Of a stretch of DNA of 64,000 bases, positions 1 to 64,000 are shown one piece after another. The notes under the pieces were generated by a model. That model was not told the DNA's origin. It was given only the letters and a program-made list of their open reading frames with translations, and made no database searches. Each line of letters opens with the position of its first letter. Positions within the stretch are counted from its first letter, which is position 1. The translations under genes were made by a program, and so were the position numbers. The stretch comes from a virus. Location: positions 1 to 64,000 of IMG/VR virus record IMGVR_UViG_3300017991_004311, one strand, 5' to 3'.

Positions 1-2125
1 AGCCTCCAAAAAGCTCCATGCTCCTGGATTCAAATGGTCTCCCACCCAACCTGAATACGATATCATGGTGGCATTCTGGAAAGAGATGGAGAAAATCAGA
101 GAGGAAGCAGAGCGCATAGTAGGAGCCTCCAAGAGACTCCATGCCCCCGGATTCAAGTGGTCCCCCACACAACCCGAGTATGATATCATGGTGGCATTCT
201 GGAAGGAAATGGAGAAGATACGTCAAGAGGCGGAACGGACGGCGGAAGCATCCAAGAGACTCCACGCCCCTGAATTCAAATGGACCCCCACGCAACCAGA
301 ATATGATATCATGGTGGCGTTTTGGGAAAAGATGGAATCAATCCGCCAAGAGGCGGAACGCATGGCAGAGGCTTCTAAAAAGCTTCATGCCCCTGAATTC
401 AAATGGACCCCCACACAGCCGGAATACGATATCATGGTGACATTCTGGAAGGAAATGGAGAAGATACGTCAAGAGGCAGAACGCATGGCGGAAGCCTCCA
501 AGAAACTCCATGCCCCCGAATTCAAGTGGGCTCCCACCCAACCGGAATACGACATCATGGTGGCGTTTTGGAAGGAGCTGAAAGGAATCAGAGAGGAAGC
601 GGAACGGACTGCTGAAGCCTCCAAAAAACTCCATGCCCCTTCATTCAAGTGGGCACCTACCCAACCAGAATATGACATCATGGTGGTGTTCTGGCAATGG
701 ATGAAGAAAATCAGGGAAGAGGCGGAACGGATCACCGAATCCTCAAAAAAACTTCATACTCCTTCGTTCAAGTGGTCCCCCACGCAACCGGAGTACGATA
801 TCATGGTAGCGTTCTGGAAAGAGATGGAAAAGATACGTCAAGAAACAGAGAGAATCGCCGAAGCATCCAAGAGACTCCACGTCCCTGAATTCAAATGGGC
901 CCCCACACAGCCGGAATACGACATCATGGTGGCGTTCTGGAAAGAGATGGAAAAGATACGTCAAGAAACAGAGAGAATCGCCGAAGCATCCAAAAAACTT
1001 CACATCCCTGAATTCAAATGGTCTCCCACACAGCCTGAATACGATATCATGGTGGCGTTCTGGAAAGAGATGGAGAAAATCAGGGAGGAAGCGGAGAGAA
1101 CTACTGAGGTCTCCAAAAGGCTCCACGCCCCTGAATTCAAATGGTCTCCCACACAGCCTGAATACGATATCATGGTAGCGTTCTGGCAATGGATAGAGAA
1201 AATCAGGGAGGAAGCAGAGCGTATGACAGAAGTTTCCAGAAAGCTTCATATCCCCGAATTCAAATGGTCTCCCACCCAACCGGAATACGATATCATGGTG
1301 GCATTCTGGAAGGAGCTGAAAGGAATCCGGGAGGAAGCGGAGAGAACCGCTGAAGCCTCCAAAAAGCTCCATGCCCCCGAATTCAAATGGTCTCCCACCC
1401 AACCGGAATATGACATCATGGTGGCATTCTGGCAATGGATGGAGAAAATCAGAGAGGAAGCGGAAAGAACTGCCGAAGCTTCCAAGAAACTCCATGCCCC
1501 TTCGTTCAAATGGTCCCCCACACAGCCTGAATACGATATCATGGTAGCGTTTTGGAAGGAGCTGAAAGGAATCAGGGAGGAAGCGGAACGGATCACTGAA
1601 TCCTCAAAAAAGCTCCATGCTCCTGGATTCAAATGGTCTCCCACCCAACCTGAATACGATATCATGGTGGCATTCTGGAAAGAGATGGAGAAAATCAGAG
1701 AGGAAGCAGAACGCATAGTAGGAGCCTCCAAGAGACTCCATGCCCCTGAATTCAAGTGGTCCCCCACACAGCCTGAATATGATATCATGGTGGCATTCTG
1801 GAAAGAACTGAAAGGAATCCGGGAGGAAGCGGAGAGAACCGCTGAAGCCTCCAAGAAACTCCATGCCCCCGAATTCAAGTGGGCACCTACCCAACCCGAA
1901 TACGATATTATGGTGGCATTCTGGCAATGGATGGAGAAAATCAGAGAGGAAGCGGAAAGAACTGCCGAAGCTTCCAAGAAACTCCATGCCCCCGAATTCA
2001 AGTGGTCCCCCACGCAACCGGAATACGATATTATGGTAGCGTTCTGGGCAAAAATGAAATCTATCCGCGAAGAGGCAGAACGAATCGCCGAAATCACCGG
2101 TGCACCAGAATTCAAATGGACCCCA
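1..2125 (+). repeat. 123-bp (41-codon) coding tandem repeat: 16 full units plus partial units at both ends
   Basis: MV(A/T/V)FW starts recur at 65+123n up to 2033. Confidence 0.97.
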
Positions 2126-3094
2126 GGGGTTGTTGGAGGAGGGGCACCTGAGATTGACTATTCTGCCCTCGGTTGGGAAAAAATAGATAAATGGGTACGG
2201 GAGCGGAAACGCCAAATGCAAGCTGCTCTCCAGCTTGAAGTCCCTGCCTGGAAATGGGAAGCTGGCGGGTTGGGGGTGGGGCCGATGGAGGAAGCCTTAA
2301 AGCGCGTGGGAAAATTCAGGGATGAGTTTAGGCGGGTGCAACAGTATTTGAGGGAACAGCAAATCACGGAAACAGAGCGCATGATGGACAACTGGAGAAT
2401 GTATTTTAGCCAGGTGTTCGGCCTCCACGAGATGTCAAATGAGGAGATTGAGGGATTGTGGTCGACCTTAAGTGAATCGCAGTTGGAACGATTGACCGAA
2501 ATGTACGAAGCTTGGGACGAATGGCTCAACGGATTCCTGACGGGGATGAAAGAGGCGGTGAGCGCGGCTTTATTGGCTGGGGAAGGGATACAAGGCGTGT
2601 TTCAGCGTTTGGGGAATTTTATTCTGGATTATTTTGTGGGGACCGTTATCAGGACGATGATTGATGAACTCTATAAAGCTCTCGCGCTGAAAGAGGCTCT
2701 TGGAGGTTTCTTCAGTGGATTCTGGAGTTGGCTCCTCCCCTTCGGCGGGGGCGGCACGCTGGTCAAGGCGTTCCAGCACGGTGGCACCTTCCCGGAGGTG
2801 GACACGCGCACGGCCGGCACGGTCAACCGCGCCACCATCCTCCCGATGGCGGGCGAGCGCGGACCGGAGGCGTTCGTGCCGCTTGAGGGCGGCTCCATCC
2901 CCGTGACCATCAGAGGAGGGGGCAGCGGCGTGAGCATCGGGAACATCGACGTGGGCATCACGGTGTACGCCGAAAGCATCAGGGACCTCTATGACCGCAA
3001 CCGGGCCGAGTTCGAGGACACCATCGCCGACGCGGTGTCGGAAGGCATCCGCCGGGGCGCGGTCGCGGCGACCAAACTGGAGGTGAGGCGCTGA
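2..3094 (+). CDS. Tail tape measure protein, 5'-truncated, with 41-aa tandem repeats
   Basis: The frame is open from base 2. The C-terminal motif FQHGG...AGERGPEAFVPL is typical of tape measure C-termini, and the gene lies upstream of tail genes. Confidence 0.8.
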   Translation, partial: ASKKLHAPGFKWSPTQPEYDIMVAFWKEMEKIREEAERIVGASKRLHAPGFKWSPTQPEYDIMVAFWKEMEKIRQEAERTAEASKRLHAPEFKWTPTQPEYDIMVAFWEKMESIRQEAERMAEASKKLHAPEFKWTPTQPEYDIMVTFWKEMEKIRQEAERMAEASKKLHAPEFKWAPTQPEYDIMVAFWKELKGIREEAERTAEASKKLHAPSFKWAPTQPEYDIMVVFWQWMKKIREEAERITESSKKLHTPSFKWSPTQPEYDIMVAFWKEMEKIRQETERIAEASKRLHVPEFKWAPTQPEYDIMVAFWKEMEKIRQETERIAEASKKLHIPEFKWSPTQPEYDIMVAFWKEMEKIREEAERTTEVSKRLHAPEFKWSPTQPEYDIMVAFWQWIEKIREEAERMTEVSRKLHIPEFKWSPTQPEYDIMVAFWKELKGIREEAERTAEASKKLHAPEFKWSPTQPEYDIMVAFWQWMEKIREEAERTAEASKKLHAPSFKWSPTQPEYDIMVAFWKELKGIREEAERITESSKKLHAPGFKWSPTQPEYDIMVAFWKEMEKIREEAERIVGASKRLHAPEFKWSPTQPEYDIMVAFWKELKGIREEAERTAEASKKLHAPEFKWAPTQPEYDIMVAFWQWMEKIREEAERTAEASKKLHAPEFKWSPTQPEYDIMVAFWAKMKSIREEAERIAEITGAPEFKWTPGVVGGGAPEIDYSALGWEKIDKWVRERKRQMQAALQLEVPAWKWEAGGLGVGPMEEALKRVGKFRDEFRRVQQYLREQQITETERMMDNWRMYFSQVFGLHEMSNEEIEGLWSTLSESQLERLTEMYEAWDEWLNGFLTGMKEAVSAALLAGEGIQGVFQRLGNFILDYFVGTVIRTMIDELYKALALKEALGGFFSGFWSWLLPFGGGGTLVKAFQHGGTFPEVDTRTAGTVNRATILPMAGERGPEAFVPLEGGSIPVTIRGGGSGVSIGNIDVGITVYAESIRDLYDRNRAEFEDTIADAVSEGIRRGAVAATKLEVRR

Positions 3095-3468
3095 TGGCCG
3101 TCCACCGCTGCCGGCTCAGCGACGGGACCGCGAACGTCGACTTCAACGTCGCCGAACCGCACCAGAGGCCGTGGCTCTACGAGGAGGACGTGGTCCGGGC
3201 CGCCGATGGGACCGAATGGCGGTACCAGTGGTGGCGGAAACGGACGTGGCAGTGCGATATCCACACGATGGCCAAGACGGATGCCGACCAGGTGAACACG
3301 TGGCGGAGAACGAACGAACGGCTCACGTTCTATCCCGATTACCAGGATGCCTCGGCCACGAGTTACACGGTCACGATCCAGAACAAGTACGAGCCGATGC
3401 AGATGAGGGATTCGGCCGGGGGATGGGACCGGGACTTCAAGGGGACCATCGACCTGGCGGAAGCATAA
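3094..3468 (+). CDS. Putative distal tail (Dit-like) protein
   Basis: TGATG overlap with the tape measure stop; size and position fit. Confidence 0.55.
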   Translation: MAVHRCRLSDGTANVDFNVAEPHQRPWLYEEDVVRAADGTEWRYQWWRKRTWQCDIHTMAKTDADQVNTWRRTNERLTFYPDYQDASATSYTVTIQNKYEPMQMRDSAGGWDRDFKGTIDLAEA

Positions 3469-3503
3469 GAAAATATTACGGCGTAATAATCGGAGGGAAT
3501 GAC

Positions 3504-5918
3504 TTGGCCACTAGTTCAGACCTTGAAAATTTTACCCCGGAAGAGCTGGAGCGCTGCACGCCCCAGGAGATCGAGGACGCGCTCGCGGTGCGTATCGCGG
3601 TGAAGAACCCGAAACTGGCGCGGCGTTTCTTCGAGTTCGACGACACGGACCGGAGCAACTTAGTGGCGCGCTTCGGCGAGGTCGTGCGCGAGGGCGGGAA
3701 GGTGGTCGCGACCGCCGGCTCGCTCGACCTTGTGAACACGACCGGTTTCTTCTCCAACCTGTTCAACACGCCCGAGGACGCGGACAAGAGCGTGGCGCTC
3801 AAGGTCGGGTTCCCGGCGAAGAAGACCGTGTTCACCGGCAAGGGACTGCGCGTGGAGGCGCGGCGCACCCTGATGACGCTGTTCCTGCGCGACAAGTTCA
3901 CCGACCTCCTCAAGAACGCGATCGGGGACGAGGACACCGCCGTCACCTACGGGCAAACCGAACTCCTCACCGACGGGGGCCTGGAGGCGTGGGACGACGC
4001 GAACACGCTGACCAACTGGGACGATGGGACCGAACCGGTCCCCATTCTGCAGACCGAGGGCGAGCATGGCGGAACCTACGACTGCAAGATATTGGGCGAC
4101 TCTGGCGGTGATCTCAACTACATCGAACAGAGCGGCATTGCCATCACTGGCGGGAACGCTTACGAGCTCTCGTTCTGGCACATTCAGGACACGGGCGAGA
4201 CCAACCAGGGGTTGAAGTACTACATTAAGGACGAGGACGGCTACTACCTGCAGTCTGACGGCTCGTGGGATAATTCCGAGACGTACCTGACCGTGACCGT
4301 GGGCCAGACCTACGCGCGGGAGAGCGTCGTCTTCGTCACCCGTGCCGATGCCGAGACGCTCACGGTGCGAATCAGGAGCAGCGTGGCCACGGAGGACGAT
4401 TGCCGGGTGGACGACATCACCCTCCATGACGGCAACCCGGCCTGCATCGCCTGGAACGTGCTGGTGGTCAAGAACGGGCTCGATTCGACCGTCGGCTCCA
4501 GCAACGCCGACATCGACTACGCCGATTGGGAAACGTGGGGGGACGACTGCGGGGAGGCCGAGCTCTGCCTCGGATGCAGCTTCAAGGGGACCGAGACCGA
4601 ACGCATCCTGAATCTGCTGGCGAAGTACAGCCATTCCTACGTCTACATCAACGAGGACGGGAAGGTCGACTTCAAGCGGATCAAGTCGGGCGGTTCGTCC
4701 GTGATGAGCATCGGCGAGGACGAATGGTCGGAGTACAGCGCACCCACGGAGAAGAAAGACCTGGCGAACGACATCACGGTGGCGTACGACTACGACGGGG
4801 CCGCATGGGCGGGCACGGTGACGGACTCGTCCACCGCGTCGCAGACCACCTGGGGCACGTTCCCGCACCTGGTGCAGGAGACCGACATCTGGCACGAGAC
4901 GCAGGTCTCGGCCGAGAGCTATGCGGCGAAGCACTTGGAGCTGTACGCGAACATGCCGAGCTACATCAACGTCACCGGGCCGCTGTGCCTGGTGGACCTC
5001 GACATCGGCGACATCGTGAAGCTCACCCTGTCCGAACTCGACCTCAGCGACCAGTACTGCCGGGTGGAGCGGATACGGAACAACGCGCTGGTCAACTCGA
5101 AGGTGACGCTGACGCTGAAGAACCTGGCCACGGAGAACTTTTTCTTCAACATCGACTCGGCGGACGAGTGGGAGGACGGGACCATCCCGACCAATATGAA
5201 GAAAGGCGACGGCTACATCATCCTGAAGCGCAACGCCGGCTCCTATTTCCAGTTCGACACGGCCGACTATGGGCATGTGGCTACCCCGAGTTCAGTCACC
5301 TACATGGAGGACAAGGAGGTCGACAACTCCGGGGAGGACGACCTGCAGATCCAATGGCGGATGACCGTGCAGATCATCAGCGGTTCCCAGGGGCCGGCCG
5401 AATTCGGCATCCAGATCTACGACGAGGAGAACAACCTGCTCGACAGCGAGGACTGGCAACAGGCCATCAGCTCCACCCCCACGACGGTGACGAAGACGGC
5501 GACGCTCGACGTTTCCGGGATCAGGGCGGGGCAAACGATGAGGATCAGGCGCTGGGTGAAGGGCAACAATCTCAGTTTCACGACATCCTACACGCACATC
5601 AAGCGTATGAGCTACGCCTCGACCGCCACTTACACGTCGAAGCACAAGTACTGGGAGGCGACGGTGAATTATGCCACGTGCGCGGTCGAATCGACGTTGA
5701 ACGGGGAGAGCGCGACGGTGCAGCTGGAGACCTCCGAGGACAACTTCTCGACCACCGAGGATACCTGGGGAGGACCGCAGGCGCTCTCCGGGGGGGAGGA
5801 GAGCTTCGACGTCTCCGCGCTCCAGAGCTCGAAGTACGTCCGGGCGAAATTCGTGCTCAATTCCAGCGACGGTGGCGCGTCCCCGCGGGTGGATTTGTGC
5901 CAGGTGTTCCCGTCATGA
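3504..5918 (+). CDS. Tail tip/baseplate hub protein with an inserted carbohydrate-binding-like module
   Basis: TTG start after GGAGGG (3492-3497). ELLTDGGLEAW...VDDITL resembles a CBM. LDIGDIVKLT...RVERI resembles a phage tail OB motif. Confidence 0.65.
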   Translation: MATSSDLENFTPEELERCTPQEIEDALAVRIAVKNPKLARRFFEFDDTDRSNLVARFGEVVREGGKVVATAGSLDLVNTTGFFSNLFNTPEDADKSVALKVGFPAKKTVFTGKGLRVEARRTLMTLFLRDKFTDLLKNAIGDEDTAVTYGQTELLTDGGLEAWDDANTLTNWDDGTEPVPILQTEGEHGGTYDCKILGDSGGDLNYIEQSGIAITGGNAYELSFWHIQDTGETNQGLKYYIKDEDGYYLQSDGSWDNSETYLTVTVGQTYARESVVFVTRADAETLTVRIRSSVATEDDCRVDDITLHDGNPACIAWNVLVVKNGLDSTVGSSNADIDYADWETWGDDCGEAELCLGCSFKGTETERILNLLAKYSHSYVYINEDGKVDFKRIKSGGSSVMSIGEDEWSEYSAPTEKKDLANDITVAYDYDGAAWAGTVTDSSTASQTTWGTFPHLVQETDIWHETQVSAESYAAKHLELYANMPSYINVTGPLCLVDLDIGDIVKLTLSELDLSDQYCRVERIRNNALVNSKVTLTLKNLATENFFFNIDSADEWEDGTIPTNMKKGDGYIILKRNAGSYFQFDTADYGHVATPSSVTYMEDKEVDNSGEDDLQIQWRMTVQIISGSQGPAEFGIQIYDEENNLLDSEDWQQAISSTPTTVTKTATLDVSGIRAGQTMRIRRWVKGNNLSFTTSYTHIKRMSYASTATYTSKHKYWEATVNYATCAVESTLNGESATVQLETSEDNFSTTEDTWGGPQALSGGEESFDVSALQSSKYVRAKFVLNSSDGGASPRVDLCQVFPS

Positions 5919-5931
5919 GGGAGGTGAGGGT

Positions 5932-6282
5932 ATGTCGGTAGACAAAGACGTTGACATGTTCCTGATGAGTTGGGCGCTGGAGCGGTACCTCGACTTCGAT
6001 CTCGGCATCGGGGAGAGCGGGAAATGGCACGCCAACCGGGACGTGACCATCACCGAGGTGAGCTATCATAACAAATCGGCCGGGACGGCGCTGACGAGCG
6101 CGGCCACCGTGACCAACAACGGAGACGCGGCATCATCGTCCAGCGCGGACCTTGCCGCCGACACCTCCGAGGCGGACACGACGATCACGAACGCGGCGGT
6201 CACGGACGGCAACTATATCAAGGCCACGGCGGGGGACCAGCCGATGCACATCACGGTCACCGTGAAGGTGACGATGGGGTGA
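5932..6282 (+). CDS. Virion/tail-associated protein
   Basis: RBS GAGGTGAGG; Thr/Ala-rich beta-type sequence within the tail cluster. Confidence 0.5.
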   Translation: MSVDKDVDMFLMSWALERYLDFDLGIGESGKWHANRDVTITEVSYHNKSAGTALTSAATVTNNGDAASSSSADLAADTSEADTTITNAAVTDGNYIKATAGDQPMHITVTVKVTMG

Positions 6283-6286
6283 CAAA

Positions 6287-6991
6287 ATGAGAACATGGAT
6301 TGCGCTTGCACTAGGGATAATCGCCGCGATGGTATTCTGCGGCGCGGCATTGGCGGGACCGCCCACGGCGATATTGCTGACGGAGATCGCCACCGCCCCG
6401 GCGACCCCGGCGGCGGGGGAGTTCTACATTTACGCGCTCTCGGCCGACTCCACGCTCTACGGCAAGGGTGACGACGGGACGGCGCATGATCTAGAGGCGG
6501 CTACCCTTGGTGCCGATTCCGTCAATGATACCCACATTGATTGGGGTACCGGTGCGAATCAGGTGGAACTCTCGGATATCCCCGCAACCGGGGCAGCTAC
6601 TGATTACATCCCCCGCTATGACGGGTCCAATTTCACCGCGCGCGCGCTCTCGGCGGCGATCGGTGTGTGTATCTCTGGGACCCTTTCAGCGGAGAGTACC
6701 GCGGCCACTGTTTATATTCCTTTTGACATGACGCTCACCGACACTCGCGCGTATGCCGATACTGCGCCATCGGGTTCATCAATCAAGCTTGACATCCGGC
6801 TTGACGGTGCGACCATTTACTCAGGAACCAAGCTCAATATCGCAGCAGCGGCCAATTCTGGGACCCAGGCGACATTTGGAACGACTGCTGTGACTGCTTG
6901 GCAACGGTTCAACATCGATGTCAACGCAGTCGGGTCCGCAACGGCGGGCGGGGATAACGTCGCGATTACGATTGTGGGGACGAGGCCATGA
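6287..6991 (+). CDS. Tail-fibre-like protein with signal-peptide-like N-terminus
   Basis: Hydrophobic N-terminus ending ALA. C-terminal TAPSGSSIKLDI...IDVNAVGSATAG is a motif common in phage minor tail proteins. Confidence 0.55.
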   Translation: MRTWIALALGIIAAMVFCGAALAGPPTAILLTEIATAPATPAAGEFYIYALSADSTLYGKGDDGTAHDLEAATLGADSVNDTHIDWGTGANQVELSDIPATGAATDYIPRYDGSNFTARALSAAIGVCISGTLSAESTAATVYIPFDMTLTDTRAYADTAPSGSSIKLDIRLDGATIYSGTKLNIAAAANSGTQATFGTTAVTAWQRFNIDVNAVGSATAGGDNVAITIVGTRP

Positions 6992-9282
6992 AATACCTAC
7001 TTGCACTGCTTGCATTCCTAACCCTGTGTGGCAGCGCGTTTGGAACCTACACGTACAAGCAGGAAATCACAGTATCTGCCTCAGCCGCCAAGACAAACAT
7101 TCCTGTCGAAGTCGTGCTCAACGCCGACGATTTCGATTTCTCCCATTGTCGCTCTGATTTCTATGACCTGGAAATCCGGGCCAGCGACGAGACTACGGCA
7201 CTCAATTACTACCGGATGTACTACCTCGATTGCCGTCCTACCGGGATTGATGATGCCATGTCGCCGCAAGGGACCTCGTGGAACTACGTGCAGCCACAGG
7301 CATACTACTACAGTTCTGCGAATACCTGCACCTATGTGGTCTATATGGACGATGCGCGAGACACATGCGTGAGTAAATTCGATCACACCACGAAGCTATG
7401 GGCTGATTCGGTACAGGTCTACACCGAGGGCGAGGCGAACAATCACGCGGCGAGCTGCATCTTCGTGGATTCGAGTGGCTATATCCACGTGATTGGGGGT
7501 GAGTACACCGGGGCTGCCGACGGGCTAAAACACTACAAAAGCACTAACCCAGAAGATATCTCCGCATGGGGGGACGCGGGTACGATTGAAAATGTTGAGG
7601 CGCTTACCCTTCCCTATGCGCTGGTAAGGGATAACGGCGATATCTGGCTATTTTCACGGGACAAACATGGCGCGAACGATTCTCGGACTGCATTGAATAT
7701 CAGCACTGATGACGGGGCCAACTGGCAGACGATGAAGCATATCATTGATTCTGATGAACGACCCTATTTCGGTGGCGCGGTGGAGGACGATTCGGGCAAT
7801 ATCTGGATCGCCTGGACACACAGCAACGCCGGGGGGAGTAGCGAAAATACGTATTGTGCTAAGTGCGTCGGCGCGGCCTCCGGGACCTGGAAGGCTGCCG
7901 ATGATACGGTAGTTACCGCGCCGTTTGACGGGACGGAAGCGGAGACATGTGTTGCAGCGACGGCATCGAACTCAGAGACATTTCCGGTGGACATCACCTT
8001 GGTCGATGATAAGCCGCTCATTGTGTACAATGATGATACCGGGGTTGCGGGTGATTGGACTCTAAAGACAGCCAAGTGGAGTGGCTCAGCATGGTCTACT
8101 CACACAGTGTATCAACACAGTTATTATCCTACCGAGGCAGCGTGGTCCTATTTGACTGCTGAGCTGTACTCCACGAGCGGGACGAGTAACGTTACGTGTT
8201 ATTTTGTGGTAGGAGAAGGGTCAAGCGGTGAATGGAATTATGGCGGCGATATCCTGGCGTATGCGTCTACCGATGCGGGGTCCACCTGGACGGCGTCAGC
8301 GACGATCAAGACACTCGATTACAAGCACGATTGGGCTGATATCGAAACTCATTTTAACCGCAATATCAAATATGCCCGAACCACGGAGGGCCGGAAGAGC
8401 ACCGCGACGGCGTGCCGGTTTGTATTTACGGAAACGTTTGGTGGTAACTGGGATGAGACGAATACGGGGGAGATATGGGCCTACGGGACCGAACAGGAGG
8501 AGGCGCGGCTATGGGCCAAGATGAGCCAGTTGTGTACCAGTGATTCTTTGTGGCTTTACTATGGTTGTGCCACTGACAGTACCGATGCTTCGACACGAGC
8601 GATTATGTATCTGTGGGATGATTTCGAGACCTATGCTGACGGGGATCGTAATCCTACAGGGTGGGTGACTGGTAGTAAAGGTGAAGTTGAAATTGATGAT
8701 GCGTATGCGCGGGAGACATTGAGTAATAAAGCCTGGGCTAGCGAGGGCGGAGACTCAGCCAATGCCTATTGGTATATTCCGTTCGGGACGACCATGAGCG
8801 TAGACAATGGGCATGAGATTTACTGGTCCTGGCTGGTGGACGATCTAGACGAAGGGGTTCTGGCTGCATTGATGCCGGATTCGACCGTAGGGGCGAGCGC
8901 AACGGTATGGATGAAGATGGACGTGAATAATACGGATATTTCCTACTACGACGGGGAGTGGAAGGACGTATTGACTTCTCTGAGTGCTGAACAGTGGTAC
9001 GTGTTCAAGGTATACAATGTCGATTTCACAAACCATCAATTCGACATCGACGTAGCGACTGACCATGGGGTGACTGGTACGAACGCCAATGGAAGCTTCC
9101 GGGACGGGACAAATAGCCAGATAACCCGGTTCTTCGCCAATAACGGGGATATTAATGAGCATGAGTGGTTTGACGATATTGTAGCCTATCCGGTGACATC
9201 TATATCGCAGACGTTCGGCTCGGAGACGGAGGTGTCACCTACACCGTCAGCTATGGAAGCGATCATCGTAACATTTTGGTAA
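6988..9282 (+). CDS. DUF2341-like protein with BNR/Asp-box beta-propeller (adhesin or glycan-binding/hydrolase), signal-peptide-like N-terminus
   Basis: Asp boxes STDDGANW and STDAGSTW. DUF2341-like halves FDFSHCRSD..DLEIRASDETTALNYY and ARLWAKM...LWLYYG...WDDFE. Confidence 0.65.
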   Translation: MKYLLALLAFLTLCGSAFGTYTYKQEITVSASAAKTNIPVEVVLNADDFDFSHCRSDFYDLEIRASDETTALNYYRMYYLDCRPTGIDDAMSPQGTSWNYVQPQAYYYSSANTCTYVVYMDDARDTCVSKFDHTTKLWADSVQVYTEGEANNHAASCIFVDSSGYIHVIGGEYTGAADGLKHYKSTNPEDISAWGDAGTIENVEALTLPYALVRDNGDIWLFSRDKHGANDSRTALNISTDDGANWQTMKHIIDSDERPYFGGAVEDDSGNIWIAWTHSNAGGSSENTYCAKCVGAASGTWKAADDTVVTAPFDGTEAETCVAATASNSETFPVDITLVDDKPLIVYNDDTGVAGDWTLKTAKWSGSAWSTHTVYQHSYYPTEAAWSYLTAELYSTSGTSNVTCYFVVGEGSSGEWNYGGDILAYASTDAGSTWTASATIKTLDYKHDWADIETHFNRNIKYARTTEGRKSTATACRFVFTETFGGNWDETNTGEIWAYGTEQEEARLWAKMSQLCTSDSLWLYYGCATDSTDASTRAIMYLWDDFETYADGDRNPTGWVTGSKGEVEIDDAYARETLSNKAWASEGGDSANAYWYIPFGTTMSVDNGHEIYWSWLVDDLDEGVLAALMPDSTVGASATVWMKMDVNNTDISYYDGEWKDVLTSLSAEQWYVFKVYNVDFTNHQFDIDVATDHGVTGTNANGSFRDGTNSQITRFFANNGDINEHEWFDDIVAYPVTSISQTFGSETEVSPTPSAMEAIIVTFW

Positions 9283-9295
9283 TATATGGATTTGA

Positions 9296-9454
9296 ATGAT
9301 AGTGATAAGTGTATCATCTAAGATATTTCTGTTCTGTGCCTGTGTTTTTGGGGTTTTCGGTATTTTGTATTGTACTGTTGAAGGCGGAATGGCATTTGTA
9401 TTGTCGTCAGTGATGTTGGCGGTTGCGGCATTGATAGATTTGAAAGCAGAATAA
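9296..9454 (+). CDS. Small two-TM membrane protein (52 aa, not in ORF track)
   Basis: Hand translation: MIVISVSSKIFLFCACVFGVFGILYCTVEGGMAFVLSSVMLAVAALIDLKAE. Confidence 0.45.
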   Translation: MIVISVSSKIFLFCACVFGVFGILYCTVEGGMAFVLSSVMLAVAALIDLKAE

Positions 9455-9471
9455 TCTATTAGGAGGCAATC

Positions 9472-10044
9472 ATGGGTTGCATGAAAGACACCAAAGGACT
9501 GCGCTCCGGCCTGTTCCAGCATTACGCGGTCCAGCTCCGGGAGATTGCGAAACTCCCCGGAACATCCGTTCTGGAAGTCGGCCCGCGCGCAGTCGTGCAT
9601 GACTACCTGGTATGGTCGGGGTACGAGGTGACCACGCTTGATATCGATCCGACGAGAAAACCAGATGTGGTGGGGGATATCCTCGATGGTCCGTTTGACG
9701 ATGGGGAATTCGACATCGTGCTCTGCGCTGATGTGTTGGAGCACATTTCGGACGAACGGGTTCCTTATGCAATCAAGCATTTTCACCGGATAGCGGATTC
9801 TATGGTCGTCTCGGTACCGTGGAGGAGAGAGGTGGCTTTCTCCCTGTCGCTCAAAATCCCGAAACTAAAGAAACGCACTTTGGTCATCCCGGTGGCGAAG
9901 CGCCCATTGTGCCAAGGTCACGAGTGGGAATTGGAAGGTTGGGATGATGTACAATGGTTGGCTTGGATGATCCATCCAACCAGAACATTCCGGGTCCGCA
10001 ACCGTCAGTATTTCATTTCAAGGAGGCAATCATGGGCTGGCTGA
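9472..10044 (+). CDS. Class I SAM-dependent methyltransferase
   Basis: VLEVGP, TTLDID and FDIVLCADVLEHI motifs; AGGAGG RBS. Confidence 0.85.
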   Translation: MGCMKDTKGLRSGLFQHYAVQLREIAKLPGTSVLEVGPRAVVHDYLVWSGYEVTTLDIDPTRKPDVVGDILDGPFDDGEFDIVLCADVLEHISDERVPYAIKHFHRIADSMVVSVPWRREVAFSLSLKIPKLKKRTLVIPVAKRPLCQGHEWELEGWDDVQWLAWMIHPTRTFRVRNRQYFISRRQSWAG

Positions 10045-10137
10045 GTATGTTGGGGAAGATCGGCGCTATTTTGGGACTGACTTACAGGGCAATAATCTGG
10101 CTCTATAATCTGATCAAGAGCCGATAAGGAGACGATC

Positions 10138-10401
10138 ATGTGGGAACAGGTAGGATGGATCTTATTGGGGATCCTGGTGGCCATCGGGGGCACGGCGCCG
10201 TGGTACACCGCAGGCCGGTCGAAGACGCGGGAGGTCATCAAGCTCGTGCGCGAGGGGTTGGACGTACCGGAGGCCGTGCTTGACGGGACCGAGTCCGACT
10301 CCGAGGGCGGCACGAAGCTGACCAACGGGGAGAAGAACGCGATCAAGACCGAGATAGGACAGGCGAAGGCAGCGTTGGACGATCTCCTCGGCAAGAAGTG
10401 A
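10138..10401 (+). CDS. Putative holin or single-TM lysis protein
   Basis: N-terminal TM helix; lies upstream of the endolysin. Confidence 0.4.
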   Translation: MWEQVGWILLGILVAIGGTAPWYTAGRSKTREVIKLVREGLDVPEAVLDGTESDSEGGTKLTNGEKNAIKTEIGQAKAALDDLLGKK

Positions 10402-10558
10402 ATGAGCTGTGGCGCGTGATAGATGGGGAGCTTGACGGGCTGAGAAAGCGATGTCATGGCAAGCCCTGGGAGCACAAGGCCGAAGAGCTCGCCAAGTTCC
10501 TCATCCGCGTCGCCAAGCTGGCCTGGATGTACTACCGCAAGAAAAGGAGGCCGGAGAT

Positions 10559-10966
10559 ATGAAGGTTCTGGTAGCGGTTATTGCCGTCCTCGCGGTCCTC
10601 GCGACTCTCGCCTCCTCGGCGCAGGCGTTCTCCCTCCCGGACATCAAGAAAGGGCTGGCGCTCAAGACGATCGGGCGCTACAGCATCACCCCCACCATAG
10701 AAATAGAGCTCTACGAGTTCGACTTCCGCGATCTCAACTACGACTACGACCTCGGCTTCGTCAAGGGTGACTTCGACATCATCGGCGAGACGCTCGGTGA
10801 GTGGACCGTGGACGCGGGGATAGGGCATGATTTGGTGTTGGTCAGCCTCGACCGGACCATCGTTCCGGTCATCGAGCTCCAGGTCGGCGTGTTCGTCGGC
10901 TACGACTTCGACCGCTATGACGGCGGCTTCGAGGCCGGGTTCGGCATCAAGGGGATACTCTGGTGA
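10559..10966 (+). CDS. Exported small beta-barrel-like protein
   Basis: Signal peptide ending AQA, alternating hydrophobic strands, terminal Trp. Confidence 0.5.
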   Translation: MKVLVAVIAVLAVLATLASSAQAFSLPDIKKGLALKTIGRYSITPTIEIELYEFDFRDLNYDYDLGFVKGDFDIIGETLGEWTVDAGIGHDLVLVSLDRTIVPVIELQVGVFVGYDFDRYDGGFEAGFGIKGILW

Positions 10967-11424
10967 GCATCTCCGGGAAGAGCGAACCAGTGCCGGTCCC
11001 GGTCCCCGTGCCGTCCTCATTCCGCGACTGGCCGCCCCTGCTCCTCCTCACCGGTCTTGTGTGGGGGGAGGCGCGGGGGGAGCCGTGGATGGCGAAGCTC
11101 GGCGTCGCGTGGGTCGTGCGCAACCGCGTGGAGCGCGGCGGATGGTTCGGGGACGGGTGGGTCGCGATCATGGCCAAACCGTGGCAGTTCAGTTCCCTGC
11201 TGGAGGACGACCCGAACTCCGCGAAGATCAGGAACCCCCTGAAGCACGAGCCGTTCTCCGTGTGGCGCGAATGCCACCTGGCGGCCCTGCACGCGTTCCG
11301 CGGGGAAGGCACCGATCCCACCGCTGGCGCCACCCACTTCATCGATGACAGCATCAACCCGCCCGAATGGACCGGAAAGCTCATCTTTGCCTGCACCATC
11401 GGGCATCTCCTCTTTTACCGATAA
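10963..11424 (+). CDS. SleB/Hydrolase_2-family cell wall hydrolase (endolysin)
   Basis: WGEARGE, VVRNRV, WQFS, DPTAGATHF and IGHLLFY motifs. Confidence 0.9.
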   Translation: MSISGKSEPVPVPVPVPSSFRDWPPLLLLTGLVWGEARGEPWMAKLGVAWVVRNRVERGGWFGDGWVAIMAKPWQFSSLLEDDPNSAKIRNPLKHEPFSVWRECHLAALHAFRGEGTDPTAGATHFIDDSINPPEWTGKLIFACTIGHLLFYR

Positions 11425-11880
11425 ACCACCATGATTAGGCAGTAGTGGCACCTCAGCGTTTTGGTGTTAATAGTAATGTGGGCATTCGCAAAGCGAATGA
11501 AACATCACTGGAAGCGAATGCGACAGTGATGAAAAGCGTTTATTCCAATATTTAATGTTTTGAATTCCGCCATGGGAAAATAGTGGAGTTAAGGAGAGGT
11601 GCGCTTAGTCGAGACAAGGAGGAATCATGACCAACGAAGCTGAGATTTTAGCCAGGATATGGGGGGGGAGGGGGTGAATAAAGTGTGTGAGTGGAAGCAG
11701 AGAAAATATGGCCAGTGGGGCATTTCAATGGCAATGTCCTTTCTGTGGCCGCAAAATCAAGGAGGCACCGCATGACCAAGATACATCATGACCTAGTATG
11801 TACCCTGGTAGCCGCCGCCATAGGTGTCTTGCTGGTGATCATAGGGATCGCAACGGGGGCACCGGCTGCGGTTTTATCAC

Positions 11881-12789
11881 ATGTACCGACACTTTGACCT
11901 GTTCAGCGGTATCGGTGGATTTGCTTTGGCCGCTGGGTGGGCGGGATGGACTACGGTAGGATTCGCGGAGACGAACGACTATGCAAGCAGAGTGCTCAAA
12001 AAACACTGGCCCGATATCTCCAACTACGGCGACGTGCGCGACGTCCCGGCACAAACAGTTGAGCTTGTTACCGGAGGGTTCCCCTGCCAGCCGTTCAGTC
12101 AGGCCGGGAAGCGAAGAGGCGCGAAGGATGACCGTTACCTCTGGTCGGCAATGTTTACAGTTATCAAAAGATGTCGGCCCACTTGGGTGCTTGGTGAAAA
12201 CGTGCCTGGAATCATCAACATGGAACTCGACACAGTGCTTTTTGATTTGGAAGCCGAAGGCTACGCCACAAGGACGCTTGTTATACCGGCTTGTGCCGCG
12301 GACGCCTCGCACCGAAGGAACCGGGTCTGGATTGTGGCCTACCATAACAGCGCAGGACAGCGAGAACTGCGGTGGACCGAGTCAACAGCGCCGCAATACG
12401 AGGTCGCTCAATGCCGTAGTCAGAATATGGCCCACGCCGGTAGCCAACGATGCAACAGGCAGCCAATACACATACAACCAAGGCAACCACAAGAGCATAT
12501 CGCTGAAATTGCCAGGGGCAGTCAGAATGTGGCCCACACCGAAAACGCCCACGGGCGGGGGGCAGACGATACGGAACACACCGGGCGGGGGTATCAGGAA
12601 ACTAGAGGACAGGGTGAGCCAGGTGGAAGGATACAACACTGGCTCCCTGAACCCGACGTGGGTCGAGTGGCTGATGGGGTTTCCCACCGGGTGGACCGAC
12701 TTAGATGTTTAGGTAATGCAGTAGTGCCGCAAGTGGCATATCCGCTATTGCGGTGGATGAGAGAAATATTACAAGAGGAGGCACCATGA
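11881..12789 (+). CDS. C5-cytosine DNA methyltransferase, alpha chain (lacks motif IX)
   Basis: DLFSGIGG (I), GGFPCQPFS (IV), ENV (VI), HRRNRVW (VIII), LGNAVVP (X). Confidence 0.92.
   Translation: MYRHFDLFSGIGGFALAAGWAGWTTVGFAETNDYASRVLKKHWPDISNYGDVRDVPAQTVELVTGGFPCQPFSQAGKRRGAKDDRYLWSAMFTVIKRCRPTWVLGENVPGIINMELDTVLFDLEAEGYATRTLVIPACAADASHRRNRVWIVAYHNSAGQRELRWTESTAPQYEVAQCRSQNMAHAGSQRCNRQPIHIQPRQPQEHIAEIARGSQNVAHTENAHGRGADDTEHTGRGYQETRGQGEPGGRIQHWLPEPDVGRVADGVSHRVDRLRCLGNAVVPQVAYPLLRWMREILQEEAP
11981..12712 (+). CDS. Nested alternative-frame methyltransferase beta chain (M.EcoHK31I-beta-like); start uncertain
   Basis: Three WPT(P/I) repeats and terminal LNPTWVEWLMGFPTGWTD (motif IX-like), entirely inside the MTase gene in another frame. 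Confidence 0.75.
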   Translation: MQAECSKNTGPISPTTATCATSRHKQLSLLPEGSPASRSVRPGSEEARRMTVTSGRQCLQLSKDVGPLGCLVKTCLESSTWNSTQCFLIWKPKATPQGRLLYRLVPRTPRTEGTGSGLWPTITAQDSENCGGPSQQRRNTRSLNAVVRIWPTPVANDATGSQYTYNQGNHKSISLKLPGAVRMWPTPKTPTGGGQTIRNTPGGGIRKLEDRVSQVEGYNTGSLNPTWVEWLMGFPTGWTDLDV

Positions 12790-13274
12790 AGATACTTTAC
12801 GTAGGCCTGGTAGTAGCCGTGTTCCTGATAGGCACGGCGGGAATGGCGGCAGAGCCAGGGGCCCGGACCCCCACGGCGATGGGTTCCCACATCCCCACTG
12901 ACCCCAGTGACCCCCTGTGGCTCCGGGAGGTCCAGTTATCCGGGGGCGGGTTCAACGGGGCCTTTGCGGAGGGCGCGAGCACGCACCCGGTCAACCGGGC
13001 CGGGCTGAGTCTCGTGACCCGGATGGGATTCCTGGCAGGGTATCACGTAAGTGATATGCGGACCGGGGGACTCGAACTCGGACTATCCAACAGCGGCAAG
13101 CTCCGTCTCCAGGGGAGCGCGGTCTTTTGGGCCGATACCCCGCAGGGTGGACAGGGTACGAGCGCCCGGATCGGCGCAGGGTACCAGGGGAGCCCTGAGA
13201 GCCTGGCGGTAGGCCTGGACTACATGACCCTACAGGATTCGTGGGGTCTATGGATAGGGATACCAATTAGATGA
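12786..13274 (+). CDS. Exported protein, beta-strand-rich
   Basis: Signal peptide MKILYVGLVVAVFLIGTAGMA; ATGA overlap with the MTase stop. Confidence 0.55.
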   Translation: MKILYVGLVVAVFLIGTAGMAAEPGARTPTAMGSHIPTDPSDPLWLREVQLSGGGFNGAFAEGASTHPVNRAGLSLVTRMGFLAGYHVSDMRTGGLELGLSNSGKLRLQGSAVFWADTPQGGQGTSARIGAGYQGSPESLAVGLDYMTLQDSWGLWIGIPIR

Positions 13275-13280
13275 GGATAC

Positions 13281-13423
13281 GCCCCCGCTGTGGCGTTCTG
13301 GTGAAAACGCTACGTTCGGGAAGACTATCAGGGACCATTAGGCTGAAAACGTGCACGAAGTAAGCCGAACGCTCGGAGCCGTAATCGGTAGTCAACCAGG
13401 TTCGAATTCTGGCAGCGGGGGCA
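13281..13423 (+). ncRNA. tRNA-like RNA with large insert (copy A)
   Basis: 10-bp terminal stem GCCCCCGCTG/CAGCGGGGGC, D-arm GCGTT/AACGC, T-arm CCAGG-TTCGAAT-TCTGG. Confidence 0.7.
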
Positions 13424-13609
13424 TCACAAGGAGGGGAGGATGAAACTAAGGTTATTTTTGCGGTGGACCTTTTCGGACAGTGAGGGGGTAAATAGTGGTT
13501 GTGACGATAAAACAGTGGTTGTGGATGTACCTGAATACCGTGCCCCCTGGGCGATACGTCAAGGCTATCGTTACACTGTTATTGGCGGTGAATGGTTGGA
13601 GGAGGAACC

Positions 13610-14070
13610 ATGACTGACTTCGAGAAGGCCAAAAGATTTACACCATCCTCACAAGCTGGGGGTGGGTGTGGGAGCCGAGGGAAAAGGACATAGTTGTAGA
13701 AGAACCCGAGCTTACGGAAGGGACCATATCTGATGTAAAACGCGGTGGGATATGGATGTATTGGTTGGACGATGGGCCGAGTTTTGTAAGACCAGAAGAT
13801 TGTATTCCCATCCTCCGCTTCCAGCAGCTCGTGGAGGCGGTTGTGGAGATGGGATACGAGGTCAAGTATTCTGGAACCGTAGACCCTGATTTCCAGGAGC
13901 TGACGGGAACTCAGGTCATCATTACGAACCTTACTCGTGACGAGCAAGGCTGTGAAGTGGGACGGAAAATAATAGCTGTTGGTGAATCCCCCACCTTCCA
14001 AGCCGCCATAGAAGCGGCGATCCTGAAAATGGGGGAAAAGGAGGCATCCGATGGACCTGAAGGAAATTGA
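13610..14070 (+). pseudogene. Hypothetical gene with apparent frameshift in an A run near 13631
   Basis: The ATG 13610 with strong RBS is out of frame with ORF 13666-14070. One extra A would give MTDFEKAKKIYTILTSWGWVWEP. Confidence 0.45.
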
Positions 14071-14401
14071 AGCGCAGCGGCAAGAACGGTTGGCAAAAGA
14101 AAGAGAGGTTGAAGAGAGTTTGCACGGGACGCCTAATCCGAAGGATTGGTATTATCGGCAGGAACATATTGGGCGCATCGCTGAGTTGGAATGGATAGGA
14201 ACCGTGTTGCATCAGCTTCGCCAGGAGTTGGAGGGAATACGCCCTGATTTATTTCGGCAGGTTCAGAATAAGAGATTGAGTCGTTCTGAACAATGGAAGT
14301 TAAATGAATTATTAAACCGCGTTCTCGGCGACAGGGAAGAACAAGACGCTCTCCACCGAGAGTACACGCCGCGTACCTACCCGGCACCGGAGGGGGGATG
14401 A
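14051..14401 (+). CDS. Hypothetical protein
   Basis: RBS GGAGG; helical and charged. Confidence 0.55.
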   Translation: MDLKEIEAQRQERLAKEREVEESLHGTPNPKDWYYRQEHIGRIAELEWIGTVLHQLRQELEGIRPDLFRQVQNKRLSRSEQWKLNELLNRVLGDREEQDALHREYTPRTYPAPEGG

Positions 14402-14668
14402 TGTTGTATTACGGGCAGGTATGTTGTTTGCGAGCCACTGGCTTGCGGACTAAACAAGGAGCTTTGTTGCTATATGACCCGGCGGAATGGGACTGGTACG
14501 AAGAGGATATACAAAACAAGAAGATAATATATCCCATAATTTCATGACCCACACTATCCCGATCCGTCTCCGCCCTAAGGCCCGCCCCCGCCGTGGCAAG
14601 GGGGGTCACTACTACACCCCGGATACCGGGGGGATTGCGCATTTCTTAATAAATACCCGGAGGGGAAG

Positions 14669-16045
14669 ATGTTGCTGAAGGTGAGGGAGAGATGGACGAA
14701 GGTGTTCGGCATTCCCGGGAACACCGAGGATATCCTCGACAGGGCGTTGGCGCGCCGGGAGCCGAATTACTGGCACAGCTACAAGTACAAGCAGGGTACT
14801 TGGGACGGATGGCGCCATTTCTATTTCAGGAAATGGCACGGGTTCCCGACCGGACTCCTGCCGATGGTGGTCAAGCTCCTGGACTCGCTGAACGCCCGGT
14901 ACGAGATCGCCGACCAGTGCCAGGTCATCCCGAGGGACCAGTGGCATCCGCTCCGCCTGCGCGGGATAGAGCTGCGCGATTTCCAGCGGGATACGGTGCA
15001 TGCGGCACTGGAGCGCAAGCGCGGTATCCTGTTCCACGCCACGAACGCGGGCAAGACCGAGAGCGCATGCGGCATCATCCAAACGCTCCATGCACCCACG
15101 CTCTGGGTCACCCACCGTCGCAGCCTCATGCACCAGACGGCCGCGCGCTTGCTGGAGCGGATACCGGACATCACCGTCTCGCGCTACGGTGACGGTCTCA
15201 AGGAGGATGAGGGGACGGTTGTGGTCGCCGTGGTCAACTCCCTCGTCCGCCACCGTGACCTGAAGGGGTTCCTGAAGCGCTTCCGCGTCCTGGTGGTCGA
15301 CGAATGCCACCACCTGGGCGGGAGCACGAAAACATTTTATAAGGTAGCGATGCAGTGCGACGCCTCCTACCGCTACGGTCTCTCCGGGTCGGCCATCCAA
15401 GGGAAGGCGATCGAGGATATGCGGCTCATCGCCTGCCTCGGCCCCGTGATCTCGGAGGTCACGAACCGCGAGCTCATCGACAGGGGGATATCGGCGGAGC
15501 CCCGCATCGTGGCGTTCGGCGTCACCGAACCGGAGGGGGCGCGGTCGTTGGGCTACGAGGACGCCTACGCCCGCGCCGTCGTGGAGAACAGGACCAGGAA
15601 CTCGCTCGTGGTGAGGCGCATCAGGGAATTGGGGGTGCAGGCGTTGGTGATCGTGCGCCTCATCCGCCACGGCGAGCTCCTGGAGGCGATGCTCCGGGAC
15701 GCCGGGGTCGACGCGCGCTTCGTGAGCGGGGAGACGAGCAGCGCGGACCTGTCGGTCGCCCTGGAGGAGTTCCGCGACGGGGCAATCGACACGCTCGTGA
15801 GCACGAACATCTTCAACGAGGGGATCGACGTGCCCGCGATCCGCCATGTCGCCATCGCCGCCGGGGGCAAGTCCTACGTCGAAATCCTGCAGCGGATCGG
15901 ACGGGGACTGAGGCGCAAGGAGGGGGAGAACGTGCTCCACGTGACCGACTTCCGCGATTTGGCGAACCGGTACCTGAGGGAACACTCGGAGGTGCGCATG
16001 GCCGAGTACGAGCGCCAGGGGTTCACGGTGGAAGACGGTGGTTGA
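14669..16045 (+). CDS. SF2 DEAD/DEAH helicase (UvsW-like)
   Basis: ATNAGKT, VVDECHH, GLSGS and QRIGRGLR motifs. Confidence 0.93.
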   Translation: MLLKVRERWTKVFGIPGNTEDILDRALARREPNYWHSYKYKQGTWDGWRHFYFRKWHGFPTGLLPMVVKLLDSLNARYEIADQCQVIPRDQWHPLRLRGIELRDFQRDTVHAALERKRGILFHATNAGKTESACGIIQTLHAPTLWVTHRRSLMHQTAARLLERIPDITVSRYGDGLKEDEGTVVVAVVNSLVRHRDLKGFLKRFRVLVVDECHHLGGSTKTFYKVAMQCDASYRYGLSGSAIQGKAIEDMRLIACLGPVISEVTNRELIDRGISAEPRIVAFGVTEPEGARSLGYEDAYARAVVENRTRNSLVVRRIRELGVQALVIVRLIRHGELLEAMLRDAGVDARFVSGETSSADLSVALEEFRDGAIDTLVSTNIFNEGIDVPAIRHVAIAAGGKSYVEILQRIGRGLRRKEGENVLHVTDFRDLANRYLREHSEVRMAEYERQGFTVEDGG

Positions 16046-16197
16046 CACGGGCCTGAGGACCAGGGACGGGCATCCGGTTCTCTACTCCGACATGACGGGT
16101 GAGTTCTACGAGCGGTGCGACGAGCATGGGGGCACTATGTTGATCCAGAGATCGGAGATGTGCTGAGGATCGGGAATCGGTGTTAATACAAGGTGCT

Positions 16198-16725
16198 ATG
16201 GGTGAAACGATAGAGAGGGAACCGAGGCGGACCCCGAGGCAGGGGCAGGTCGAGTTGGCCAAGGCGAGATACCGGCGCAGTTTTTATCCACGCGCCGACT
16301 TCTCCCGGTTTACAGCGCGCCAGCTCCGCGTGCTCGATCTGGGAATACTCTACCAGCGCGTGCGGAGGGAGCGCACGGGGCAGGCATTCTACACCGTGTT
16401 CTATCCGGCGCGGAGCGATCCGAGGAGGACCACGAACTGGAAGCACATCTCGGCCGCACTCGCGATCGTCGATGACAACGGCTACGATTGGACCGGGTTC
16501 ATCGTGGCGCAGTTCGAGGAGCTGGAGGGGTTCGCGAGGTGCCCGCTCCCGGCCCCCCGGAACATCAGCTCATCGGGGGCGATCGACCGATACGACCGGT
16601 GGTCGATGCGCGAGCGCCAGAAGGGACTGGGATCGCGGCCATTGACGCGCGGAGAGAAGGAGCGGGAGCGGAGGGAGGACGGGGAGTACGCGAGGAACGT
16701 TATTCGGAAAGCGAATGGAAAATAA
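16198..16725 (+). CDS. Hypothetical replication-associated protein
   Basis: ORF between two helicases, downstream of a GGTGTTAATA motif. Confidence 0.55.
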   Translation: MGETIEREPRRTPRQGQVELAKARYRRSFYPRADFSRFTARQLRVLDLGILYQRVRRERTGQAFYTVFYPARSDPRRTTNWKHISAALAIVDDNGYDWTGFIVAQFEELEGFARCPLPAPRNISSSGAIDRYDRWSMRERQKGLGSRPLTRGEKERERREDGEYARNVIRKANGK

Positions 16726-16935
16726 AACTCGCATTGGGGTACCAAATAGCGCCGATATCGTATAGTGTAATACTATTATATTATATAGTGTTTTTGGTGG
16801 CCTTATTCGCGATTTTTTTGTCAAGCCAGTCCTGCGTTTCAGCGATTTTGGCGATTTTTTGAAGAAAATTGCGAAAAAAGAAAGGATGAATTGTGAAATG
16901 CTTGCCTACAAAGGGTTTCAAGGGATGAGAATTTA
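16717..16935. repeat. AT-rich direct repeat copy 1 flanking the helicase gene
   Basis: About 143 bp nearly identical to 18319-18461, with weaker similarity continuing beyond. Confidence 0.92.
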
Positions 16936-16961
16936 TGACAACTTTATTCTGAAGGTGAAAA

Positions 16962-18278
16962 ATGTCTGACCACTATCCCTTTGACGTACATTTCCAGCGC
17001 ATCCTGATCGCGTTGGTGTTCAGGCGTCGCGGGTTCCTGCGCCAGTTCCGCGAGGTGCTGGCCCCGGCGCGTTTCTCCAAGATCGTGCACGGGGTCATCA
17101 TGGAAGTTACCAATGACCTCCATGACCGTTTCGGGAGCGCGACCCCGGAGATGGTCCTGCAGGAGATACGGCGCCTGGCGGGCTCCCCCTCCCTGCGGAG
17201 CATCGACCCGACGGTCTACGAGCGCGAGGTCAGGCGCATCGAATCCCTCGACTGCGGCGACGAGGCGGACTACACGCGGGAACTCCTGGTGGCGTTCGCC
17301 CGGAGGCAGGCGCTCGCCGCGTTCGTGCAGCGCGCGGCCGACACCGCCGAACAGGGGCCGACCTCTGAGGACTACGATCGCATGGGGCGCGAGTACGACC
17401 GCATCATCCAGATAGGGCACGACATCACGGACACGGGGACGTGGTTCTTCCGGGACGCGAGGGAGTGGCTCCGCCGCCATGAGCGGGTCAGGGAGGGGCG
17501 GGTGCTGACCATGATCCGACGCCTCGACGAGAAGACGCACGGGCTCGGCGCGGGCGAGGTCGGCGTCATCCTCGGGTTCAAGGGGAGGGGGAAGACGGCG
17601 ACGCTGGTGAACCTGTCCGCCGCCGCCATCTTCCAGCGCAAGCGGATCGTCTACTACACCGTGGGGGACCAGGAGGAGACGTACATCAACGCCCGCCTCG
17701 CCGCGCGCGTCTCCGGGTCCCCCGCGAACGAGATCAGCGATCACGAAGGGCAGCTCCTCCGGAAACTGGAGGAAGTGCATTCGATGTTCCGGGGTGATTT
17801 CGTGTGCAAGTTCTTCGTTCCCGGAACCACGGTGCGCCAGCTCGACGCCCACCTGACCACCCTGGAGGGGCTGGGGTACGTGCCCGACATGGTGGTCGTC
17901 GACTACGGGGACCAGCTCGCCCCCGGGAGGAGTCGGGGGAGCGGATGGGAGGACCAGCAGGCGGCCTACAACGAGCTCATCGCCCTGGCGGGGGAGCGTC
18001 GGGTGGCGTTGTGGACCGCCTCGCAGATAGGCCGGAGCCAGGGGGACAAGGCGGTGGTGGGCTTGGAGGATGCGGCATATTCCTTCGCGAAGCTGGCGGG
18101 GGTGCATCTGGTGCTCTCGCTCTCGCAGCTCCCGGAGGAGCGCAGGCGCGACCAGATGCGGATCGTGGTCGCGCACCAGCGCCACGGGCCGGCGGGGGGC
18201 GCGGTCCTGGTGGACTACGACTGGGACCGGATGCTGGTTCAGGCGGCGCGGGAGGGGAACGAGGATGTCACCGGATGA
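16962..18278 (+). CDS. Replicative DnaB/gp41-like (SF4) helicase
   Basis: Walker A GFKGRGKT, VVVDYGD, LWTASQ and QRHGP motifs. Confidence 0.9.
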   Translation: MSDHYPFDVHFQRILIALVFRRRGFLRQFREVLAPARFSKIVHGVIMEVTNDLHDRFGSATPEMVLQEIRRLAGSPSLRSIDPTVYEREVRRIESLDCGDEADYTRELLVAFARRQALAAFVQRAADTAEQGPTSEDYDRMGREYDRIIQIGHDITDTGTWFFRDAREWLRRHERVREGRVLTMIRRLDEKTHGLGAGEVGVILGFKGRGKTATLVNLSAAAIFQRKRIVYYTVGDQEETYINARLAARVSGSPANEISDHEGQLLRKLEEVHSMFRGDFVCKFFVPGTTVRQLDAHLTTLEGLGYVPDMVVVDYGDQLAPGRSRGSGWEDQQAAYNELIALAGERRVALWTASQIGRSQGDKAVVGLEDAAYSFAKLAGVHLVLSLSQLPEERRRDQMRIVVAHQRHGPAGGAVLVDYDWDRMLVQAAREGNEDVTG

Positions 18279-18318
18279 TGTTTGGCTGCGTTCTGAGGCA
18301 AAATTAATTTATAGGGGC

Positions 18319-18537
18319 GGAAAATAAAACCCGCATTGGGGCACCAAATAGCGCCGATATCGTATAGTGTAATACTATTATATTATATAGTGTTTTTGAT
18401 AGCCTTATTCGCGATTTTTTTGTCAAGCCAGTTCTACGTTTCAGCGATTTTGGCGATTTTTGCGGCAAGATCGGAACCACAAGGGAAACGTGATTCTGAA
18501 ACCCTTGCCTATACAGGGTTTCGGGGGATAAGGATTG
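18319..18537. repeat. AT-rich direct repeat copy 2
   Basis: Matches 16717 onward at an offset of 1602 bp; includes hairpin GAAACCCT/AGGGTTTC. Confidence 0.92.
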
Positions 18538-18571
18538 CATCATAAAAGCATGTGTTCACCGGATAACGCCT

Positions 18572-19459
18572 ATGAACCTGCGCCAGGCGCTTGAGCGTTT
18601 CGGTCCGGTCACGGAGCACGGCGACGAGTTCCTGACCACATGCCCGGAATGCCGGAAGGCACAGCATTTCTATGTCAACCGTAGGAAACTGAAGGGCTAT
18701 TGCCAGCGGTGCGGATACCGCGTCGGCCCCCGTTGGATCGGCAGATTGCTCGGTGGGGATCTGGACGAGACCACCGAGGACCGCATCCGGGAATTGTTGC
18801 GTAACGATCGTGCCGGCACGGACGCGCTCGCCCTCCCGGATGAGACCGGTTACGATTTCGGCACCAGGACCGGTAGGTGTGCTCTGCGCTATTGGATGAA
18901 GCGCGGGTTGAGTACTGGGCAGCTTGAATCCTACCGTGTCGGCTATTGCGCTTCGGGCAGGTACGAGGGGAGGCTCATCATCCCGGTCTACGAGCGCGGC
19001 GAGCTCGTCTATTTCCAGGCGCGCAGTTTCGGCGTGATGTTCCCCCCGTACCTGAACCCGCCGAGGGGGCGGGGAAGGGGCAAGTCGGAGGTCGTGTTCA
19101 ACCTCGACAGCGCGTCGGGGACGGGCACGGCGGTCGTCACCGAGGGCGTGTTCGACGCCATGGCGGTCGGCCCCTCCGGAGTATCGCTTTTCGGCAAGTT
19201 CGCCAGCGGAGCGCAGTTGGGAAAACTGGCGGAGCGCGGCCTCTCCGAGGTCTATGTCATGCTCGATTCGGAGGAAAAGGATCCCGATATTCCCCATCAG
19301 GCACGGGCGCTCGCCCGGCAACTCGCTTCCTACCTTTTGGACGTCACCGTCCGCGTGTGCAGGCTCCCGCACGGCGATCCTGGTTCGTCGTCACGCGAAG
19401 ACATCTCTCGGGCCCTCGCGCGCGCCACCCCCTTGACACTTTGTGATATTGTGCTATAA
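18572..19459 (+). CDS. DNA primase (Zn finger plus TOPRIM)
   Basis: CPEC...CQRC, GRLIIP, VTEGVFDAM and MLDSE motifs. Confidence 0.92.
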   Translation: MNLRQALERFGPVTEHGDEFLTTCPECRKAQHFYVNRRKLKGYCQRCGYRVGPRWIGRLLGGDLDETTEDRIRELLRNDRAGTDALALPDETGYDFGTRTGRCALRYWMKRGLSTGQLESYRVGYCASGRYEGRLIIPVYERGELVYFQARSFGVMFPPYLNPPRGRGRGKSEVVFNLDSASGTGTAVVTEGVFDAMAVGPSGVSLFGKFASGAQLGKLAERGLSEVYVMLDSEEKDPDIPHQARALARQLASYLLDVTVRVCRLPHGDPGSSSREDISRALARATPLTLCDIVL

Positions 19460-19498
19460 TATATAGTGTAATACCATCAAGAGAGAAGGAGAGAGAAG
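19433..19498 (+). promoter_or_regulatory. Sigma70-type promoter/leader cassette copy 1
   Basis: TTGACA-16-TATAAT with TGn extension, followed by AAGGAG RBS. Confidence 0.85.
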
Positions 19499-20035
19499 AT
19501 GACCGAGACCACCATCACCCCGGAAGTTCTGAAAGCCATCGGGGGCAGCGAGTGGGAAAAGTACGGGAAACGCCGGGTATATTTCAATAATTCGGCAAAG
19601 TGGTACGGCCTGAAAGTCACCCGGAATCTCGGCGGGGGCATCGGCGCAGCCTCCCTTGACGGGGAAAAGATCAGCAAGAGCAACGCCAGCCGGATCATCG
19701 CTCTCATCGGAACCGTGTATTACGATTTCCAGGACCAGTCTTTCCATACTACCGGCGACAAAGAGTATGGAGAGCGAATCATCAATGCCATCAAGAGTCA
19801 ACTGAAGGAAGCGACACAGGAAGAGACAGAGCAGCAGACGGCGACCATCAGCCAAAAGGGGCCGGTGGAAGCGGACTTGGTGGGGCTGGCAGGAGGTAGA
19901 GTGATCGGCGGTTATGTCTTCAAGCCCGATGCGAAGCCTGATAACATCGGACGCTGTGCCCGTTGCGGCCGGCCGGCGCCGTGGATCACGGGAGCGGGGG
20001 AGCATCTGTGTCATCGACATCAGGACGACTACTAA
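19499..20035 (+). CDS. Early hypothetical protein (N-domain paralogous to 45765-46391)
   Basis: Shared LKAIGGSEW..K.R.YFN...KWYGL...LDG..IS.S.A motif. Confidence 0.75.
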   Translation: MTETTITPEVLKAIGGSEWEKYGKRRVYFNNSAKWYGLKVTRNLGGGIGAASLDGEKISKSNASRIIALIGTVYYDFQDQSFHTTGDKEYGERIINAIKSQLKEATQEETEQQTATISQKGPVEADLVGLAGGRVIGGYVFKPDAKPDNIGRCARCGRPAPWITGAGEHLCHRHQDDY

Positions 20036-20067
20036 TCCTCTCTCGGGCCCTCACATGCGCCACCCCC

Positions 20068-20133
20068 ATTGCCACTTTGTGATATTGTGCTATAATATAT
20101 AGTGTAATACCATCAAAGAGAAGGAGAGACAAG
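20068..20133 (+). promoter_or_regulatory. Promoter/leader cassette copy 2 (-35 is TTGCCA)
   Basis: Near-identical to 19433-19498. Confidence 0.8.
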
Positions 20134-20340
20134 ATGACCGAGACCACCATCATCCAGAAAATCAGAGAAGCCGAAGCCCGCGCCGCAAACGCAACCGCCC
20201 GAGACGCACGGGCTTGGCGGGGATATATCAAACTCCTCCAGCAGAAGTTGGATCGGATGGAGCAAGGGGGACCGGAATACCCCGTACTAGGGCCGGAGAT
20301 CGAAGGCCCGGAAGCGGGCCGAGCAAATCAAGGGAGCTAA
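20134..20340 (+). CDS. Early hypothetical protein
   Basis: Starts MTETTI, like 19499. Confidence 0.6.
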   Translation: MTETTIIQKIREAEARAANATARDARAWRGYIKLLQQKLDRMEQGGPEYPVLGPEIEGPEAGRANQGS

Positions 20341-20765
20341 AATTGGAAACAACCGTACTCAGTATCGCGAACGACATTCTTGCTATCGTCCAGAATCTTG
20401 ATAGCGAGGACGCGGTGGAGTACACGAAACTCTACCTGCGCAGCCTACACACTATGACTGAGCAGGTAGAAGGGATCGAGATCGACTGCCCGGCAATCTT
20501 GGCGGCGGTCGCGGAGACTGACCCCAGAATCGCCGGCTTGACCGCGGCGGACTGGGGAGGAGAGGAGGAAAAGATGGGGCGGTATATCGTAAAAGACCAC
20601 AGGGGCGGGGTAGTAATGGAGCTAACTCCCGAGGAATTCCTGGATTGGCAAGAGGAGCCGGAGGAAAACCGGACCAACCGCAACTGGGAGTACGTTGAGT
20701 AACTTCCCACCTGCCTCGCCTCGTGCGGGGCAGTGGGGAAGTTACTACGAAGAGGAGGAAGGATC

Positions 20766-20969
20766 ATGAAGGAAGTCTATGAGGTATACGGAAGATTCAA
20801 CGGCAAGCCGGCAGGCTTCGTAGGCCGCTATCGCAGCCGGGAAGCCGCAGATCGGGATCGCGCTCACTCGCATGTGTCCACTATCGTGAAGCGCGTCCGA
20901 GTCAGTGACGAAGAGCATGCGCAGTGGGCCGGGAGCGGCTACAAAGTGCGCGGCTGGCTGACGTTGTAA
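20766..20969 (+). CDS. Hypothetical protein
   Basis: GAGGAGG RBS and ATG start. Confidence 0.5.
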   Translation: MKEVYEVYGRFNGKPAGFVGRYRSREAADRDRAHSHVSTIVKRVRVSDEEHAQWAGSGYKVRGWLTL

Positions 20970-21607
20970 TCTCCCACGGGGGCCTCCACGCGGGGCTCCT
21001 GGGGAGGGTACTCTATCACAAGGGGGGAGGATCATGGCACGAATCAATCAAAAGTTCAGGAAGAAACTTGAGGAAAGCTATACGGACCATCTTGGTTATC
21101 CTCCACATCTGAGCACAGCACACATTCCCACTGTGCTTGGCGTGCGACGCCGGGCAGTGGTCATCGCGGGTCGAATGCGACTCACCCGAGGTGAAGAGGA
21201 AGCCGTGAGGCAAGTGCAGGCAACGATTGGTCTTTATAACAGATGACCTCCCACGAGGCTCCGTCACTGGGCCTCCTGGGGAGGACATCAACAAGAGGAG
21301 CGGTATCATGGTTAGCCGAACAAGAGAGAGGATAAGGAGCGATGGCCACATTTCCGTCATATCTGCCGACGGCGGGTTGGTGAGCGAGTTCGCTCCCGAC
21401 GTTCCCCCGAGAAGGCACGTTCGCGCGGGCAACTGGATGATCCCGCTCCGATGGCGTGGTCCCGGTCACTATTGGCTCCAGGGAGGACGCCGCACGGTGT
21501 ATGCGGGCTATGCCGAGACGCAGGAGGACGCGGCTCGCATGGTGCGCGGGGTCACGGGGAAAGGGATCGACTATTCACGATGCACGATTGTGTGAAGGAG
21601 GTATAGG

Positions 21608-21784
21608 ATGAGTGAGTTCGAGAAGCGGCGGCGCGAGCTGAGGCGCCGCTACGAGAAGGGCGAGACCGTGGAGGCGCTCGCCGAGGAGATGGGGGTGCAC
21701 CCGCAGACGGTGCGCCACCACCTGACCAAGGCGGGCACGAGGATGCGCCCTCCGGGGCCGGTCCCGAAGTTGGCGAAGAGATGA
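21608..21784 (+). CDS. Small HTH DNA-binding protein (58 aa, not in ORF track)
   Basis: Hand translation includes YEKGETVEALAEEMGVHPQTVRHHLTKAG. Confidence 0.7.
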   Translation: MSEFEKRRRELRRRYEKGETVEALAEEMGVHPQTVRHHLTKAGTRMRPPGPVPKLAKR

Positions 21785-21950
21785 AGGGGCGCTACGATTG
21801 GTTCTACGAGGGCAGGTTGAAGTCGACCGGCGAATCCGTGTACCGGAATACGCGCACGGAGGAGTGGGCCAAGGAGGTGGACCACAAGCATTTGCTCCAC
21901 ATCGACCGCCCCCGACCGGGAGAATTGATTCGTCATTGACGGAGGGGAAG

Positions 21951-22553
21951 ATGTCACCGCAGGAGATGCTTCATGAGCACGAGGGCCAGGTGAGGAGGGT
22001 CGCAGGGCAATTCTACACGCAGTACCGGTACCTCGACGACGCCTTCGGGTACGAGGACTTCCTCCAGGAGGGGAGGCTGGCGCTCCTGGGCTTGTGGCGC
22101 AAGAGCCGTTCCGTGCGCGATTTCAAGCGCCAGAGTTGGGCCACGCTCAGGAACCGCTACCGCAACCTGATCCGCGGCGCGTCCCGGAGACGGGTGCCGC
22201 AGGTGTCCGCCTACCGGAGCTTAGATGGCACGGACGGCGAGACTGTGATCGATCTGGTGGAGTCGGGCCGGGAGCTGGCGCCGCTCCCGATCATGGAGCG
22301 TAGGGAGCGCCTGGAGCGGTTCCGGGCGCGCCTCTCCGAGATCGGGGTGGTGCTGTTCGACCTGATCCGCGACCCGACTTGCGAGATCAGCACGGTGATG
22401 GCGGAGATGCTCAGGGCGAGGCCGTACCGCCAGCGCTACCAGCTGAGCGTGATGCGCGACGCGGCGGAGCGCACGGGGAGGATCGACCGGAAGACATGGA
22501 ACCGCGGCATGGCCGAGATCAAGGCCGTGGCCGCTATGGGGAGGGAGGCATGA
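21951..22553 (+). CDS. Sigma70-family-like transcription factor
   Basis: Region-2-like YEDFLQEGRLALL...LRNRYRNLIR, followed by SLD. Confidence 0.65.
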   Translation: MSPQEMLHEHEGQVRRVAGQFYTQYRYLDDAFGYEDFLQEGRLALLGLWRKSRSVRDFKRQSWATLRNRYRNLIRGASRRRVPQVSAYRSLDGTDGETVIDLVESGRELAPLPIMERRERLERFRARLSEIGVVLFDLIRDPTCEISTVMAEMLRARPYRQRYQLSVMRDAAERTGRIDRKTWNRGMAEIKAVAAMGREA

Positions 22554-23458
22554 GCAAGCACCCGAAATGTTTTGGGCTCCTATGGAACCCTAGAATCGAG
22601 GATTGCCGGGGATGTGCGGATTTCGAGGAGTGCGGGGAGGAGTATGCGCGCAAGCACCCGGAAGGGGACGGTGGGAAGAAGGAGGATGCCACCGATTGCA
22701 CGTTGCGCATGGTCCCGGTCGAGGATATTGAGTTCAGGACCGGGGCACGAACGCACCTGGAGAAGGAGGCGCTTGACCAGCTCAAGGCTTCGATCGAGAC
22801 CGTGGGGCTGAGTCAGCCCATCACCGTTCTCCCGGCGGACGAGAAGGGCGTGCATGTGGGCGTGATCGGGTGGCGGCGTTGGAATGCGTTCAAGCAGCTC
22901 GGCCGGGCGGAGATACCCTGCATGGTCTGTTCCGGGAAGTGGGCTCAGGACAGCGAGGAGATGCTGGCGGCGCAGATCGTCGAGAACGTGCAGCGTGCCG
23001 ACCTGAACCCGATCGAATTGGCCGAGGCTTATCGCGACCTGATGGAGAAGGGCCACATGAGCCAGGGGGAGGTGGCCGACAGGGTCGGGGTGAGCCGGGG
23101 GTCGGTGAACAGGACGCTGTCGATCTTGAAGCTGGAGGCCGAGGCGAAGGAGATAGCTCAGGCCGAGGGCTTGGGCGTGTCGAAGATGCGGGAGATCGGC
23201 CGGGCCAAAGCCGATGAGCAGAAGAAGCTGACCAAGGGCGCGGGGAAGAAGACGAGGGAGCAGCTTGCGGAGGAGACCGAGAAGACGGCGGAGCACAAGC
23301 GCGTGCAACGCGTGTGGAAATACGACACCCCGGAATTCCGGGTCATCGTGCAGTTCAAGGGCGGACGGAAGATGATCGTGAACAAGGTCGCCGAGGCCCT
23401 GGACCTCGCCAGGGACCAGGTGAAGCGGGCAATGCAGGAGAAGGAAGAGTTGGAGTAA
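22550..23458 (+). CDS. ParB/Spo0J-family protein with N-terminal Cys4 module
   Basis: LKASIETVGLSQPITV, GWRRWNA, ENVQRADLNPIE and an HTH. Confidence 0.9.
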   Translation: MSKHPKCFGLLWNPRIEDCRGCADFEECGEEYARKHPEGDGGKKEDATDCTLRMVPVEDIEFRTGARTHLEKEALDQLKASIETVGLSQPITVLPADEKGVHVGVIGWRRWNAFKQLGRAEIPCMVCSGKWAQDSEEMLAAQIVENVQRADLNPIELAEAYRDLMEKGHMSQGEVADRVGVSRGSVNRTLSILKLEAEAKEIAQAEGLGVSKMREIGRAKADEQKKLTKGAGKKTREQLAEETEKTAEHKRVQRVWKYDTPEFRVIVQFKGGRKMIVNKVAEALDLARDQVKRAMQEKEELE

Positions 23459-23467
23459 TCGTGAGCT

Positions 23468-23517
23468 TGTGGATAAGGTGTAACGCTAGGTTACATGTTA
23501 TCCACAGGTTATCCACA
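23468..23517. promoter_or_regulatory. Three DnaA boxes around a TGTAAC-N5-GTTACA palindrome (site 1)
   Basis: TGTGGATAA at 23468; TTATCCACA at 23498 and 23509. Confidence 0.85.
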
Positions 23518-23539
23518 GGCTTGTTGGCAGGAGGGGAAA

Positions 23540-23959
23540 ATGCCGGTAGGAAGCGTGGTAGACAAGGGGACGGTCGAGGGGTATCCGGTGATGGTGCGGA
23601 GGGGCGGACTGCCCTGTGTGCTGTGCGGGTATGTCGGGGTCCCGAGGGGTCATCCCGATTACGGTGCCAGTATGGAGATATTGGAGGACGAACTCGCCGT
23701 GCATGGCGGTGTCACTTGGGCTGACGGGGTGCACGACGGCGATGGTTGGCAGTGGGCGTGGGCGGGGGACGTGTGGTGGATAGGGTTCGACTGCGGCCAC
23801 TATGACGACATCGAGTTCGACGTAGGTAGCAGGACAAGCATCCGGTCGAACAAGGACGCGGCGTTCGTGCGTGCCGAGATACGCGCACTCGCGGCACAGC
23901 TCAAGGCGCGCGAGAGGCCGAAGTTGGAGGAGAATCATGAAGAGGTACAAACTGACTGA
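23540..23959 (+). CDS. Conserved phage hypothetical protein
   Basis: CGYVGVP..HP, VHGGVTW and WWIGFDCGH motifs. Confidence 0.75.
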   Translation: MPVGSVVDKGTVEGYPVMVRRGGLPCVLCGYVGVPRGHPDYGASMEILEDELAVHGGVTWADGVHDGDGWQWAWAGDVWWIGFDCGHYDDIEFDVGSRTSIRSNKDAAFVRAEIRALAAQLKARERPKLEENHEEVQTD

Positions 23960-24545
23960 TGAGTACGACCGAACGTATAGCGGATGTCAGTGGGGGGAGG
24001 GAGTCACTCATAGTGCACCGGGGGAGGGAGAACTTTGTACTGGCGGATGGATTCACGTGTACACTCACCCATTGTTAGCGGTGTTACTCAATCCGCTGCA
24101 CCGAGACGATGATCTTAGTGCCGCTCACTTGTGGGAATGCAAAGTGAGCGGTAGGACTAAAGCCGATCACGAGCTCAAACTGGGAGTGGAGAATTGCACC
24201 ACGGTCAAGCGTATCCCGTTGCCCCAAATTACTCTTGGGCAAAAGGTGCGGTTTGCCATCTTGTGTGCTCTTAAAGTAGTAGACAAGTGGGGATTAAAAG
24301 AGTGGGTTGAGTGGGCCAAGCGGTGGTTGTCTGGAGAGGATAGAACCGAAGTGGCAGCAGACGCAGCAGTACACGTAGCAGTAGACGCAGCATACGCAGC
24401 ACACGCAGCAGCACACGCAGCAGCAGACGCAGCATACGCAGCACACGCAGCAGCACACGCAGCAAAATCGCAGGGGATAGACCTGATTTCCCTTGCCGAG
24501 AGAGCGGTGCGAGAGGAAAAAGAAGATGCAGCGCGAACCGGTTGA
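23937..24545 (+). CDS. Hypothetical protein with C-terminal Ala-rich repeats
   Basis: WAKRWLSGEDR followed by AAYAAHAA repeats. Confidence 0.7.
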   Translation: MKRYKLTDEYDRTYSGCQWGEGVTHSAPGEGELCTGGWIHVYTHPLLAVLLNPLHRDDDLSAAHLWECKVSGRTKADHELKLGVENCTTVKRIPLPQITLGQKVRFAILCALKVVDKWGLKEWVEWAKRWLSGEDRTEVAADAAVHVAVDAAYAAHAAAHAAADAAYAAHAAAHAAKSQGIDLISLAERAVREEKEDAARTG

Positions 24546-24873
24546 TCCCGACAGCCATTGGAAAGAGGTGATGGACTTGGGGCGCAGGTACGGGTTTATC
24601 ATCCAGGCATATGGTGACACGGCGACGTTCGCGACGCATGCGGTCCAGAAGGAGAATGGGATATGGGAAACAACGCAATGGATGAACGGGCACCGGGACC
24701 GTCAGTGAGTCTCCCGGTGCTCATGGGGTGGCTGAACGATAGGCAGCGTTACGCCGACAAGCAGATGCACTGGTTCGCGGTCAAGGGCGACGAGGAGCAT
24801 AGGATGTACTGGCGGGGGGCGTTCAACGCAATACGGACCACGCGTCAGTACCTGAGCGGACTGGAGGGCGGCG

Positions 24874-27800
24874 ATGGACGAGCATGAGGGGTACCGGTTC
24901 CCGCAGCTCCACTTGCACACGGAGTATTCCTACCTTGATTCGATGGTGCGTCTGGACGAGCTGCTGGAGTTTGCGGCGCGCCGGTCGATCCCGGCGCTGG
25001 CCGTCACCGACCACGGGAACATTGACGCGGCGGTGCGCTTCTCCCGGGAATGCGCGGAGCGCGGCATCAGGCCGATCATCGGATGCGAGGCGTACCTGTG
25101 CACCGACCTGGAGCGGGTGAGGGCGAGGGAGGAGAAACGCGCTCACATCACTTTCTGGGTGAGGTCGGACGAGGGCTTCGCGAACCTCACACGGATGCTC
25201 TCGGAGGCGAATCTCGACCATTTCTACCGGAAGCCGCACATCCCGGTGGACACGCTCTACCGGCACCTCGGCGGCCTGGTGGTCGGAAGTGCGTGCTACG
25301 CCTCGTTCCTCTCGTGGGGGACGGGCCGGGAGATCGCGGCCAACCTTCGGGACATCCTCGGCCCGGATTTCTACGTGGAGATGATGCCCTTCGCGCACGA
25401 ACCGTTCCTCAGTTACTACCGGGACACGGCACAGGCCGCGCGCAACCTCGACCTCCCGATCGTGGCCACCAACGACGTGCACTACCTCCACCACGGTGAT
25501 GACATCACGCACGAGACCGTGGTGAACATCGGGTCGAGGAAGCGGAGGGACGATCCGGACCGGCGGCGCTATTCGGTGCGCGAGCTCTGGTACCGGAGCG
25601 AGGAGCAAATGGTGCGCGCCTTCCTGGACCAGGGGGTGCTCACCTCGGACGAGATCATCGCGGCGCTCTCGAACGCCTACGCCATCAGCGAGAAGTGCGC
25701 CGGGTTCACGCTCCCCGCTCACGGACCCTCGCTTCCCGTTCCGCCCGGAATCGACGGCACTCCGCAAGAGGCGCTTGCCGCGCTCTGCCAGCGGGGCATG
25801 AGGCGGAGGAAACTGGCGGGGATCGCGAAGTACGAGGAGCGGCTGGCGGCGGAGCTTCGCCAGATCGCAAGGAGCGGCTTCGACGCCTATTTTCTCGTCG
25901 TGCACGAACTCATGGAGTGGGCGCACAAGCGGGGGATCATGACCTCGCCGTGTCGCGGGAGCGTGGGCGGGAGCCTGACGGCGTATGCGCTCGGCATCAC
26001 CGAGATCGACCCCCTGCGGTACGGGTTGGTGTTCGAGCGGTTCATCGCACCGGGCAGGATCGACTTCCCGGACATCGACCTCGATTTCGAGGACGCGCGC
26101 CGGGAAGAGGTCAAGGCCCACCTGCGGAAGGTCTACGGGGAGCGCTCGGTGGCGGCTGTGTCGGTGATGGGGACCATGCGGGCGAGGCAGGCGCTCCGGG
26201 ACGTGGCGCGCTACCACGGTGTGGCGCTGGCGGAGGTGGACGCGTGTGCCAAGGCGATCCCTCAGGACATCGACACGGGGGAGTCGGGGTTGAGGGTGGC
26301 CCGGAAGCGATCGGAGACGGTGACCGCGTTCGCGCACAAGTACCCGGACGTGTTCGGCCAGGCGGTGCGCCTGGAGGGAATGGTCCGCCACAGGGGGGTG
26401 CACGCGGCCGGGGTGGTGCTCTCCGATGGGGACCTGATCGATTCGGGCCGGTGCGTGCTCCAGAGGACCAAGGAGGGGCTGACAGTCAACTGGGACAAGG
26501 ACTGTCTGGAGGCGATGGGCTTCGTGAAGTTCGACATCCTGGGCCTGGCCACGCTGAGCGTGCTCTCCGACGTGCGGAGGGCCATCGGCGGCGGGTTCCG
26601 GTTCGTCGACCTCCCGCTCGACGATCCCGCGGTGTTCCGCCTCCTGCGCGAGGGCGACGGTGTCGGGGTGTTCCAGCTCGGGACCACGGGCATCAGGAGC
26701 GCCATCGGGAAGGTCGGGGTCTCGTCCTTCGAGGACCTGGTGGCGATAAACGCGCTCTACCGGCCCGGCACGCTCAGGACGGGCATCCTGGACGACTACG
26801 CGGACCGGAAGGCGGGGAGGCAGCCGGTCGAGCGGATCCACCCCATCTACGATGAGATCACGAAGGCGACCTACGGGCTCATCGTGTACCAGGAACAGGT
26901 GATGTGGCTGCTCTCGCGCCTGGCGGGTTTCCCCTGGGAGAAGACCGACCGGGTGCGGAAGATCATCTCCAAGAGCAAGGGGGTGAGGCAGTTCCAGCGC
27001 TACGAGCGCGAGTTCGTGACCGGGTGCGTGGAGAGGGGGACGCTGGACGGGGACACGGCCCGGACGCTCTATCAGCGCCTGCGGCAGTTCAGCCAGTACG
27101 CGTTCAACCGCTCCCATTCCGTGGGCTACACCATGCTCGGGTATTGGACCGCATGGTGCAAGGCGCACCATCGGCGGGAGTTCATGGCCGCGCTCCTGCG
27201 GCACACGGGCAGCGACGACAAGGTGGCCGGCTACGTGAACGACGCGCGCTACCACGGGATCGAGGTGGTCGACCCGCACGTGAATGCGAGCGGGGTCTCA
27301 TGGGAAATACGCGACGGGAGGCTGGTGGCCGGGCTCACCACGGTCAAGGGCATCGCGGCCGCGTCGGCGGAGAGGATCGTGCGTGTGCGCGGGGGGAAGC
27401 CGTTCAGCGGTTCGCTCGACTTCGAGATGCGTTCCCAGGGGACGGGCAGGTCTGTGCTGGAGGCGCTCGGGCGCGCCGGGGCGTTAGAGGGCCTGGCCGA
27501 GTGCGAGATCGATCGGGCGGCTGCGCTCCCCTACACGGCCAGGGGGGCGTACCCGAGGCTGAAGCTGTTCCTGCGCCGGAACGCGCCCAGGCAGCGGTTG
27601 GGGGAGGGTGCGATCGAGCGCATGGCCTCGGGGAACATCGGGGGGGTGGCGTTCGATGCGCTGAGGATCAGGAAGCTCGGGGACGCCGAGATGGAGGTGT
27701 TGCGCGCACCGGTGCTCGCGTGCAGGGCGTGTCCGCTGAGGAAGGAGGCGTCGACCCCGGTCCCGCTGGAGGGCGGCACGCTCAACGTGATGATCGTGTG

Positions 27801-28257
27801 CGAGGCCCCGGGGAAGGTGGAGGACCGCGAGGGGCGGCCGCTGGTGGGCCCGGCGGGAAGGCTCTTGTTCGAGCAGATGGAGGCGGCGGGACTGCGCCGG
27901 GAGTACTTCTACCTGGCGAACGCGGTGCGGTGCTGGCCCTCGAAGAGCGGCCGGCCGTCCATGAAGCAGGTGGACGAGTGCTCGAAGCACCTGCGCGCGG
28001 AGATGGAGCGGGTACAGCCGTGCCTGGTGCTGGCGGCGGGGAACATGGCGCGGTACGCGTTCACGGGCGAGAAGGCGGGCATCATGAGCCACAACGCCGA
28101 ATTGGCATGGAGCGAGCGGTACGGGTGCTTCGTGCTCTTCACCATCCATCCCTCGGCGGTGCTCAGGGACAAGGGAAACGCGCCCATGCTGCGCGAGGCG
28201 ATCGGGAGACTGCACGGACTCATCTTCGCCATGTCGGGGAAGGGGGGTGCCGGATAG
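24874..28257 (+). CDS. dnaE: DNA polymerase III alpha subunit fused to a family-4 uracil-DNA glycosylase domain
   Basis: PHP motif HLHTEYS, RGSVGGSL, FPDIDLDF, KFDILGL, YAFNRSHS. C-terminal CRAC, EAPG..ED..G.P.VG.AG and HPSAVLR. Confidence 0.95.
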   Translation: MDEHEGYRFPQLHLHTEYSYLDSMVRLDELLEFAARRSIPALAVTDHGNIDAAVRFSRECAERGIRPIIGCEAYLCTDLERVRAREEKRAHITFWVRSDEGFANLTRMLSEANLDHFYRKPHIPVDTLYRHLGGLVVGSACYASFLSWGTGREIAANLRDILGPDFYVEMMPFAHEPFLSYYRDTAQAARNLDLPIVATNDVHYLHHGDDITHETVVNIGSRKRRDDPDRRRYSVRELWYRSEEQMVRAFLDQGVLTSDEIIAALSNAYAISEKCAGFTLPAHGPSLPVPPGIDGTPQEALAALCQRGMRRRKLAGIAKYEERLAAELRQIARSGFDAYFLVVHELMEWAHKRGIMTSPCRGSVGGSLTAYALGITEIDPLRYGLVFERFIAPGRIDFPDIDLDFEDARREEVKAHLRKVYGERSVAAVSVMGTMRARQALRDVARYHGVALAEVDACAKAIPQDIDTGESGLRVARKRSETVTAFAHKYPDVFGQAVRLEGMVRHRGVHAAGVVLSDGDLIDSGRCVLQRTKEGLTVNWDKDCLEAMGFVKFDILGLATLSVLSDVRRAIGGGFRFVDLPLDDPAVFRLLREGDGVGVFQLGTTGIRSAIGKVGVSSFEDLVAINALYRPGTLRTGILDDYADRKAGRQPVERIHPIYDEITKATYGLIVYQEQVMWLLSRLAGFPWEKTDRVRKIISKSKGVRQFQRYEREFVTGCVERGTLDGDTARTLYQRLRQFSQYAFNRSHSVGYTMLGYWTAWCKAHHRREFMAALLRHTGSDDKVAGYVNDARYHGIEVVDPHVNASGVSWEIRDGRLVAGLTTVKGIAAASAERIVRVRGGKPFSGSLDFEMRSQGTGRSVLEALGRAGALEGLAECEIDRAAALPYTARGAYPRLKLFLRRNAPRQRLGEGAIERMASGNIGGVAFDALRIRKLGDAEMEVLRAPVLACRACPLRKEASTPVPLEGGTLNVMIVCEAPGKVEDREGRPLVGPAGRLLFEQMEAAGLRREYFYLANAVRCWPSKSGRPSMKQVDECSKHLRAEMERVQPCLVLAAGNMARYAFTGEKAGIMSHNAELAWSERYGCFVLFTIHPSAVLRDKGNAPMLREAIGRLHGLIFAMSGKGGAG

Positions 28258-28311
28258 TACCGGACCACCTCGGCCGTTTGGTGTTAATATAAATAAACAC
28301 AGGAGGTGCGG

Positions 28312-28731
28312 ATGAAACGGACCCCGCGCGAGATCATGGTCGGCGACGAGAACGTGTCCCAGCAGCTCATTATCGACCAGACGCGCATTGAGGAGGAACT
28401 GAGTAGGAGCGCATCGCTTTACGCGTGGTGGGCGGTGCAGGAGGTCAAGGCGAAGGACGCCTTGGACGCGTACGAGGGGCAGGCGGCGAGGAAGCTGCGC
28501 GACGGCCCGGACAGGATGAGCGAGACGAGGATCGCGTCCGAGTTGAAGACCGACGGGGACTACCTGCGCCACAAGAGGCGGTACCATACGATGCAAGTAA
28601 TCGCCAACGCCTTCGAGCTCAGGGCGTACGCGGTCAGGGCGATGTCGAAGAGACAGGAGAATCTCATGTCGCTGGAGGCAAGGAAGGTGTACGCTGATTC
28701 TATCGTGAAAGGAGGCGATAATGCCGGTTGA
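28312..28731 (+). CDS. UvsY-like recombination mediator (putative)
   Basis: Coiled-coil, with size and position before SSB and RecA. Confidence 0.45.
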   Translation: MKRTPREIMVGDENVSQQLIIDQTRIEEELSRSASLYAWWAVQEVKAKDALDAYEGQAARKLRDGPDRMSETRIASELKTDGDYLRHKRRYHTMQVIANAFELRAYAVRAMSKRQENLMSLEARKVYADSIVKGGDNAG

Positions 28732-29656
28732 TATCGACGAATTAATAAGGAAACATCAGCAACTCAAGAGGAAGATGAAGGGTGGCTCTATCCCGAATCT
28801 CGACTGGGAGGGGAGTATATGGGTGCGTATCCTCCCGCCATGGAAGCTGGAGGCGTCATTCTATGCCGAATTTCCAGTGCATTATCTGCCGATGCCAGAT
28901 GCCCCCTCAAAGAGCCGTCCGTGGCAGTGTCTGCGCTATGCTGAGGAGCAGGCACTTGAGGATTGCCCGCTATGTCAGATTGAGCGGGCGTTGCGTGATA
29001 AGGGTGGTAGTGATACGAATGAAGCGAGGGAGATGCGTCGGAAGCTCCGGTTCGCGATGAATGTACTGGTCCGGGATACGGGGGAAGTCAACGTGCTCGT
29101 TTGCGGTCCGAAACTCTTTACCCAGATTTTGGCCCTTTTCGCCAATCCGCATTATGGCAACATCACAAAGCCGGATACGGGAACGGACCTGACGTTGGTG
29201 AAGGAGCGGACGGGATCGGGGCGTAAGGACGTTGATTACCAGACACAGACGGTCCCGAACTCCAAGCCGCTGAAGGATTCGGAGTGGAAGGGGAAGCTCT
29301 ACGATTTGGATAAGGTATTTCGTGTGTGGACCAGCGAGCAGCTCATCGCCGCCTACAAGGGCGAGGAGGTTGAGGGCGATCCGGACCTGGAATCAGAACA
29401 GGGCGACGGTTCCGGGGTGGCGATGAACGAGGACGAGGCCGAGCGTCGGGAGATGCGGGACGAAGGGATGGTTCAGGGCGCACCGCAGCAGGCCCGTCCC
29501 CGGTGCTTCGGTTCCTACGACAAGGGCGACGCATCCTGCGTGTCCTGCGCGTGGGCGGAGGAGTGCCGGGCCAAGGGCGCGTCGAAGCAGGAGGCGCCGA
29601 AGCAGGACGACGTGAACAGTATCCTGGATGAGATCCATCGGGGGAGCGGCACGTGA
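28721..29656 (+). CDS. T4 gp32-like single-stranded DNA-binding protein
   Basis: VRILPP, H..C..CPLC Zn site, ITKPDTGTDL and an acidic tail. Confidence 0.8.
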   Translation: MPVDIDELIRKHQQLKRKMKGGSIPNLDWEGSIWVRILPPWKLEASFYAEFPVHYLPMPDAPSKSRPWQCLRYAEEQALEDCPLCQIERALRDKGGSDTNEAREMRRKLRFAMNVLVRDTGEVNVLVCGPKLFTQILALFANPHYGNITKPDTGTDLTLVKERTGSGRKDVDYQTQTVPNSKPLKDSEWKGKLYDLDKVFRVWTSEQLIAAYKGEEVEGDPDLESEQGDGSGVAMNEDEAERREMRDEGMVQGAPQQARPRCFGSYDKGDASCVSCAWAEECRAKGASKQEAPKQDDVNSILDEIHRGSGT

Positions 29657-30630
29657 AGCGCCAACCGAATCAGCGCAAGGCGGCGATAGGAAAGATCGCC
29701 GAAGGCATCGAGGCGGAGCACGGCAACGTGCTCCGCCGGATCAAGGAGGTTGAGTACCTTGGCACCGGGATACGCGCGCTCGACTGGGCGCTCGGCAGGG
29801 GACTCCCGGTCGGGCGGATGACCGAGGTGTTCGGGGAGTTCGCCACGGGCAAGAGCGTCCTCGGTCTCCAACTCGCGGCCAAGGTGCAGCGCGAGGGCGG
29901 AGTGTCGATCGTCGTCGACAGCGAGCGCAGGTTCAGCGTGTCCATGGCGAAGGCGTTGGGGATCGACACAGAGGAGGTTATCTACATCCCCGGCACGTGC
30001 CTGGAGGAGACCTACGACCGGATGGCGACGGCGGTCGCGAAGGCGCGGGAGCACTTCGACGGCGACATCTACCTGATGTGGGACTCGCTCGGTTCCACCC
30101 AGTCGCGCGACGAGATGGAGGGGAAGGTAGACCTCGGCGGCCAGCGCGGGAGGCGGGCCTACGCGAACAGCGTGGGTTTGGCGAAGATGACGCCCCTTAT
30201 CGACGATTGTCGGGTGGCGTTCTACATGGTCAACCAGCTCCGGGTGAAGCCGGACGTGGTGTACGGGAAGACGTGGTACACGATGGGCGGGAAGGCCCCG
30301 GAATTCTACTCGACGGTGCAGGTGATGCTGAGCAAGGGCAAGGAGATCGAGGGGGAGCGCCGGGAGATCGTCGGTCAGCGCGGGAAGCTCAGGGTGGTGA
30401 AGAACACGGTCGCGCCTCCGTTCCGGGGGTTCGAATTCGAGCTGTTCTTCGATCGGGGCATCCCGGAGGAGAGCGGGTGGGTGGATACCCTGGTGCAGCG
30501 CGGCCTGGTCATCGTCTCCGGGGGATGGTGTTATGTGAACGCCGACAAGGAGAAGCGGAAGTTCCGGAAAGCCGATATCGTGAAGTTCCTGGCGGAGCAC
30601 CCGGAGCTGGAGAAGGTCGTTACCGGGTAA
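29653..30630 (+). CDS. recA: RecA/UvsX recombinase
   Basis: GLPVGRMTEVFGEFATGKS, WDSL, NQLR, GGKAPEFY and KNTVAPPFR motifs. Confidence 0.95.
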   Translation: MKRQPNQRKAAIGKIAEGIEAEHGNVLRRIKEVEYLGTGIRALDWALGRGLPVGRMTEVFGEFATGKSVLGLQLAAKVQREGGVSIVVDSERRFSVSMAKALGIDTEEVIYIPGTCLEETYDRMATAVAKAREHFDGDIYLMWDSLGSTQSRDEMEGKVDLGGQRGRRAYANSVGLAKMTPLIDDCRVAFYMVNQLRVKPDVVYGKTWYTMGGKAPEFYSTVQVMLSKGKEIEGERREIVGQRGKLRVVKNTVAPPFRGFEFELFFDRGIPEESGWVDTLVQRGLVIVSGGWCYVNADKEKRKFRKADIVKFLAEHPELEKVVTG

Positions 30631-30641
30631 CGGGAGGAGCC

Positions 30642-31163
30642 ATGGACCAAAGAGGAAGCAGGACGAAGGGCGACCGCTACGAGCGGAGGATCGCGCGCAT
30701 CATCGGTGATTGGTGGGGCAGGCCGGTGTACCGTACTCCGCGCTCTGGCGGCACGCACTGGAAGGGTGATTTGATTTGTACGGAGGAGGCGCTCCCGTTC
30801 TCGGTGGAGTGCAAGAAACGGGAGAGCTGGAGCTTCCGGGACCTGTTCTCGGGGCATGTCGGGAAGGACAACCTGTGGGGTTTCTGGAGCCAATGTCTGG
30901 ACGCGGCGGAGGAGGACAGGCGCATCCCGCTCCTGGTGTTCTCGAAGAACCGCCAGATGGATTACGCCATGGTGGCGGTGCGGACATTTTCTAAGCTTTG
31001 GGATTTGTTTGGCAAGGATGGTGGCATGATCAAGTGCGTAACTGCGCAGGATTCGGTTCGTAAGGGTAAGTATGTGTACGTAGTGCCCTTGGTTGACTTA
31101 CTGGCGTGGATGGACGTCGGAATGTTCGATGACATAGCGGTAGAAGGGGAGGTTTGGTGTTAA
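30642..31163 (+). CDS. Holliday junction resolvase (PD-(D/E)xK, Hjc-like)
   Basis: KGDRYER, RTPRSGG, GDL and VECK motifs. Confidence 0.8.
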   Translation: MDQRGSRTKGDRYERRIARIIGDWWGRPVYRTPRSGGTHWKGDLICTEEALPFSVECKKRESWSFRDLFSGHVGKDNLWGFWSQCLDAAEEDRRIPLLVFSKNRQMDYAMVAVRTFSKLWDLFGKDGGMIKCVTAQDSVRKGKYVYVVPLVDLLAWMDVGMFDDIAVEGEVWC

Positions 31164-31307
31164 TACTGGTAGCGATAGTCGGCGGGTTCGTGGTCGGACT
31201 GTGCGGGGGTATCCTCCTGACGTTCTGGACGCTGCGCAGGAGGGGGTTCGTGTTCTTCCGGCATAGCACGTGGGTGTACCGGGCCGAGCGGACGATGGGA
31301 GGGGAGG

Positions 31308-31607
31308 ATGACAAACAATGATCCACTCAGTGAGGCCGAGAAGATAGTGGCCGACGAACAGGAACGGCAGGCCAGGATCGAAGCTGACGCGCGAATCGAT
31401 GTTGTGATGAAGAAATATGTTGAGATCTGCGGGGATTTGTATTCTAGATTATACGGTTCTAACGGAGTGTTCGCCGAACCGACTGACAGAATTGAAAAGT
31501 GGTTTGATGATAATTGGAGATTCGTGATTCTTCTGGTATCGGCGACAGCAATCGTAGGTGTAATTACGGTTATTCTGTTGGTTTTTGTGGGCGGGTATTC
31601 ATTTTGA
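31308..31607 (+). CDS. Membrane-anchored hypothetical protein
   Basis: C-terminal TM helix; RBS present. Confidence 0.55.
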   Translation: MTNNDPLSEAEKIVADEQERQARIEADARIDVVMKKYVEICGDLYSRLYGSNGVFAEPTDRIEKWFDDNWRFVILLVSATAIVGVITVILLVFVGGYSF

Positions 31608-31799
31608 CAGGGAGGAGCCAATGTATACCTCGTATATCGTGGGAACGGCGGCGGAGGATATCCACAGGGGACAGGCGGTCTACACTGACCGGACGGGGAG
31701 ACTGCGTTGTCGCCGTGTCAAGGGATGCAAGCTCGTCGGGGTGGCGGCATCAGACGCGCTTTCATGGGATGAGGTCAGGGTGATTCCGGAGATGACACG

Positions 31800-32885
31800 A
31801 TGAGATTCCTCGTGACGGCGGACCTGCACTGTCATAACCACCAGGCGTTCGCCACGTACAATGGCGACGGGGTGAACGAGCGGCTGCTTGATTCGCTGGG
31901 GGTGATCGGGCGGATGGCGGACTACGCGGAGGAGTACGGGATCACACGCCTCGTCATCGCCGGTGACCTCTTCGACAAGCGCACAGCGGTCCAGACCGAC
32001 GTGCTCCATCTGACCTTCGAGGCGATCCTCGCGGTGCGGAGGAGGGGATTATCTCCCATCATCATCACCGGGAACCACGACCAGTTCCTCAGGAACGGCC
32101 GGTACCACGCCACGGCGGTGTTCCAGAACATGGCGCTTGTGGTGGACACGCCGCAGGTGACGATGATGGAGGAAGTCGCGTTCATGTTGTGCCCCTTCAT
32201 CGACGACATGGGGGAACGGAAGGCGGCGCTCGGTCGACTCGCGAGGGCGCAGACGCCGGGTGCCGACCGGAGAATCCTCATCGCCCACACGCCCATAGAC
32301 GATGGTTTTGTCGGAAGTTTCGGTGATTCCGAGGTTATGGTCGACCAGGGCGTGGAAGTGGCCGATTTGGTGCCCGAGGCGTATGATCTTGCCATCTTGG
32401 GGGACTACCATCAGGCCCAAGCGCTCACCGATGACGGGCAGGTATTCTACGTGGGCAGCCCGCTCCAGCTCGACCGGGGCGAGAGCGGGGAGAAGGGGTT
32501 CTGGGAGGTCGAGGCCTCGAAGGGCAAGGTGAATGCCAAAATGGTCCCGGTGGACGCGCCCAGGTTCGTCGATGCCGTCCCTGGCGGCGACGGGGTCGAT
32601 GCGGAGGGCAACTTCGTGACCGCCGTGATCCCGGCCTCCACGCCGAGGCAACAGGAGGAGCGGTTGAGGAAGGCGCTCATGGCGCAGGGGGCGCGCGCGG
32701 TGAGGATCGAGCGGAAGGCGGGCAGGGCGGAGGTGGAGAACCGCCTCGGACTCACTCTGGACATGACCGTGGAGCAGATGATGGGCAGGTACGTGCGGTC
32801 GTTCGGGTGGGACGGAGGGAAGACCGAGGAATATCTCGGCGTGGGCATGGAACTGGTGGGGGGAGGCGCGAATGCTAACCGTTGA
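31800..32885 (+). CDS. SbcD/Mre11-like nuclease
   Basis: ADLH, AGDLFD, GNHD and LGDYH motifs. Confidence 0.93.
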   Translation: MRFLVTADLHCHNHQAFATYNGDGVNERLLDSLGVIGRMADYAEEYGITRLVIAGDLFDKRTAVQTDVLHLTFEAILAVRRRGLSPIIITGNHDQFLRNGRYHATAVFQNMALVVDTPQVTMMEEVAFMLCPFIDDMGERKAALGRLARAQTPGADRRILIAHTPIDDGFVGSFGDSEVMVDQGVEVADLVPEAYDLAILGDYHQAQALTDDGQVFYVGSPLQLDRGESGEKGFWEVEASKGKVNAKMVPVDAPRFVDAVPGGDGVDAEGNFVTAVIPASTPRQQEERLRKALMAQGARAVRIERKAGRAEVENRLGLTLDMTVEQMMGRYVRSFGWDGGKTEEYLGVGMELVGGGANANR

Positions 32886-34782
32886 CCGGCTGAGGATACG
32901 GAACTTCAAGCGCTACCGGGACCAGGGATTCGACTTTTCGGGCCACCGGCTCACGCTCATCGTGGGCGACAACCGGGACTCGGGGAGCGCGGGGTCCAAC
33001 GGTGCGGGCAAAACGGGACTCTTCTCCGCCTTGTGCTGGCTCCTCTACGGGGTCACGGAGAAGGGGGAGCGGGCCGATGATGTGGTGAACGAGGAGGTGG
33101 GCAGGGACTGCCGGGTGGAGGGCACCCTTGCCGACACGGACGGGCGCACGTACGAACTCGTGCGCACGAGGAAGGCGAAAGGGAGGAAGGCGAATGATCT
33201 CACCGTTGCTGTCGACGGCGTTGATATTACGAAATCCAATGTCGCCGAGACTCAGCTTCAGATTGACGGCATCCTCGGGATGGACTACCGGACCTTCGTC
33301 AACAGTGTCGTTTTCCCCCAGGGGGCGGCGCAGTACTTCGGGGGACTGACGGACGCGGAGCAGAAGGCGGTGTTGGAGCGCATCCTCGGCCTCGGCGAAC
33401 TCACCGAGTACCAGGACAGGGCGAAGGCGGCGCTGAAGGGCGTGGAGCGGGAGAAGGCGGAGGCCGACTCCGAATTGTCCCGCGAGAACGGGATCATCGA
33501 GACCCTGCGCGACGAGCTCTCCAGCCTACAGGAGAACGACCGGGCATGGAAGGGGGACAGGGAGCGCAGGGTGGCCGAGCTTAGGGAGAGGAAGGACCGG
33601 GAGGCGCGGGGACTCGCGAAGCGCGCGGAGGAGCTGGAGGAGCGGGAGCAGGGGCTCAAGAAGGAGAAGCGGAAGACGGCCGCGGCGCAGAAGGGGTTGG
33701 AGCAGCGGTTCGACGACCTGGCGAAGCGGGAGCGGAAGGCGAGGGACGCGATAGTGAAAGCGGGCATGAGGAAGACCACCGTCCAGGCCGAGCGGGATCA
33801 GTTGATTGGCGAAGCGGATAGGGTGCGTTCGGAACTGGAGGGGAAGGCCGAGTGCCCGCTTTGCGGCCAACCGCTCACCGGGGATAAGGTGGGGGAGCAC
33901 GCGGACGCGCTGAAGCGGAAGGCAGGCAGTTTGGAACCGCAGATCAAGGAATTGGAGCGGAAGGCCAGGAACGCGGAGGAAGCGCACGCGGCACTCAGCT
34001 CCGAGGTCGACGCGCTCGCTGCGGAGAAGGCGGAGAACGACAAGGAGCGCCAGGGGCTTAACGAGCGTGAGCGCGATCTCGCCCGCGACAAGGCGGACCT
34101 CGACGCCTCGCGGAAGGCCGACGCCGAGCTCGAAAAGCGGATAAGGGAGACTGAGGCGGAGGCCAACCCGTTCGCGCCCCGGATCGCAAAGGTGCAGGGT
34201 TCGCTGGGGGAGAAGGAGGAGCACGCCGCCGCCCTGCAGGGACGGGTCGGGGAATTGGCGTCGAGCGCGGAGAAGTACGCGTTCTGGCGCGACGCGTTCG
34301 GGAACCAAGGACTGAGGAGCTTCATCCTGGACGCGGTGATCCCGGTGCTGAACGAGCACGTGGCCGAATACGGGAGGGTGCTCACGGACGGGGAGATACG
34401 CGTGAGCTTCCACGCCCAGGAAAAGCTTAAGAGCGGGGAGATGAGGGAGCGCTTTGGCATGGACATCGAAAGCGAAGCGAGCGCCTCGGCCTACCGCAAG
34501 CTTTCCAACGGGGAGCGTCGGCGCGTGGACCTGGCGATACTTATGGCGTTGCGTGATATGGTGCAGTCCCGGGCGAGCAAGCAGTTCGGCATGGTGTTCG
34601 CGGACGAGATATTCGACGGACTTGATGCCGAGGGGATCGAACGTGCGGTGCGGTTGGTCGGGGAGCTGGCACGCACCGAGTGCCGGGTGTTCGTGATCAC
34701 GCAGCGCGACGATCTCAGGCAGAATTTCTCGGACGTGGTCACGGTGGTGAAGGAGGGAGGGGTGAGCAGGATCGCGGCGTGA
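32872..34782 (+). CDS. SbcC/Rad50-like ATPase
   Basis: NGAGKT, CPLC zinc hook, LSNGE signature and FADEIFD. Confidence 0.95.
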   Translation: MLTVDRLRIRNFKRYRDQGFDFSGHRLTLIVGDNRDSGSAGSNGAGKTGLFSALCWLLYGVTEKGERADDVVNEEVGRDCRVEGTLADTDGRTYELVRTRKAKGRKANDLTVAVDGVDITKSNVAETQLQIDGILGMDYRTFVNSVVFPQGAAQYFGGLTDAEQKAVLERILGLGELTEYQDRAKAALKGVEREKAEADSELSRENGIIETLRDELSSLQENDRAWKGDRERRVAELRERKDREARGLAKRAEELEEREQGLKKEKRKTAAAQKGLEQRFDDLAKRERKARDAIVKAGMRKTTVQAERDQLIGEADRVRSELEGKAECPLCGQPLTGDKVGEHADALKRKAGSLEPQIKELERKARNAEEAHAALSSEVDALAAEKAENDKERQGLNERERDLARDKADLDASRKADAELEKRIRETEAEANPFAPRIAKVQGSLGEKEEHAAALQGRVGELASSAEKYAFWRDAFGNQGLRSFILDAVIPVLNEHVAEYGRVLTDGEIRVSFHAQEKLKSGEMRERFGMDIESEASASAYRKLSNGERRRVDLAILMALRDMVQSRASKQFGMVFADEIFDGLDAEGIERAVRLVGELARTECRVFVITQRDDLRQNFSDVVTVVKEGGVSRIAA

Positions 34783-35325
34783 TTGACAGAACGGGCTGAT
34801 GTCCTATTATTGTGGCGGGAGGTGTTCACGTTGTCCAAGGAATGGAAACCGGAGGTGCGCGAGGTCGCGATCGGGGATCTGAGGATATCCGGGAAGAATC
34901 CCAGGATACATTCTTCGGAACAAGTGGAGAAGATCGTGCGGTCGTTGCGGGAGTTCGGATGGACGAACCCCGTACTTGCCGATAAAAACGGAACGGTCGT
35001 CGCGGGACACGGACGTTTGGAGGCGGCGAGGAAGTTGGGGATGGATCGCGTTCCCGTTATTTCCCTTCCGTTCGGCGGGTGTTCGGCGGAGGCGTATATG
35101 TTGGCCGACAACAGGATCGCGTTCGACGGCGGTTGGGACGAGGCGAAACTCCGTTTGATTTTGGAGTCGTTGTCCGAAAAGGATATTGATCTTTCGCTGA
35201 CCGGATTCGAGGAGGACGAGTTGGCGGCGTTGGAAAAGGCCGTGATTGAATTGGCCGAGGAAAGGGACATCGACGGCGAGATCGCAACGACGAACAAATG
35301 CCCGAAATGCGGATATGAATGGTAA
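34783..35325 (+). CDS. ParB-N-domain protein (start may be further downstream)
   Basis: NPRIH, FGWTNPV, AGHGR, LADNR and terminal CPKCGYEW. Confidence 0.85.
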   Translation: MTERADVLLLWREVFTLSKEWKPEVREVAIGDLRISGKNPRIHSSEQVEKIVRSLREFGWTNPVLADKNGTVVAGHGRLEAARKLGMDRVPVISLPFGGCSAEAYMLADNRIAFDGGWDEAKLRLILESLSEKDIDLSLTGFEEDELAALEKAVIELAEERDIDGEIATTNKCPKCGYEW

Positions 35326-36286
35326 CGGGTTGTCCTTCGTGTCCTTGTTCGCTGGATGCGGGGGTTCGTCGTTGGGTTATTTGCGGGCGGGATTCAACGA
35401 GCTTTTGGCAATCGACTTGGATATTGACGCGATGGCCACGTTCGTGATCAATTTTCCCGATATTCCCGTTTGGAGAAAGGACATAAGGGATGTCGGCGGG
35501 GACGAGATCCTCCGGTTCTGCGGATTGCCGAAGGGCGGGCTTGGCCTTCTCGACGGGAGTCCGCCGTGTCAGGGGTTCTCCATTTCCGGGAAACGTATTG
35601 TTTCCGATTCGAGGAACGACCTTTTCGGGCATAATATCCGGTTGATCCGCGAGATCGAGCCGAAGGCGTTCGTTATCGAGAACGTTCCCGGGATGGCCGT
35701 TGGAAGGATGCGCGGGATTTTCAACGGATACATGCGGGCTTTGCGGGCTTTGCCGTATTGCGTCAGGTGCAGGCTCATGAACGCGGCACGGCATGGCGTC
35801 CCTCAGGCGAGGCGGCGTCTTGTGTGGCTCGGCGTCAGGAACGATCTTTCCGTGATTCCGGAATTCCCGATCGGCGATCACCGTTCCGTGACGGTCAGGG
35901 AGGCTTTGCGCGGATGCCCCCGTGGTCCGGTGCCGAAATTTGACGACAGATATGCGAAGTTGTGGTGGAGGGTGGAACCGGGTCGGAGTGCGGTGGATGT
36001 TATCGGGAAAGGATACAACAGTTGTTATAAAATACATCCGGACAGGCCCGCTCCCGTTCTTCCGGCGTTGCAGACGGGGAGAGGGTTCGCCACGGTATGC
36101 CATTGGGCGGAGCCGCGGGCGCTTTCCATAGCGGAAGCGAAGCGGTTGCAGAGTTTTCCGGACGGATTCACGATATCGGGCGGATACCAGTCGCAATGGA
36201 GGCAATTGGGGAATTCCGTGCCGCCGAAGCTGATGGAGGCGGTGGCGGTTGCGATGGGGAACGTGTTGGGGGGCGCGGATGGATAG
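35315..36286 (+). CDS. C5-cytosine DNA methyltransferase (single chain)
   Basis: SLFAGCGG, GSPPCQGFS, ENV, PQARRR, RLQSFPD and GNSVPP motifs. Confidence 0.95.
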   Translation: MNGNGLSFVSLFAGCGGSSLGYLRAGFNELLAIDLDIDAMATFVINFPDIPVWRKDIRDVGGDEILRFCGLPKGGLGLLDGSPPCQGFSISGKRIVSDSRNDLFGHNIRLIREIEPKAFVIENVPGMAVGRMRGIFNGYMRALRALPYCVRCRLMNAARHGVPQARRRLVWLGVRNDLSVIPEFPIGDHRSVTVREALRGCPRGPVPKFDDRYAKLWWRVEPGRSAVDVIGKGYNSCYKIHPDRPAPVLPALQTGRGFATVCHWAEPRALSIAEAKRLQSFPDGFTISGGYQSQWRQLGNSVPPKLMEAVAVAMGNVLGGADG

Positions 36287-36698
36287 GATCGGTCCTGCGA
36301 CGAGAAGCAGGCTGATGTCGCGGATACGGTCGGTCGACACGAGTTCCGAACGCGCGCTCCGCCGCGAGTTGAGGGCGCGCGGATTCGGTTACAGGAAGAA
36401 CGTCCGCGGATTGCTCGGGCGTCCCGATATCGCGTTCCCGGGCGAACGGATCGCGGTTTTCGTCGACGGATGCTTCTGGCACGGATGCCCGCGATGCTAT
36501 CGGGAACTCGCGTCGAACACGGCGTTCTGGAGGCGGAAGGTCTCCGCGAACAGGGAGCGCGACGGGAGGCAGAATCACGAACTCGCGGCGATGGGGTGGA
36601 CGGTGCTCAAATACTGGGAGCACGAATCGCTCGTATTCGTCGCCGACGAGATCGAGGACGTGGTTATAACACGAAGGAGGCGAGCGCAGCATGGGTAG
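36279..36698 (+). CDS. vsr: Very-short-patch repair endonuclease
   Basis: MSRIRS.DT..E, GRPDI, FVDGCFWHGC and NRERD motifs. Confidence 0.95.
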   Translation: MDRIGPATRSRLMSRIRSVDTSSERALRRELRARGFGYRKNVRGLLGRPDIAFPGERIAVFVDGCFWHGCPRCYRELASNTAFWRRKVSANRERDGRQNHELAAMGWTVLKYWEHESLVFVADEIEDVVITRRRRAQHG

Positions 36699-37203
36699 GA
36701 TCTCGAAGTACGACCCGGACACGTTCCCCGCTAGGGCGAAGGCATTGGCCCTGAAGGGGTTGTCGGACAAGCAGATCGCGCACAGGCTGGGGATCAACCC
36801 CAGGACTCTCAGGCGCTACAGGGACAGGTATCAGGAATTCAAGGAGGCGTTGAAGGAGGGGAAGATGCCGGTGGACCGCGAGGTCGAGAACGCGCTCCTG
36901 AAGCGAGCGCTCGGATACGAGACCGAGGAGACGCGCACCACGGTCCGGGAGGGGGGCAATTACGGCATGATGAGACAGGTGGAGCGCATCAAACGCTTCG
37001 TGCCCCCGGACGTGAACGCCCAGATGTTCTGGCTCAAGAACCGTCAGCCGGAGAGGTGGCGGGACAAGCAGGAGATCAAGCACAGCGGCACGCTGGCCGA
37101 TTTCCTGTCGCGCACCGGCTCCCTTTCTGATACGGAACAAAAGGTGGTCGACGAGTATTACGAGCGTTATGACACCCTGGGCATGAGGGTTTCCCGGAAT
37201 TGA
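36691..37203 (+). CDS. Terminase small subunit
   Basis: N-terminal HTH, VENALLKRALGY and FWLKNRQPERWRDK; lies upstream of TerL. Confidence 0.8.
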   Translation: MGRISKYDPDTFPARAKALALKGLSDKQIAHRLGINPRTLRRYRDRYQEFKEALKEGKMPVDREVENALLKRALGYETEETRTTVREGGNYGMMRQVERIKRFVPPDVNAQMFWLKNRQPERWRDKQEIKHSGTLADFLSRTGSLSDTEQKVVDEYYERYDTLGMRVSRN

Positions 37204-37273
37204 GGAGGGGGGCGGCGTAGAGGCGACAAGGAAGATCCAGTTCTGGGACAGGCGCTACAAGAAGCTGCGCACC

Positions 37274-37615
37274 GTGGTTGTCATGAACACGTCCGATATC
37301 GCCTTTCTCGGCAACGACGGCGTGATCTCGACGGTCGAGGAGCAGATGGACGACAGCGGGTTCGACCCCGCCTCGATTCGTCTGCTCTTTTCCGTTAAGG
37401 ACAACCTGAAGGGGGGGTTGGACGCGCTCATCGCCTACCTGTACTATTGGGAGGGGAAGACCCAGTCGGAGATAGCCAGGATCATCGGCGTCTCCGCCTC
37501 CTTCGTGTTCAACCGCCTGCAGGACTTCCGTGAAGCCGTGCGCGGTTCCCGGGAGTGCCGTGAACTCTGGGAAGAGATGGTCGGGGGCAACGGCGACGGG
37601 GAGGTCACCGGATAG
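37274..37615 (+). CDS. Sigma-region-4-like HTH protein
   Basis: YYWEGKTQSEIARIIGVS. Confidence 0.65.
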   Translation: MVVMNTSDIAFLGNDGVISTVEEQMDDSGFDPASIRLLFSVKDNLKGGLDALIAYLYYWEGKTQSEIARIIGVSASFVFNRLQDFREAVRGSRECRELWEEMVGGNGDGEVTG

Positions 37616-37616
37616 C

Positions 37617-38435
37617 ATGGAGATACTCACGAGGTCACCGCAGCCGATTCACCGCCCGTGCTGGGAGCTGAGCGACCGGAACACCCCGGCGGTGCGTTGG
37701 GTGGACGAGCATATCGGCATCCCGTTGTGGAGCAAACAGATCGAGGTATTGAACGCGGTTTTCACGCAGGGGTCCGTCACGGTGAGGAGCGGGCACGGGA
37801 TCGGGAAGACGCTCATCGCGGCCGTGATCACGCTCTGTTTCATCGACACGCTCAGGCCGAGCAAGGTCATCACCACCGCCCCAACCTGGCGCCAGGTGGC
37901 CCATATCCTCTGGGCGGAGATCAACACGCTCTATCGCAAGTCGAAGATCCCGCAGCTCATCGGGGGGCGGATGCTGAACATGAGCTACTGGCTCAGCGAC
38001 GAGCATTTCGCGGTCGGGTTCCACCCCCGCGAGAACCGCCTGGAGGAGTTCCAGGGTTACCACAGCCCGAACATCCTCATCATCATGGACGAATCCCCCG
38101 GCATCTCCCAAGTGCTCTACGACGCGGCGATGGGGCTCATGACCACGAACGCCTACATCCTCCAGATCGGCAACCCGACCGAGCCGGCGGGGCACTTCTG
38201 GGGATCGTTCCAGGACGATGCGTACCACAAGGTGCACGTGTCCTGCTTCGACAGCCCGAACGTGACCGGGGAGGCGCACATCCCCGGGCTGGTCACGAGG
38301 GAGTGGATCGAGGCGAGGAGGAATGACTGGGGGGAGGACGACCCCCGCTACAGGAACAAGGTCCTGGGCGAGTTCTCCGACACCACGGAGGACCGCGGCA
38401 TCCCGATGGATTGGATCAGGGCGGCGTTCGCATGA
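37617..38435 (+). CDS. Terminase large subunit, ATPase part
   Basis: RSGHGIGKT, TAPTWRQV, IIMDES and IGNP motifs. Confidence 0.9.
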   Translation: MEILTRSPQPIHRPCWELSDRNTPAVRWVDEHIGIPLWSKQIEVLNAVFTQGSVTVRSGHGIGKTLIAAVITLCFIDTLRPSKVITTAPTWRQVAHILWAEINTLYRKSKIPQLIGGRMLNMSYWLSDEHFAVGFHPRENRLEEFQGYHSPNILIIMDESPGISQVLYDAAMGLMTTNAYILQIGNPTEPAGHFWGSFQDDAYHKVHVSCFDSPNVTGEAHIPGLVTREWIEARRNDWGEDDPRYRNKVLGEFSDTTEDRGIPMDWIRAAFA

Positions 38436-39172
38436 GGGTGCTCGGGGGGGATTACGCGAGGATGGGACCGGACCAGACGGTGTTCTGCCTCGCCGACAAC
38501 GAGGGATGGTCGGAGCATGTCGTGCACGGGTTCTGGGAGTTCTCCGGGTTGAAGAACCCGCAGCGCGTGCAGAGGACGAGGGACCTTTATGTGTCAGAGC
38601 ATCCGATGTTCGTGTCGGTGGACGCGGTGGGGATCGGCTCGGGCACGGCGGACGATCTGGAGGCGATCGGGGTCCCGGTGTTCCGGGTGATGGGGGGAGC
38701 GGCGGCGTTCAACCCGGACTACTACGATCTGCGTTCGGAACTGTTCTGGATCATGCGGAGGAAGTTCGAGCGCCATATCATGCACATCGTCGCCCAGGGG
38801 GTCACGAAGGCGCAGAGGGAGAGGATCATCCGGGAGGTCAGCAGCCTCCGTTATTATACCACGTCGAAGGGGAAGATCAGGTTTGAGTCGAAGGAGGAGT
38901 ACATCAAGCGGGTCGGGAAGTCCCCCGATTATGCCGACACCCTCTCCTACACCATGGTGACCATGGAGATGTGGGAAGGGGCGATGGGCGACCAGGGCGA
39001 CATCGAGGTGCTCGCCGGCGATCCCGGCCCGTATCCGAGGAGCACGTGGGGCGGAGGGGGGATCGGGAATCGGGACAACATCCCCGACGACCCGGATAGG
39101 GGAGCGTTCGGCGAGGTGTCGATCGTGCGATTCGGAGTCAGGGACGACTACGACGATGAGGATGACGGGTAG
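38432..39172 (+). CDS. Terminase large subunit, RNase H-like nuclease part
   Basis: GGDYARMGPDQTV, VDAVGIGSG and KSPDYAD; ATGA overlap with the ATPase part. Confidence 0.85.
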   Translation: MRVLGGDYARMGPDQTVFCLADNEGWSEHVVHGFWEFSGLKNPQRVQRTRDLYVSEHPMFVSVDAVGIGSGTADDLEAIGVPVFRVMGGAAAFNPDYYDLRSELFWIMRRKFERHIMHIVAQGVTKAQRERIIREVSSLRYYTTSKGKIRFESKEEYIKRVGKSPDYADTLSYTMVTMEMWEGAMGDQGDIEVLAGDPGPYPRSTWGGGGIGNRDNIPDDPDRGAFGEVSIVRFGVRDDYDDEDDG

Positions 39173-39205
39173 GAAGAGGGGTTTGGTGTTAATATAAAAT
39201 GAGAA

Positions 39206-39382
39206 GCCTCCGTTGTGGTGGAATAGGTAGACACTAGTGAAAGGCATAAGCGAGTCTAGTGGTGTAAATTTGGGAACACGTCTCCGAAACTATAAACGAT
39301 TTGCCATCGTAGGAAGTAGGAGGGATACCAGGTTAGAGTCCTGGCGGGACATCCAAAGTGCAAATCCTTGGCAGCGGGGGCA
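39206..39382 (+). ncRNA. tRNA-like RNA (copy B) apparently containing a nested second tRNA-like unit
   Basis: Terminal stem GCCTCCGTTG/CAGCGGGGGC; two D-like arms and two T-like arms. Confidence 0.6.
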
Positions 39383-39400
39383 TACAAGAGGAGGAATGGC

Positions 39401-39802
39401 ATGAAGCTCGACACTGAGGCGTTGGTGAAAGCGTTGGGGACTCTGGAGGGCATGCAGAAGAAAGTGAATGCCCAGAAAGCGGCTATTTTGGCGATGCTCC
39501 CGGTCCGCACGGGTGACGCGGTATTCTATGACGGGAACCCCGGCAAGGTGATTGATAGGAGCGTCATGGGACCGCCGTTCTGGATGAAGGTGTCCGTCAT
39601 GGTGATTATCGGCGAGAAGGGCAGGGATTTTGATTACGCCGATGTTGACCAGAAGACGCTGCGGTTCCCGTTCGATGATAAGGCGGTAGGGAATTATTCG
39701 CCCCGTGACCACAAGGCCGATTGGGACAAGTTGACGTTCTTCCCCCGGAGGGAGGAGGCGGTTGAGGACCCACTTCAACGCCCGGATATGGAGGGATGCT
39801 GA
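39401..39802 (+). CDS. Hypothetical protein
   Basis: GAGGAGG RBS directly after the ncRNA. Confidence 0.6.
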   Translation: MKLDTEALVKALGTLEGMQKKVNAQKAAILAMLPVRTGDAVFYDGNPGKVIDRSVMGPPFWMKVSVMVIIGEKGRDFDYADVDQKTLRFPFDDKAVGNYSPRDHKADWDKLTFFPRREEAVEDPLQRPDMEGC

Positions 39803-40157
39803 CTTGGACGCTGTAACAGTGGGTTCGGCGACGATATTCATGGGCGCGTGGCTCGGATTCTGGGGTCTCGTCATCAGCAGGAGCTACAAGGGGCAGTTCG
39901 ATATCCTCATCCCTGTGGTGGTGTTCCTGGTCCTGGCGGGTATAGTCTGCACCGTGGGCCGGTGGATCGTCCCGGTGGCGTTTCTCAATCTGGTCGTGGG
40001 CATCATCCTCGGCACGCTGTTCATCCCCACGTGGAAGGACAACAAGGAGAGGAACGACAAGCCGGGCCAGCTGATGGCGGTGCTCATGATGGGGGTGCCG
40101 GGCGCGGTCGGACTGGGAAGCGCGGTGCCGGCGCTGATGACGATATTGGGAGGGTGA
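39762..40157 (+). CDS. Multi-pass membrane protein
   Basis: About four hydrophobic segments. Confidence 0.6.
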   Translation: MRTHFNARIWRDADLDAVTVGSATIFMGAWLGFWGLVISRSYKGQFDILIPVVVFLVLAGIVCTVGRWIVPVAFLNLVVGIILGTLFIPTWKDNKERNDKPGQLMAVLMMGVPGAVGLGSAVPALMTILGG

Positions 40158-40395
40158 ACGATGAGAACACGCAAAGAAATCGTTGACGGAGTGAGGAGCG
40201 TGAGGGTGGGCACGGAGGACGACTTCGCGCCGGATGCTCCGCAACAGCCACCCCCGTGGGTTATGCCCCAGGCGCGCGATCCGATGCTGCGGACGCAGGC
40301 CGCGATCGACTACGCGCTGCTGGAGGTCATGCTCGACTGCAGGGGCCTGCTCCAGAGGATATTGAACAGGCTTCCGAAAAAAGAGGTGAAGTGAC

Positions 40396-41832
40396 TTGAC
40401 GAGACAGACCCCGGCCGTGGTCACGGTCGGTGACATACTGGAGGGCAGGCTCCCGTTCAGGCGCGGGAAGTACGGCACGATCCTGACGATCGACCAGGGA
40501 AGCTGGGAATATGCGAAGGGGAAGCGGTGGAAGAAGCCGGAGAAGCGCCTGGACCGCTACGAGATGGGGTACGAGTATTACTTGGAGCACCAGTTCGCCC
40601 GTCCGGTCACCAACCTGACCGCGAGCGCGGTCTTCGGCAAGGGCGTCCACTTGGTCGGGGAGAACGACCACGTGGACTTCGCCCGGCCCATCATCGACCA
40701 GTTGGACCATTTCATGGTGGGCATCGAGAGCAGTATCTACGGGGACAATTTCATCCGCATCTTCGACGCTCCCCCGGACAGCGGCCGTCCGGTCGACGTC
40801 GCGCTCATCCCCCCGGTGACGATCGCGGACAAGATCACCGCGGATGGGAACGCGATGGAGCCGACGGCGTACGTCCAGAAGTTCAGCAACGAGCAGAAGG
40901 GCGAGTCGATCCCGGCCTCCGACATGGTGCACGCGATGGTCAACGCGGTCTCGAACTCGCTGTTCGGCAACAGCGACCATTTGCACTTGTTCTACTGGTA
41001 CGACCTCTACGATTCGATGACGGAGGAGGCGGACAAGCGCCGGCTTTTCGCCTCCCAACCCATCGGGAAATTCACGGGCGTGAACATGCGCTACCGGACG
41101 CAGCTGAAGACGCGGATCAACAAGGTCGCGCGCGACAAGGACCAGAAGACGGGCCTGCGCCGGAGCCTGCCGCCCGGGACGCAGCTCATCCTCCCCCCGG
41201 GGGCCGACTACGTGTTCGCGGAGCCGAGGGGGGCCTTCGACCTGGAATCGATGCTGAACCGGATCGCGCTCATCATCGCCATGGCGGCGGAGGTGCCGAT
41301 CCACTGGCTGAACCTGGGGAAGGACGTGAACCGCGCCACCAGCACTAACATGACGTTCCCGTTCATCAAGAAGATCCAGCGCCGTCAGGAGATATTCTCG
41401 CGCAAGTACGAGGAACTGCTGCGCAAGTCGTTCGCCCGGCTGAAGGCGCAGCGCGAGAAGGGGGAGAAGTTCCGGAGGCTGCCGAGCGCGAGGATCCTCG
41501 CGGCGGACGAACTGGACGTGCGCGTGGAGTTCCCGCCCATTTTCGACTACGAGCTGGAGGACGTGGAGCGGGCGCTAAAGTCGGTCACGCTCCTGTACCA
41601 GCAGGGACTGGTGAGCCACAAGACGGCGGTGGACACGGTGTGCAAATACCTCGGGCTCGACGTGGAGGAGGAGGAGCGATTGTTGGATGAGGAGCGGGAG
41701 AAGGCGGAGACCGCGGAACAGGAGTACAGTCCGGTCGACCGTCTGGTCCAGGAGATCGGGAGCATGGTGAGCGACGGCGACATCGACCGGGACACGGCGA
41801 ACCGGATGATCGAGAAGTTGACGAAGGCGTGA
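40396..41832 (+). CDS. Portal protein
   Basis: 478 aa between TerL and MuF; SSIYGDNFI, VPIHWL...VNRATS and VEFPPI motifs. Confidence 0.8.
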   Translation: MTRQTPAVVTVGDILEGRLPFRRGKYGTILTIDQGSWEYAKGKRWKKPEKRLDRYEMGYEYYLEHQFARPVTNLTASAVFGKGVHLVGENDHVDFARPIIDQLDHFMVGIESSIYGDNFIRIFDAPPDSGRPVDVALIPPVTIADKITADGNAMEPTAYVQKFSNEQKGESIPASDMVHAMVNAVSNSLFGNSDHLHLFYWYDLYDSMTEEADKRRLFASQPIGKFTGVNMRYRTQLKTRINKVARDKDQKTGLRRSLPPGTQLILPPGADYVFAEPRGAFDLESMLNRIALIIAMAAEVPIHWLNLGKDVNRATSTNMTFPFIKKIQRRQEIFSRKYEELLRKSFARLKAQREKGEKFRRLPSARILAADELDVRVEFPPIFDYELEDVERALKSVTLLYQQGLVSHKTAVDTVCKYLGLDVEEEERLLDEEREKAETAEQEYSPVDRLVQEIGSMVSDGDIDRDTANRMIEKLTKA

Positions 41833-41839
41833 GGGCTAA

Positions 41840-43351
41840 ATGGCCGACATCACCGGCGCGATAGCGCGTGCCACCGACAAGGCGGTCAACGAGTACGGTC
41901 GCTATACGGAGCAGCAGATCGGGAAGCTCACCCGCCATTACCGCGAGGCGCAGAAGCAGGTGCTCGCGAGGGTGCGCGAGTTCAAGGGGGACCTGGGGGG
42001 AGCGGAGCGCGTCGCCTCCGTGCAGCATTTCGAGGCCATCGAGCGGGAGATCGCAATGGAGATGGGCGTGCTCCAGCGGCGCACGCAGGCGCAGCTCAGG
42101 GAGATGATGGGCGGCGCGGGCGAGCACGGAGTCAGGGCGGGTGAGCAGCAGCTCTCCGCGCTCCTGGCGAATATCAAGACCGATCTCTCGCCCTCCTATT
42201 CCCTCATCAACCGGGACGCCATCGAGGTCTACACCAACTACGCGCTCCAACTCACCGACGCCGACACGATCCAGGCGCTCCGCCAGATCCAGGGGAGGCT
42301 CCGCCTGGGGCTGATCCAGGGCGACACCATCGGGAAACTCACCACGGACATCCGCCAGATGATCGGAGCGGAGTTCCGCAAGCCCAACAGGGCGCTCACC
42401 TACAAGGCCGAGAGGATCGCGCGGACCGAGATGGCGCGGGCGTACCAGACGGGGCACCATGCGTACGGGAAGAGCGTGGATTGGATCATCGGGGAGAGAT
42501 ACCTGACCAACCCGATCGGTCCCTGGCCATGCCCCGAGTGCGCCGAGCTGGACGGGCACGAGTACTATTTCTCGCGCGGGGAGGCGGCCCCGATTCCGAA
42601 GCATCCCCAATGCCGCTGCTACTCCACCCATATTTTCCGCCAGGACATCTTTACCAAGGAGGAGTTGGAGCAGATTCGCCAGCAGGCCGGGGTCTTCGCC
42701 CCGGTGCGCGGAGCGGTCGCGCCTCCGAGAAGAGGGCATTTGCCGATTCATGGAAGGGAGGAAGGGGTTGCTAGGATAATGGCCGACGCAAAGGCGGCTG
42801 GCGTTAATTTGACGCAGAAAGGGGCGGAGAACATGTTCGATGCGATATATTCGTACACGAGCATGGCTTATGAACCGATTCGACATTATCAGCAATTCGG
42901 TTTTCAGGCAGTAGTCGATCATTGGTCGAAAGGAATTGCCACTACTGCCAGAAAGTATGCTAATGCGATTGAAAAATATCTTCGATTTGCCCCTAAGTTC
43001 AACGGGAAAATCATGCGTGCCGTACCTAGTAAGGCGCTTTACGGAGAATTTTCGAAAGCTTCTGCCGTTGGCAAGACCGTGGACATGAGGGGTTTGGCAT
43101 CGTGGACGAGCGAGGCTGACCAGTTGTGGGGATTTTCTGACGCGGCCACGAGGACGAACGTATTTTTTGAGCTTACCCAAACGGGAAGGGGCAGTTCTGT
43201 CATGCACATGTCGCATATTTCCGATGAGATGGAGGTATTAGTTTCGTCTAAAGCGAAATATAGGATCGTGAAGACCGCGTCAAGGGTCGTGAAAAATCAG
43301 AATACCGGCAAAAACATCGAAGCACTTTTTGTCACCGTAGAGGAGATATAA
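41840..43351 (+). CDS. MuF/SPP1-gp7 minor head protein with C-terminal ADP-ribosyltransferase-like domain
   Basis: ERIARTE, CPEC and PKHPQCRC. C-terminal AIYSYT, IMRA, ASWTS and DEMEVL (R-S-E type). Confidence 0.8.
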   Translation: MADITGAIARATDKAVNEYGRYTEQQIGKLTRHYREAQKQVLARVREFKGDLGGAERVASVQHFEAIEREIAMEMGVLQRRTQAQLREMMGGAGEHGVRAGEQQLSALLANIKTDLSPSYSLINRDAIEVYTNYALQLTDADTIQALRQIQGRLRLGLIQGDTIGKLTTDIRQMIGAEFRKPNRALTYKAERIARTEMARAYQTGHHAYGKSVDWIIGERYLTNPIGPWPCPECAELDGHEYYFSRGEAAPIPKHPQCRCYSTHIFRQDIFTKEELEQIRQQAGVFAPVRGAVAPPRRGHLPIHGREEGVARIMADAKAAGVNLTQKGAENMFDAIYSYTSMAYEPIRHYQQFGFQAVVDHWSKGIATTARKYANAIEKYLRFAPKFNGKIMRAVPSKALYGEFSKASAVGKTVDMRGLASWTSEADQLWGFSDAATRTNVFFELTQTGRGSSVMHMSHISDEMEVLVSSKAKYRIVKTASRVVKNQNTGKNIEALFVTVEEI

Positions 43352-43687
43352 ATGAGGAAGAAAAGAACAAAGAAAGATATCGAGGCCAGGATCAGGAGCA
43401 ATGCGATTATTGACGTGTGGGACAAGTACGGCCGCAAGGTCATCGAGGACGGGAAGGCGGTGAAGGTGCGGAGGAAGGCGTGACCTCGCACTTGCTGCAA
43501 TGCCCGCGCTGCGGCCACATATCCGTGGCGCAGGACGGGGCCCTGATGGTCATGGCGCTCTGCCCATATTGCGCCTACGGCGAGGTCATGGAAAAGTACA
43601 GGGAGGACGGGGTCGCGGTTGAGATCGAGGTTCCGGTCATCGGCCGTCAGGACATGCTCGCGAATTTCCTGATGATGGGGGTGCTGG

Positions 43688-43903
43688 ATGGACAAGGAAG
43701 AGCTGAGGGGGAAGGTGGTCGGGAAGATGATGGAGTACAGGGGGTTGCTGAACAAGCGCTACACGGCGGCGAACTACGTGGACATCGACCGGGCGGGCCC
43801 GGCGCTCGCGGACGAGATCATCGACCTCGTGCTCGGCTCCGGCCAACGGGAGAAGGAGATACTGGAGGGGAACCGTCCGATGGCCTACGGTGACGGGACG
43901 TGA
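43688..43903 (+). CDS. Hypothetical protein
   Basis: One of a run of small coupled ORFs at 43352-44441. Confidence 0.5.
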   Translation: MDKEELRGKVVGKMMEYRGLLNKRYTAANYVDIDRAGPALADEIIDLVLGSGQREKEILEGNRPMAYGDGT

Positions 43904-44655
43904 CCGCGATCCCCATCCCCCACGGGCAGGTCCTCGTGCATGAGCGGGACGGCGTGGCGCACGTGGAGATACGGCCGGGGTTCGGCTACCGGCTCGGGGT
44001 GCTCGGGGCCACCAAGGAAGGCGGGAGCGTGAGCCAGGCCGCGCGTGTCCAGCTCTACCCCGACATGGAGCAGCGCTGGCGGGATATGGAGGCGTGCCAT
44101 GCGGAGCGCGGGGCCAGACGGTTCGGGGCGACGCAGGCGAGGCGGATGGGGAAGCGGTTGGACGAGGCGCTGGCGAGGGGGGCGTGATGCCGCTGCCGAT
44201 GGTGACCGACGAGGCGTTCAAGGCGGCGATGAACAATTGGAACCACATGCGCACGCGCGGCGAGAACCCGTTTCTGAAGACGCTCGACACCATGTCCGGG
44301 GAGAACCCGATGTTGATGCTCTCGGCGCACGGGTTCTTCAAAGGCGACCCGCCGCTCGACTTCCTCACCGGGATGGCGTTCGTCTATTCGCTCCTGAAGA
44401 TCCAGCACGAGCTGGACGAGATCAAGACCATGAGTCGATAAATTATTACCCGGTAATAATATGAGCAAGTACATGAGGTGGCTCAGCGGCCAGAGGGGAT
44501 TCGACAGGGCACCGGAGCGGGAGATACGCTCGAGGATGCTGAGGCGGTTCCCGGAGCTGCCGAGCCAGAGGGCGCTCTCGCTCATCCTGCTGTGGAAGCA
44601 AAGGCAAGGGAAGCGGGGGCATGATACGGGATGATGGATTAGAGGAGGGGGAATC

Positions 44656-45687
44656 CTGAAGCTCAACTGCGGAACCGAACCCAGGGACGGGTACACCACG
44701 ATCGGACTCGACCGCGCCTGCGACGTGGTTTGGGACGTGGCCCATGGTTTCCCGTACGGTGATTCGTCCGTGGAGATGGTGCGCCTCTCCCGCCTCCCCG
44801 ATGCGGACGGCGCGGCGTTCCTGCTCTCCGATGCGTGGCGCGTGCTCCGTCCCGGGGGGATGCTCGTCGTTGACGCTGCGGTCGGTAGCACTTGGGACCC
44901 GGACACGTTGCTGCGCTTCTGCCTCGACGACCGGAGGGTGCTGCATTCGATCCGGGCGAAGTTCAGGGTGGAGCGTCTGGAAGACCATCAGGAAGGCGAC
45001 GGGCACCGGGTGCGCGCCTGGCTCACCGCTGAGAAGGGCAAGCGGCACCATGAGGATCTGATGGCGCACGTGCGCAATTCCATCCTCTACGTGCGCATGT
45101 CGGGTGAGGGCGCCGGCTCCCCCAAGGGCGTGCTCGGCATCCGCCACGGGGTATGTGGTGACGGGTGCCTCCAGCTCCACGTGACCGGGCTCACGCCTGA
45201 CGGGGAGGGATTGCTGGCGGGGCGCTCGAAGGGGATACGCCGTGCCGCGCGGAAGGGGGTGCGCGCCCTGCGCGGCCTCGGATTGGGACGGTTCGGGTCA
45301 CATTTCGACTTCCGTCTCCTGCAGGATTCGAGGACGGGATGGCAGGGCGGGGAGATACGATGCGGGGGATCAGCGGTCGAGTCGTGGGAGCCGGGCGAGC
45401 CGTCGCCGGTGCGGTTCAAGGCGGTGGAGACGGGGCATCCGGGGCCGATCATCTTCGTGGGGGAGAGGGAATGGATGGCCAGGGGCAGGGAACCGCAGGT
45501 CATCGACGGTTCCATGCTCGTGCTCATCGACACCTTCCGCTGGGTGGCGGAGAGCGTCCAGAGGCCGGAGGCGCACGACATCACGGTCAGGGGCGCGAAG
45601 GACTCCACGTTGAACGGTGTGTGGCGGTTCCGCCACCGGAGGACGGACGCCGGCGGCGGATGGACCCTCCAGATCACGAAGAGCTGA
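44656..45687 (+). CDS. Degenerate SAM-methyltransferase-like domain fused to a possible LigD phosphoesterase-like domain
   Basis: In-frame CTG start after GGAGG. KLNCG...GFPYGDSSV...WRVLRPGG, then HFDFRL...LNGVWRF...WTL. Confidence 0.45.
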   Translation: MKLNCGTEPRDGYTTIGLDRACDVVWDVAHGFPYGDSSVEMVRLSRLPDADGAAFLLSDAWRVLRPGGMLVVDAAVGSTWDPDTLLRFCLDDRRVLHSIRAKFRVERLEDHQEGDGHRVRAWLTAEKGKRHHEDLMAHVRNSILYVRMSGEGAGSPKGVLGIRHGVCGDGCLQLHVTGLTPDGEGLLAGRSKGIRRAARKGVRALRGLGLGRFGSHFDFRLLQDSRTGWQGGEIRCGGSAVESWEPGEPSPVRFKAVETGHPGPIIFVGEREWMARGREPQVIDGSMLVLIDTFRWVAESVQRPEAHDITVRGAKDSTLNGVWRFRHRRTDAGGGWTLQITKS

Positions 45688-45699
45688 CTTGCCCCCTTA

Positions 45700-45764
45700 T
45701 TGACATTTTGTGATATTGTGCTATAATATATAGTGTAATACCATCAAGAAGAAGGAGAGAGAAG
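45700..45764 (+). promoter_or_regulatory. Promoter/leader cassette copy 3
   Basis: Near-identical to 19433-19498. Confidence 0.85.
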
Positions 45765-46391
45765 ATGACCAAGACTATCATCATCCCGGAAGCCTTGAAA
45801 GCCATCGGAGGCAGCGAGTGGATCAGGGGAGACAAGCACCGCATTTATTTCAACGACCTCCCGAAATGGTATGGTCTCCAATACACCACCTACAACACCG
45901 GCAACGTCAAATCAGCCCAACTCGATGGCCAGCCCATCAGCAACAGTCAGGCGCGGGGGATCATCTACGGACTGGACAAGATCTGGTACGATGTCAAAAA
46001 CGGTGATTTCTCCTATCGCGGTGACCCCGAATACTGCGAAAAGGCTATTGAGAAAATCAAGGCGGAAGCCGAGAAAGCGGATGTTCCGCCAGTCCCGGAA
46101 GTCGAAGAACTCACTTCCGAAACTCCTCCCGCAGATGGCGCATACATACTCGCAGACGAGAGTGGCCAGGTGATAGGGGCGTACCCCATCCAAGATGCAC
46201 CGCCCTTTGATGAGGTAATCGCGCAACAGCGCCGGGAAGTCGCCGGATTTGATGGGACCATCACTGTATATCATATCGACGATGGTCAGGCACAGGATCT
46301 GCATCGCGCGGCGATTGATAGCCCTGATCCCATAACCGCGGCGACAGGGTGGCTCAAAAAAGCTGGGTTGCAGGCATACTGCACCCGATAA
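45765..46391 (+). CDS. Early hypothetical protein, paralog of 19499 with a different C-terminus
   Basis: Shares roughly the first 105 aa by motif. Confidence 0.75.
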   Translation: MTKTIIIPEALKAIGGSEWIRGDKHRIYFNDLPKWYGLQYTTYNTGNVKSAQLDGQPISNSQARGIIYGLDKIWYDVKNGDFSYRGDPEYCEKAIEKIKAEAEKADVPPVPEVEELTSETPPADGAYILADESGQVIGAYPIQDAPPFDEVIAQQRREVAGFDGTITVYHIDDGQAQDLHRAAIDSPDPITAATGWLKKAGLQAYCTR

Positions 46392-47042
46392 GGAGAGGAA
46401 CGATGACAACCGAAGACCACGAAGCGCTGATAGCGGAATTGGTCGAAGCGATACTCGACGTCCGCGATCTCTGCGGTGACGAGGTCTAGGCGGTGAAGGA
46501 TGCGATGGCCAGGCATGGTCTCCTGTTCGATTTGGCTCTCTATCGGAAGGCGCAAGTCCGGGCGGATGCCCAATGGAAGCGGGATGAGCAAATAATCGAG
46601 CGGGCGGTGAAAGTATGAAAACCTACTGTATTCAGCACCGGGAGGCCGATGGCACGTTGTCCCGCCCGGAATACGCGTTCGCCGAGGACGCGCAGGAGGC
46701 GTGCGAACGGTTCGGGTGGATGGTCGGGAACTGTTTTGTCAAGGAAGAAAAGGAGGGATGAATGACCGTCGTGACGGTGAACTATAAGGGTAGGGCGTGG
46801 GGCATCCGGTTGGTGTGGCAGGGCGCGGGCGAGTACTGGTTCAACGCCCCCGATGGACAGCCGGGGGCTATCGCCTTGGGCTACTGCGCCGACCTGCACG
46901 AGTTGCGCGACGCAGTGCGGGAGGCGGTCGAGGCCGGGTCGGGCGATGAGGACTGGGGCGGATGGTCCGTGAGGCGGGAGGATGTCAGCGACCCCCACAA
47001 CGCCGGGGACGAGACACGGCTCACGAAGGATGAGATTGCCGG

Positions 47043-47819
47043 GTGATGATAGGAGGAGGAGCAGTCGTGAACATTGCCGAGATGAACGCGCAGTACGAAA
47101 AAGTGGGGGGGTTCCTGTCCGAATTGGAGCGGATAGACAAACGGTTCAGGGAGGAGAACGGGATTGGAGAAGTGTATGCGAGTCCGTTCCACCAAGAGAT
47201 TAATATGAAGAAACTGATCCGGGAACTCAGGAACGACCTGACCAAGTTCGCCATCAGGCGGTTGGCGCAGGAGCATTGCCCGAACGTGGCGGTGGATGCG
47301 GCCCGGATAAAAAAAGAGATGGACGAAAAGTGTGGTGATTCCGGGTTCGACGCTGGGGTGATTGCAGGTTACATTCAGACCCAGTATCTCCCGCATGTCG
47401 CTAAACTGAGCTGGAAAAGGATACTGGACGATGCCCGGAAATTGTTGCCCGTTGTCTGGGGGGATTTCGGGAGGGAGAACGTCTGCGCCAAGGAGATTCA
47501 GAAGAAGAAGACCCTTTCCTTGAGGATGTACGTTGGAGAATATGGATGGGGCATCAGGACGGACGAGCTGATCGCGATAGAGCAGCTTGTCAGGGTCGTC
47601 CTCGGGGGCGAGGACCCGGTGAGGGTTGAGGGGCGGGAGCTGGCGGAGGCGTACCAACATAGCGATGAACTGTACGAAGTCCACGACGTGGATGTCGGGA
47701 AGCTGCGCAAGGCGAGGTTGTACAAGAACGGGAAGCTCTTGCTCTATTTCGAGGACGAGGACGCGGCGAGGAAGGTGGCAATGGCTTTGACAAACGGGCA
47801 TTACAGGGGGCGGCCATGA
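47043..47819 (+). CDS. Hypothetical protein (start possibly GTG 47067)
   Basis: Long ORF; AGGAGG precedes the GTG. Confidence 0.65.
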   Translation: MMIGGGAVVNIAEMNAQYEKVGGFLSELERIDKRFREENGIGEVYASPFHQEINMKKLIRELRNDLTKFAIRRLAQEHCPNVAVDAARIKKEMDEKCGDSGFDAGVIAGYIQTQYLPHVAKLSWKRILDDARKLLPVVWGDFGRENVCAKEIQKKKTLSLRMYVGEYGWGIRTDELIAIEQLVRVVLGGEDPVRVEGRELAEAYQHSDELYEVHDVDVGKLRKARLYKNGKLLLYFEDEDAARKVAMALTNGHYRGRP

Positions 47820-48219
47820 CACACCAAGAGGACACGTACCGGAGGGCATCGTTGGGGGCGGTCTGTTCGGTGCACGGGTGCGGGCGGTTCGCTGATTATG
47901 TCAGGGTGCACAGATGGCATGGCGGGACCGGGTTCTATCCGATATGCCGTCTGCACCTGTCGGGACCGAATGCGTAGACAATTGATACGAGGAGGGAGGG
48001 ATGAAACGGGATTATAGCAAGTTGACGGCCAGCGTCGTGTGGTTTCTGGTGGACGCGTTGCTGCTGATGTTTCTGTGGAACGCGCTGTTCCCTGCACTGC
48101 TGGGGGCCGGGCGCATGAGCTATTGGCAGGCATTGGGGGTAGTGTTACTGTGGCAGATAGTTTTCGGCGGTTGGCGATTGAAGAGAATAGGTGATGAGAT
48201 TATCAAGTAGGAGGGAGGA

Positions 48220-48780
48220 ATGAATGCCGAGAAGTGGAAGGGCGCAGTCGCCAAGTTGTGTCGGGGGTGGCTGTCGGACACGACCATAACACTGGACGGA
48301 ATCAACGATTCGGTCGAGCCCCCGTTTGTGGGGAGCGCGGCGTGTGATCCCCTTGCCGTGAGCACGGTGATGTATCATGCCTATCTGGGCGATGCCCCCG
48401 CATTCCTGGACACGGTGCTGGTGCAGGCGTGGCTGACCGCCGATGGGGTGCGCAGCATCGTCGACGGGAAGTGGTGGATGGGCATGTGGGATCGTATTCA
48501 GGCACTCATGGTGGGCGCGGAGTTCGACGATTGGAGGCTGCATGCGGTCTCGGTCCAACGAACGGCCCCATCCAGCGGCAGGGTCGAGAATTTCCTTACC
48601 GGGAAGAGCGGGAGCCACTACAGATATTCCGACTGCGACCCCGACGGCACCGACACGCTCCGGGTGGCGCTTCCGGGCGGCGCACTACCCGGATCGGGTT
48701 GGGTGCTCGGGATCGCGCTCATGTTCCGGGGGCCGAACCCGGAGGTGGCGCAGGCGCTTATCGGGGAGGTGGAGAAATGA
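48220..48780 (+). CDS. Hypothetical protein
   Basis: GGAGG RBS; coupled to the next ORF. Confidence 0.6.
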
Positions 48781-48937
48781 GCATAGTGGGCACGCTGTTC
48801 AGGTTGGCGAGGTTGGGGGCGGACGTGAAAGCGTTCGGTTCCGGTGATCCGGTGAGGATGGCCCGGAGGGTCAAGAACAAGGCGGTGGGGAGGACGGTGG
48901 CGAGCAGGCTGTTCAGGTGGCCGTGGTAGTGTGATTC

Positions 48938-48965
48938 TTGACATTGAGCGGAAATAATGTATAGT
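48938..48965 (+). promoter_or_regulatory. Sigma70-type promoter for the Y RNA/TROVE operon
   Basis: TTGACA-16-TATAGT ending 6 nt before the RNA 5' end. Confidence 0.7.
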
Positions 48966-48971
48966 GTAATT

Positions 48972-49104
48972 GACGGGGGTAGCTCAGTTGGTAGAGCGCT
49001 AACGTACCCTGTGCGATTGTTCGGCCTTTTCAGGTTGCGCAGTGGAGGGTTACTTCTCCTGCTAAGAGAGAGGTCGCAGGTTCGAGTCCTGCCCCCCGCC
49101 ACCA
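48972..49104 (+). ncRNA. tRNA-like putative Y RNA (permuted YrlA-like) with encoded CCA
   Basis: TAGCTCAGTTGGTAGAGC D-arm, about 55-nt inserted stem, TTCTC-CTGCTAA-GAGAG anticodon arm, GCAGG-TTCGAGT-CCTGC T-arm, ACCA end. Confidence 0.8.
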
Positions 49105-49126
49105 TATTTGTATTGGGCAATGATTC

Positions 49127-49213
49127 GAGAGAAGTGGCGCAGGAAAGGGATACTTCATCATACGGAGATGACGCCGAAAGGCATGTTCCCTGTCCGATTG
49201 TTCCACTTCTCTT
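49127..49213 (+). ncRNA. Second putative Y RNA (YrlB-like)
   Basis: Terminal stem AGAGAAGTGG/CCACTTCTCT with two internal hairpins; shares stem motifs with the upstream RNA; abuts the TROVE gene. Confidence 0.75.
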
Positions 49214-49235
49214 ACTATTTTAAAGGGGGGGATGA

Positions 49236-50729
49236 ATGAAGTTCAACCAGCCGGTTGCGAACAGCACGAAGACGGTCAATTTCGAGGGGGCGGTGAGCTA
49301 TCGCACCGATCCCAGAACGGAACTAGTTTCGCGGGTGCTCTGCACGCTCGTAGGTGAGCCGAAGTTCTACGCTTCGGGGGAGGAGAGCGATCAGGAATTG
49401 GTGACGCTTTTGCGCAGTGTGGGCGCAGCTAACCCTGAATTCTGCCTGAAACTGGCGGCGTACGCCCGCAACGAGATGCACTTGCGCTCGGTGCCGCAGC
49501 TCATTTTGGTGGAGATGGCGCAGCTCGACAGCGTGAGGGGGACGGGTCTGCTCTTGAAATATGCGCCCGCCATCATCCGCAGAGCCGATGAGATCACCGA
49601 GTGCATCGCCTACCAGATCGGCAAATTCGGACGATCAATCCCGAAGCGGTTGAAGAAGGCAATCGCGCTCACGTTCAATTCCTTTTCCCGCTACCAATTC
49701 GCCAAGTACAACCGCGATGGCCAGGTAAGGATGCGGGACGCCATGTTCCTTTGCCATCCCAATCCGAAGGACGAGGAGCACGGGTTGATATTCAGGCAGT
49801 TGGCGGATCAGACGCTGGAGCCTCCGAAGACGTGGGAGGTTATCATCTCGGAGAATGGCAGCACGAAGGAAGCATGGGGAGAGGTCGTGCGCTTGTGGCT
49901 GGAGAGCCCCCGGTTTGGGAACTATATGGCGGCGCTTCGGAATCTGAGAAATCTTCTACAGGCTAAGGTTGACGCGGGATTGATGCGGCGGGTATGCGAT
50001 CAGCTCCGGGATAGGGAGAACGTAAGGCGGAGCAAGCAGCTCCCGTTCCGTTTTTTGTCCGCGTACCGCCAGATTGAGCGGGTTCCGTCTCCGTTTTCCG
50101 GCATGGTGCTGGCGGCCGTCAGCGACGCCATGGACGCGAGCGTGACCAACATCCCTCATCTTCCAGGCATGACCGGGATTTTGGCTGACTTATCGGGTTC
50201 GATGGAATCGCCGTTGTCGGAGCGTGGTTCGCTCACATATAGCGATGTCGGGGCCGTATTGGGCGCGGGCATCGACACTATATCAAATGGATTTGTGGTC
50301 GGGTTCGGCGAGATCGCGGAATTGGCGGTGCTGAATCGGCGGGATAGTGTGCTTACCAATGCACAGAAGATTCGGCGCATGGATGTCGGGGGAAGCACGA
50401 ACGCATGGAGGGCAATGGAACTTCTGGAGCGGGAGCATATTGTGCTCGATCGGGTGATCTTATTGTCGGACATGCAGTGCTGGGACAGTTCCCCGTGGTC
50501 CGAGAGTTTCGCTGATTCGTTCCGTTCCTACCGGAAGACCGTTGCCCCCAAGTGTCTGTTGTATTCGGTTGATCTTGCGGGCTATGGGCAGGGGGTGCAG
50601 ATCCCTCAGGGCGAATATGGGGTGGCGTTGCTTGCCGGATGGTCGGACCGGTTGTTCCAGTTCATCTCTGGGTGGGAAGAGAATCGGGAATCGCAGGTGA
50701 AGGCAATCGGGAAGTATGATGTGAATTGA
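49236..50729 (+). CDS. rsr: Ro60/Rsr TROVE-domain RNA-binding protein
   Basis: LAAYARNEMHLRS, RADE, YQFAKYN, YMAALRNLRN, SKQLPFRF and vWA MIDAS DLSGSM. Confidence 0.93.
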   Translation: MKFNQPVANSTKTVNFEGAVSYRTDPRTELVSRVLCTLVGEPKFYASGEESDQELVTLLRSVGAANPEFCLKLAAYARNEMHLRSVPQLILVEMAQLDSVRGTGLLLKYAPAIIRRADEITECIAYQIGKFGRSIPKRLKKAIALTFNSFSRYQFAKYNRDGQVRMRDAMFLCHPNPKDEEHGLIFRQLADQTLEPPKTWEVIISENGSTKEAWGEVVRLWLESPRFGNYMAALRNLRNLLQAKVDAGLMRRVCDQLRDRENVRRSKQLPFRFLSAYRQIERVPSPFSGMVLAAVSDAMDASVTNIPHLPGMTGILADLSGSMESPLSERGSLTYSDVGAVLGAGIDTISNGFVVGFGEIAELAVLNRRDSVLTNAQKIRRMDVGGSTNAWRAMELLEREHIVLDRVILLSDMQCWDSSPWSESFADSFRSYRKTVAPKCLLYSVDLAGYGQGVQIPQGEYGVALLAGWSDRLFQFISGWEENRESQVKAIGKYDVN

Positions 50730-50774
50730 CCTTTTTCATTCGGCCCGGACCCGGTCAGTCCGGGCTCTCTCCTT

Positions 50775-50808
50775 CGGGGTGCCTCAGAAATGGGGCGCCC
50801 CGTTTTTT
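50775..50808 (+). terminator. Intrinsic terminator after the TROVE gene
   Basis: CGGGGTGCCTCA-GAAA-TGGGGCGCCCCG followed by T6. Confidence 0.85.
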
Positions 50809-50825
50809 GTGGAAATTTCCAAGCC

Positions 50826-51018
50826 TGTGGATAAGGTGTAACCTAGCGTTACATGTTATCCACAAGTTATCCACAGACAGTCTTTAGATTTCAATCAATC
50901 CCTTTCTTGCTGAAATCCTGTAAATCCGCTCCGATCCTGCCTTGCGTCTATTCCGGGGGAAAATGGGGTTCCTTGAGCCTGTGGATAAAGTGTAACCTAG
51001 CGTTACAGGTTATCCACA
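50826..51018. promoter_or_regulatory. Five DnaA boxes in two palindromic units (sites 2 and 3); candidate origin
   Basis: TGTGGATAA at 50826 and 50980; TTATCCACA at 50856, 50867 and 51010; each unit centred on TGTAAC-CTAGC-GTTACA. Confidence 0.85.
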
Positions 51019-51198
51019 GGGAAACGTGCAATTCCGTCAATCGCCCGTTGGAAAAGACGGGCGTTTTTCATGGAATGCGGTCCCGCTTTTTTGTTGGAAT
51101 CGCGCAATCCCGCTCCAGTCTTGCGTTGCCTCCACCCCAACCTGAAATAAATTTTCTCTAATATAAGAGGGCAATGAAAAATGTGATATGGTTGAGAG

Positions 51199-53418
51199 GT
51201 GAGCGCTGTGCCTGAAGAGACTGAGAGGTTCGTGAGCATCCCGGCGAAGGGGATGGCGGACCATACGAGGAAGCACCCGAGCCACAAGATCGTCACCAAG
51301 ACGCTGTCGAAGCGCGAGGGGATCTCCGCGCTCTATTGCGTGACCTGCGCGAAGATCGCCACGTACCTGTTCGAGAAGGCCAAGGGCTGGACCATGTCGA
51401 AGGCGAAGGCGTGGATGAAGCAGCACAAGGCGTTTTCCCTGGTGGAGGTCGGGGAGGCCGGTCCCGTGTTCCGGCGCATCACGGAGTCGGGCACCGAGGA
51501 TGTCACCGTTCCCGTGTTGGCCGATGAGATGAAGGAGCAGGAGGCCCCGGAGAAGATCGCGGCGGAGAACCGCACCATCTTCATGTTCTCGGCGATCGAG
51601 GACGGCCTGGCGGAGCTCATGTGCCGGCGTCTGCTGGCGCTGGACAAGATCAGCGACACGGAGCCGATCACCATCATCATCTCGTCCTTCGGCGGGAGCG
51701 TGTACGCGTCCTTCGCGATCACGGACATGATGGAGTACATTCGGGCCCCTATCGTGACTATCGGCATCGGCAAGATCATGAGCGCGGGCCTGATGATTTT
51801 CATGGCGGGCGACGAGCGCCTGGTGAGTCAGAACGTGAACATTCTGGCGCACCGGTTCTCCGCAGGCGTGGGCGGCACGCAGGCCGAGATCAAGGCGCGT
51901 CAGCGGGAATTCGACATCATCCATGACCAGATGGTCGCGCATTTCATCAAGCACTGCAACCTTACCACCAAGGAAGAGATCGAGGATACGCTCCTGCGGG
52001 AGACGGACACGTACCTGACCCCGGAGGAGCTCATGCAGTACGGCATCGCGGACAGGTTCTTCGACAAGGCGGACGACGACCGGTCGGAGACGCCCGAGCA
52101 ACCCGAGAGCATTTCTCCTCCTCTTACCCCCTCGGCTGACGGCACGGTCGAGGGTAGCTCGGCGAATGACACCAAAGGGCCTCTTCCGGGCACGGGGGAG
52201 GCCCCCGAGCAGGAGATCAGGGAGGCAATCGGCGGATCGCGCACCCTGCCGCTGGACAAGTCTTCAAAGTGGGACGGGTCCGCAGCGGAGGGGAGGATCA
52301 GGCGATGGGCCGGGGGTCCGAAGAAGGAGGAGATGGAATGGGCCCGGTACCGCAGGGCATTCGTCTGGTACGACCCCAAGCAGAAGGATGCATTTGCGGG
52401 CTATAAGCTCCCGTTCGCCGACGTGACCGGCGGCAAGCTCACGGCGGTGTGGGGAGGGGTGTCGGCGGCCATGGCCGCGGTGCTCGGTTCCCGGGGTGGA
52501 GTAAACATCCCGGACAAGCGGGCCGCGTACAATTTCCTGGCGGGCTATTACCGGAAGTTCGAGAAGAAGCCCCCGAAGTACCACACGAGCCAAAGCATAT
52601 ACGGATTCTACGGGTACGGGCAATACGGGTATGTGAGTGCCCAGTTCCAGAAAGCGCTCATCCTGCTGAAGCGGATGATCACGGCCGACCCCGACAGCGA
52701 GAAGCTGCGGAGGGCGTACCGGCTCCTGGACCCGGCGGTGAACCGGAGGACCGCGTTCAAGGCGATCGATTCGACGATGACGGCGGTCGCGACCCTCCAG
52801 ACCGTGAAGGGCACGAAGGGGATCATCGACCTCGTGCGGACCACGCGCGGGGAGGTCATCACGCGCACCCCGCGCATCATCGAGGGCAAACCGATGGCCG
52901 GGACGTGGGCGGCCCCGGTCGACTCCGTCGATTGGGTGGAGAGCGACAGGAACAAGCCGTTCCGGTTCTCCGGGATTGCGCTGAGGACCGAGGCCGTGTC
53001 CGGGAACGGGCGCTATTATCCCCGGAAGGTCGTGGAGACGGCGGTGGCCGAGGCGCAACAGGAGGCTTCGGCCGTGCTCACGATCTGCGCCGGACACCCG
53101 GACGAGGAGGACACCAGCCCCATGTCCATCGTGGGCAAGGTGCCGGAGATACAACTGAACGACCAGGGCGAAGTCACATTTGTCGGGGAGATTGTCGATA
53201 CGAGGCTGGGAGAGGATGTGCGGAAGCTGCTCAGATTCCTCCCCGCGGGAACGCAACCATTGTCCCTGCGGGCTAGCGGCAGCACGGTGTATGAAACGGT
53301 TGGTGGGAGCCGTCGCGAGAGGGTGCTTGAGATGCACTTTCGCGGATTTGACCTCGTGCGTCACGGGGGCGTTGTCGGTGCGGCGGTGCAGCAGGTACTC
53401 GAAAGCGGAGGTGAATAG
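51199..53418 (+). CDS. Multidomain prohead protease: ClpP domain plus T4-gp21/HK97-type protease domain
   Basis: ISSFGGSV, IMSAG, LAHRF and TDTYLT (ClpP). SGNGRYYP, GHP, LSLRASG and FDLV (second protease). Confidence 0.8.
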   Translation: MSAVPEETERFVSIPAKGMADHTRKHPSHKIVTKTLSKREGISALYCVTCAKIATYLFEKAKGWTMSKAKAWMKQHKAFSLVEVGEAGPVFRRITESGTEDVTVPVLADEMKEQEAPEKIAAENRTIFMFSAIEDGLAELMCRRLLALDKISDTEPITIIISSFGGSVYASFAITDMMEYIRAPIVTIGIGKIMSAGLMIFMAGDERLVSQNVNILAHRFSAGVGGTQAEIKARQREFDIIHDQMVAHFIKHCNLTTKEEIEDTLLRETDTYLTPEELMQYGIADRFFDKADDDRSETPEQPESISPPLTPSADGTVEGSSANDTKGPLPGTGEAPEQEIREAIGGSRTLPLDKSSKWDGSAAEGRIRRWAGGPKKEEMEWARYRRAFVWYDPKQKDAFAGYKLPFADVTGGKLTAVWGGVSAAMAAVLGSRGGVNIPDKRAAYNFLAGYYRKFEKKPPKYHTSQSIYGFYGYGQYGYVSAQFQKALILLKRMITADPDSEKLRRAYRLLDPAVNRRTAFKAIDSTMTAVATLQTVKGTKGIIDLVRTTRGEVITRTPRIIEGKPMAGTWAAPVDSVDWVESDRNKPFRFSGIALRTEAVSGNGRYYPRKVVETAVAEAQQEASAVLTICAGHPDEEDTSPMSIVGKVPEIQLNDQGEVTFVGEIVDTRLGEDVRKLLRFLPAGTQPLSLRASGSTVYETVGGSRRERVLEMHFRGFDLVRHGGVVGAAVQQVLESGGE

Positions 53419-53421
53419 CAC

Positions 53422-53955
53422 ATGGGCATGACCAACGAGGAGCTCCTGGCAAGTCCCGAGGTCCAGACGCTGATCGAGGCGAAGGCCACGTCGTTGATGG
53501 AGGAGATCGATTCCCTCAAGGCGGAGCGCGACGGACTGAAGGGCAAGGCCAAGGAGCTTGAGACGCAGCTCGCGGACGCCCGGGGCAAGGTGGAGGCCTA
53601 CGAGGCCGAGAAGGCGCAGAGGGAACTCACCGAATACCGGGCGGGGAAGATCGCCGCGCTGGAGATCAGCCAGAGGGCGAAGGAGCTGCTCACGGAGCGC
53701 GTTGCGGGCGACACGAAGGAGACGGTCGACACGTCGATCGAGTCCGAGATGGCCTTCATCAAGAAGGTGGCGCCGGACGTGCTGACGAAGGAAGCGCCGA
53801 AGAATCGGGGCATCCCGCCCGCAGAGCATGAGGAAGGGGACGCGAAGCCGAAGGACAAGCCGAGCGACCGCGACATCCTGCGGGAGGGCAACCCGAATTT
53901 CGAGATAGCGGAAGCGATCGGGCACATCAAGGAGCCGTCCGAGGACGAGGACTAG
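53422..53955 (+). CDS. Capsid scaffolding protein
   Basis: Acidic coiled coil between the protease and capsid genes. Confidence 0.7.
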   Translation: MGMTNEELLASPEVQTLIEAKATSLMEEIDSLKAERDGLKGKAKELETQLADARGKVEAYEAEKAQRELTEYRAGKIAALEISQRAKELLTERVAGDTKETVDTSIESEMAFIKKVAPDVLTKEAPKNRGIPPAEHEEGDAKPKDKPSDRDILREGNPNFEIAEAIGHIKEPSEDED

Positions 53956-53969
53956 GGGGTGAAACATCA

Positions 53970-54440
53970 GTGGCTAAGCAGATCATGACCTACAACGCCC
54001 AGGTGGAGAATTTCCTCCGGGCGGGGGTCCTGACGGAGTTCGAGGCCGCGGAGACCATCTACGCCGGTGACCAGGTTTACCTGGACGGCGGGGGGCTCCT
54101 GCGGCGAGCGACCGACCCCATGCTGGTGAACACCACGGGCGGAATCTGTGGTGTGGCCGAGGGGGCCGGGGTTGCGGGGGATGACGTATTGGTATGGCAG
54201 AGTGGCGTGTTTGAGTTCACCACGAACCAGACCTGCGCGATCAACCCCGGGAATTACGTGTATGTGGCGGGGAATGCCACCATGGTTGACCTTGGTGGGG
54301 GCAATTCGAACGAGATTTCGAGCGGTGTGGCCGAATCGAATACGGCCGGGACCGCGGCCGGGGAGGTAGTGGAGGTATTCATCACCCCGGTGCGCAAGCG
54401 GAGCCCGTACTTGTACGACAGCTCCACACCGTATCTATAG
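53970..54440 (+). CDS. Head decoration/cement protein (DUF2190-like)
   Basis: AAETIYAGD.V...GVA...AGD.V.V...GVFEF pattern; immediately before the MCP. Confidence 0.65.
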   Translation: MAKQIMTYNAQVENFLRAGVLTEFEAAETIYAGDQVYLDGGGLLRRATDPMLVNTTGGICGVAEGAGVAGDDVLVWQSGVFEFTTNQTCAINPGNYVYVAGNATMVDLGGGNSNEISSGVAESNTAGTAAGEVVEVFITPVRKRSPYLYDSSTPYL

Positions 54441-54474
54441 ACTACCGCGCTTTTAGCGACGGAGGTGAAATTCT

Positions 54475-55443
54475 GTGAACGACGACAAGGTGATGTCCAC
54501 CAAGGACATGAACGAAGCCCTGAGTCGCGGCACCTCTGGCTGGAATGAGGCACAGATCCGCGTGCTTCAGCGCCTGCTCACTGAAGCGCGGGTGACCAGC
54601 GAGGTTCCCGAGCTCCTGCGGACCGCGTTCAACACGAAGCTGTTGGACGGGTACGCGGAGTACACGGCGATGTGGCCGCGGGTGTTCGACACGCTGACCC
54701 TGACCAAGGGGAAGGCGGTCGACCTGCCGGGATTGAAGGGGATCCACATCTATAAATCTGGTGCGCAGGCAAGCGGTGAGACCGGGAGGGAAGTGCGTCA
54801 TACCGGTCCCGTTTCCGGCGAGGCCAAGATGGAAGTGGACAAGTACGAGTGTATCGTGGGATTCGACGAGGATATGCTTGAGGATATCGAGGTCGATCTG
54901 ATGGGATGGTTCCTGCGCATGGTCGGCCACCGCTTCAAGCAGAAGGAAGATTATGTGGCGTTCGCCTCGGTCACCACGCGCGGTGGCTCGATGACGGCGA
55001 ACACGGCGACGGGACTGACCGCGGCTTCAATCGCGAGCGCGATCGCACTGGAGATGAACCGGACCTACACGGCGAACAACTACACGGAACGGGAGCCGAT
55101 CGCGCCGGACACGATCATCGTGGACCCGACGCACCTCTACACCGCGCAGGAGATCCTGAACACGACCCTCACGGTGACCACGAACATGGCGGGGACGACC
55201 GCCGCGGGCGGAAGCAACGTGTTCCAGAACATCCTGAACATCGTTTCGACCCCCTACATCGACAGCGACTACTACTACATCGGGAAGGCGCGGACGTTCG
55301 GAGGATGCCTGTTCCTGCGGCGTCTGATGCTCCAGATCAAGAACTGGGAGGACCTGCTCCGGGATACCGAGAACACACGGGCGAAGGCACGGTTCGACGC
55401 GGACGTGGTCGAACCGGACAAATGGGTGCGGACTGCGTATTAG
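54475..55443 (+). CDS. Major capsid protein (HK97 fold, Mu gpT-like)
   Basis: Position, 322 aa, ELLRTAFNTKLLDGY and PDTIIVDP. Confidence 0.8.
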   Translation: MNDDKVMSTKDMNEALSRGTSGWNEAQIRVLQRLLTEARVTSEVPELLRTAFNTKLLDGYAEYTAMWPRVFDTLTLTKGKAVDLPGLKGIHIYKSGAQASGETGREVRHTGPVSGEAKMEVDKYECIVGFDEDMLEDIEVDLMGWFLRMVGHRFKQKEDYVAFASVTTRGGSMTANTATGLTAASIASAIALEMNRTYTANNYTEREPIAPDTIIVDPTHLYTAQEILNTTLTVTTNMAGTTAAGGSNVFQNILNIVSTPYIDSDYYYIGKARTFGGCLFLRRLMLQIKNWEDLLRDTENTRAKARFDADVVEPDKWVRTAY

Positions 55444-55778
55444 AGAGGACGCGAATGCGGACTTTGAGTTGACGGATACGGGCGGCGGGTTGATTCTCGC
55501 CGCCCGCGCTGCAATTATTACCGGGTAATAATTTTCAGGGAGGGAATGACGGATGGTTGATGACGGGTTTGTGGGCATACCGGTGAGGTTGGGGAAAATG
55601 GGGAGGAAGGGAAGCCCCGAGGCGCTGGAGCAGTGGCGCGACCTGGACCGGAAGAGGCACGAGAGGGAGGAGCACAGGGCCGAGAAGGAGTTCCGGGACA
55701 GGCGCAAGACCAAACGGGCGAAGAAGCGGGCCCCGGCCAAGCGCACGCCCGCCACCACGGGGAAGGGGGGATGACACA

Positions 55779-56084
55779 ATGGCGATAACGAGGAACTCGC
55801 TCCCGATGGGCGACTGGCTGAAGGGGGGTATTCTTTCGACGCAGGTGAACGTGGGCGCGACGGCCACGGCGCTCCCGACCACGGCGCTGACCAACCGGCG
55901 CCTGCTGATAGTCTACAACAACTCGGGTGGGGTGATTTACCTGGGTGACTCGACGGTGACGGTGACGAACGGGTTCCCCCTTGCCAATGGCGGGACATTC
56001 GAGATAAAGCTGGACGCGGGCGTGACCCTGTACGCGATCGCATCGGCCGCGAACAAGGACGTGCGGGTGTTCGAGGGGGCCTGA
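55779..56084 (+). CDS. Small virion-associated beta protein
   Basis: RRLLIVYNNSGGVIYLGD..VT..NGFPL; lies after the MCP. Confidence 0.55.
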   Translation: MAITRNSLPMGDWLKGGILSTQVNVGATATALPTTALTNRRLLIVYNNSGGVIYLGDSTVTVTNGFPLANGGTFEIKLDAGVTLYAIASAANKDVRVFEGA

Positions 56085-56130
56085 AGGTTCGGCATTATTC
56101 ACGCGGGGACATCCCGCGAAGGAGGATGAC

Positions 56131-56496
56131 ATGAAGAAGGCGGTGGTAGGGATTATGGCGGTGGCATTGGCCTTGGGTATCGGGGTGGCGTTCGCGGCCC
56201 CTCCGCAAGCAGTCAACTCGGCGAGCTTCGATATCGGGGCGTTCACCGGGGCGACCGCGTTCGTGGGGGAGGACGCGAAGCTCGGTATCGAGGCGGGATG
56301 GTACTGGGGCGACTTCGGGGTCGGGGCGCGATACGATCTCTACCAGAAGGATGAGTTCACCGTCGGCCCGACGCTATCGGTTGCCGATGGGAAGCTGGTG
56401 TACGGCGGGTATATACGGTACAGGGAATACCAGATCGGACTGCGCACGACTCGGGCCAAGACAGCGTTTACATTCGGATATCGCTACACGTGGTAG
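56131..56496 (+). CDS. Exported outer-membrane beta-barrel-like protein
   Basis: Signal peptide ending AFA; C-terminal FTFGYRYTW resembles a beta signal. Confidence 0.6.
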   Translation: MKKAVVGIMAVALALGIGVAFAAPPQAVNSASFDIGAFTGATAFVGEDAKLGIEAGWYWGDFGVGARYDLYQKDEFTVGPTLSVADGKLVYGGYIRYREYQIGLRTTRAKTAFTFGYRYTW

Positions 56497-56669
56497 GACA
56501 CTAGGGGACAGAAACCATGAGCGAAGAGAGGAGCGGAACGGGGACGCGGGGATCGCCGAAGGACAACCCCCGCGACGATGAGGAGCGGAGGAAGGAACGG
56601 GAAAGGCGGGAACGCAGGAAGAGGCAGGAGGAGCGTAGGGAGAAGCGGAAAGAAAAAAAGGGGGAAGAC

Positions 56670-57083
56670 ATGGCAGAAAAGGAAAGGGAGGTCGGATGGG
56701 ACCTGAACGCCAAGGAGATGAACGACGAGTACTTGGCGGGGAACCTTGATGCGAGGAATCAAACCAGGTTCCTCTGGCAGAGGATGGAATCGGCGGCCAT
56801 CCAGGACGAGCGGACGTCGACGCAGAACAGGGAAGAGGAGCGGCACCAGCGCGAACTGCTCGCGATCGCGCGCGAACGGAACGAGTTGGAGACCACGAAC
56901 ATGGTCGCGAAGATGAACCAGAGGGCGTCGGAGCTATCGATCGACCGCTGGTGGAACCTGGACGAGGCCTCGGCATTCCACACCAACATCGTCGGAACGT
57001 TGGCGAGCAACCCGGTGTTCCAGGATGCGATTCGTGCGATTGTCGTCAAGGTGTTGGAGGACATGGGAGTGAAGAAGGAATAG
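56670..57083 (+). CDS. Hypothetical protein
   Basis: MAEKERE start; may extend upstream to 56517. Confidence 0.55.
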   Translation: MAEKEREVGWDLNAKEMNDEYLAGNLDARNQTRFLWQRMESAAIQDERTSTQNREEERHQRELLAIARERNELETTNMVAKMNQRASELSIDRWWNLDEASAFHTNIVGTLASNPVFQDAIRAIVVKVLEDMGVKKE

Positions 57084-57142
57084 CACCCTTCGGGGCTAGG
57101 GCCAAAGACCCCGGCCCCATGCCATATTCGACGGGGGTCGCG

Positions 57143-57451
57143 ATGAACGGGTGTCCGTTCTGCCCATTGGAGCGGCTCACGGAATGGTACCTGGAGGAGC
57201 GGAGCGGGATCGTCGTCTGCCGCGACCTCCACGACCGGGGCTACAAGAGAAGGCTGCTGGTGGTCGGGTCGGGGAGTCGGTGGCACCGCCCGAGGGAAGA
57301 ATACACACGCAGGGAGCTCAAGCATCTCGTCGCCCTCGGCCACCGGATCGCGTGGGAGCTTATCACCAGGGGCGAGGCGTCGAGGATCGCGGGCATCGAC
57401 TATGAGGTGAGCGTGATGGACCACTATCATATCCAGGTGTGCCTGACATGA
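57143..57451 (+). CDS. HIT-superfamily-like protein
   Basis: N-terminal CPFC and C-terminal HYHIQ. Confidence 0.6.
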   Translation: MNGCPFCPLERLTEWYLEERSGIVVCRDLHDRGYKRRLLVVGSGSRWHRPREEYTRRELKHLVALGHRIAWELITRGEASRIAGIDYEVSVMDHYHIQVCLT

Positions 57452-58005
57452 CGAACAGAGAGAAGTTGAGGATGATGCTGGGGGACCGGGACAAGGTGAA
57501 GGTCTCCGACAAGTTCGGGGTCGGCGACGGGCACGCCACGCATTTCACCCTGTCGCTATGCCCGGTCCGCTCCACCACGGAGGCCATCACCCTGGACGAT
57601 GTGGTCCAGACCAGGGACTCCGACTACACCATCAACAACGATACGGGCCTGGTGACGATGGCGACGGCCCCGACCCTGGGGCAGGTCCTGGTCGCGGGCA
57701 AGTACGAGTACAATGCCTTTTCCGACGACGAGATCGACCAGGTGCTCTCCGACTACGGGAACGACCTCAATTTGGCGGCGGCGCACTGCTGCCGGGCGCT
57801 CGCGGTCGAGGCGAGCCGGTGGTTCGCGTACTGGAGCGGGGACGAGAAGGTCGACAAGACCCAGAACGCCGAGCACTTCCGGAAGATGGCGGAGATGTTC
57901 GAGGCGCAGGCGGCCAGGGAGCAGACGGGCGACATTGCCATCGGGCTCCAGCGTTCGGAGATCTACGGGGACGAGACCGACACCTACGGTCTCCTCCAGG
58001 ACTGA
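57448..58005 (+). CDS. Head-tail adaptor with inserted beta domain
   Basis: LRMMLGD...FSDDEID..L...LAAA, interrupted by GDGHATHFTL...DYTINNDTGLVTM. Confidence 0.7.
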   Translation: MTNREKLRMMLGDRDKVKVSDKFGVGDGHATHFTLSLCPVRSTTEAITLDDVVQTRDSDYTINNDTGLVTMATAPTLGQVLVAGKYEYNAFSDDEIDQVLSDYGNDLNLAAAHCCRALAVEASRWFAYWSGDEKVDKTQNAEHFRKMAEMFEAQAAREQTGDIAIGLQRSEIYGDETDTYGLLQD

Positions 58006-58403
58006 TGGCGATGCTAAGCGAGAGGGACAGGGACTTCATCAGGGAGAGCGAGCGCGGGATACAGTCGGCCCGGCGCTGCGCCCCCGGGAGCTTCTACCTC
58101 ATCCACCGGTTGGGCGTGTCGGAGAGCGACCCGTTCACCGGGGAGGAGGACTACTCGGAGGAACGGGAGTACGTGGAGCCGGTGGTCGAGGTGATGAAAG
58201 GCGACGAGCGCGAGGTCGTGCCCTCCGGCATCCTGAGCCAGGGCGATATCATCTGCACCTTCGAGGACGCCGACGGCCTTGACCTCGACGACGTGCGCCA
58301 AGTGGTGTACGGCGGCGAGACCTACCGGGTGGCGAGGCACTACAACAAGGGACTCGGGGAGATGTACTCCCGCAAGCAGCTGTTTTGCAGCAAGGAGACA
58401 TAG
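58005..58403 (+). CDS. Head closure/stopper protein (putative)
   Basis: Coupled to the adaptor; VVYGGETYRV motif. Confidence 0.6.
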   Translation: MAMLSERDRDFIRESERGIQSARRCAPGSFYLIHRLGVSESDPFTGEEDYSEEREYVEPVVEVMKGDEREVVPSGILSQGDIICTFEDADGLDLDDVRQVVYGGETYRVARHYNKGLGEMYSRKQLFCSKET

Positions 58404-58405
58404 CG

Positions 58406-58825
58406 ATGGCATGGACACCGCCTGTGCGCAATTTCGACCGGGTGCAATTCGCGGATTTGCGGAAGAAGGTTGATCCGATGATCAACGAATTGCACGACTC
58501 GCTTACACGGGCCTACTACGACTATTGGCGACACGGCCAGTCATGTCCCTGGCAGAGCTTCGACGTTCAGGCGACGCCGAAGGAATCGAAAGTGCTCTTT
58601 GATACACTGCACGGGCTGATTTTCGAGCATCACACGCGGGTGTTCCATGAGGAGAATCAGGCACTGCCCGCAAAAGACCGTATCCCGGAGGAGAAATACA
58701 ACGAAATCCGGGACGAGACCGGCGCATTGGTTGGCACGCGATCAGATGAGGCAGCGACGAAAATAGCAGCCCTGAAGGCAGAAGGGATCGAAATCACAGT
58801 ACCCGATATCAGCCGGGAGCGGTAG
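58406..58825 (+). CDS. Hypothetical protein
   Basis: AAGGAG RBS. Confidence 0.6.
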   Translation: MAWTPPVRNFDRVQFADLRKKVDPMINELHDSLTRAYYDYWRHGQSCPWQSFDVQATPKESKVLFDTLHGLIFEHHTRVFHEENQALPAKDRIPEEKYNEIRDETGALVGTRSDEAATKIAALKAEGIEITVPDISRER

Positions 58826-58828
58826 ACG

Positions 58829-59791
58829 ATGGTTCCGGTCACGCGAGTTGAAATCTCACCGGGTACGACCGGGTCATGGCAGGACGTTGATGTCAGCGCC
58901 TATGTCGATGCCGGGAACACCGCATTCGTAGTCCTGGAGATCGTCAGCAAGACTAACCAGAACGAGTTCTGGGGAGCTCGCTGCAACGGTTCCACCGATG
59001 ATCGTTATTCCAGCGTGTACAAATACAGCCATACGTATATGGCCGTAGCGGTTGATGACGATGACATCCTAGAAATCAAGCTGGAAAATGCCTTTATCGA
59101 TGTCTTTCTGGTCGCCTACGCCACGGATGACGAAGCGGGGGCACTGACAAACGGCACGGACGTGACTCCCGATTCTTCTGGCGATTGGGTGGATATTGAT
59201 ATATCGTCCGATACCGGTGATGACACGGCGGTATGTGCGTTTTTCGACGTGATGCCAACCGGGGATGATATCGGCTTCCGGCAAAACGGCTCTAGCGATG
59301 ATCGTTATGACGGGTATCACGGGTGGCATGATGCGGGCATGATGGCCTGTGACGGAAGTGAGATTGTTGAATGTAAAATTGAAGATGAAGTCAACATGGA
59401 GATTTATCTTCTGTGCTGGCTGACCGACAATTTCACGGCAATTACGAATGCCACGTTGTGTACTGTGTCCGAGCTTAGTGCCTGGGAGGACGAGGACCTT
59501 TCCGCTATCATTGATACCGGCCATGATGGGGCATTTTTCCACTTGTATTATGGATCAGCAGATTATGCTGGTATCAGGAAGAACGGGACAGAGATCGACA
59601 ACACGGATGATGTAAGCCAGCATACCTATGGTTGGGTAGAAACGGATGGATCGCAGGTTATCGAGTGGAATAGCGAAGCATGGGCGCTCGACCTCTATAT
59701 CTGGGGATCGACCGCACAGCCGTCAGCTGGACCAGAGACGCTGGAGATAAGTGTGTCGGAATGCGGTGAAGTGGGCGAGGCGGTGGCCTAG
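58829..59791 (+). CDS. Acidic three-repeat virion surface protein
   Basis: Three ~95-aa repeats of W.D.D.S...G.R.NG..DD. Confidence 0.6.
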   Translation: MVPVTRVEISPGTTGSWQDVDVSAYVDAGNTAFVVLEIVSKTNQNEFWGARCNGSTDDRYSSVYKYSHTYMAVAVDDDDILEIKLENAFIDVFLVAYATDDEAGALTNGTDVTPDSSGDWVDIDISSDTGDDTAVCAFFDVMPTGDDIGFRQNGSSDDRYDGYHGWHDAGMMACDGSEIVECKIEDEVNMEIYLLCWLTDNFTAITNATLCTVSELSAWEDEDLSAIIDTGHDGAFFHLYYGSADYAGIRKNGTEIDNTDDVSQHTYGWVETDGSQVIEWNSEAWALDLYIWGSTAQPSAGPETLEISVSECGEVGEAVA

Positions 59792-59821
59792 GGACTAATA
59801 CCAGAAAAGCGGTTCGAGGAG

Positions 59822-60328
59822 TTGATGATCATGTCGAAAAAGGGATCGGAGAGCCTCGTCAAGATCAAGGGTTTCTCCCGGGTGATGATCAGGAACAGCG
59901 ACGGGATCATTGCGGGGGATTCCGGGTGGACGGGGCCGAACACGGTGACGAACCTCGGTAAGCGTCAGTACCTGTGCATGGCGCTCGGGTCCGAGGTGGG
60001 GTCGAAGTATGTGCATTATGTCTCCCTGGGCGAGGGTTCGGAGCCTGCGGCTGCGGGGACCACTCTGGAGAGCGAGTGCTCGGGCACCGACAACGTGCCT
60101 CTGCGGAAGGCGGTCACGGCGGCGAGCAACGGGTCGACGGCGGAGCGGTTCACCGCCACCCTGGGATCGTCCGACAGTTTCGTGACGGCGACCGAGAACA
60201 TCGCGAACATCGGCCTGTTCGACGCGACGACCACGGATGCGACAATTTTTGCCGGAAACACGTTTGCATCAAGTTCGTGCGCGACGAACCAGGATGTCAA
60301 CGTCACCTATGACATAACCTTCACGTAG
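59822..60328 (+). CDS. Virion structural protein (fibre-base-like)
   Basis: NTVTNLG...LGEG..PAAAGTTLESE...IGLFD...VTYDITF. Confidence 0.6.
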   Translation: MMIMSKKGSESLVKIKGFSRVMIRNSDGIIAGDSGWTGPNTVTNLGKRQYLCMALGSEVGSKYVHYVSLGEGSEPAAAGTTLESECSGTDNVPLRKAVTAASNGSTAERFTATLGSSDSFVTATENIANIGLFDATTTDATIFAGNTFASSSCATNQDVNVTYDITFT

Positions 60329-60361
60329 GCCGGCGGGGGATGTTGACGGGCCCGGGAACTG

Positions 60362-60904
60362 GTGAAAGGAGCGAACGTGACGACCGAGATTGGCAAGCTA
60401 CTCAGGAACAAACGGGGCATACAGCTCGACGTGGGGTGTGGGAGGATCTCCCGGACGAACTTCGTCGGGATGGACAAGGACCCGGACGTCGGAGCCGATA
60501 TCGTGCACGACATGGAAATGTTCCCGTATCCCCTCCCGGACGGATGCTGTCTGACGATCGTGGCGAGTCACATCATGGAGCATATCAAGCCGTGGCTCAC
60601 CGTCGACGTGATGAACGAACTGTGGAGGATCGCGAAGCCGGAGGGGAGGCTGGCGATCTCGACCCCCTACGCGGGGAGCCACGGGTTCTGGCAGGACCCG
60701 ACGCACTGCAACGGGTTCAACGAGTCGACCTTCACTTATTTCGACCCGAGCTTCCCGTTCTGGCAGGTTTACCGTCCCAAGCCGTGGAAGATACTGAAGG
60801 GCTTCCCCGTGTGGCACGTGAACGGGAACATCGAGGCGGTGCTGGAGAAGGTCGCGGGGGAAGTGGTGGAGGCAACGGTGGAGGTGTCGCATGCCGAACC
60901 CTGA
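60362..60904 (+). CDS. Class I SAM-dependent methyltransferase
   Basis: LDVGCG, ASHIMEH, WRIAKPEG and WQDPTH motifs. Confidence 0.88.
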   Translation: MKGANVTTEIGKLLRNKRGIQLDVGCGRISRTNFVGMDKDPDVGADIVHDMEMFPYPLPDGCCLTIVASHIMEHIKPWLTVDVMNELWRIAKPEGRLAISTPYAGSHGFWQDPTHCNGFNESTFTYFDPSFPFWQVYRPKPWKILKGFPVWHVNGNIEAVLEKVAGEVVEATVEVSHAEP

Positions 60905-61697
60905 TCCGATCCAGAGGCAGCAGGTAACGAAGCGGTTCATGGTCGCGACCCCGGTGACGGGACTGGTGAGGATAGAGTGGGTGCACGGGAGGTACCATCA
61001 GGTGATCCCGTGCAACTGGAGCCAGGTGGAGATGTACGAGTTCGTGCGGACCGAGGCCCCCTACCGGTCTTTGGTGGCGGACGCGAGGAACATCGTCTGC
61101 CAGTCGTTCCTGGAGCAGGAGTTCGAGTGGCTGTTCTTCGTCGACCACGACGTGGTGCTCCACCCGACCACCATCGTGCAGTGGAACCGGAGGATGTTAG
61201 AGGGTGACATACCCGTATGGTGCGGGCTCTACTTCACCAAGAGCCGGCCGTCGGAGCCGCTGGTCTACCGGGGCAGGGGCAACGGGTTCTACAACCGGTG
61301 GAAACTTGGGGACCTGGTGTGGGTCGACGGCATCCCGATGGGTTGTACGGTGATCCACCGGTCGATCATCAGGACCATGTACGATGAGAGCGAGGAGTAC
61401 GAGGTGAAGCCGGGTATAAAGGTGCGCAGGGTGTTCACCAGCCCGCGCGACGCGTGGTTCGACCCGGACACGAACACGTTCAACACCAGCGGGGGGACCG
61501 AGGACCTGTGGTGGTGCACCCGGGTGATGAGGGACGGCATCTTCAGGAAGGCCGGGTGGCCCCAGTACCAGCGCAGGAAGTACCCGTTCCTCATCGACAC
61601 CAACGTGTTCTGCCGCCATATCGACTGGAGCGGGGTGCAGTACCCCGCGTTCGGGGAGGAGAAGGAGTTCACGCGCAGGGAGGCCACGCATGGATGA
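60891..61697 (+). CDS. GT-A fold (GT2-like) glycosyltransferase
   Basis: ARN, LFFVDHDV (DxD), GCTVIHR, TEDLWWC and CRH motifs. Confidence 0.85.
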   Translation: MPNPDPIQRQQVTKRFMVATPVTGLVRIEWVHGRYHQVIPCNWSQVEMYEFVRTEAPYRSLVADARNIVCQSFLEQEFEWLFFVDHDVVLHPTTIVQWNRRMLEGDIPVWCGLYFTKSRPSEPLVYRGRGNGFYNRWKLGDLVWVDGIPMGCTVIHRSIIRTMYDESEEYEVKPGIKVRRVFTSPRDAWFDPDTNTFNTSGGTEDLWWCTRVMRDGIFRKAGWPQYQRRKYPFLIDTNVFCRHIDWSGVQYPAFGEEKEFTRREATHG

Positions 61698-62043
61698 GAG
61701 GCTGAGGGCGATCCTGGCCCTCGCGTGCTTGAGGAGGGTCATGCGTTCGGGGATGCCTCCGCGCGGTCCCTCCGGGGGCGAGGTGCTCGATTTCGAGTAC
61801 CATGTCCGGGTCAACGCCCGCAACCTCGCCGATATCGCCGCCCTTTCGGAGCGGAAGGCTAAGGAGGTGCTCGCGGACGTCCGGGAGCTCCTGGGGAAGG
61901 ACACCCTGGAATGGTGGGGCCTGCCCCCGGTCTCCGACAGCCAGGCCGTGGGTGAGCGGGTGAGGATGGGCCTCGGGGTCGCGCCCCTGGCCAGGGACGG
62001 GGTCGGCATACGCGAGCGGATAGCGGTTGCGATGAAGAACTGA
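61690..62043 (+). CDS. Hypothetical protein
   Basis: Coupled ORF. Confidence 0.5.
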   Translation: MDERLRAILALACLRRVMRSGMPPRGPSGGEVLDFEYHVRVNARNLADIAALSERKAKEVLADVRELLGKDTLEWWGLPPVSDSQAVGERVRMGLGVAPLARDGVGIRERIAVAMKN

Positions 62044-62057
62044 GGGGCTGAGACGCC

Positions 62058-63650
62058 ATGAGCATCTCCGTATCGGAATCGGTAGTCCTGAAGCAGGGGC
62101 TTCCCGGTGTTTCGACCAGCGACGACTTGACCGTAGGGGAGTCCACCGTTGTCAGACTTGCTTCTCATGTCAACGTGTCCGATGGGGCTGCGGTAGGGGA
62201 GGCTGTCGTCAGCAGGCTTTTGCCCCCCGTGCCGGTGTCGGATGGGCTTACGATTGGCGAGGCGGTCGCAGCCGGTATCTCGGCGGGCAAGGGGAGCGCA
62301 AGCGACGGTTTGACCGTAGGTGAATCGGCGGTCCTGTCGCTCTCCACCATGGGGGCCGACGTCGACGACGGCTTGGCTGTCGGCGAATCCCTCTCCTCCA
62401 CGCTCATTCCCCTCATTGAGGTCTCCGACGGCCTGACTGCGGCGGAATCTGTTTCTGCTATTGCCAAGTTCAACGCTTCGGTTTCGGGCGGGGTAACCGT
62501 CGGAGAGTCCGTTGCCTTAGGGACGGGGGACCTTGTGGTCTCCATCTCCGATGGCCTCACGCTTGGCGAATCGGTCTCGTCGGTGGCGGGCGTCCCGGGG
62601 CAGAGCCTGTCGGACGGCCTTGCGTTGGGGGAGGCGGTCTCGACCGTCCTTATATCATTCATTGAAGTCTCCGACGGTCTCACCCTGGCGGAATCCCTTG
62701 TCTCCACGCTCGTTTCCCTGGTCTCGGTATCCGACGGTCTCACGCTCGGTGAGGCCGTGGACTCAGGAGTGTCGACGGCGGAGGTCGGCGTTTCCGATGG
62801 ATTGACGATTGCGGATTCCCCGGCCGCGCAACTCGCCGGATTGATCTCCATCCCCACCTCCGACGGCCTGACCGTGGGCGAGGCGGCGGTGCTCGGCATG
62901 AACACCGCCGGGATCAGCGTTTCCGACGGTTTGGCAGTGGCGGATTCGTCGGTAGCGGATGTGCAGTCGGCTACTGTGAGAGTTGTCTCGGTCTCCGACG
63001 GCACCACTGTAGGGGAATCGATTGACCGGGGGGCGGGTGCGCTTGGGATTTCCGTCTCCGACAGTGTAGCGATGGGAGAATCCCTGAACCGCGGGACGGG
63101 TGCGCTTGGAATCAGTGTCTCCGACGGGATTGCGATCGGGGAGTCGTCATCGGCCGATATTGCGGCACCGTCATCGCGTAGCGTGTCCATATCGGATGGC
63201 CTCACGCTCGGTGAGAGAGTGGGGGGGTGTCTCCATGCGCTCACTGGTGTCTCGGACGGGCTTGCCCTGGGCGATACCGCATCCGCGTCCGTTGGGGCCG
63301 GGATCAGCGTTTCCGATACGGTCACCGTCAGCGAAAGCGTAGATGCCTATATCACCGCCTATTTCCTCGGGGTGTCGGACGCGCTCACGATCGGGGAGAG
63401 CGCGCTAGGGGCGCTGGGATATTACGAGGTCTCGGTCTCGGACGCGCTCACGATCGGCGAGTCGGCCAGCGGGCTGAGCTACATATTCGTCAGGGCGTAC
63501 CTCTCCCTGCTGGAGGCGGAGGCGGGGATCTCCTTCTTGTCCGCCGCCGCGTCCCTGGAGAACAAGGGGGCTGAGGCGGAGACCGAACTCCTGACCGCGA
63601 GGGCGGCCACGGAGAACGAAGAGGCTGACGCGGAGGTCGAGTTCATTTGA
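62058..63650 (+). CDS. Ser/Thr/Val-rich repetitive fibre-like protein
   Basis: About 22 copies of VSDGLT(V/L/I)GES spaced 21-25 aa apart. Confidence 0.75.
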   Translation: MSISVSESVVLKQGLPGVSTSDDLTVGESTVVRLASHVNVSDGAAVGEAVVSRLLPPVPVSDGLTIGEAVAAGISAGKGSASDGLTVGESAVLSLSTMGADVDDGLAVGESLSSTLIPLIEVSDGLTAAESVSAIAKFNASVSGGVTVGESVALGTGDLVVSISDGLTLGESVSSVAGVPGQSLSDGLALGEAVSTVLISFIEVSDGLTLAESLVSTLVSLVSVSDGLTLGEAVDSGVSTAEVGVSDGLTIADSPAAQLAGLISIPTSDGLTVGEAAVLGMNTAGISVSDGLAVADSSVADVQSATVRVVSVSDGTTVGESIDRGAGALGISVSDSVAMGESLNRGTGALGISVSDGIAIGESSSADIAAPSSRSVSISDGLTLGERVGGCLHALTGVSDGLALGDTASASVGAGISVSDTVTVSESVDAYITAYFLGVSDALTIGESALGALGYYEVSVSDALTIGESASGLSYIFVRAYLSLLEAEAGISFLSAAASLENKGAEAETELLTARAATENEEADAEVEFI

Positions 63651-63952
63651 GATCATTCGAGCGCGGTTCGACGATACGGTTCAAGGTGACGTTCGAGAAC
63701 ACATCGGGTACGGCGACGGACCCGATCGACAACAAGGCGTATTGCACGGTGGTTGACCCTTCGGGGACGAAACAGCTCGATTATCAGCTAGGGACGCGCA
63801 GCACGACGGGGGTCTACTACTACGATTACACCGTCACCACCTCGAAATCGTTGGGGATATGGAAGGTCGAGTGGGAAGCGGCGGTCGGGACGCTCACCTC
63901 GATCGGGCGCGAGCAGTTCAGGGTCGTCCACACTGAACCGGGGACGTCGTAG
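63647..63952 (+). CDS. Ig-like/BppU-N-like virion protein
   Basis: GSTIRFKVTF...DP...TGVYYYDY...G.W.VEW. Confidence 0.6.
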   Translation: MRSFERGSTIRFKVTFENTSGTATDPIDNKAYCTVVDPSGTKQLDYQLGTRSTTGVYYYDYTVTTSKSLGIWKVEWEAAVGTLTSIGREQFRVVHTEPGTS

Positions 63953-64000
63953 GTGGCATCATGAGCGAACTGTTCAACTGGGACCGGGCGGTCAGGATCG

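Follow-up and report, generated by a model that had tools for sequence, protein, structure and literature searches.

The 143-nt element at positions 13281–13423 (plus strand) of the window, which comprises the first 64 kb (64,000 nt) of the record of an uncultured 98.9-kb phage with terminal repeats, is a genuine tRNA-shaped RNA feature with a leucine-tRNA-like fold. It lies between two genes and cannot read codons, since an insert stands where the anticodon loop should be. Our preferred reading, which we put forward tentatively and at somewhat less than even chances, is that the element is a non-decoding scaffold derived from tRNA-Leu and excised from a polycistronic transcript by the tRNA-end enzymes of the host, setting mRNA ends and freeing a stable RNA that bears the insert. 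The parts of the element, the gene start that follows it and its paralogue are listed below.

13281–13290, plus strand: 5' strand of the closing (acceptor-like) stem, GCCCCCGCUG, perfectly paired with 13413–13422
13293–13310, plus strand: D arm, GCG / UUCUGGUGAAAA / CGC, pair probability 0.88
13313–13319, plus strand: 5' strand of the stem in the anticodon-arm position, CGUUCGG, 7 bp with 13365–13371
13320–13364, plus strand: 45-nt insert in place of the anticodon loop, with borders GAAGACUAU (13320–28) and GAAGUA (13357–62)
13365–13371, plus strand: 3' strand of the stem in the anticodon-arm position, CCGAACG, which together with G13364 reads GCCGAACG
13372–13395, plus strand: variable region, 24 nt, with the small hairpin GCCG-UAAU-CGGU at 13378–13389, pair probability about 0.73
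13396–13412, plus strand: T arm, CCAGG-UUCGAAU-UCUGG, with a canonical T loop, pair probability 0.67–0.75
13413–13423, plus strand: 3' strand of the closing stem, CAGCGGGGGC, and the unpaired A13423; followed by no CCA (UCA) and identical at 39372–39382
13430–13613, plus strand: Shine-Dalgarno sequence GGAGGGGAGG and a 57-codon ORF (ATG at 13440) with a stop-free translation, directly after the element
39206–39383, plus strand: paralogue, consisting of an outer shell and an inner tRNA-like unit, between a terminase-like ORF (ending at 39172) and an ORF starting at 39401

As the original prediction had it, elements resembling the acceptor, D and T arms are present together with a 10-bp stem, 85 nt lie between the D and T arms (about 85 nt had been given), and CCA is absent, with UCA instead after the closing stem. 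The closing stem pairs GCCCCCGCTG (13281–90) with CAGCGGGGGC (13413–22) over 10 bp without a mismatch, at pair probabilities of 0.74–1.0 in the thermodynamic ensemble. Set against the 5' end of a class II tRNA-Leu, the stem looks like a 7-bp acceptor with three extra pairs, a view that also leans on sequence comparison with the paralogue at 39206. The minimum free energy fold lengthens the D arm to a 7-bp hairpin (13291–13312). The D loop has GG at 13300–01, but the equivalent of A14 is a U, and the D loop is therefore non-canonical. The variable region has the length of a class II tRNA variable arm, and the features needed for the elbow, a UUCRANY T loop and the D-loop GG, are present. The tRNA-like frame exceeds chance; in a scan of both strands of the 99-kb genome, a T arm abutting a perfectly paired 10-bp closing stem was found once, in this element. 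The acceptor/T stack is thus 10 + 5 bp, compared with 7 + 5 bp (12 bp) in tRNAs. As 7 + 5 bp is what RNase P and RNase Z measure on tRNAs, the longer stack counts against the excision reading.

In the anticodon-arm position a 7-nt loop with U33 and R37 is absent, and a 7-bp stem (pair probabilities of 0.59–0.83 in the thermodynamic ensemble) holds 45 nt instead. The inner unit of the paralogue at 39206 has the same insert borders, GAA(N)ACUAU...GAAGUA, and related words are found in the metagenomic contig L095. Throughout the 99-kb genome, on both strands, the pattern GAA(N)ACTAT..GAAGTA occurs only in the insert and at 39286–39318 (mean in shuffled sequence, 0.01). The equivalent stems are UCUCC/GGAGG in the 39206 inner unit and CACG/CGUG in L095, so that three different sequences are all paired. 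Since the insert borders are kept while the stems enclosing them differ and yet pair, we argue for selection on RNA structure. In the thermodynamic ensemble ACU (13324–26) pairs with AGU (13359–61) at a probability of about 0.76, and the borders are predicted to be able to pair locally as a small conserved duplex. Among possible roles for the insert, that of a protein-binding or RNA-docking module would be the likeliest. Such a conserved insert is superfluous for a pure processing signal, which counts against the excision reading. The GAA/AGUA arrangement resembles a sarcin-ricin (loop E) motif or a UAA/GAN internal loop, but either assignment is closer to the paralogue than to the 13281 copy and was set aside. 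No hammerhead, hairpin-ribozyme or K-turn core was seen in a check by eye.

It had also been proposed that the anticodon-position stem is crossed by a helix between GACTATC (13323–29) and GGTAGTC (13387–93), as a pseudoknot or as alternative folds. The two strands are a true 7-bp complement, and to that extent the proposal holds. However, dinucleotide shuffles of the element contain a mean of 8.3 such 7-bp complements, with at least one in every shuffle. The crossing helix has a probability of 0.01 in the nested ensemble; forcing it costs 3.5 kcal/mol and abolishes the anticodon-position stem, and its 3' partner has no counterpart in the 39206 paralogue or in L095. The pseudoknot is no better than chance and not conserved, and we could not confirm it as meaningful.

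In its outer shell the 39206 paralogue repeats the 10-bp closing stem, together with a D arm of tRNA-Leu type and a decayed T arm with a UGCAAAU loop and an A-C mismatch. Its D arm, GUGGAAUAGGUAGACAC, is close to the bacterial tRNA-Leu D arm. The inner unit (about 39254–39355), in which the stem UCUCC/GGAGG encloses the same insert borders, has the 5' strand of the T stem in common with the 13281 element. The earlier observation that the two copies share their 3' end and 5' stem proved accurate: the exact 13-mer GGCAGCGGGGGCA occurs in the window only at 13411 and 39370, and the 5' strands of the closing stems differ by two C>T changes that keep the pairing as G-U. In the alignment the homology extends from the T arm through the closing stem to the Shine-Dalgarno region. 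A single-sequence covariance model of the 13281 element (R1) scored the paralogue at 20.8 bits (E 0.06).

The upstream stop codon is at 13274, and the element starts 7 nt later and nearly fills the gap of 13275–13439; the ATG at 13440, with its GGAGG, comes 16 nt after the end of the element. The claim that a ribosome-binding site and an ORF directly follow both elements is borne out, as GGAGG and an ATG (13440; 39401) come within 16–18 nt of each copy and the Shine-Dalgarno sequence lies 6 nt downstream of the element in both. The ORFs downstream of the two copies are unrelated, and the 57-codon ORF at 13440 has no Pfam or PHROG match. All of the large ORFs with family matches that were examined are on the plus strand. 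Neither a sigma70-like promoter nor an intrinsic terminator was found near 13281 or 39206. Since the element occupies the space between two cistrons and brings neither promoter nor terminator with it, we infer that it is transcribed within a long rightward message of the phage. Where the DNA contigs of four other runs overlap the region they are identical to the phage; their coverage excludes 13025–13380, and they yielded no population variants.

By the excision reading, the element would have the frame of a class II (leucine-type) tRNA, with 3 bp added to the acceptor and a 45-nt insert for the anticodon loop, and its acceptor, T-arm and elbow part would be recognised by the host tRNA end-processing enzymes. 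RNase P would cut at 13281, and RNase Z or an equivalent enzyme after A13423, where the CCA anti-determinant is absent. These cuts would split the upstream from the downstream message, leave the next gene a 16-nt leader with its Shine-Dalgarno sequence and free an RNA of about 143 nt, compact and resistant to nucleases, on which the insert is displayed. The long closing stem could, however, block RNase cutting rather than direct it, because the length of the acceptor stem decides RNase P cleavage of YrlA RNA (Chen et al. 2014, PMC4201824). The phage has no real tRNAs, so the element is not a by-product of a tRNA cluster. Both copies keep a fixed spacing to the ribosome-binding site that follows, and the small conserved insert motif can be mutated; these features make the question testable.

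No Rfam family matches the element in the scan that had been called for. The tRNA family RF00005 gave no match on 13150–13550 (401 nt), even at E<=10, and at its gathering score (29 bits) it matched only 48973–49100 in the window. The check with ARAGORN was divided: the default search made no call at the element, and with introns allowed the element was detected as tRNA-Leu(aag) with a 42-nt intron. ARAGORN found no ordinary tRNA gene in the phage; low-threshold calls at other genome positions, among them 91051, 91414, 59537 and 35816, proved to be GC-rich coding sequence that is not tRNA-like.

Searches for homologues were carried out by blastn against 50,697 phage records, which returned nothing, and by patterns. 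An exact or degenerate pattern of the T arm and 3' end had no match in viral contigs, and neither did ACTAT...GAAGTA...T-arm in metagenomes and genomes. In viral contigs GAAGTA...T-arm matched one locus, L083, which is a different thing, a minihelix adjoining a tRNA-Lys, and was rejected as a homologue. The same pattern matched 68 loci in metagenomes, with L095 as the sole look-alike; nearly all of the 68 are ordinary tRNAs, intron-bearing tRNAs of probably archaeal origin, or 3' halves of tRNAs where integration probably took place. Patterns of the type GAAGTA..AACTAT..T-loop matched 9 loci in genomes and 88 in viral contigs, all of them chance matches. At L095:8025–8145 the same plan and the same two words are found as in the 13281 element, and an ORF begins at the 3' end; the contig is unrelated and AT-rich, with a GC content of 0.34 compared with 0.60 in the phage. 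Model R1 matched the paralogue, L095 and otherwise only T arms, weakly, and a second covariance model (R2, of the L071/L082 family) did not match the element. Rfam holds no match, but the proposal of an undescribed family was not supported: these searches extended it only to the copies within the phage and L095, and its design has precedents.

Single-protein scans with the helicase and the portal protein found no close relative, and a helicase alignment search yielded 80 distant loci. The closest two by helicase, L003 and L004, have 47% identity and a syntenic replication module, and neither has a 13281-like element; L004 also has no room for one upstream of the helicase gene. That this nearest distant relative has neither the element nor room for it counts against the excision reading. 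In other phages, tRNA-shaped elements with long arms, which form a second, unrelated family with 12 compensatory pairs, adjoin a homologous helicase gene.

Several other explanations have to be weighed. The element may be a functionless remnant, either a decaying tRNA-Leu pseudogene or a tRNA hit by an insertion, as the loss of the A14 equivalent from the D loop, the missing CCA and anticodon loop, the degenerate outer T arm at 39206 (UGCAAAU loop, A-C mismatch) and the absence of a homologue from the nearest relative and from wide scans would suggest. We regard this as unlikely, since one copy has a perfect closing stem of 10 bp and the other keeps it through two C>U changes giving G-U, the stems around the retained insert borders co-vary completely, the unrelated AT-rich contig L095 (GC 0.34 against 0.60) repeats both the words and the plan, and both copies stand at a fixed distance from the Shine-Dalgarno sequence, filling gaps in a compact one-strand genome. 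A tRNA-mimic decoy or sponge, acting outside translation by titrating a host enzyme, a defence nuclease or a tRNA-binding regulator, would explain why the T loop and the D-loop GG for the elbow are intact and the decoding part is lost, and it fits with two copies in a phage without an ordinary tRNA and with a long GC-rich closing stem that would give a very stable RNA. However, there is no known target, no defence-related context and no promoter of its own for high expression, and the conserved insert and the fixed position before the Shine-Dalgarno sequence are left unexplained, which makes a decoy improbable. The ARAGORN solution with introns allowed, tRNA-Leu(aag) with a 42-nt intron, raises the question of a true tRNA-Leu gene with a spliced intron, like the "enigmatic introns" of Lak megaphages; introns have been reported in phage tRNAs, including a tRNA inside a tRNA intron (PMC6784885), which the nested 39206 element resembles. 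Yet that solution requires an intron between positions 32 and 33, C37 and an acceptor of 8 to 10 bp, no 3-4-3 bulge-helix-bulge could be drawn at either insert border in a manual test, and a group I intron would be far longer than the 45-nt insert, which matches no Rfam intron family. The phage has neither an RtcB ligase nor a CCA-adding enzyme, a 10 + 5 bp stack does not suit tRNAs of the EF-Tu type, and the metagenomic intron-bearing tRNAs at L111, L127 and L090 retain a readable anticodon loop whereas the 13281 element does not. A spliced tRNA is, in our judgement, extremely improbable. The element could also act in cis on the translation or stability of the downstream ORF, possibly by switching between the nested fold and the 13323–29/13387–93 helix, and here its place 6 nt upstream of the Shine-Dalgarno sequence in both copies, the homology reaching the Shine-Dalgarno region and the small cost of the crossing-helix fold, only 3.5 kcal/mol above the minimum, are in favour. 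We think this quite improbable, because the downstream ORFs of the two copies are unrelated, no complement to the Shine-Dalgarno sequence was seen and the minimum free energy fold (covering the element only) leaves it unsequestered, the crossing helix is not kept in the paralogue, and a protective hairpin needs no full tRNA frame.

A further alternative concerns the Ro60 system of the phage, which encodes a Ro60 (TROVE) protein at 49236–50729 (E 2.9e-25) with two Y-like RNAs, RNA1 and RNA2, upstream; the element is on the same strand, 35.8 kb upstream of the TROVE gene. RNA1 at 48972 (48972–49104) has a promoter, TTGACA-17-TATAGT, and is tRNA-framed with an insert in the anticodon position. 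Applied to the whole phage, the YrlA model RF02553 (gathering score, 69 bits; positive controls in four Ro60 phages scored 30–56 bits) responded to RNA1 alone, where the T arm and the D arm each reached about 11 bits, their order being permuted; it gave no score, even a partial one, on the 13281 element. The box G(U/A)UACUUC is common to RNA1, RNA2 and phage YrlAs and is absent from the element, in line with the statement that Ro-stem motifs are lacking: the element is without the motif of the phage's own Ro60-linked RNAs, and we do not file it as a YrlA RNA. It might nevertheless be a partner or target of the Ro60 system, as a TROVE-bound Y-like RNA or as a docking site for Y RNAs through GAAGUA/UACUUC. 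Besides the presence of the TROVE gene with its two RNAs and the tRNA frame of RNA1, which has an insert in the anticodon position and fits the YrlA model with the order of its D and T arms permuted, two sequence matches speak for it. GCCGAACG at 13364–71 matches GNCGAAN0-1G literally and, like that motif in YrlA (PMC4201824), lies on the strand that continues into the variable arm and the T arm, and GAAGUA exactly complements the UACUUC box of RNA1, RNA2 and the YrlAs of four other Ro60 phages, with a local duplex energy of −11.8 kcal/mol. The first match, with only six specified bases (GNCGAANG), says little, and the duplex energies of whole RNA1 or RNA2 with the 13281 and 39206 elements are no better than those of shuffles. 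Moreover, the element lies 35.8 kb from the Ro60 gene, as against less than 4 kb for nearly all YrlAs (Chen et al., PMC4201824), has no partial RF02553 match, lacks both the G(U/A)UACUUC box and the A and B motifs of RNA1 and RNA2, and has a D arm unlike the near-invariant D arm of YrlA; a TROVE gene is also absent from the 11 kb examined of the 24.7-kb L095 contig. A Ro60 partner or target is thus an improbable identity for the element. Highly improbable is the wider notion, built on the GAAGUA word kept at the insert borders of the 13281 RNA, its paralogue and L095, that tRNA frames carry interacting RNA modules and that a Y RNA guides the Ro60 particle, with any nuclease, onto tRNA-framed sites in long transcripts of the phage itself. 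If true, this would be a base-pairing targeting role for bacterial Y RNAs, never shown before.

The general design of the element has precedents in T4 species 1 RNA, plant mitochondrial t-elements and YrlA. Its plan is that of class II tRNA-Leu (RF00005), with an acceptor, UG, a 3-bp D stem, a GG loop, a long variable region and a T arm, and it differs in having a 10-bp instead of a 7-bp acceptor, no anticodon loop and no RF00005 score. The tRNAs of Lak megaphages (Devoto et al. 2019, PMC6784885) have inserts in the anticodon region that measure tens of bases, one of them itself a predicted tRNA, like the nested 39206 element. However, the Lak genes read as decodable tRNAs once the insert is removed, and the 13281 element yields no acceptable anticodon loop.

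Like the 13281 element, YrlA (RF02553; PMC4201824; bioRxiv 10.1101/312249) is a tRNA mimic that has an elbow and both the D and the T arm but no anticodon. It carries a Ro60-binding module in the stem at the anticodon position, has an acceptor-like stem of variable length and occurs in phages; the YrlA of M. smegmatis is cleaved by RNase P, after which CCA is added (PMC4201824). YrlA is circularly permuted, with a closed acceptor loop and an open anticodon-side stem, whereas the 13281 element has the normal tRNA order, its closing stem being made by its own two ends, and the element differs from it also in distance from rsr (less than 4 kb for YrlA), in the near-invariant D and T stems and in the G(U/A)UACUUC box found in phages. 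Should the insert of the 13281 element bind a protein or a Ro60-Y RNA particle, it would be a natural counterpart of the engineered tRNA scaffold for RNA modules.

In phages, knowledge of tRNA-shaped RNAs without an anticodon goes back to T4 species 1 RNA (rnaC, 139 nt; with rnaD), a stable RNA of the tRNA cluster whose function is unknown (PMC9697503). It is likewise phage-encoded and about 140 nt long. Its T arm (CCGGG-UUCGAAU-CCCGG) is canonical, its two ends pair as an acceptor-like stem and, according to its fold and annotation, it has long helical arms in place of the anticodon arm and no anticodon. Unlike the 13281 element, rnaC lies where a cluster of real tRNA genes ends and has mismatches in its end stem; the 13281 element is alone between protein genes in a tRNA-free phage, its 10-bp stem is perfect and its insert motif is conserved. 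Model R1 gave rnaC a score of 13 bits (E 0.33) that comes essentially from the T arm, and homology was not detectable. What the two have in common is design, not descent.

Plant mitochondrial t-elements (Hanic-Joyce et al. 1990; Forner et al. 2007, PMC1920247) are also non-canonical tRNA-like folds with a conserved T arm at gene borders in longer transcripts. The features by which t-elements are recognised, a non-canonical cloverleaf, the T-arm motif and a position at a gene border, are all found in the 13281 element, whose T-arm motif GGTTCGAATTC agrees with GGTTCRANYCC of t-elements at 10 of 11 positions. The t-elements are organellar, about the size of a tRNA and without a large insert, whereas the 13281 element is phage-borne with a 45-nt insert. 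They are proposed to direct RNase P and RNase Z cuts that make mRNA ends, as partly shown, and the excised element can be stable (PMC1920247); cleavage has been demonstrated for some of them. If RNase P and RNase Z cut such elements, phages would use the "tRNA punctuation" so far known from mitochondria.

The features listed in the original prediction are all present at 13281-13423 of the window. The parts of this element, all on the plus strand, are:

Ends of 13281-13423, plus strand: 10-bp closing stem, GCCCCCGCUG/CAGCGGGGGC
Within 13281-13423, plus strand: UG, then a 3-bp D stem (7 bp in the MFE fold) with a loop containing GG
Within 13281-13423, plus strand: 7-bp anticodon-position stem, CGUUCGG/CCGAACG, enclosing 45 nt
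Within 13281-13423, plus strand: 24-nt variable region with a small hairpin
Within 13281-13423, plus strand: canonical T arm, CCAGG-UUCGAAU-UCUGG
3' end, plus strand: unpaired A, without CCA

The MFE fold is a cloverleaf-like structure of -55.7 kcal/mol (z = -2.3), with pair probabilities of 0.74-1.0 for the closing stem, 0.59-0.83 for the anticodon-position stem and 0.67-0.75 for the T arm. A perfect 10-bp closing stem abutting a T arm was found only here in a scan of both strands of the whole genome. The element starts 7 nt past the stop codon (13274) of the ORF before it, and its end is 16 nt short of an ATG (13440) preceded by GGAGGGGAGG; neither a sigma70-like promoter nor an intrinsic terminator was found near it.

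The phage record, whose first 64 kb make up the window, has 98,936 bp with direct terminal repeats and a GC content of ~0.60. Large ORFs with family matches, as far as examined, all lie on the plus strand, among them:

11881-12789, plus strand: C5 DNA methylase
14669-16045, plus strand: SF2 helicase
49236-50729, plus strand: TROVE/Ro60 gene, TROVE domain confirmed

A DnaB-like helicase, a Pol III alpha/UDG fusion, an SbcC-like ATPase, a terminase-like protein and a portal protein were also recognised. Metagenomes from sediment and from seawater contain near-identical DNA. The terminase-like coding region (37530-39172) consists of two overlapping ORFs, 37530-38435 and 38411-39172; the latter, the one checked, matches PHROG 2 at profile positions 482-622. 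A frameshift, an intein or intron, or a mis-called start could account for this arrangement. The four-gene replication module at 14669-19459 recurs in identical order, with 39-47% protein identity, in two viral contigs of GC 0.34 (L003, L004), one of which NCBI places within a Candidatus Omnitrophota MAG.

The element is unable to decode. No 7-nt loop with U33 and purine 37 can be drawn, and a search with RF00005 came up empty even at E<=10. In Rfam scans no family matches the element; the sole match at gathering score in the window is to RF00005 (48973-49100), where the anticodon arm carries a 68-nt insertion. By default ARAGORN calls no tRNA in the window; the intron-allowing run ('-i') calls the element tRNA-Leu(aag), which requires an intron at 32/33 and C37. 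Across the whole phage genome that run yields no tRNA free of introns, and neither RtcB nor a CCA-adding enzyme was found in the phage. The insert borders do not fit a bulge-helix-bulge intron, a self-splicing one would need more sequence than the insert offers, and no intron family matched in Rfam scans. Intron-bearing tRNAs from the same metagenome scan retain a readable anticodon loop, unlike the 13281 element. An intron-bearing tRNA, the reading to which the ARAGORN call points, is very improbable.

In the metagenomic genes L111 (minus strand, 1790-1915) and L127 (minus strand, 5-131), inserts of ~45-55 nt directly follow a readable anticodon loop; L090, L092, L097, L119, L132, L135, L148 and L162 are of the same type. 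Their anticodons include Asn GUU, UGA and Gln UUG, and one intron contains a C/D-box-like UGAUGA. These are probably archaeal intron-bearing tRNAs.

A paralogue lies at 39206-39383 on the plus strand. Its closing-stem 3' strand is identical to that at 13281, the 5' strand has two C>U changes giving G-U pairs, and homology extends into the SD region. The D arm is of tRNA-Leu type and the outer T arm is decayed. Enclosed within it, at about 39254-39355, is a second cloverleaf-like unit with a 5-bp stem UCUCC/GGAGG around GAAACUAUAA-ACGAU-UUGCC-AUCGU-AGGAAGUA. This inner unit and the 13281 insert (GAAGACUAU...GAAGUA) have in common the borders GAA(N)ACUAU...GAAGUA, a composite motif found at these two sites only on either strand of the 99-kb genome (shuffle mean 0.01). 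ACU-AGU pairing is present in both copies, with a probability of ~0.76 at 13281. Because the borders are kept while the stems enclosing them differ at every position yet pair in both, the 13281 insert is, judged by sequence comparison, a conserved module rather than random filler.

Pattern scans of metagenomes yielded one real look-alike, at 8025-8145 of L095, an AT-rich contig (GC 0.34) with small co-oriented ORFs. It comprises:

7-bp acceptor
D arm GGGCGGAAAGGAUAACGC, resembling that at 13281
Stem CACG/CGUG around two tandem GAAGUA-loop-AACUAU hairpin units
T arm; an ORF begins where the element has its 3' end (ATG at 8141 and 8147)

The search pattern imposed one GAAGUA; the second GAAGUA and both AACUAU were not imposed. 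A cut after the discriminator would leave the message almost leaderless. No further members were found in other pattern scans or in 50,697 phage records. A 51-nt minihelix (L083:3145-3195, identical in L140, L147 and L155), with a 6-bp acceptor-like stem, a small hairpin and a canonical T arm, was seen in a phage contig, separated by ~80 nt from the tRNA-Lys(UUU) gene upstream of it and by ~30 nt from the SD and start codon that follow.

The crossing helix originally proposed is not supported. GACUAUC (13323-29) is complementary to GGUAGUC (13387-93), but this is at chance level: dinucleotide shuffles of the element contain a mean of 8.3 perfect 7-bp complements, with at least one in every shuffle. 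The helix has a probability of 0.01 in the nested ensemble, forcing it costs 3.5 kcal/mol and the anticodon-position stem, and nothing in the paralogue or in L095 corresponds to its 3' partner. An H-type pseudoknot is sterically possible, but we treat it as unsupported; the local conserved duplex takes its place.

Two Y-like RNAs, RNA1 (48972-49104) and RNA2 (49127-49213), lie upstream of the TROVE/Ro60 gene. The YrlA model RF02553 matches the T arm (49076-92, model 31-47) and D arm (48980-97, model 63-81) of RNA1 separately, in the opposite order to that of the model; RNA1, a YrlA relative, keeps the tRNA order, ends in CCA and has a perfect TTGACA-17-TATAGT promoter. Four cultured phages, Streptomyces phage GiJojo (L084), Gordonia phage Trax (L087), Rhizobium phage RHph_TM39 (L088) and Xanthomonas phage 10KY502B (L089), carry a Ro60 gene within or beside tRNA gene arrays, just downstream of one or two unannotated, ordinary YrlAs (30-56 bits; Rfam gathering score 69). 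In L089 an annotated 'tRNA-Thr' overlaps the YrlA match. In these YrlAs the variable and T arms are preceded by a common G(U/A)UACUUC box, which RNA1 (GGGUUACUUC) and RNA2 (GGGAUACUUC) carry too.

The 13281 element is not filed as a YrlA, since it lacks this box and any RF02553 score, its D arm is unlike that of YrlAs, and the Ro60 gene is 35.8 kb away. The strand that runs into the variable arm contains GCCGAACG, a literal GNCGAAN0-1G (PMC4201824), weak evidence from a motif with only 6 specified bases. GAAGUA, the conserved word, complements the UACUUC box exactly (local duplex -11.8 kcal/mol); whole-RNA duplex energies of the Y RNAs with the elements are not better than those of shuffles. 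We consider a Ro60-linked RNA unlikely.

At 13281 lies a real RNA element, structured, derived from a tRNA and non-decoding, whose function we infer. With elbow and closing stem intact, no decoding part, no promoter, stop-to-SD placement in two copies and a conserved insert, we tentatively prefer a tRNA-Leu-derived scaffold, co-transcribed with its neighbours and cut out by host tRNA-end enzymes. Host RNase P would recognise the 5' end and RNase Z or an equivalent the 3' end, which is without CCA and has U after the unpaired A; cutting would free a stable RNA displaying the insert. For plant mitochondrial t-elements (PMC1920247) and M. smegmatis YrlA (PMC4201824), such end recognition has been demonstrated or suggested. 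At 10 bp, the stem is longer than the one these enzymes gauge on tRNAs and might make the element resist cutting instead. A decoy would equally keep the tRNA elbow and dispense with decoding; set beside the conserved insert, it is as doubtful as the Ro60 link. The decayed outer T arm at 39206 would suit a decaying pseudogene, which the intact closing stem at 13281 and the kept borders make improbable, if marginally less so. Placement between stop codon and SD would also fit a cis stability or translation element, to which we give a still smaller chance.

The scaffold may be compared with other tRNA-shaped phage RNAs. A separate family, ~145 nt in size and with the anticodon position occupied by a long arm (L071:7346-7491, L072:5735-5880, L082:7445-7588), lies directly downstream of a helicase homologue in AT-rich phages in which neither a TROVE gene nor a tRNA was found. 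Two members differ by 12 compensatory pairs, a promoter-like ttgcaa..tataat precedes the L071 element, and the family has no homology to the 13281 element. Nor has T4 species 1 RNA (rnaC), whose function is still not explained (PMC9697503); its end stem is imperfect, but in general fold, a T arm with long arms, it is like the 13281 element, which belongs to a kind of phage RNA known already and still unexplained.
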